Source: Promethearchaeota archaeon (GTDB lineage Archaea; Asgardarchaeota; Hermodarchaeia; Hermodarchaeales; Hermodarchaeaceae). Taken from it: 26,843 nucleotides of DNA. Numbering within the stretch: the stretch's first letter is position 1; the number at the start of each line of letters is the position of its first letter. A program made the position numbers and the translations under genes. Of this stretch, positions 1 to 26,843 are shown in pieces. A model generated the notes under the pieces. That model had not been told where the DNA came from. It saw only the letters and a list, made by a program, of their open reading frames with translations, and did no database searches. The stretch spans positions 1 to 26,843 of the forward strand of contig JBHLPH010000023.1 in assembly GCA_048939625.1 (NCBI GenBank), read 5' to 3'.

Positions 1-491
1 AGCACGAGTGTATAGCCATATCGGTACGGAATGCGAAGCGAGGTGAGAGCTGCAGCAAATCGACTCGGATCTGTGCATGCTACGAACAGCGCACTAGCGA
101 GGACGATATTGATGAGTCGGAAGGCAAGGTTGATTGCATTTGCTATTCCTGCAATAGTTATAGGAAAAAATGGACCAAAGCCAGGGGCTAGTTGAGGTAT
201 TAGATGGAAGAGGATGATACCATAAGGTGTGAAGAGAATTTGAACCAAAGCAATTAACAGAATGAATGTCAGAAGTCGTCGAAGCCGACTAAACGCATAT
301 CGAAAGCTAATCCCTGAACCAACATACGCAAGGAGTATGAAGCCAAAGATACACAGGGATACAATATCAGAGACTAAGGTTACTGTTAGTATAACAAGTA
401 AAATCAGTATAAGGAATTTTGTTAACGGATTGAGTCGATGAACAAACGACTTTCGCTGTAGATACCCGAAAGACGAGGTTCGCATTTTCAC
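1..491 (-). CDS. ecfT: ECF transporter transmembrane T component (EcfT/CbiQ family), 3'-truncated by the window edge
   Basis: Not in the ORF track. Manual translation gives (VK)MRTSSFGYLQRKSFVHRLNPLTKFLILILL...LFVACTDPSRFAAALTSLRIPYRYGYTLVL, with the typical EcfT 'S.lH.LnP..K' start and 'T.P..f..aL..L.IP' segment. It lies directly downstream of the double-ABC gene. Start is GTG 491 (GAGGAGGT upstream) or ATG 485. Confidence 0.9.
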   Translation of the reverse strand, partial: MKMRTSSFGYLQRKSFVHRLNPLTKFLILILLVILTVTLVSDIVSLCIFGFILLAYVGSGISFRYAFSRLRRLLTFILLIALVQILFTPYGIILFHLIPQLAPGFGPFFPITIAGIANAINLAFRLINIVLASALFVACTDPSRFAAALTSLRIPYRYGYTLV

Positions 492-492
492 T

Positions 493-2079
493 TTAAGATA
501 CCTCCTCTGTGATTTGCGATTCCGGCCAATCAGCTGTGGCTTCGACTTGCGCAATGTATTCTAGACCTTGTTTTATTGGAGCATCAAGTAGAAGGCGCCC
601 TTCGAAGAGGAAAAGAAGGCGGTGACAATATTGCTTAGCAATTGCGGTATCATGGGTTGCCAGGAGAACAGCAGTTCCTTGAGCTACTTCTTTCCGAACA
701 ACTGTCATCAGATTATGGACATTTCGATAGTCTTGCCCGATGAAAGGTTCATCGAGCAATAGAAGCTTTGGCTGATGAAGGAGGATAGAGGCAATCGTAA
801 GCCGCCGCTGTTCACCAAGACTCAGTGTGTAAGGCGATTGGTCCCGGTATGCATGTAACCCAAAGAGTTTCAGTAGTTCCATTGCACGCTCCTGAGCTAA
901 TTGCGGTTCTGGAAAACCAAGGTGTTTTGAGGCTAGAAGTACCTCCTCCTGTACTGTGGGAGCAAATAATTGGTGAATCGGGTTCTGGAAGACAAAGCCA
1001 ATACTACGAGCTAGTTGTGAAGCTAACTGATTATGAATTGTGTGACCTTGAAGAGATATTGAGCCTGAATCGGGTCTGAGTAATCCCATAATTTGGAGTA
1101 AGAGAGTGGATTTTCCTGAACCATTTGCTCCCATAAGCGCAATAATTTCCCCAGGTGGCACTGAGAATGTTATATTTTGTAAGGCTGGTTTTAGAGCGGA
1201 TTCTTCCTCGATGTGGGGATATGAAAAATTCAGTTGATGGATATGTAACATATCTTGTTCATACTGCGATGAGCTTGTGGTTGGGTCAGAATAGATTGAA
1301 AGATTTAATGCTAAGCCCAATTCCGTCAAGATCGTGGGATGGATCGAAAGTTGATTTGGTGTGTTATCATAACAAATAGAACCTTTGTTCAGCAGGATAA
1401 AACGGGAAGCTAAAGAGAGGAAAGGCTGGATTCGGTGTTCGATAACCAGAATCGTGATTCCTTGTTTGTGCAATGTAGTCATTGCTTTGATGACTTCGCT
1501 TGTGGTTTGTGGATCAAGTCGTGCTGTTGGTTCATCAAAGATTAAGATTGGGGAGCCAAGTCCGAGAAATGATGCGATCACGACTTTTTGTTTTTCTCCT
1601 CCTGAAAGAGTGTGAGTATTGCGTTGGTAGAGATTTTGTGCATTCACTGTCGTGAGTGCCCATTGAAGTTGTGCCTGAATTTGTTTTGGAGGGAATTGGA
1701 AGTTTTCTAGACCAAAGGCGACTTCATTAGTAACTTGAAGAGTAACCAGTTGGCTGTCAGGATCTTGTTGGATGAGACTAATTGAACGAGCTAAATGACG
1801 TATTGAGTGGCTTTGAGTATCATGACCTGCTATGATAATGGAGCCTTCAAAGGTTCCTGGATACTCCGTTGGAATAAATCCGGTGAGACAGCGTGCAAGG
1901 GTGCTTTTTCCACTGCCACTCGGTCCGGCTATAATGATGAATTCACCTGAGTGAACTTCGAAATTAATGTCTTGGAGGGCTGGTTCATCGGATCCTTCAT
2001 AGGCGTAGGTAAGGTTTGATACCTGTATACAGGGAGCAGGTGAAGCGGAGAGAGAGTTAGGAGATGACAAGGCTGACAA
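493..2079 (-). CDS. ecfA: ECF transporter ATP-binding protein, fused EcfA-EcfA' (two ABC domains)
   Basis: Two complete NBDs: GPSGSGKST/LSGGEKQK/IFDEP/EH and GANGSGKST/LSLGEQRR/LLDEP/THD. ECF-type 'QDPDSQL..EVAFGLEN' and 'FQNPIHQLF..TVQEEV' segments are present. The TTG start overlaps the upstream stop. Confidence 0.93.
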   Translation of the reverse strand: MSALSSPNSLSASPAPCIQVSNLTYAYEGSDEPALQDINFEVHSGEFIIIAGPSGSGKSTLARCLTGFIPTEYPGTFEGSIIIAGHDTQSHSIRHLARSISLIQQDPDSQLVTLQVTNEVAFGLENFQFPPKQIQAQLQWALTTVNAQNLYQRNTHTLSGGEKQKVVIASFLGLGSPILIFDEPTARLDPQTTSEVIKAMTTLHKQGITILVIEHRIQPFLSLASRFILLNKGSICYDNTPNQLSIHPTILTELGLALNLSIYSDPTTSSSQYEQDMLHIHQLNFSYPHIEEESALKPALQNITFSVPPGEIIALMGANGSGKSTLLLQIMGLLRPDSGSISLQGHTIHNQLASQLARSIGFVFQNPIHQLFAPTVQEEVLLASKHLGFPEPQLAQERAMELLKLFGLHAYRDQSPYTLSLGEQRRLTIASILLHQPKLLLLDEPFIGQDYRNVHNLMTVVRKEVAQGTAVLLATHDTAIAKQYCHRLLFLFEGRLLLDAPIKQGLEYIAQVEATADWPESQITEEVS

Positions 2080-3112
2080 CCTTTTCTACCCAATACCATC
2101 CGGGAAAATTCTTCGCCACAAGCCGGAGTCCATCCTCAACTACTAGGATAATTTCTTCATCGTTCAATATATCATCGAGGGAAAACGTCGCACTATATCC
2201 ATCTGAAGCTAGTACCTGAAGGGTGTTGGAGGAATTATAAGGCTGAGCATCGGCGAGAATTAAAGCGAGTGGGATTCCGGTGTAATTCTGAGGGGGAAGT
2301 TGGGTTACAGAACCGATGAGTTGAGCTTCGAAGGTAACCTCTTGATCAACGTATGCAAAGTACGAAAATCGAAATGGTTGTGCCACTTGTCCAACAACAT
2401 CACAACTTAGAGGATCAATAGCAGGGCGCCATACAAATACAGCATAAAGGCTAACACCGAATGTAATTACAATGAGAAAAATAAGAGCAGAAAGCCTATA
2501 CGGTCCAAGACGTTGCCAAATTGATCCTTTAGTTTTTTCACGAAGCCCATTTATTGAGGAGCGATAGATACTGGATTCTAGCACTAGTTTAGTAGTTGCA
2601 TGACCGAAGTAGCCACTAAAAATGATGCCTGATGAAAATGCAAGTATAAGCAAAAGCGCGAGGAATATCAGAGGTGCCCCAGAAAAGAAGAAGAGCTGAA
2701 AAACAACGACGTTGGAGGCGGAAGCAAATCCTCCTATGATAGCCCACATCGCTAATGAATCTCGTTGACCAATTGCATAGAATCCGACGTCTATTATGAT
2801 TCCTTGAATAAGGCTGACTAAAACAACGATTAGTCCGTGAGCACTTCCAGTGAACAATTCAACAAAGCCTTTTAGGAGGCCTGTGGCAGTTGCTGCTCCT
2901 GTTTTTCGGATAAGTCCCATCGCTAATATAATCCAAAAGACATGGAGGCCACTAAGAAACTGTCCAGCCCCGAATGGGGTTCCGATGGCAGTATTCAAAA
3001 GAAGCCCTAGATAACCAACAAAGGTGCTCAAGGCACCACCAAGCGCACTTAGTACTGCAATAGTAACTAAATCGCGTGTCCCAAAATAATAGGAAAAATG
3101 GTTACTGGCCAT
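2057..3112 (-). CDS. ECF substrate-specific S component (YkoE-like) fused to a C-terminal molybdopterin-binding-oxidoreductase-like (sulfite oxidase fold) domain
   Basis: The N-terminal ~180 aa are hydrophobic with S-component features (TRDLVTIAVLSALGG...LIRKTGAATATGLLKGFVELF.G...QGIIID). One more TM helix follows, then 'VVGQVAQPFRFS...YTGIPLALIL...VLASDGYSATFSL...GLRLV....PG.YWVEKVVSL', which resembles PF00174. RBS GGTGA upstream. Confidence 0.75.
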   Translation of the reverse strand: MASNHFSYYFGTRDLVTIAVLSALGGALSTFVGYLGLLLNTAIGTPFGAGQFLSGLHVFWIILAMGLIRKTGAATATGLLKGFVELFTGSAHGLIVVLVSLIQGIIIDVGFYAIGQRDSLAMWAIIGGFASASNVVVFQLFFFSGAPLIFLALLLILAFSSGIIFSGYFGHATTKLVLESSIYRSSINGLREKTKGSIWQRLGPYRLSALIFLIVITFGVSLYAVFVWRPAIDPLSCDVVGQVAQPFRFSYFAYVDQEVTFEAQLIGSVTQLPPQNYTGIPLALILADAQPYNSSNTLQVLASDGYSATFSLDDILNDEEIILVVEDGLRLVAKNFPGWYWVEKVVSLVIS

Positions 3113-3133
3113 TTTATCACCGTATATAGTTAG

Positions 3134-4732
3134 CTACGGAGGGAAACTATCTCGAATAATTTCAATTGTGCAGACATTTTTTACCCAACGGGCACTCCCA
3201 GACCCTGAATACCAAAGGGGATGTGTGGTTTGACTTGCATCATCATTACTATAACCTCCATCCGGTGCTAGAAAGGCTAGACGTAGCCCATCTACCCATT
3301 GAGGAACTATTACACCGTTGTAGCCATATGCTAGAATGAGATCCCCTTGAATTGCCTTTATCGAGCTGTTGGGATAGAGATTATAATAAGCAAATAATTG
3401 ATGGTATCCATCATTCGCACTCACATTAACAACGTCATCATCATCGATTGTTGTTATTAATTCAAGAATGACTGATAACGCAACACCCAAGTATGTACCA
3501 TTACCCCTCCAATTCCCTGATAATCCTTGATAGGCAGAATAGCCTTCAAGACTATCCATCAAGGCAAGATCCACCAGATACACTGTGTACTCTTCTGTAC
3601 CATCGATAATTTTCAGATACCCATCAATGTATAAATCAGCAAGAACTTCGATTGAAGCCACATTAGAAACCCAACGCGCCCCCGCACTCCCAACAAACCA
3701 AGATATGTGAGTTGTCTGATTGGCATCATCATTGCTATAAGCCCCATCTGGTGTTAGAAAGGCAAGACGCGGTCCCTGACTCCAAGCAGTGGGTAAAGTG
3801 TCATTAAACGAATAAGCTAGTATCAACTCACCTTGCACCGCCGCAAAGGTCGCATTCGGATAAAGGTTGTAATAGGCAAAGTCCTGAGAATAGTCGTCCG
3901 TCGCGTTCACACGAATTATATCGTTAGCATCAACGTTTGTTACTGATTTAATGACGTCTAATAGCGGAACACCCACATATGTGCCATTACCCCCCCAAGT
4001 CCCGGTTTGTTTCTGGTAAGCTGAAAAGCCTTCAAGACTATCCATCAAGGCAAGATCCACCAGATACATCGTGTGCTCTTCAGTACCATCAATTATGGTG
4101 AAGTGTATGGAGCCGCCGATGTAAGTATCTTGAAGCACTTCGATTGAAGCCACATTAGAAACCCAACGCGCCCCCGCACTCCCAACAAACCAAGATATGT
4201 GAGTTGTCTGATTGGCATCATCATTGCTATAAGCCCCATCTGGTGTTAGAAAGGCAAGACGCGGTCCCTGACTCCAAGCAGTGGGTAAAGTGTCATTAAA
4301 CGAATAAGCTAGTATCAACTCACCTTGCACCGCCGCAAAGGTCGCATTCGGATAAAGGTTGTAATGAGCAAAATATTGGGTATACCCATCGGTAGCATTG
4401 ACCCGGATTACATCATTCGAATCTATTCCGCCAACAAGTTCAACGATTGAGGCTAATGTCGTGCCAGCATAGTTTCCTCCACCTCGCCAATTTTCAAATT
4501 GATTCTGATAAGAAGAAATGCCTTCTGTGGAGGGTAAGGTGAGGAGCGTCGAGTAATTGAGATAGAGTGTGGTTTCTCCATTGATTACCTGGATATCAAC
4601 TTCTGCAGCTGGCGGTTGAAACGGGGGCGGTGATGTTAGGACGCTAATTCCAACGATAGCGCTAGCCGCGGCAATAATGGCTACGAGAACAATGACTAAA
4701 CCGTATTTGAGATTCTGATTAGATTCTGACAT
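3134..4732 (-). CDS. Membrane-anchored extracellular protein with three tandem molybdopterin-binding-oxidoreductase-like domains; putative substrate-capture protein of the ECF system
   Basis: N-terminal TM helix plus a Pro-rich linker, then three ~162-164-aa repeats, each with Y.G..L..(I/V), V.A.D(G/D)Y, ILAY..N, G(P/L)RLAFL.PDG and RWV.NV..IE. Many N-X-S/T sequons. First gene of the ECF operon. Confidence 0.7.
   Translation of the reverse strand: MSESNQNLKYGLVIVLVAIIAAASAIVGISVLTSPPPFQPPAAEVDIQVINGETTLYLNYSTLLTLPSTEGISSYQNQFENWRGGGNYAGTTLASIVELVGGIDSNDVIRVNATDGYTQYFAHYNLYPNATFAAVQGELILAYSFNDTLPTAWSQGPRLAFLTPDGAYSNDDANQTTHISWFVGSAGARWVSNVASIEVLQDTYIGGSIHFTIIDGTEEHTMYLVDLALMDSLEGFSAYQKQTGTWGGNGTYVGVPLLDVIKSVTNVDANDIIRVNATDDYSQDFAYYNLYPNATFAAVQGELILAYSFNDTLPTAWSQGPRLAFLTPDGAYSNDDANQTTHISWFVGSAGARWVSNVASIEVLADLYIDGYLKIIDGTEEYTVYLVDLALMDSLEGYSAYQGLSGNWRGNGTYLGVALSVILELITTIDDDDVVNVSANDGYHQLFAYYNLYPNSSIKAIQGDLILAYGYNGVIVPQWVDGLRLAFLAPDGGYSNDDASQTTHPLWYSGSGSARWVKNVCTIEIIRDSFPP
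3645..4365. repeat. Exact 229-bp direct repeat (3645-3873 = 4137-4365, offset 492 bp) inside the triple-domain gene
   Basis: Base-by-base comparison: ACTTCGATTGAAGCCACATTAG...GGATAAAGGTTGTAAT is identical in both copies. A second exact 42-bp repeat lies at 3541-3582 = 4027-4068. Confidence 0.95.
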
Positions 4733-4760
4733 GATTGAAACCCTTTGTACTTAGAGGATA

Positions 4761-4800
4761 GAGCAAAGATATGCACAAATGTGCATATCGTATGTTGCTC
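4761..4800. promoter_or_regulatory. Inverted repeat upstream of the ECF operon (putative operator or 5'-UTR hairpin)
   Basis: GATATGCACA-AA-TGTGCATATC (4768-4789, perfect 10-bp arms) with outer arms GAGCAA/TTGCTC. It lies between a TATA-like CTTAAG (~4813-4818, minus strand) and the ATG at 4732. Confidence 0.55.
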
Positions 4801-4890
4801 AAGCTAGAGTCACTTAAGCATTACGCTTCGATGTTAAGATAAAAGAAAACGAGGGAGGACACTGATATTCAAACAAACGAAATCGCATCG

Positions 4891-5901
4891 TTATCGGTGC
4901 CAAAGTTCATCTCGTCGTTTCTTGTCTAACTGCGGAAGGTCGTGCCAGAAGATGGATTTGTTCTTGATTGGTGCAACTTGTTTGAGTTTGAAGACCGCCA
5001 TAGCTACGATGTTAATGAGAACGATGTTCATGAGAACGAGGGCAAAGCTCAGTCCGGCTACTCCTAACTCGAAGTAAAAGAGCACAACATTGGCATGAGA
5101 TAGTACAAATGCCGCATAAATAAGGTTCATTCCAGCGTTCACTGCAGGAGGCATTAATGATGCTGCGATAGCAACACCTACAAGGCTACCGATATCGCCC
5201 CGAGTCGCAGCGAGAGCCACGCCAGCCCCTGAAGCTGCGGCTACCACAACTCCTAGTGCTAATAGCCACAATGATGCCCGTGCAACCATTTCAGCGGTAG
5301 GCCAAGGCCAAGGCCACCCCGGGATGAGGGTCACGGGAATTAAAACAGCACCCATGATGAGACCCATAATGACTGCAATGAAAATACCTAGGGCTTCGTT
5401 CTTAATACCGGTCATCACAAGTCGTCGATCTTGGATTATTACCCCAAAGCTTAGACCGAGGATTGGACCCATGAGTGGTGCAAGAAGCATGCCTGCAACA
5501 ATGAATACAGGACTGTTAGTTGCCAAGCCTATTGCGGCAATGATACAAGATACGACGAGAAGGGCTAAGAAGTCAAAGGAGAGCCTTGTACCTGAGGCAA
5601 TTTTACTATAGATCTCTTCAACGGAAAGGCGTTCTGTTGGAGCAATACTAACTTGTTCTTCAGTCATTGGTTTGCTCGCTTCAACTGGAAGCACATCAAT
5701 TATGCCATAATGCACTCCGACACCAATGGTTTCCAGATTAGCGAGAATCTTTGAGCTCTTTGATTCAGAGACACGGAAAATAAGCATGAATCCTGGTGCA
5801 GTGTGAATCTTTGCGATGTTACGCACTTGTTCTTTCTCTTCGAGGAATTCCATTACTTGTCCGACTTTTTCTTCGGGGAGCGTTATCTGAAATTGACGCA
5901 T
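4891..5901 (-). CDS. DUF389 / TIGR00341 family membrane protein
   Basis: N-terminal soluble domain followed by 'IAAIGLATNSPVFIVAGMLLAPLMGPILG' and 'LVGVAIAASLMPPAVNAG', the DUF389 signatures. Confidence 0.9.
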   Translation of the reverse strand: MRQFQITLPEEKVGQVMEFLEEKEQVRNIAKIHTAPGFMLIFRVSESKSSKILANLETIGVGVHYGIIDVLPVEASKPMTEEQVSIAPTERLSVEEIYSKIASGTRLSFDFLALLVVSCIIAAIGLATNSPVFIVAGMLLAPLMGPILGLSFGVIIQDRRLVMTGIKNEALGIFIAVIMGLIMGAVLIPVTLIPGWPWPWPTAEMVARASLWLLALGVVVAAASGAGVALAATRGDIGSLVGVAIAASLMPPAVNAGMNLIYAAFVLSHANVVLFYFELGVAGLSFALVLMNIVLINIVAMAVFKLKQVAPIKNKSIFWHDLPQLDKKRRDELWHR

Positions 5902-6094
5902 ATGTATTCCCCCGCTCGATTACGAGCGTTTACCATCCTCAGGGTATCTGCGTATAAGGCTTACGTTTTTGACTAGATATCGAAGCAGTACTATGAAATT
6001 CGGAATGGCAGAACGCTTAATTAGCTGTGACGCAGTATTGCGTTGTATCCGCCACAATTTGAAGATGAAACAATCAACTCAGGGTGTAGATGCC

Positions 6095-7804
6095 GTGAAA
6101 TCCAGAAGTTTGCTCATCAAAAATGGCTTCGTCGTTGATCCCAAAAACGAGATTTACGAAGTTAAGGACATTGCAACCCATGATGGAAAAATTGTCGAGA
6201 CCGTAAGTCCGGAATCCGCAGAAATTATTGATGCGGAGGGACGTATGGTGGTTGCAGGCGGAGTGGAGATTCATGCCCATTTAGCGACACCGAAGGTTGA
6301 TTCTGGGAGAGTTCTTCGTTGTGATCAATCACGGATGGACCCGTATACCTATTCAGATATTTGCCGCGCTGGTGTTTGGGCTAGCGTACCACCCACCTTC
6401 ATGACTGGGTACAAATACTCCCATATGGGCTACACCTTTGTGACGGAAGCGGCGTCCGCAGGTCTCGTGGCTCGTCACACCCATGAAGAGCTAGCTGAAA
6501 TCCAACCCCATGATAAGATCATGTTTCCACTTTTTGGGAACTATCAACTCATAATGGACTATTCCCGTGATAAAGAGTATGATAAGCTCGCAGCCTTTGT
6601 TGCTTGGATGCTTTCAGCAACAAAGGGCTGGGCCATAAAAGCCGTTAATCCGACAGGAGTTTGTGATTGGTCGTGGGGCGGTAATGTTGAGAAGCTTGAT
6701 GAACAGATTGCCTGTTTCGATGTCACCCCCCGAGATGCTATCACCGGATTGTTGGAAGGTGCCGAAAGATTAGTTTTACCCCACTCATTGCATTTGCACG
6801 CCAACATGCTGGGGCGTCCCGGAAATACGGATATCACCATCGAAACCATGGAGCTAGCTAGTAACCGACCTGCAACGAAGCGAGCATCAGGATATAATTT
6901 ACACATGACCCACATCCAATTTCACTCGTATGGCGGAGATAGCTTCGTGACCTTCAAGAGTGGATCTGAACCAATTGCTAAATATTTGCAAGCACACAAG
7001 AATGTGAGTTGCGATCTTGGCCAAGTTGTCTTCGCAGACACCACAACCATGACTGCGGATGGTCCGTGGGAGTGGATTCTCCGTGGAATCTCTGGGAGTC
7101 GATGGGTCAATGATGACATCGAAGTTGAATGTGGGGGTGGCGTAGTTCCCTATGTCTTTAAACGAACCTCCCGTGTGAATGCTGTCCAATGGGCTATTGG
7201 ACTCGAAATCGCCCTCCTGGTCAATGACCCCTGGCGCGTTATTCCGAGCACAGATCACCCAAATGCAGGTACGTTCATTAATTACCCATCAATTGCAGCT
7301 TGGCTGATGAGCAAAAAGGCCCGCGAAGGTGTCTTAGCCACAATTAAGAAGTCCGCACATAAGCGTATGGACCTTCCAGCCATCGACAGGGAATGGACGA
7401 TGAAAGACTATATCACCTCAACCCGAGCGGGACCCGCGCGAATTCTTGGATTACAAAACAAAGGCCAGCTGGGTGTTGGTGCAGATGCCGATATTTCGGT
7501 CTACAATTTGGATCCCAAGGAAGACTATGCCAAACACCCCGAGAAACTCATCCGAGGGCTATCACAGGCGTGGATTACAATCAAAGATGGTTGCATAGTC
7601 CAGAAAGAAGGGAAGATGGTGGCTACTCCAAAGGGCAGTACTCACTGGATTGATGCACAAATCGAGTCAGATTTAGCAAAAGAGGTTGAGAAAGATATTC
7701 GCAACAAATTCATGAGCGCATATACCATTGCCTATGAGAATTATCCTGTATCCAAGCGCTATTTGCATCGTTCAACAGCCGTTAAATTGGAGGCTAGTAG
7801 CTAG
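6095..7804 (+). CDS. fwdA: Formylmethanofuran dehydrogenase subunit A (amidohydrolase)
   Basis: Binuclear metal motifs IHAH, IKAVNP (carboxy-Lys), HLHANMLG, THIQFHSYG and STDHPNAG, plus TTTMTADGP, VPY.F and QWAIGLE. Probable start is GTG 6095 (MKSRSLLIKNG); the ORF track extends to 5969. Confidence 0.95.
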   Translation: MKSRSLLIKNGFVVDPKNEIYEVKDIATHDGKIVETVSPESAEIIDAEGRMVVAGGVEIHAHLATPKVDSGRVLRCDQSRMDPYTYSDICRAGVWASVPPTFMTGYKYSHMGYTFVTEAASAGLVARHTHEELAEIQPHDKIMFPLFGNYQLIMDYSRDKEYDKLAAFVAWMLSATKGWAIKAVNPTGVCDWSWGGNVEKLDEQIACFDVTPRDAITGLLEGAERLVLPHSLHLHANMLGRPGNTDITIETMELASNRPATKRASGYNLHMTHIQFHSYGGDSFVTFKSGSEPIAKYLQAHKNVSCDLGQVVFADTTTMTADGPWEWILRGISGSRWVNDDIEVECGGGVVPYVFKRTSRVNAVQWAIGLEIALLVNDPWRVIPSTDHPNAGTFINYPSIAAWLMSKKAREGVLATIKKSAHKRMDLPAIDREWTMKDYITSTRAGPARILGLQNKGQLGVGADADISVYNLDPKEDYAKHPEKLIRGLSQAWITIKDGCIVQKEGKMVATPKGSTHWIDAQIESDLAKEVEKDIRNKFMSAYTIAYENYPVSKRYLHRSTAVKLEASS

Positions 7805-7909
7805 ATCTGGTAATCAGCTTTTTCCTAAAACTTATAACCCCCGCAAGTATGCTGTGTCTGACTCCAGTATCAATAGTTGGAAGTGGGAGCTGGAGCGAGG
7901 TGTCATTAA

Positions 7910-10900
7910 ATGGTTAAGGTTCGAGACTTCACACCAGCTGATGCAGAAGGGCTAGCCAAGTGTATCAATGAAAGTGAGGGAGGCTGGCCAGGTGGTATCA
8001 CCGGAGGTCTTGACCATACTGCAGAGCATATCCTCGATGATTATGAAAAAGAGGTTAACATCACTTGGCTAATTGCTGTTACCGAAGACGACCAAGTTGC
8101 AGGCGTTTCGACATTACATCCCCACTTCGATGATCCTAAAGCGGCGTATCTCGGTTTCTTAAATGTGGGCGATGCTCATAGAAAGAAAGGATTTGGCAAA
8201 GCCCTCTTGGTTGAGTCTGTAAACCGAGTTACCGCTGAAGGCTATAAACGCCTATTTCTACATACCTGGGGAGGAAACCTCAATGCGGTTCCTGTCTATA
8301 AGCGGACAGGATTCTTCTGGCGCCCGGATACGCAAGTGCTAATGGAAAATTACATCCCATCCATTCTGAAACTACCTATTGCCCAATCCTTCTTCAAACA
8401 CTACAATTGGTATGATACCTACATACGCCAAATCGAACTCAAACCCGATGAGATGAAACATCGAGAACTCAATGTGTATGAATATCGATGGAAAAAAGAG
8501 AATGAATTTCTACGAGTTGTAATCGATCGGGAAAGTCGGGGTCCTACACTAATAGAGAATAACGAATTAGTTGTTGAGTGTTGGATTGAAGAAGCTGAGC
8601 CTTCACTTGGTCTTCCAATACCAATTGCTTGGATGATTGAGAATAGGAACCCAGACACTCCCCTCAAAGGGACACTTACAGTGAAATTACCTAAAGGTTT
8701 CCAGTTAATCGAAGCTCCAGCGTCCAAAATCACCGTTCCTCCAAAGAAGGCGATAACTCTTAATGGGACAATACAAGGGCGAGTCGATATTGTACCGCCT
8801 CCCGATGATAAACCTGCTCTCACCGTTACATCCCAGATTAGGCTGGGGAATACACCAATTCACCTCCAAACAGGAATTCGCGCTAAGCACCCGATTCAAG
8901 TATCGACTGTTCCACCTTCAATCTGGTGTCGCCCAGGGAATAAGATTTCAATCGTCATTTCATTGAAAAGCAACTTGAAAGAAACAGCCCATGGACGCGT
9001 TTTCATTAAAGCTCCTGAAGGTCTGCGTCTCTCTCAAAATGAATTTAGTGTAAGTCTCAAACCAGAGCACTACGCGGGAGTTGAAGTAAATGCAACTGTG
9101 GATCAGGCAATCGGAACACAAGCTTTACCCTTGAACATTCATGCGAATCTTGAAGTCAAGGGGCATTCACTGAAAACGAGAAACGAGACAAAATACATTC
9201 ACTGCTTAGACCAAGGAGGAGTGCTGGTTACCCCCTACAAGGATAATCAACGACTTCAAGTCCAAACTGAAACCTTGCATTTCAGCATTAATCTAGCTAA
9301 AGGAGCTCATATTGACAATCTTGCTAATCGCCTCACCGGACGGATAAATATAAGATCTCATGCCCGGGAGAGCTTAGGTCCTCCGTTTTGGCCATCCGAG
9401 CAGATGCGCACACACTTCAAACATCGTATCAAACAGTCAAAGGATGGAACAACCCGTATCAAGACGTGGATGACCAGTACTCGTTATTCAGGGCTGGTTT
9501 TCTCCAAAACCTTCCTAGTGTCCGGTAATTCATCGGTGTTAGGCATCCAATATGGTTTTGAAAATACCGACCTGAAGCGTATTCACAAGGTAAAAATCCA
9601 ACAGGGAAGCTTCGTCGGAGTCTGGGACCATCTTCATGTGCTCCCATTGAAAGATGGGTTGCTCCGAGAGGAATTCATTGAAGATGAATTCTTTGCATCA
9701 AATCGTGAAATTCCAAAGAAGGGTGAAGAATGGGCAGAAACGTGGTACTGCCAAGAATTACCCCATAAGGGTGAAGTCATAGCAGTTTTGGTTCCTCCAT
9801 CGCTTGTTTCTGAAGCAAAAGGTTTCGCGTTCATAGACTTCCAACTTAAGGTCCCTCCACTTGCTCCCAAGACGAAAATTGTCTTGCCTCCCATTTATTT
9901 GGTTACGGGAATGGGTTCATGGCGACACATTCGACGCCTTTGGCACTACTACTACTCAGAAGAACCCGAGAAAGCATTACAAAAAGAGCTGGAACCGTAT
10001 CGAGCCATTGATATCCGAACCAAAGACTATCCCTTACTCCATGAAGCTAAATCCGAGTTATCGATTCCATTACAGATTCGGCACCTTGTCCATCGTCCAC
10101 TCCTAGGAACCCTATGCTTTTCGGTACCAAAAGGGTGGCAAATAACTCCCAGGAGTTTGAAATTCAAAGACCTCAAACGGGGAAACCCCCTGTCTCTTTC
10201 AATCCAGCTACGAGCAACGAAAAAAACACTGACTGAACCTCAAGTTCTCCCCCTTACAGCTCATGTTAAAACAAAACTGCAAACCAGGACCTTCAAGATT
10301 CCCATAATCTTGCATCGAAAGTCAGGTAAAGTAACCATTACTCAAGAAACAGAACACGACCATCAAATCTACATGATAGATAATGGAAAATTCATCCTCA
10401 AAGTTGCACCAAGATTTGCAGGTAGTGTGATTGCTTGGGTAAACAAGGAAACAGGAACAAATTACCTGGAATCAAATTTCCCCACGGCAGGGCCAAGAGT
10501 TTGGTTTAATCCATGGTATGGTGGAATCCGCTTTGACCCCTTTGCAGCGGATCAACCTGGATGGTTTCAAACAAAACTCGATCGAGAACGCTGGACACTC
10601 AGTGAAATTCGTCGCCATGACTGGCATGGTATAGCCTTGAATGTGCGTCCGGACAAAGAAGAGAAAAAATTACGGGATTTAGAATTACAACTCCAGATTT
10701 TAACACAACCCCACAGTAACCTCGTCGCTTGTATTGGACAGGTTATCAATCAGACCCGTGCCCCCCGACAAATCAAACACCGCTATCAGATCGCCATCCC
10801 ATCAAATAAGACCACTCCAAACCTCAGAACGGTTATCCCTCGAGCAACCACTGAATATCGTCGAAACCGCGTGAACACCCATGCATGGCCAACAACAACG

Positions 10901-11143
10901 AAACCCTATCTCGGTATAGAAAATGGACCTGATGATGCGACACTAGTGTTCGTACAAAAACTGAATCCAACCACAGAGATGTTTCTAGCGGACCTGAATC
11001 CGGAAATCATTTTATTTCAAACCGAAGAATTAATCGATATTGCACCAAAGGAAACCGTTGAACGAATTGGGTATCTTGTCGCAACTCAATTGCCCTGGGA
11101 GCAGGCTAAAGCCTATGCAGCACTTTCTAAGCTTCAAATTTGA
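7910..11143 (+). CDS. Large GNAT-family N-acetyltransferase with extended C-terminal beta-rich domains
   Basis: N-terminal GNAT with motif A 'LNVGDAHRKKGFGKALL' and 'LHTWGGNLNAVPVYKRTGF', followed by ~900 aa of beta-sandwich-like sequence. RBS GAGGTG. Confidence 0.8.
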   Translation: MVKVRDFTPADAEGLAKCINESEGGWPGGITGGLDHTAEHILDDYEKEVNITWLIAVTEDDQVAGVSTLHPHFDDPKAAYLGFLNVGDAHRKKGFGKALLVESVNRVTAEGYKRLFLHTWGGNLNAVPVYKRTGFFWRPDTQVLMENYIPSILKLPIAQSFFKHYNWYDTYIRQIELKPDEMKHRELNVYEYRWKKENEFLRVVIDRESRGPTLIENNELVVECWIEEAEPSLGLPIPIAWMIENRNPDTPLKGTLTVKLPKGFQLIEAPASKITVPPKKAITLNGTIQGRVDIVPPPDDKPALTVTSQIRLGNTPIHLQTGIRAKHPIQVSTVPPSIWCRPGNKISIVISLKSNLKETAHGRVFIKAPEGLRLSQNEFSVSLKPEHYAGVEVNATVDQAIGTQALPLNIHANLEVKGHSLKTRNETKYIHCLDQGGVLVTPYKDNQRLQVQTETLHFSINLAKGAHIDNLANRLTGRINIRSHARESLGPPFWPSEQMRTHFKHRIKQSKDGTTRIKTWMTSTRYSGLVFSKTFLVSGNSSVLGIQYGFENTDLKRIHKVKIQQGSFVGVWDHLHVLPLKDGLLREEFIEDEFFASNREIPKKGEEWAETWYCQELPHKGEVIAVLVPPSLVSEAKGFAFIDFQLKVPPLAPKTKIVLPPIYLVTGMGSWRHIRRLWHYYYSEEPEKALQKELEPYRAIDIRTKDYPLLHEAKSELSIPLQIRHLVHRPLLGTLCFSVPKGWQITPRSLKFKDLKRGNPLSLSIQLRATKKTLTEPQVLPLTAHVKTKLQTRTFKIPIILHRKSGKVTITQETEHDHQIYMIDNGKFILKVAPRFAGSVIAWVNKETGTNYLESNFPTAGPRVWFNPWYGGIRFDPFAADQPGWFQTKLDRERWTLSEIRRHDWHGIALNVRPDKEEKKLRDLELQLQILTQPHSNLVACIGQVINQTRAPRQIKHRYQIAIPSNKTTPNLRTVIPRATTEYRRNRVNTHAWPTTTKPYLGIENGPDDATLVFVQKLNPTTEMFLADLNPEIILFQTEELIDIAPKETVERIGYLVATQLPWEQAKAYAALSKLQI

Positions 11144-11158
11144 CTTTAGATCAAGCTT

Positions 11159-12034
11159 CTACTCCGATTTCATCTGCTTTTGTGAATAGAAGTTATACCA
11201 CCTTTCAATAGTAAGTCCCATGCGCCTTTCTGCTTTCAGATCATAGGGAGGTTTTGGCCCTTGACCTTTTGCTTGTTGCACTTCGCGGAGCGTCCGCCCT
11301 TTAGAGAGTTGTTTCTGTATCCATGTTTCAAGTTCACGAAAATAAGCAAGTTGCTTTTGGATTTCTTCTTTATCACAAAGAGGGCCATGACCTGGAACAA
11401 TCGTCTCAACCGGCATTTTAAGAATTGCTTCGAAGGCGTTCATCCATTCAATTGGATTGTTTGTCTGGTCACCAGCGTAGGGATATTCTTGACAAAAAAC
11501 AAGATCCCCAGCAAAAAGGACTCGTTCTGGAATGCAGAAGACTGTTGAATGCCCTGCTGTGTGACCCCCGGTATGACGAAGCTCAATCTCATTGTCATCT
11601 CCCAGATAATAAGAATCGGTAAAGGTGTGAGTGGGTGTAATGATGCGGATATTTTCAAGTTGTTGGCTGAATTCAGGTTCGGTCTTTGCGTAGAATTGTC
11701 GCATTTCCTCCATACCCTTAGGAGACCAATTACCTTTGAGAAGGTCAGGATATAATTCGACCATCCGCGATGAAGCTATAAGCGGGTAATGTTGAAATTC
11801 TTGCGCCCCAAAGACATGATCGGAATGATAGTGGGTGAGAATAACATGGGTGATGGGAGAGCCTATGTGTTGCAGGATATGGTCATGAAATTCTTTAGCA
11901 ATCTTAGGTGTCATCCCCGTGTCAATCACTACAAGATGATTGGGGATATGAATACATCCTACATTCCCATAGGTTGAACCATCAACAATAGCCCAAGTAG
12001 ACTTACTGACTTGCTTAAGTTGCACAGGTGACAT
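11159..12034 (-). CDS. MBL-fold metallo-hydrolase (cyclase/glyoxalase II-like)
   Basis: VIDTG, THYHSDH, GHTAGH, LFAGDL and VPGHG motifs. Confidence 0.9.
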   Translation of the reverse strand: MSPVQLKQVSKSTWAIVDGSTYGNVGCIHIPNHLVVIDTGMTPKIAKEFHDHILQHIGSPITHVILTHYHSDHVFGAQEFQHYPLIASSRMVELYPDLLKGNWSPKGMEEMRQFYAKTEPEFSQQLENIRIITPTHTFTDSYYLGDDNEIELRHTGGHTAGHSTVFCIPERVLFAGDLVFCQEYPYAGDQTNNPIEWMNAFEAILKMPVETIVPGHGPLCDKEEIQKQLAYFRELETWIQKQLSKGRTLREVQQAKGQGPKPPYDLKAERRMGLTIERWYNFYSQKQMKSE

Positions 12035-12162
12035 CTCCGTTTAGGGGAATGCCCTTATATTGAATATAGTTATTTTTACGTGTTCATCTTTCGTAAGAAG
12101 GAAAGACGTTAAGAGGGATTACTCGTCCTTATGGACATAATGTTTTACCAGAGGTGCATCCA

Positions 12163-12603
12163 ATGTCCAAGTTTCCACAAAAACGTCAACTCTTTAAGTT
12201 ACAGATAATGGATTTACTCCTTCAATTGCCAGTTTCGGCAGGTGTTGCTGACGAGGTTGCCAGCGCAGTATTGAAGAAGTCCACACAGGAAACCCCTCGT
12301 GAAACCATTCGCGCTATGATACTGGATAATCTCCGCACCCATGACGTGAAAGCGGCGGAAAAACTCGAGCAGCGCTTTGAATTCGTTCAGGAAAGATTAA
12401 CCACGGTTCAGCGCGAATCTGTTGGACCTGGAGAAGAAATCTATGATGAGAAAGCCCTAGATGAGTTACTTGAAGCAGATGAGATAACAGCAGCAGAGCT
12501 CTATTTCATGGAAGGCTATGAAGGTCATGCCTGGCAACGCAAAATCGACCATTTCGATACGGTATCGACCGAGTTAGCCCGAGATGACCGATATGAAGAC
12601 TGA
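12163..12603 (+). CDS. Hypothetical protein: degenerate ATP-cone-like N-terminus plus acidic C-terminal motif
   Basis: GAGGTG RBS at 12151 before ATG 12163. 'SAGVADEVASAV...TPRETIRAMILDNLRTHDVKAAEK' resembles ATP-cone helices by eye. C-terminal motif is 'EIYDEKALDELLEADEITAAELYFMEGYE'. Confidence 0.6.
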   Translation: MSKFPQKRQLFKLQIMDLLLQLPVSAGVADEVASAVLKKSTQETPRETIRAMILDNLRTHDVKAAEKLEQRFEFVQERLTTVQRESVGPGEEIYDEKALDELLEADEITAAELYFMEGYEGHAWQRKIDHFDTVSTELARDDRYED

Positions 12604-13021
12604 GATGCCTCCTTCAAATGACCAACCCTTTGAAACAATCGTGTTACCTGAAGATATTTCGCAATCCAAGCTTCGAATCGCGATTACAGTCATTGTATCG
12701 ATCTTCATCATCATCCTTGTAATAATCGACCAGTTCCTTGGACTATGGCCTTTGGGAGTATATTGGATCCTTTTTTCCATGGGATTAATTATCTGTTGCA
12801 TAGTAATCTTGGTGCTTTTGAGATGGAATGAGGGGCATCGAAGAGAAGGCGAGGAAACTTTTCTTGAAAAGTGGGGTGACGAGATTGGCTGGCCATTAAT
12901 GATCCTTACTTTTACGATTCAATTCCTCATTCCCCAAGTACGCCCTATCCTCCTTGGTGCAATCCTTGGTGGAAGTTGGCTGCTTGCCATTTGGAATAGG
13001 AAGAAGAAGCAACAAAAATGA
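12593..13021 (+). CDS. Hypothetical membrane protein (about 4 TM helices)
   Basis: Four hydrophobic stretches and a basic C-terminus. The start (ATG 12584 or 12593) overlaps the upstream stop, suggesting translational coupling. Confidence 0.65.
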   Translation: MKTEMPPSNDQPFETIVLPEDISQSKLRIAITVIVSIFIIILVIIDQFLGLWPLGVYWILFSMGLIICCIVILVLLRWNEGHRREGEETFLEKWGDEIGWPLMILTFTIQFLIPQVRPILLGAILGGSWLLAIWNRKKKQQK

Positions 13022-13026
13022 ACAGA

Positions 13027-13392
13027 TTAGTTCTCTTTGGTTATCGTTTCAATTATTTTGAATAGTTCCTTTGCACGTACGGGTTTCACTTGGAATACGG
13101 TAGCACCAGCTTCCATGGCTTCTGAGCGAACTGTTTCATCGGCGCTGACAAAGACAATTTTACTGTAAGCACTTATTTCTTGGATCATTTTGGTGGCACT
13201 AATTCCATCCATCCTAGGCATTCGATGATCCATGATGATAACATCTGGTTTGGGGTCCATTTTCAAAAATAGTTGGACTGCTTCATCTCCGTCGAAGGCG
13301 GAGCCGATGACTGTGTGACCCTTCATCGTGAAAAGAGCTTTGTAAATCTGATGAAGGTTCTCTTCGTCGTCAACGATGAAGATCGAAGCCAT
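13027..13392 (-). CDS. Single-domain response regulator (CheY-like receiver)
   Basis: IFIVDDE, phosphoacceptor 'IIMDHRMPRMDG', 'VFVSA' and 'KP'. Start is ATG 13392 (MASIF). Confidence 0.93.
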   Translation of the reverse strand: MASIFIVDDEENLHQIYKALFTMKGHTVIGSAFDGDEAVQLFLKMDPKPDVIIMDHRMPRMDGISATKMIQEISAYSKIVFVSADETVRSEAMEAGATVFQVKPVRAKELFKIIETITKEN

Positions 13393-13659
13393 GGAATTCA
13401 CTGTCCCTTTCACTTTGGGTTTTAATGGTGTACGATGTAGATTTCGCAGTATATCCCCGCTTGCGTTGTCCACTGATTGCAGAGGAAAATCTGGTTAATA
13501 GTGTTGTGTGTGTCATTGGTTCACAGAGTCTCAATTTCGGTTTTCTGCATAAACGCTATGATAGGATTATATCGCTAACTAGTTTTGAAACAACTTAGAG
13601 GTTTACTTATTGTTTTTATTTCGTTATGTTCAGAGTTGCATTTTTCGGAGGATTTACCA

Positions 13660-16128
13660 CTATGTTTGTTCTTCCGAGCTGACTAGAGGTTTGAATCGTT
13701 GTAAAAGCAGAGCATTGGTTACTACACTCACACTGGACAAGGCCATTGCTAGTGCCGCCCACTCTGGTCGGAGGTTAATTATCGGGAAAAGAATTCCTGC
13801 AGCGATAGGGAGAAGGAAAATGTTATAGATTAACGCCCAGAAAAACCCTTGTCGGATTTTTGATACTGTCTTTTTTCCTAGTTGTACTGCCGTGGCAACA
13901 TCTAGGAGATTATCGCGTACGAGAACGATATCGCCGGTTTCTACGGAAACATCAGTGCCAGATCCTAGAGCTATGCCTACATCAGCCTGGGCTAGCGCCG
14001 GAGCATCATTGATGCCATCGCCCGTCATGGCAACCGTATGTTGTTCTGATTGGAGGTCCTGTATTACTTGCGCTTTATCACCGGGAAGCACTTCCGCGAA
14101 GACCTTTGTGATACCTACTTCTTGCCCAATTGCTTCAGCGGTCCGTTGCTTGTCTCCGGTGAGCATCACAACTTCGATGTTCATTCGTTGTAATGCACTG
14201 ATAGCCTGAGCTGAATGTGGTTTGAGAGTGTCAGCAATGGCTACAAGGGCAAGGAGTTTCCCATCCTTTGCTGCAAAAATGGTGGTTTTGCCGTCTTTTT
14301 GCAGTTGGGCAATATGTGGTTCCAGTTCCCCAATATCGACCCCATTTGCTTCCATGTAAGTGTCATTGCCAACATCGATAGTAGATCCTGTAATTGAAGC
14401 TCTGATTCCTTTCCCCGTTACTGAATCAAAGTCATCGATTTCCAGGAATGAGATTTGATTGCTCTCAGCATATTGGACAATGGCTTGGGCAAGTGGATGC
14501 TCGCTGTATTTTTCAGCAGTTGCAATGAATGTAAGGGCTTCTTGAGAATCTATGTCACCTGCGGGAATAATATCGGTAACTGTGGGTTTACCTGTTGTGA
14601 GTGTTCCAGTTTTATCAAAAACCATAGTGTCGACCTGCGGGATAACTTCGAGCCCTTCTCCCGTTTTGATAAGGATACCGAGTTGAGCTCCACGTCCAAT
14701 CCCAACCATTAAGGCAGCAGGAGTTGCTAGGCCCAGGGCACAGGGACATGCTGCTACTAGCACAGCGATTGAAAATCCTAAGGCTGTAACCCAGCTAAGT
14801 CCAGGATACCAAGGTGTGAAAGTAATTAGAATCAGCCAGATACTGAACACAATCACGGATAATAAAATGATAAAAGGCACAAATTTCTCGGCGATGGCGT
14901 CAGCCTTCCGTTGGATAGGAGGTTTGTGTGTCTGGGCTTCTTCAACCATCCCGATAATCTGAGCCAGCACTGTATCGGAGCCTACTTTTGTTGCTTCGAT
15001 TATGAGAATTCCTGTTTCGTTTAATGTTCCTCCTACCACTTCATCATCAACTTTCTTACTTACAGGGAGGGATTCACCGGTAATCATAGCCTCATTCACC
15101 GATGATTGCCCCTCAATGACGTAGCCATCCACAGGAATTTGTGCCCCAGGACGAACAAGAAGACGATCTTCTACAACAACCTCTTCAATAGGAATTGTAA
15201 ATTCTTCACCGTCTCGAAGCACAATCGCGGTCTTTGGTTGCAAATCCATGAGCGCCCGAATTGCTTGTGAAGTTCGACCTTTGGCTATGGCTTCTAATGT
15301 TCGTCCGAGTAAAATGAAGGAGAGTAACATTGCAGCTGAGCCATAGAACACTTCCTGACTCGGGAGTAGGAATGTTGCTACGACTGAGTAAAAGTAAGCG
15401 ACGCTGGTTCCAAGCATAATGAGAGTATCCATATTCGTTTTACCATGTCTTGCAGCATTTAGTGCGGATTTGTAGAAGGGATACCCACTATAGAATTGAA
15501 CGGGGGTTGTGAGAATAAATAGAATAACTGGAGGGATGACGCCCAGGGGGAGCAAAGGAGCAATAAGATTTGGAAAGAACGAAATGAGGACAATGGGAAT
15601 AGTAAAAATCACTGCAAAGGCAAGGCGTAATGTATAATATCTAATTTCTTGTTTGCGTGACATTGCTTCCCGATCAATTCCAGCATCCATCTCTGCGACG
15701 ATATCGAAGCCAATTGTCTTCAACGTATTTCGAACAGATGTTAGATTAACTAAGAGTTCATCATATTCGATCACCAATTGCCCAGACATGACTCGATCAG
15801 TCACGGAGAGTACTCCAGTAATTGCTTCGACTGTTTTCTTAAGAAATGACCATTCGTCTGTTCGAGGTGTAGGTGACAAGGTAAGCGTCATTGATGCTCG
15901 TTTCGGTGTATAACCCGTTGATGATATCGCTGCTTCTAACTCTGCACGGGTAATCTGATCTGGAATGAAATCGATTGTTGCTTTTTCTTCTAGGAGGTTG
16001 ACGGAGGCCTTTGAAACACCTTCCTGTTGAAGTAACGCTTTTTCGATTGTTGAGACACACGCTGCACAATGCATTCCTTTGATACGCATTGAAATCCGCT
16101 GGGTTTCTGGTTTTTCATCAGTGTTCAT
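13660..16128 (-). CDS. copA: Cu(I)-translocating P1B-type ATPase CopA
   Basis: N-terminal HMA GMHCAAC, TGES, CPC, DKTGT, SEHP, GDGIND, plus YN and MALSS Cu(I) transmembrane ligands. The ORF-track start 16293 overlaps PadR; the real start is probably ATG 16128 (GGTGA RBS) or 16140. Confidence 0.95.
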
Positions 16129-16147
16129 TTTCTTCACCATCCGATTC

Positions 16148-16609
16148 TCATGTGGAGTGTTCCACTTGTTCACGATATGCTGCCGCGCAATGAAGACAAC
16201 AAAAGGCGAGTTGTTTTCCATCGATTTCTTCGATATGTTCGCCTTCAAAGACTTTACACCCGCAGCTGGCGCATACGTGGAGATTCGATTCAAATGCCGC
16301 GGCGGTTATTACTGCGAAGCGTTCGAGAAGCTGCTTTACTTGGCGACGACCTTTTCGAGTGAGACAATATTCTCGCCGTGGTCGTTTACCTACTGGTTTA
16401 TTTTCTGAGGTAACGATTTGCTGCTGTTCAAGCTGTTGTAAGAATGGATAAAGTGTCCCTGCGCTGAGTGTCCGCCCTGTGCGGTTATGATATTTCCGCA
16501 TTATTCCGTATCCATGGGTTGTTCCTTCATGTAGGACAAGGAGGATGTATAATTTTGATAGATCATCCAGAACAGTATCAAGGGAGTGTTCACTCATGAG
16601 TTCCACCAT
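16148..16609 (-). CDS. PadR-family transcriptional regulator with C-terminal TRASH-like metal-binding domain
   Basis: PadR wHTH 'ILLVL...HGYGIM...[14 protein letters not shown]...RREYCLT.KG' and C-terminal CASCG...[13 protein letters not shown]. Alternative start is ATG 16597. Confidence 0.88.
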
Positions 16610-16629
16610 TGTAATTTCTTACGGTTTGG

Positions 16630-16649
16630 ATATATCAAATCCGATATAT
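16630..16649. promoter_or_regulatory. Palindromic putative operator between the divergent padR-copA and YHS genes
   Basis: ATATATC-AAATCC-GATATAT, a perfect 7-bp inverted repeat. A second palindrome, TCGATATCGA, lies at 16681-16690. Confidence 0.5.
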
Positions 16650-16711
16650 TAATATAATGAAACCTCCACTCTCTCCGTTATCGATATCGAAATCAAAATG
16701 AGGTGAATATC

Positions 16712-16855
16712 ATGGCAATTGATCCTATTTGTAAAATGAAAGTCAATGAAAGAACCGCTAAATGGACCTCCAAATATAAGGGAAAAACATACTACTTCTG
16801 TGCTCCTGGTTGCAAAGCTGAATTTGATAAAAATCCAGAGAAGTATGTGTCTTAG
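16712..16855 (+). CDS. YHS/TRASH-domain metallochaperone (47 aa)
   Basis: Manual translation: [47 protein letters not shown], with the canonical DPxC.M...Y.G.TYYFC...C...F...P.KY pattern. RBS GAGGTGA. Divergent from padR-copA. Confidence 0.92.
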
Positions 16856-16875
16856 TCGGATGCCAAGTAGAAATC

Positions 16876-19440
16876 CTAATCAGTTTGAGCGTAGGATTCC
16901 TCGATGGGGAGACGTATACAGAACCTCGCTCCTGCCTTACTAGGAGTAACGATTAACTCGATTGAGCCACCATAAGCTTCCAGAACGCGTTTACACAGAT
17001 TTAGACCCAACCCACCACCACTTGAAGAAGTACCTCTTTCGAATAATTTGGCATGAAGTTTTTTAGGAATTCCTGGACCGTTATCGACGATGTCGATTTG
17101 GATTTGGCTTTCCTTTTGGCTGATTTTCACATTGACTTTGGGCTGAGCACCTGCGTGTTGCGCTACGTTTCTGAAGAGATTGACAAAGACTATCGGAAGG
17201 AGACGCCCACCAGTCACTCGAACCCCTTTTAGTTTAGAAGATGCTTTGACTGTGATTGTTAGATGTTTATGAGTTTGCATTGCTTGTTTTACAACCCGTC
17301 GAATGAGAGCAACGATTGCTTTTTCAGCCTCTTTATCTGGGCGACCAAAGATGTCAAGGAGGCGCGTCATCCGATCGGCAGCGGCGCGAGTGGCCTCAAT
17401 GAATTCATGTAATTCAGAGTCTTCAGGAGTCATCATTTGGGCAACTTCGGTGGTACTGAAAATGACTTGCAAGTCATTTCCTAAATCATGTCGAAGTAAT
17501 GAGGCATAGAGCTCAAGATCACGATTTATATTCTTCAGCTCGATTTCTGCAAGCTTTCTATCATGGATATCGCGAACAAGAGAGTAGAGAGCCACTACTT
17601 CTCCATCACGGATGACTTGTTTGCTGCTTACCTCCCCCCATATACGAGAGCCATCCTTTCTGATAAAGGGATATTCAACAGGAGGGACCTGTTCACCCGC
17701 AAATAAGCGCCGCGTATTTTCGAGCGCTTGTGGAAGCAATTCAGGTGGGAGCAATCCAAGACTCGGATAAAATTTGCCCTTAAGTTCATCTGTTCGATAT
17801 CCCAAATGAGTTTCGATGGATGGTGAAACGTCCACGATGTTAAAGTTTTGATCAAACAGAAGAAGGACATCTGAAAAGTTTTCGAAAAATAACCGATAGC
17901 GTTCTTCACTCTCCGCTAGAGCTTGTTGAGCATGCCGCATTTCGGTTATGTCTTCAATAGTTCCTTCATAGTAAATTACTTTGCCTTGAGAGTTTCGGAC
18001 CGCACGGCTACTGAGGCGAACCCAGATAATCCGACCATCAAGTCGCAGGAATTCAGCTTCAAATCCTCTGACCACGGAATCTTGAGCCACTTTACGTTCC
18101 CATTGAACCCGAGCAGTGGGGTCGACATAAAATGAGGAGGCATTCCTTTTAATTAGGGACTCTTTGTCAGGAAAACCAAGCATATTAACTAAGGCAGGAT
18201 TAACATCAAGGATTTCGCCAACACCTGGTTTAGTTCGGAAAAGTCCGACTGGGACACTTTCAAACAAATGGCGATATTCCGCTTCGGCTTCCTTTAGTTT
18301 GCTGACATCAGTGATTGTAGCCATGAGATTGGTTGGGACACCATTTTCATCAACGATTAGCGTTGCGAGAATGTGGACATCAACGAAACGGCCATCACTT
18401 CGGTATCTAGAGTATTCACCACTATAGAAACCATGATCTTTTAATTGCTGCATGATTTGGGGTCCAATCTCCTGGGTGAAATCAGCTTTCATTGCATCCG
18501 AACCAATGATATCCGATTTGCGTTTTTTCCCAATGACATCAAGATACCCTTGGTTAGCGAAGATTATTGTGCCGTTTAAATCAGTGATAACGATTCCACT
18601 GGGTGAACTGACAACCGCCTTTTCAAGAAGGCGTAAAGTTTCCTCAGCCTTTTGTCGGGCCGTAATATCCCGCATTACGGCGAGCATACCTGGACGTCTA
18701 CTATATTCAATCGCACTGGCACTAATCTCAACAGCAATTGGTTTTCTTTTCTTAGGTTGGATAACGGTTTCAAACACAAGAGAACCTTTTTCTTCAAATT
18801 TTTTCTTGCGTGCGGGAATCTTGGTGGTGTCATCAGGTATTGCGATGTCCTGAGCCGTCATCGTAAGAAGTGCTTTACGAGAATATCCAGTTAGTTCAGA
18901 AGCAGCACGATTAACCTCAATGATGTTACCTTGAAAATCGACGATAAACATCGCTTCATTAGCGTTATCGAAAAGAGTGCGAAACTTCTTCTCGCTCTCC
19001 CGAAGATCCCTTTCAACTTGTTTCTTTTTGGTAATATCTATTCCAATACTGAAGGTTTCTTCAAGCTCTCCAGTTTGATCAGATTTCAGAGTATTGTGCC
19101 ATTCAATTGTTCGTTTGTTCCCTCTCTTTGTTAACCAATCGTTGACATAAATGGATGATTCTTTTGATTCAAACAAATCATTAAATACGACACGAACATC
19201 AACACGCTGATTCTTGGGGATGAGCGTAGTAAAAAGCGATTTACCGAGTACTTCTTCCCTTTTATAGCCAGAAAGCTTTTCGCAGCCCTTATTAAAAAAC
19301 GTGATTCGCCCCTTTCTATCAAGTCCAACAATAAGGACTTCGGGCATTTCGAATATCATTTCCAAGGTTTTAACTGGAGGTTTCTTGGATACCCGTCTTT
19401 TCGTGGAGGACTTGGATTTCGATGGCGGCAAATTATCCAC
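16876..19440 (-). CDS. Cytoplasmic multi-PAS (5x PAS/PAC) sensor histidine kinase
   Basis: Five PAS starts (..FFNKGCEKLSGY, ..EVNRAASELTGY, ..FANQGYLDVIG, ..DVNPALVNMLGF, ..DVSPSIETHLGY). H-box LLRHDLGNDL, N-box NLFRNVAQH, G1 DNGPGI, G2 GGGLGL. No TM helices. Confidence 0.92.
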   Translation of the reverse strand: MDNLPPSKSKSSTKRRVSKKPPVKTLEMIFEMPEVLIVGLDRKGRITFFNKGCEKLSGYKREEVLGKSLFTTLIPKNQRVDVRVVFNDLFESKESSIYVNDWLTKRGNKRTIEWHNTLKSDQTGELEETFSIGIDITKKKQVERDLRESEKKFRTLFDNANEAMFIVDFQGNIIEVNRAASELTGYSRKALLTMTAQDIAIPDDTTKIPARKKKFEEKGSLVFETVIQPKKRKPIAVEISASAIEYSRRPGMLAVMRDITARQKAEETLRLLEKAVVSSPSGIVITDLNGTIIFANQGYLDVIGKKRKSDIIGSDAMKADFTQEIGPQIMQQLKDHGFYSGEYSRYRSDGRFVDVHILATLIVDENGVPTNLMATITDVSKLKEAEAEYRHLFESVPVGLFRTKPGVGEILDVNPALVNMLGFPDKESLIKRNASSFYVDPTARVQWERKVAQDSVVRGFEAEFLRLDGRIIWVRLSSRAVRNSQGKVIYYEGTIEDITEMRHAQQALAESEERYRLFFENFSDVLLLFDQNFNIVDVSPSIETHLGYRTDELKGKFYPSLGLLPPELLPQALENTRRLFAGEQVPPVEYPFIRKDGSRIWGEVSSKQVIRDGEVVALYSLVRDIHDRKLAEIELKNINRDLELYASLLRHDLGNDLQVIFSTTEVAQMMTPEDSELHEFIEATRAAADRMTRLLDIFGRPDKEAEKAIVALIRRVVKQAMQTHKHLTITVKASSKLKGVRVTGGRLLPIVFVNLFRNVAQHAGAQPKVNVKISQKESQIQIDIVDNGPGIPKKLHAKLFERGTSSSGGGLGLNLCKRVLEAYGGSIELIVTPSKAGARFCIRLPIEESYAQTD

Positions 19441-19594
19441 CTATCAAAGGCAATATATGGAGAGGCGACTGATTCCCCAATCTCTTCTCATTATAAAATT
19501 CTCAAAACTTGTAATAAGTGTCTTTCGTTAAAGAGCCGGCTTTTCGTACCTAAATTGCGGAAACAGGAAGAGGGGAGGCAGGAGAGTCTTGTAA

Positions 19595-20491
19595 TTAATC
19601 GAGGAGTGATTTCAAATGAAGTTTGTGTTTTCCAAGTTTGCCTTCGAAATTAACCGCTGTGACCTTGATTAGCCCTGGGACTTGAACGGCTGCTTGCAGA
19701 GCTGCACCCATACCATCAAGGACTGTATTTTTACTAAGACCGTTTAGAACTATTTCAAGCACGCTAGTCACACCATCGGGAACAAGAGTATTTGGAACAT
19801 GTTCACGAAGAGTGGGACAAAGGCGGACATTAGTTGACGCTTTGAGAAAATCATATTTAGAGCCAACTTGGCTGCCACTCCGACAAATACCACCCGGAAA
19901 AGGTGCTACACACCCATCGACTCCATGGATGGCTTCAACAGCGTTTTCGGCTGCTTTGAGTGTTGCTTTGGAGGTTTTTCCCATTAGAATTAGATTTCCG
20001 CCACCTACGCCTTTTTTGATTCCGAATTTTTCTTCGATGACAAATTCACCTGCAATGACAGGAATCCGCCATGCCAATAATTTATCTCCGACTCGTTTTC
20101 GATCTTCAAAACCATCACCAAAGTAACGCAGTTGGTTCCCAACATCAACCCATTCTTCGGCATCATCCAATGCGTTATAAACGTTGGTGGTTGGGCAGGT
20201 CAGGATGCATTGTCCTGTTCGTTTCCGAAGTTGTTTTGCCAAATCCTTTGACTTTAAGGCAGCAAAAAGTAGTGTGATTCCCGGACGGTTATCAGGTGTT
20301 TCGGTTTTGGGGATAAGGCGGTCGATACCTGCTTCAACTTTGCATTCAATCACTGAGGTGGCAAAACCTGCCGCTGAGTTAGCACAGGTGGTTGCCCATT
20401 TCGCCGTTTCGGCCGTCATCAAAATACGGGCTACTTGCATATCGAAAGCTTCAGCGAAGGTATCTTCTATTTCTACTCCATTCAGTTCCAT
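19595..20491 (-). CDS. ftr: Formylmethanofuran--tetrahydromethanopterin N-formyltransferase
   Basis: MELNGVEIEDTFAEAF, GFATSVIEC..EAGID, TPDNRPG, GQCILTCPTT, GVGGGN, PFPGGICRSGS and ASTN...CPTL. Confidence 0.97.
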   Translation of the reverse strand: MELNGVEIEDTFAEAFDMQVARILMTAETAKWATTCANSAAGFATSVIECKVEAGIDRLIPKTETPDNRPGITLLFAALKSKDLAKQLRKRTGQCILTCPTTNVYNALDDAEEWVDVGNQLRYFGDGFEDRKRVGDKLLAWRIPVIAGEFVIEEKFGIKKGVGGGNLILMGKTSKATLKAAENAVEAIHGVDGCVAPFPGGICRSGSQVGSKYDFLKASTNVRLCPTLREHVPNTLVPDGVTSVLEIVLNGLSKNTVLDGMGAALQAAVQVPGLIKVTAVNFEGKLGKHKLHLKSLLD

Positions 20492-20513
20492 TGTATAAAC
20501 CCCGAACCAGAGT

Positions 20514-20702
20514 CGTTATGTTTGATAATAACGTTACCGTATACCCTAAATTTATTTTAATTTTTAACTTCAGTACTCATTGTTTCAGTCCATGACTCAT
20601 TTGTTGTTTTATCGTTGCTTATTTATGGGTAATCATAAATATCCCAAAATTGCTTAAGGTAGTTTTACACCCGCGAATATCACTTCCAAGCCTGAAACAA
20701 TG
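20514..20702. promoter_or_regulatory. Divergent ftr / fwdC promoter region with several inverted repeats
   Basis: CGTTAT-N8-ATAACG (20514-20533), TATTTATG-N6-CATAAATA (20620-20641), CATTGTTTCAG (20578-20588) paired with CTGAAACAATG (20692-20702), and a TATA-like CTTAAG at 20653. Confidence 0.5.
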
Positions 20703-20719
20703 TGAATGGAGCGATTAAA

Positions 20720-21610
20720 ATGCCTGCATCAAAACTTGTGCTAACCCCCACCTTTGATCCAAAGGAGAAAATTCCACTTGATTTGAAAACTGTTTCTCCA
20801 AATACTCTAGCCGGAAAAACGCTGGAGAAAATCAGGAAGATTAAAGTCTGGCATGGAAACCGCCAAGGAGCTCTTGCCAAATTCTTTGATATTAGCGGAA
20901 AGCCTGACAAAACCCCTGAGAAGACTTTGATTGAGGTTACCTCACACATAGCTCAGGTTCGTCACCTTGGACAAGATATGACCGCAGGAACCATCATTGT
21001 CAAAGGAAATGTAGGTATGCACCTTGGAGCTCGAATGAAAGGTGGTCTGATCGAGGTTAAAGGTAATGCAGATCATTGGCTCGGAGCGGAGATGTCTGGT
21101 GGGCTTATTCGTGTTGCTGGTAATGTTGGAGATAAAGCATGTTCATCCTATCTAGGAAGTAAATATGGGATGAATGGAGGTGGCCTCCACATCAAGGGGA
21201 ATGCAGGTCATGAACTCGGAATGGGTATGCGACGAGGGATCATAGTTGTTGATGGTGATAGCGCGTCCTATACTGGTACTCGTATGCTAGCAGGGACCAT
21301 TATTGTTCGAGGGGAATTAGGAGACCGGGCAGGCGCCGCAATGAGTTACAAGGGAACAATAATCGCCTTAGGTAAAGCCCGACCACCCATGCCGACACAT
21401 TTGTACAATGGCGAATATTCCGACATGGTGTTTTTACGACTTCTCATGGACGCCATTGAAGCCGAAATTCCCAAGGTTACATTCACCGAAAAGGAACGCG
21501 TTGGTCCTTACCTCCGCTTTACTGGCGATTTTGGATCCGGTGGACGTGGCGAATTACTCTTCTTGAAATCCGCGAACACCCATCTTGAGGTTGGAAATAA
21601 TGGCGGATAA
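20720..21610 (+). CDS. fwdC: Formylmethanofuran dehydrogenase subunit C (GXGXG beta-helix)
   Basis: N-terminal 'PLDLKTVSP...VWHGNRQGALAKFFDI' and repeated 'G..M.GG.I.V.GN.G' turns. Adjacent to ftr and mch. Start is ATG 20720. Confidence 0.93.
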   Translation: MPASKLVLTPTFDPKEKIPLDLKTVSPNTLAGKTLEKIRKIKVWHGNRQGALAKFFDISGKPDKTPEKTLIEVTSHIAQVRHLGQDMTAGTIIVKGNVGMHLGARMKGGLIEVKGNADHWLGAEMSGGLIRVAGNVGDKACSSYLGSKYGMNGGGLHIKGNAGHELGMGMRRGIIVVDGDSASYTGTRMLAGTIIVRGELGDRAGAAMSYKGTIIALGKARPPMPTHLYNGEYSDMVFLRLLMDAIEAEIPKVTFTEKERVGPYLRFTGDFGSGGRGELLFLKSANTHLEVGNNGG

Positions 21611-22577
21611 AAAACAACCGAGTGTTAACAAACTAGCCATGCCCTCAGTCAAGCGGCTTCTCACCGAGAGTGAAACGCTTCATGTTAGGGTGCACAAAAC
21701 CAAGGGAAAAGCAACAATCATCGATTGCGGCATCGACGTGCCTGGTACTTTGGAGGCAGGAAGACTACTTGCGGAGGTTTGCATGGGTGGTCTTGGACAA
21801 GTTGAATTGGAAATCGTGCGTGTAGGTGGATCGACCTTTCCTGCAACCCGAGTAACCTGTGATAACGCGACCTTAGCGTGTATTGGATCTCAAGCTGCAG
21901 GATGGAATGTCCAAGTAGAAGGATTTTTTGCACTCGGGTCAGGCCCCGCTCGTGCCAAGGCACAGGTTGAAGGCAAACTGTATGACAAGCTGGATTACAA
22001 AGATAATCATAAAGAAGCGGTTCTAGTTTTAGAAACTCGAACAATTCCGAATCCTGCTGTCTGTGAACATGTTGCTGACACGTGTAAAATCGATGAAAAA
22101 GACCTCTACGTGCTTGTAGCCCCCACTGCTAGTATAGCTGGTTCGGTACAAATTGCGGCGCGTATTGTGGAAACTGGAATACATAAACTCAAAATCCTTG
22201 GATACGACTTTCGCAAGATTCTCAGTGGAATCGGTGTATGTCCTATCGTACCGGTCGCTCGAAAGGATATGCGAGCTATGGGCATCACAAATGATGCGAT
22301 TCTGATGATGGGAGAAACGTTCCTTTTCATCCAATCCGCTGAGGGAGATGGATTGGCAGATCTCATTGCGAAGGTACCTTCATCAACTTCATCAGATTAC
22401 GGGAAACCCTTCTACAAAATCTTCAAGGAAGCTGAAGGGGACTTTTATAAGATTGATAAGATGCTTTTTGCACCTGCCCATATTACAGTCAATGATTTGC
22501 GGACAGGACAATACCATACTGCCGGAAAATTGGATCCGCAACTATTCTTGGAAGCCTTGGCATCAACTTTGAAGTGA
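21600..22577 (+). CDS. mch: Methenyltetrahydromethanopterin cyclohydrolase
   Basis: SVN..A, IIDCGI, EVCMGGLG, CIGSQAAGW, ALGSGPARA, APTASIAGSVQIAARIVETG.HK, AMGITNDA, PSSTSSDYGKPF and DFYKID..LFAPA. Confidence 0.97.
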   Translation: MADKKQPSVNKLAMPSVKRLLTESETLHVRVHKTKGKATIIDCGIDVPGTLEAGRLLAEVCMGGLGQVELEIVRVGGSTFPATRVTCDNATLACIGSQAAGWNVQVEGFFALGSGPARAKAQVEGKLYDKLDYKDNHKEAVLVLETRTIPNPAVCEHVADTCKIDEKDLYVLVAPTASIAGSVQIAARIVETGIHKLKILGYDFRKILSGIGVCPIVPVARKDMRAMGITNDAILMMGETFLFIQSAEGDGLADLIAKVPSSTSSDYGKPFYKIFKEAEGDFYKIDKMLFAPAHITVNDLRTGQYHTAGKLDPQLFLEALASTLK

Positions 22578-22794
22578 TTTTATTAACAATGAACGACTTC
22601 TACATCAAAAATCAAACACTTTGAACGTCTTAAAACACATCGTCTCCTAGCAATTACAAGCTAGTGTATTTCGTATATATCCTAGAATTGATGTTAAATT
22701 GCGTGTATAAGGAAAAGAAAAAACAATAATTCACCAAAAATAACTCATAATAATTAGCAATAACATAAACTAAGCAAGGATTGTAGGATTAAAG

Positions 22795-25248
22795 TTGGCA
22801 GTCACAAAAACAATTACAACTGATGAAGCGAAAACTACAGATACCAAGGAACTTATGAAAACGTTGTCAACTAGTCCAACCGGTCTGTCTTCCGAGGATG
22901 CGTCCAAGCGTTTAGAGGTTTTTGGTCCAAACGAAATATTAGAGAAGAAAAAAAATCCATTTCTAAAATTCCTAAGCTACTTCTGGGGACCTATACCCTG
23001 GATGATTGAAGCAGCTGCAATCTTATCGGCTGTCATACAACATTGGGAAGATTTCATAGTTATCCTTGCCATGTTAATTATTAACGCAGTTGTGGGGTTC
23101 TGGCAAGAAAAGAAAGCGGATGATACCATTGAGCTATTAAAACAGAAATTGGCTTCTCAGGCTAAAGTACTAAGGGATGGAAAATGGATTGACGTTCTGG
23201 CTCAAGAGCTGGTACCAGGTGATATCGTTCGGATTCGACTTGGTGATATGATCCCGGCTGACTTGAAGCTCACAGAAGGCGACTATTTACAGACTGATGA
23301 ATCTGTTTTAACTGGTGAGTCACTTCCTGTTGAAAAAAAGGTAGAAGATGTTGCCTATTCAGGATCTATTGTTCGACAGGGCGAAATGAATGGACTCGTC
23401 ATCACAACTGGGATGCAGACTTACTTTGGCAAAACTGCACAACTCGTAGAGAAAGCGAAAACGCGTAGTCATTTCCAAGAGAGTGTAATAAAAATCGGGA
23501 ATTACCTAATCGTTATCGCGGTCGCTTTAGTAGCTTTAATCTTTGTTGCATCCTTTCTTCGCAATGAGTCGATTCTGGATACACTGCAATTTTCTTTAGT
23601 GCTTTTAGTAGCCGCAATTCCTGTGGCATTACCAGCAGTTCTTTCAGTGACTTTGGCGGTTGGTGCAATCAGTTTGACTAAACGAGGCATCATCGTTTCA
23701 AAACTTCGGACCATTCAAGAATTGGCTGGTGTCGATATCCTATGCTCAGATAAAACAGGTACAATAACGAAAAACGAGATCGCGGTCGCGGATGTTACCC
23801 CCCAAAAGAACTTTACAAAGCAAGATGTTATCAGACTGGCAGCAATTGCCTCCCGGGAAGAAGATGAAGACCCGATTGATACAGCGATAATTACTAAAAA
23901 TAGAGAAGAGGCAAATGATACCCGAAATCCATTATTTGAGATTATAACCTTTAAACCGTTTGACCCAGTTACTAAACGTACCGAGGTCACTATAAAGGAA
24001 TCTAACAAAAATCAGTTCAAGATTTCTAAGGGTGCACCTCAGGTTATTCTCGCGCTAGTAGAGGAAAAAAAAGCGATATCGAAGAATATCGAAGATCAAG
24101 TAAATGCTTTTGCTCATAATGGGTTTCGAGCTTTAGGGGTAGCTAGAACTGATTCATTGGGCATTTGGCGCTTTGTAGGATTAATTGCCTTTTACGATCC
24201 TCCTCGTGATGATTCAGCAGATATGATACAAACAGCTCAAACCATGGGTTTAGATGTTAAGATGGTGACTGGCGATCATTTAGCCATTGCTAAGCAGATT
24301 GCTCAACAAATCAAGTTAGGCACGAATATTTTACAGGCATCAGAGTTTTTAGAAATATCTGGTCCTGAAGTTCAAGATCTTGTGGAAAAAGCAGATGGAT
24401 TCGCGCAGGTTTTTCCTGAGCACAAATATCATATTGTAGAACTTCTCCAAGAAAAAAACCACATAATAGGTATGACTGGTGATGGAATCAATGATGCTCC
24501 TGCTCTTAAAAAAGCGGATACCGGTATTGCTGTGGCAGGAGCTACAGATGCAGCCAAATCTGCTGCAGACCTTGTTCTTACTGATTCAGGACTTTGCCCA
24601 ATAATTGATGCAATAAAGCAGAGTAGGCAAATCTTTGAACGCATGAACAGCTATTCAACATATCGTATTGCTGAAACTGTGCGTGTATTATTCTTTCTTG
24701 CCTTTTCTATTCTCCTCTTCAATTTCTATCCAATTAACGCAATTATGATTGTCATTTTAGCCTTGCTCAATGATTTGCCCATCATGATGATTGCCTTCGA
24801 TAACACGGTCCTCCCCGGTAAACCTGTTCGCTGGGACACCTCAAGGATCTTAATCCTTGCAACCTGTCTTGGTTTCTTGGGAGTTGTGGCCAGCTTTGGG
24901 ATATTATATCTTGGATTGGTTGTATTCCACCTCGATCCCTTGACAATTCAAACACTAATCTTTCTCAAACTTGCAGTAGCGGGTCATTTGACCATATATT
25001 TAACTCGTACTCGAGCACATTCTTTTTGGCACCGTCCATTACCTGCCATTCGACTTTTCGTAGCAACCGAACTCACACAGTTATTAGCAACCATCATGGC
25101 TGTTTATGGTATTCTTATGCCTGCTATTGGGTGGGGGCTTGCTGGTCTCATCTGGGGATATGCATTTCTATTCTTTGTGCTCGGGAACTTTTTCAAAATC
25201 GGAGTCATCAAACTGATGGACCGATTTAACATCGGAGTCATGCAATGA
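22795..25248 (+). CDS. Plasma-membrane proton-efflux P-type ATPase (P3A subfamily)
   Basis: [68 protein letters not shown] and the M6 proton-acceptor Asp in 'LLNDLPIM'. TTG start. Confidence 0.92.
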   Translation: MAVTKTITTDEAKTTDTKELMKTLSTSPTGLSSEDASKRLEVFGPNEILEKKKNPFLKFLSYFWGPIPWMIEAAAILSAVIQHWEDFIVILAMLIINAVVGFWQEKKADDTIELLKQKLASQAKVLRDGKWIDVLAQELVPGDIVRIRLGDMIPADLKLTEGDYLQTDESVLTGESLPVEKKVEDVAYSGSIVRQGEMNGLVITTGMQTYFGKTAQLVEKAKTRSHFQESVIKIGNYLIVIAVALVALIFVASFLRNESILDTLQFSLVLLVAAIPVALPAVLSVTLAVGAISLTKRGIIVSKLRTIQELAGVDILCSDKTGTITKNEIAVADVTPQKNFTKQDVIRLAAIASREEDEDPIDTAIITKNREEANDTRNPLFEIITFKPFDPVTKRTEVTIKESNKNQFKISKGAPQVILALVEEKKAISKNIEDQVNAFAHNGFRALGVARTDSLGIWRFVGLIAFYDPPRDDSADMIQTAQTMGLDVKMVTGDHLAIAKQIAQQIKLGTNILQASEFLEISGPEVQDLVEKADGFAQVFPEHKYHIVELLQEKNHIIGMTGDGINDAPALKKADTGIAVAGATDAAKSAADLVLTDSGLCPIIDAIKQSRQIFERMNSYSTYRIAETVRVLFFLAFSILLFNFYPINAIMIVILALLNDLPIMMIAFDNTVLPGKPVRWDTSRILILATCLGFLGVVASFGILYLGLVVFHLDPLTIQTLIFLKLAVAGHLTIYLTRTRAHSFWHRPLPAIRLFVATELTQLLATIMAVYGILMPAIGWGLAGLIWGYAFLFFVLGNFFKIGVIKLMDRFNIGVMQ

Positions 25249-26547
25249 GCTTGTGGGGTATTTGCGAAGCATCACTACTAATACACAAATCCCAATGAGG
25301 CACCAAACAACAGCCATAATCATGGCGTTGAGACTTAGGTAGAACATTAACAGTATGCAACTTATTATGCCCAAGATTGGTGTGAGAGGATAAAGTGGAA
25401 CTTTGAAAGGGCGATGCATTTCTGGTACATCGCGTCTTAATTTTATTAATGAGGCATGGACGAAAAGATAGGTAAATAGACTTCCAAAATTCACGATTGA
25501 TGCAATGAGATCAATGCTATTGAAAAATAATCCTGCAAGAATTGCTACAAGAATGCCCCCAAACAATACTGACAAATAAGGAGTACAGAAGCGGCTGCTT
25601 ATTCTATCAAATTGTTGGGGAAGAAGTCTATCCCGCCCCATGGCGAAACTCGCACGCGTTCCTCCCATAATGGAACTCAAAACAACAGATGCGGTAGCAA
25701 TCAATGCAGCAAACGCGATGAAACTCGTAAAAAGGGGATTAACTGAAATCGCTCGGGCTAAATCTTCAAGTGGGGATGCGCTTGTGCCCAAATCTTGCCA
25801 ATTCAATATGCCAATCTCTAAGACTGCAATTGCCATGTAAAGAACAAAGGTTATAATAAATGCGAGAATCAATGCGCGAGGAATCGTCTTTTCAGGGTTT
25901 TTGGTTTCTTCAGACATCATTGCAATGGTGTTAAAACCAAGAAAGGCAAAGAAGATCACTGCAGATCCACTTAAAGTGCCCCCTAAACCTGTTGGAAAGA
26001 ATGGAGTAAAATGTGCTATATTAAAAAAATGAAGTAAGTATAACCCCCCTGCCCCAATTAATAGAACTAAAGCAATAAGCTTGATGAGGACCATAATTGA
26101 GGTGGCATTAGCACTTTCCTTGACACCAATTATATTTAGAATTGTAAAAATGATCGGTAGCCCTACGGCGGCTAGTATCAAAGGTAATGGGCCAACTAAT
26201 CCGAAAAGTGCTGTGAAATAGGCAGCAAACCCGATGGATACTGCTGCAGCACCAGCTATATAATCAAAATATTTGAACCAACCAACAAAGAAGCTTGGAA
26301 TACGCCCAAAGGCCCTTTTTGTAAACACATATGATGCACCTGTCTCAGTTATTATAGAGGCGAGTTCTGCTGATGATAATGCGGTCAAGAGGGCAATAAT
26401 TCCAGCTAAAAAAAATGAAAGGACAACTGATGGTCCAGCAAGTCCTGCTGCAACTCCGCTAATAACAAAAATTCCTGCGCCGATGATGTTTGCGATCCCA
26501 ACTGAACTAGCTCCAAAAAGGCCAACATTTCGCTTTAATTCAGGCAT
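25168..26547 (-). CDS. APC-family amino acid permease
   Basis: LKR..GLF...GIANIIGAGIFV, AGP, SAEL, FFAFLGF....MSEETKNP, R..FAMGRD and RPFKVP motifs; about 12 TM helices. Confidence 0.93.
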   Translation of the reverse strand: MPELKRNVGLFGASSVGIANIIGAGIFVISGVAAGLAGPSVVLSFFLAGIIALLTALSSAELASIITETGASYVFTKRAFGRIPSFFVGWFKYFDYIAGAAAVSIGFAAYFTALFGLVGPLPLILAAVGLPIIFTILNIIGVKESANATSIMVLIKLIALVLLIGAGGLYLLHFFNIAHFTPFFPTGLGGTLSGSAVIFFAFLGFNTIAMMSEETKNPEKTIPRALILAFIITFVLYMAIAVLEIGILNWQDLGTSASPLEDLARAISVNPLFTSFIAFAALIATASVVLSSIMGGTRASFAMGRDRLLPQQFDRISSRFCTPYLSVLFGGILVAILAGLFFNSIDLIASIVNFGSLFTYLFVHASLIKLRRDVPEMHRPFKVPLYPLTPILGIISCILLMFYLSLNAMIMAVVWCLIGICVLVVMLRKYPTSSLHDSDVKSVHQFDDSDFEKVPEHKE

Positions 26548-26843
26548 AGTCTATTAGTGATATTCAAAGGTAGAAAAGCATAGCCGTGGAAATGATTCTT
26601 CCTCGATATTTACCATTGAACCAGAAAAAAAGAAGATCAGATGTAGGTTGATTATCAAAAAATAAGGATTTGTAATGAAGAGGCCTGCTATTCAACTGAA
26701 AATGAGTCGACTTTAAATCCATCAACTAAGGAGAGCTAGTACAAGACCCCTTTCACTTATCAGACCCCCTCTCTCGGTTTAAAGGGACGGGTAGACAGGT
26801 TATTGATGGCGGTGCGGATGTGAGGCAACTTAAGAGCCGAGGC

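Follow-up and report, generated by a model that had tools for sequence, protein, structure and literature searches.

We have analysed a 26,843-nt stretch of DNA (hereafter the window) from an uncultured Promethearchaeota archaeon, and identified in it a candidate dedicated (group I) ECF importer, which we consider likely, with some reserve, to salvage a molybdenum/tungsten (Mo/W) pterin cofactor, the probable substrate being metal-loaded molybdopterin (Moco/Tuco). This assignment is based on the Tuco-type riboswitches of bacterial relatives, on the loss of cofactor synthesis with retention of cofactor users in this genome, and on the exclusion of MoaC from Asgard genomes carrying the system. 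An earlier note on this DNA had proposed that a pterin-binding enzyme fold was reused as the surface capture domain of an ECF transporter, with Moco/W-cofactor named first among the ligands; the match to PruR, the Tuco riboswitches and the exclusivity among Asgard genomes support that proposal.

The operon and its capture domains

Four co-directional open reading frames occupy positions 3-4732 of the minus strand (Table 1). By the listed TTG starts, they are spaced by a 21-nt gap, then by overlaps of 23 and 62 nt, and hence form a tight operon. Matches to PF09819 (73.7 bits, cut-off 25.2), PF02361 (46 bits), TIGR04520 (358 bits) and TIGR04521 (349 bits; both TIGR scores above the cut-offs) place these adjacent genes in ECF group I (dedicated module), confirming the tight four-gene ECF operon with capture domains recognised previously. 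EcfT is truncated by the contig end, as the window begins at base 1 of contig C8; its full-length partner in relatives has 272-277 aa. The gene order of the cassette is repeated in relatives.

Table 1. Features of the ECF cassette, in window positions
Feature	Position	Strand	Evidence
Membrane-anchored protein P0001, 532 aa	3134..4732	-	ORF; PF00174 match; three domain-model matches
TM anchor of triple-domain protein, ~aa 10-32	4637..4705	-	sole hydrophobic segment of P0001
Capture domain 1	4127..4603	-	domain-model match E 5e-64; four-domain alignment
Capture domain 2	3638..4108	-	domain-model match
Capture domain 3 (domain modelled)	3149..3619	-	AF2 pLDDT 95.8, pTM 0.90; Foldseek PruR 7kom
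S component P0002, whole ORF, 351 aa	2057..3112	-	PF09819
Six-helix core of YkoE-type ECF S component, ~aa 1-180	2573..3112	-	PF09819; 5EDL; model
Seventh TM helix of S component, aa 204-227	2432..2503	-	model helix; hydrophobic segment 202-232
Short-type SUOX/PruR-fold domain fused to S component, aa 236-351	2057..2407	-	pLDDT >90; Foldseek
Fused EcfA-EcfA' ATPase, 528 aa	493..2079	-	TIGR04520, TIGR04521; two ABC_tran domains
EcfT (CbiQ family), 184 aa, 3' end cut	3..554	-	PF02361

In P0001, a single hydrophobic anchor (aa 6-36) is combined with three repeats of approximately 160 aa, and the protein matches PF00174 with 34 bits (cut-off 24). The DNA encoding the C-terminal halves of capture domains 1 and 2 is identical (4137-4365 equals 3645-3873 exactly). 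The fourth domain, at the C-terminus of P0002, scores only 12 bits against PF00174, below the cut-off; nevertheless, when the four domains are aligned, the scaffold-motif residues Y, G, L, A, D, Y, W, V and V show no variation, and the common scaffold proposed before is thereby borne out. Across the capture-domain family the D-x-Y motif is kept, with an invariant D and with Y in at least 90%. The C-terminal Trp does not vary among the four window domains and occurs in 26 of the 27 phosphoesterase fusions. The reported absence of the Mo-ligand Cys was likewise verified: P0001 and P0002 possess a single Cys each (aa 521 and 237, respectively), neither of them at the Mo-ligand position, which was located by profile alignment (hhalign) with the Cys-bearing SUOX protein of the same genome. 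The ligand Cys of the latter aligns with the last residue of the 'YQN' motif, and Asn, Lys or Gly takes its place in three domains (consensus Asn). The abundance of N-glycosylation sequons also holds, with 13 N-x-S/T sites in P0001 vs 5.0 +/- 2.0 in shuffled sequences; because of the anchor and these sequons, the capture domains are predicted to face outside.

The fold check outlined earlier (AlphaFold and Foldseek against sulfite oxidase/MsrP) yielded a confident model of the SUOX/PruR fold for domain 3. Foldseek returned only SUOX-family and PruR structures for it; the best match was PruR 7kom (TM 0.78 by target), along with the PruR-type structures 7kp2 and 7rkb (both pterin-holding) and 7kos, and with the Moco domains of SUOX enzymes. 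The capture domains therefore share the Moco-binding-domain fold (Foldseek E 1e-6 to 1e-8 to SorA, SO, SoxC and YedY) and the scaffold motifs with SUOX-family molybdoenzymes (sulfite oxidase, SorA, SoxC, MsrP/YedY; PF00174). However, unlike these, the capture proteins lack the Mo-ligand Cys as well as dimerisation and haem domains, nor was a Tat signal noted. An enzymatic role is improbable for these domains in a genome unable to make the cofactor.

Like PruR (Agrobacterium, Vibrio, Klebsiella; 7kos, 7kom, 7kp2, 7rkb), the capture domains have a small degenerate SUOX fold devoid of the Mo-ligand Cys, a predicted location outside the cytoplasmic membrane, and a Tyr and a C-terminal Trp conserved at apparently comparable motif positions. 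In PruR, Tyr104 and Trp160 sandwich the pterin, to which Asn102 forms a hydrogen bond (PMC11194511). No significant sequence similarity of the capture domains to PruR was found, and the former Cys position carries a Pro-Trp motif in PruR vs the Y-Q-N consensus in the capture family. The latter is further distinguished by an extra conserved loop of approximately 35 residues, by tandem repeats and fusions, and by its archaeal and Bacillota hosts. Moreover, PruR acts in proteobacterial signalling, as the partner of the DcpA cyclase/phosphodiesterase whose gene shares an operon with pruR, and has no transporter link, whereas the capture domains pair with ECF components; near the window operon no GGDEF/EAL gene was found, the neighbours being ECF genes. 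The pocket of PruR has been described as a truncated one in which full Moco is unlikely to fit (PMC11194511; PMC13259868). A smaller pterin is therefore what the closest structure favours, unless the site is enlarged by the conserved loop specific to the capture family (PDGxYSNxDxxxT).

A YkoE-type S component and a surface phosphoesterase

The model of the S component (pLDDT 85.6) has a six-helix membrane core corresponding to YkoE (5EDL; Foldseek TM 0.79 by target, profile E 1e-14). According to the model, the seventh helix, preceded by a basic linker with low pLDDT at 181-200, returns the chain to the outside. The C-terminal domain that follows matches SUOX enzymes and PruR in Foldseek, and the profile of the fusion matches SoxC 2xts (E 1.9e-5, positions 264-352). 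This S-component/SUOX-domain fusion is conserved in >450 proteins.

The window system resembles the thiamine transporter YkoEDC of Bacillus subtilis (ECF group I) in its PF09819 S component, fused double ATPase, CbiQ-type T component and dedicated operon. It differs in the seventh helix and the fused extracytoplasmic SUOX-fold domain of the S component, and in the added accessory capture proteins and surface phosphoesterase. The PF09819 and 5EDL matches, the double ATPase fused as in YkoD, and the automatic JGI names 'thiamin/hydroxymethylpyrimidine transport' would all suit a common thiamine/HMP importer of the YkoEDC type whose surface domains are decorative. In YkoE, thiamine is contacted by Tyr46, Trp49, Glu77, Gln95 and Asp131, and the W49A mutant shows no thiamine-dependent fluorescence quenching (PMC5037267). 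Profile alignment to 5EDL places Ser54, His57, Glu85, Gln103 and Gln139, respectively, at these positions; just the Glu and Gln are retained, that is, the pair hydrogen-bonding the aminopyrimidine ring in YkoE, again in favour of thiamine. However, the residue opposite Trp49 is an invariant His, that opposite Tyr46 is Ser/Ala and that opposite Asp131 is Gln. Furthermore, the bacterial cassettes stand behind Tuco/Moco riboswitches and not TPP riboswitches, and the phyletic link is to Moco synthesis. A thiamine importer is, in our opinion, the most improbable of the readings considered.

A metallophosphoesterase fused to a capture domain is a conserved partner of the system and an operon member in Thorarchaeota and Bacillota; in this genome, an unlinked phosphoesterase fusion is encoded at C51:32064-33644. 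Among 27 such fusions, conservation of the metal-ligand motifs (GD, GD, GNHD, H and GHxH) is 90% or higher. NadN and PnuC form a surface nucleotidase and importer pair for cofactor salvage in the case of NAD, and a similar logic may apply here by analogy, the extracytoplasmic phosphoesterase trimming a nucleotide-linked cofactor and the dedicated importer taking the core. The enzyme, transporter and substrate families differ between the two, and here the phosphoesterase is fused to a capture-domain copy.

Riboswitches, phyletic pattern and cofactor genes

A survey of 23 bacterial loci revealed RF01055 Moco/Tuco riboswitches in seven. In four Bacillota loci (L057, L062, L081 and L082) they are located upstream of, and co-directional with, the cassette, scoring 64-76 bits vs a gathering score of 36, with no opposite-strand genes between; RF01055 also adjoins the cassette in L036, L053 and L056. 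Stem P3 is absent from all seven aptamers, and the P3-less form has been associated with tungsten-cofactor genes (Regulski et al., PMC2408646). Neither TPP nor THF riboswitches were detected in the 23 bacterial loci. An Rfam search of the archaeal window itself returned nothing, and the riboswitch link is one of the bacterial relatives only. In L082, a single leader is followed by tupABC-like genes, a MOT1-type gene, the phosphoesterase and the ECF genes.

Dinuclear phosphoesterases bind tungstate and molybdate as phosphate analogues and the cassette adjoins tupABC-like genes, which favours a tungstate/molybdate importer, with surface domains and a phosphoesterase-like module binding the oxyanion and the ECF part taking the metal. 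The common control of metal transporters by Tuco/Moco riboswitches (PMC2408646) points in the same direction. However, the L082 operon already has two oxyanion transporters, the phosphoesterase retains all catalytic motifs, and the nearest relatives of the capture fold bind pterins. A metal importer would also be expected in genomes that have the metal insertase and make the pterin, whereas the Asgard system excludes MoeA and MoaC and the association with MoaC is negative in Thermoplasmata. We consider metal import very unlikely.

The comparison of the architecture with biosynthesis genes advocated in the earlier note was performed on 151 Asgard genomes, mostly MAGs. Of these, 38 contained the full S-domain fusion, with MoaC in none (0/38) and MoeA in one (1/38), while MoaC was present in 68 of the 113 genomes without the fusion (Fisher p ~1e-12, relatives not being independent). 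The switch between the system and MoaC occurs inside genera g1, g31, g36 and g50. Among the Asgard genomes, the ECF capture system and the de novo synthesis of Moco exclude each other. MoaC and MoeA share a contig in genome G063, and the absence of just one contig could thus look like their loss in any one genome; MoaC is absent from two closed archaeal chromosomes carrying the system. The pattern is weaker in Thermoplasmata, where MoaC occurs in 4/21 genomes with the system vs 66/100 without it. Both MoaC and MoeA are kept in three of these 21 genomes and in all five bacterial genomes checked that have the riboswitch in or beside the locus, and the system therefore does not always replace synthesis. 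In addition, approximately 30 Asgard genomes have AOR genes, yet neither MoaC/MoeA nor a capture domain, so another cofactor route must exist.

In the genome under study (G000, 87.6% complete), we found no MoaC, MoeA_N, MoaE or MoaA C-terminal domain, no MogA/MoaB-type protein (the only PF00994 protein being CinA-like) and no homologues of ModA/WtpA, TupA or MOT1. Cofactor users and handlers are present, namely a MobA-like gene, FwdB (518 bits), an FDH-like bis-PGD enzyme, the Cys-bearing SUOX protein and ten AOR matches. As cPMP is the most stable intermediate of the Moco pathway, the import of a precursor (cPMP, i.e. cyclic pyranopterin monophosphate, or metal-free molybdopterin), with the cell finishing the cofactor, has to be weighed. 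It would fit the maintenance of MoaC and MoeA in bacterial genomes with the riboswitch-linked cassette, and the co-transcription of the L082 cassette with tungstate/molybdate transporter genes, consistent with metal addition inside the cell. However, MoeA is missing in 37 of the 38 Asgard carriers, and without MoaE, a MogA/MoaB-type protein and ModA/WtpA-, TupA- or MOT1-type transporters the cell could neither turn cPMP into MPT nor insert metal. Precursor import thus appears unlikely, while being the most credible of the alternatives.

The scavenging of another pterin (a methanopterin/folate precursor, or one of the monapterin/neopterin type) is suggested by PruR, the closest structure, which binds small reduced pterins (PMC11194511), and by the H4MPT-pathway genes nearby: fwdA, ftr, fwdC and mch are indeed present near the operon. 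The argument built earlier on these neighbours lost its force, as fwd/ftr synteny with the ECF cassette is confined to close relatives and absent in Thorarchaeota and the Bacillota locus, and FwdB is encoded on another contig. A gene for MptA (222 bits) and, next to it, an MptE-like gene (97 bits) indicate that the non-Moco pterin branch is present in this genome, which, with the lack of THF riboswitches and the Moco/Tuco class of those found in the bacterial loci, speaks against the methanopterin/folate alternative of the earlier note. The phyletic complementarity, moreover, concerns Moco-specific genes. We give this possibility only a slim chance.

Proposed salvage of the Mo/W cofactor

In the proposed salvage of the Mo/W cofactor, the Cys-less SUOX-fold domains on the surface (three anchored, one on the S component behind the extra helix) would capture the pterin cofactor, and the surface metallophosphoesterase encoded on contig C51 would probably trim nucleotide or phosphate-ester forms, e.g. 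GMP off MGD. The ligand may then be handed to the YkoE-type S component, in which the Glu/Gln pair that binds the aminopyrimidine ring in YkoE is retained. Uptake would be driven by EcfAA'T, and inside the cell MobA would restore the dinucleotide form for use by FwdB- and FDH-type enzymes. The pterin cofactor of AOR-family tungsten enzymes is of the non-nucleotide kind. The high lability of free Moco counts against salvage; the thiamine, tungstate and methanopterin readings fit worse, however.

No description of such a system was found in the literature searched, and the cassette of SUOX-fold capture domains and ECF components is probably an undescribed way to scavenge the Mo/W cofactor. More tentatively, and with rather more doubt than belief, we suggest that it may represent the first case of a prokaryotic system taking up the finished Mo/W cofactor, in which case Asgard and Thermoplasmata lineages would have dropped Moco synthesis and would live on the cofactor of their neighbours. 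The capture module (the Cys-less SUOX fold, often phosphoesterase-fused) would then set the substrate, having been coupled independently to two unrelated transporters, namely to a YkoE-type ECF transporter and, in another Asgard family, to paired exporter-fold ABC half-transporters.

The operon and the fold of its capture domains

ORF calling on the window placed four closely packed genes on the minus strand between positions 3 and 4732 (see the table). The anchored protein has a single Cys, distant from the Mo-ligand position, and 13 N-x-S/T sequons, where shuffled sequences have 5.0 ± 2.0; it scores 34 bits with PF00174 (cut-off 24), whereas the domain fused to the S component reaches just 12 bits. 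The seventh helix of the S component spans residues 204–227, and its C-terminal domain is akin to the repeats of the anchored protein. As close relatives of the window have an anchored protein with two domains and not three (370–398 aa), and the repeats share identical DNA blocks, the third repeat appears to have arisen by a recent duplication or gene conversion within positions 3541–4365. The Rfam scan of the window gave no match, and we claim no RNA element for the archaeal operon.

Between the operon and fwdA lies a gene for a DUF389/TIGR00341 membrane protein, whose position is kept in a 72%-identical relative (L003) and not in more distant loci. Elsewhere in the window, a PadR-TRASH regulator adjoins a P-type ATPase of the CopA type that has an HMA domain. 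The earlier note had taken the nearby fwdA, ftr, fwdC and mch as support for a pterin-related role; their synteny is confined to close relatives, and we have dropped them as functional evidence.

Features of the window, of its genome and of homologous loci (L numbers)
Feature	Position	Strand	Content
Anchored protein, 532 aa	window 3134-4732	-	one N-terminal hydrophobic anchor, three ~160-aa repeats
S component, PF09819 (YkoE-type)	window 2057-3112	-	six-helix core, basic linker, seventh helix, 115-aa domain
Fused EcfA-EcfA'	third operon gene	-	above cut-off for both NCBIfam ECF-ATPase models
EcfT, CbiQ-type	fourth operon gene	-	truncated by contig end
Domains 1 and 2, C-terminal halves	window 4137-4365 = 3645-3873		same DNA over 229 bp
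Domains 2 and 3	window 4027-4068 = 3541-3582		identical 42-bp block
DUF389/TIGR00341 protein	window 4891-5901
Regulator and P-type ATPase	window 13660-16609
Phosphoesterase fusion, own genome	C51:32064-33644
Gene 3' of EcfT, Syntrophomonas	L036:4432-5157		241 aa
Two genes after EcfT, Anoxynatronum	L053:10492-12032		326 and 187 aa
Downstream riboswitch region, Anoxynatronum	L053 and L056, 12233-13016
Second riboswitch region	L082:10489-11669
Aptamer-led operon	L081		S, AA', T; aptamer ~385 nt 5' of S gene
Aptamer-led operon	L057		two-domain protein, phosphoesterase, S, AA', T
Aptamer-led operon	L062		phosphoesterase fusion, two-domain protein, S, AA', T
Aptamer-led operon	L082		TupA-like binding protein, permease, ATPase, MOT1-type transporter, phosphoesterase, S, AA', T
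Capture-domain and ABC genes, family f4	L094:861-5721; L095:4862-9722		338 aa; 656 and 627 aa
Partial MoaC match, closed Thermoplasmata chromosome	G156:C1:608214-608465		profile positions 62-136, 50 bits

Confident AlphaFold models were obtained for the S component (pLDDT 85.6) and for domain 3, the third repeat of the anchored protein (95.8). The top PDB match of domain 3 in Foldseek was PruR of Vibrio vulnificus (7kom, TM 0.78 by target); further matches were SorA, sulfite oxidase, SoxC, YedY and three more PruR homologues, with the pterin-bound PruR entries 7rkb and 7kp2 among the matches, which bears out the earlier proposal of a sulfite-oxidase fold. The membrane part of the S component resembles YkoE (5EDL, TM 0.79 by target). 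PruR is a periplasmic, Cys-less protein of truncated SUOX fold, in which the pterin ring sits between Tyr104 and Trp160 and is hydrogen-bonded by Asn102 (PMC11194511); its pocket is described as too short to accommodate full Moco (PMC11194511; PMC13259868).

In a profile alignment to the Cys-bearing canonical SUOX protein of the same genome, the Mo-ligand Cys aligns with Asn, the last residue of a conserved Y-Q-N motif, in agreement with the lack of a Mo-ligating Cys noticed at first reading. A D-x-Y motif and a C-terminal Trp are retained in the capture-domain family and, judged by motif, may be counterparts of the PruR pterin contacts. Domains of the long type have an extra conserved loop (consensus PDGxYSNxDxxxT), missing from the short type fused to the S component. 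The domain sequence profile gave weak SorA matches (E 0.14) and no PruR match against the PDB, so that it is the modelled structure that suggests a relationship to PruR.

Partner genes and riboswitches across the family

More than 450 homologues of the S-plus-domain fusion were found, and by homologue names the window's organism belongs with Asgard archaea of the Hermod/Promethearchaeota type. The 261 loci located by the genome scan are distributed among Asgard archaea, Thermoplasmata/Methanomassiliicoccales and anaerobic Bacillota, the last including Syntrophomonas, Pelotomaculum, Syntrophaceticus, Dethiobacteria and the cultured Anoxynatronum. An exhaustive HMMER search with domain 3 returned 177 cluster representatives, comprising anchored single domains, proteins with 2–5 repeats and proteins of ~520 aa that carry the domain C-terminally; the ~520-aa members examined are calcineurin-type phosphoesterase fusions. 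The phosphoesterase gene lies directly 5' of the S gene in Thorarchaeota and Bacillota; in the window's own genome the fusion is not linked to the operon and shares 37% identity over 500 aa with the Syntrophaceticus operon gene. Conservation of every metal-ligand motif is 90% or higher across 27 fusions, and the phosphoesterase is therefore probably an active enzyme. The whole-genome search with PF00174 did not pick up the window domains, which are too divergent for its first-look filter; they were recovered when six-frame ORFs of the genome were searched with an HMM specific to the family.

Matches to the Moco/Tuco (molybdenum/tungsten cofactor) riboswitch RF01055 were found by Rfam scan in 7 of the 23 bacterial loci, four of them with the gene orders listed in the table; in the Syntrophomonas locus L036 the cassette adjoins a tupABC-like set under riboswitch control. 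Stem P3 is absent from all seven aptamers, and the P3-less form goes with tungsten-cofactor genes (Regulski et al., PMC2408646). The same scan of 23 loci gave neither a TPP nor a THF riboswitch. A thiamine importer would be expected behind TPP riboswitches, and this reading fits worse in another respect: the S component retains the Glu/Gln pair that binds the aminopyrimidine edge, but Trp49 of YkoE, expected in such an importer, aligns with an invariant His (YkoE residues: PMC5037267).

Several neighbouring genes were also recorded. Directly 3' of EcfT, the Syntrophomonas locus has a gene with a weak APH-like phosphotransferase match, and in Anoxynatronum EcfT is followed by two proteins without a Pfam family; these genes may be additional parts of the system. 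Just 3' of the Anoxynatronum cassettes, a P3-less Moco/Tuco riboswitch precedes a 178-aa S component of another ECF family (PF12822), which could be another cofactor-related S component. In L082 a second P3-less riboswitch follows the ECF operon, ahead of a 316-aa dockerin-domain protein, an unusual member for a Moco/Tuco regulon.

Cofactor genes in carriers and non-carriers

In the window's own genome (87.6% complete), MoaC, MoeA, MoaE and the MoaA C-terminal domain were not found, nor were homologues of ModA/WtpA, TupA or MOT1, the PF13531 match being a weak partial one within a phosphonate-type binding protein. A MogA/MoaB-type protein was likewise not found; the sole PF00994 protein is CinA-like by NCBIfam. 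The genome encodes a MobA-like protein, FwdB (518 bits), a second FwdB-like protein, an FDH-like bis-PGD enzyme, a Cys-bearing SUOX protein and ten AOR matches. MptA and an MptE-like gene are retained, so that, by gene content, the loss of pterin synthesis appears limited to the Moco branch. Scavenging of methanopterin or folate, which would not be needed in such a genome, therefore fits worse.

Profiling of the architecture against Moco biosynthesis genes, an approach put forward in the earlier note, was run on 151 Asgard genomes, most of them MAGs and each with a completeness of 80% or more. Of these, 38 have the full-length S fusion, 68 have MoaC and 72 have MoeA; none of the 38 carriers has MoaC (Fisher p ~1e-12, with related genomes not independent), and one has MoeA (G080, at a contig edge). 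Eight of the nine genomes of the window's genus have the system without MoaC and MoeA, whereas the ninth (G063) has both genes and neither S fusion nor capture domain; similar switches occur within genera g31, g36 and g50. A metal importer would be expected to travel with MoeA, which the system excludes, and this reading also fits worse. AOR genes occur in 147 of the 151 genomes, and demand for the cofactor is thus general. About 30 Asgard genomes, mostly of family f9, have several AOR genes, yet no MoaC, MoeA, S fusion or capture domain.

Among 121 Thermoplasmata genomes, MoaC is present in 4 of 21 carriers versus 66 of 100 non-carriers, and two closed archaeal chromosomes with the system have no MoaC. 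The partial MoaC match on the closed Thermoplasmata chromosome, which has the ECF system, may be what remains of a lost gene. All five bacterial carriers checked retain MoaC and MoeA, so salvage would coexist with synthesis in those bacteria.

In Asgard family f4, where searches for MoaC, MoeA and the ECF fusion mostly came back negative, a capture-domain protein (PF00174, 26 bits) is present in 15 of 17 genomes and absent from both that bear MoaC. Its gene overlaps the beginning of a pair of ABC half-transporters of exporter fold, each with ABC_membrane and ABC_tran; the pair may represent another type of transporter taken into use for the same substrate.

Salvage of a Mo/W pterin cofactor is the reading that fits all lines, with the ligand itself inferred. 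The species imported by Asgard carriers is most likely metal-loaded molybdopterin, as MobA is retained in these genomes and MoaE and MoeA are missing. The surface phosphoesterase would plausibly convert dinucleotide forms of the cofactor, and the capture domains would hand the ligand over to the S component.

Significance of the proposed salvage

By the usual account, each cell has to make its own Moco; outside proteins, Moco is labile. Our full-text literature searches found no description of a prokaryotic Moco or pterin importer; on Moco/molybdopterin transporters they returned only nematode dietary uptake and a speculative T11SS remark. In a riboswitch-regulon survey, B12, thiamin, riboflavin, queuosine and folate have uptake systems listed, and Moco has none (PMC3766115); how pterins cross membranes is stated as unknown in a 2026 review (PMC13259868). 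The machinery is of a known kind (group I ECF); new relative to it are the proposed substrate, the tethered capture domains and the fused phosphoesterase.

If true, Moco salvage would explain how genomes can encode ten AOR-type tungsten enzymes and FwdB while missing the entire biosynthetic pathway, and would provide an example of an ECF transporter with tethered extracytoplasmic binding domains, which might act as handles to stabilise or deliver Moco. It would also represent a new metabolic dependency in the syntrophic lifestyle of Asgard archaea and a testable route of Moco exchange within anoxic communities.
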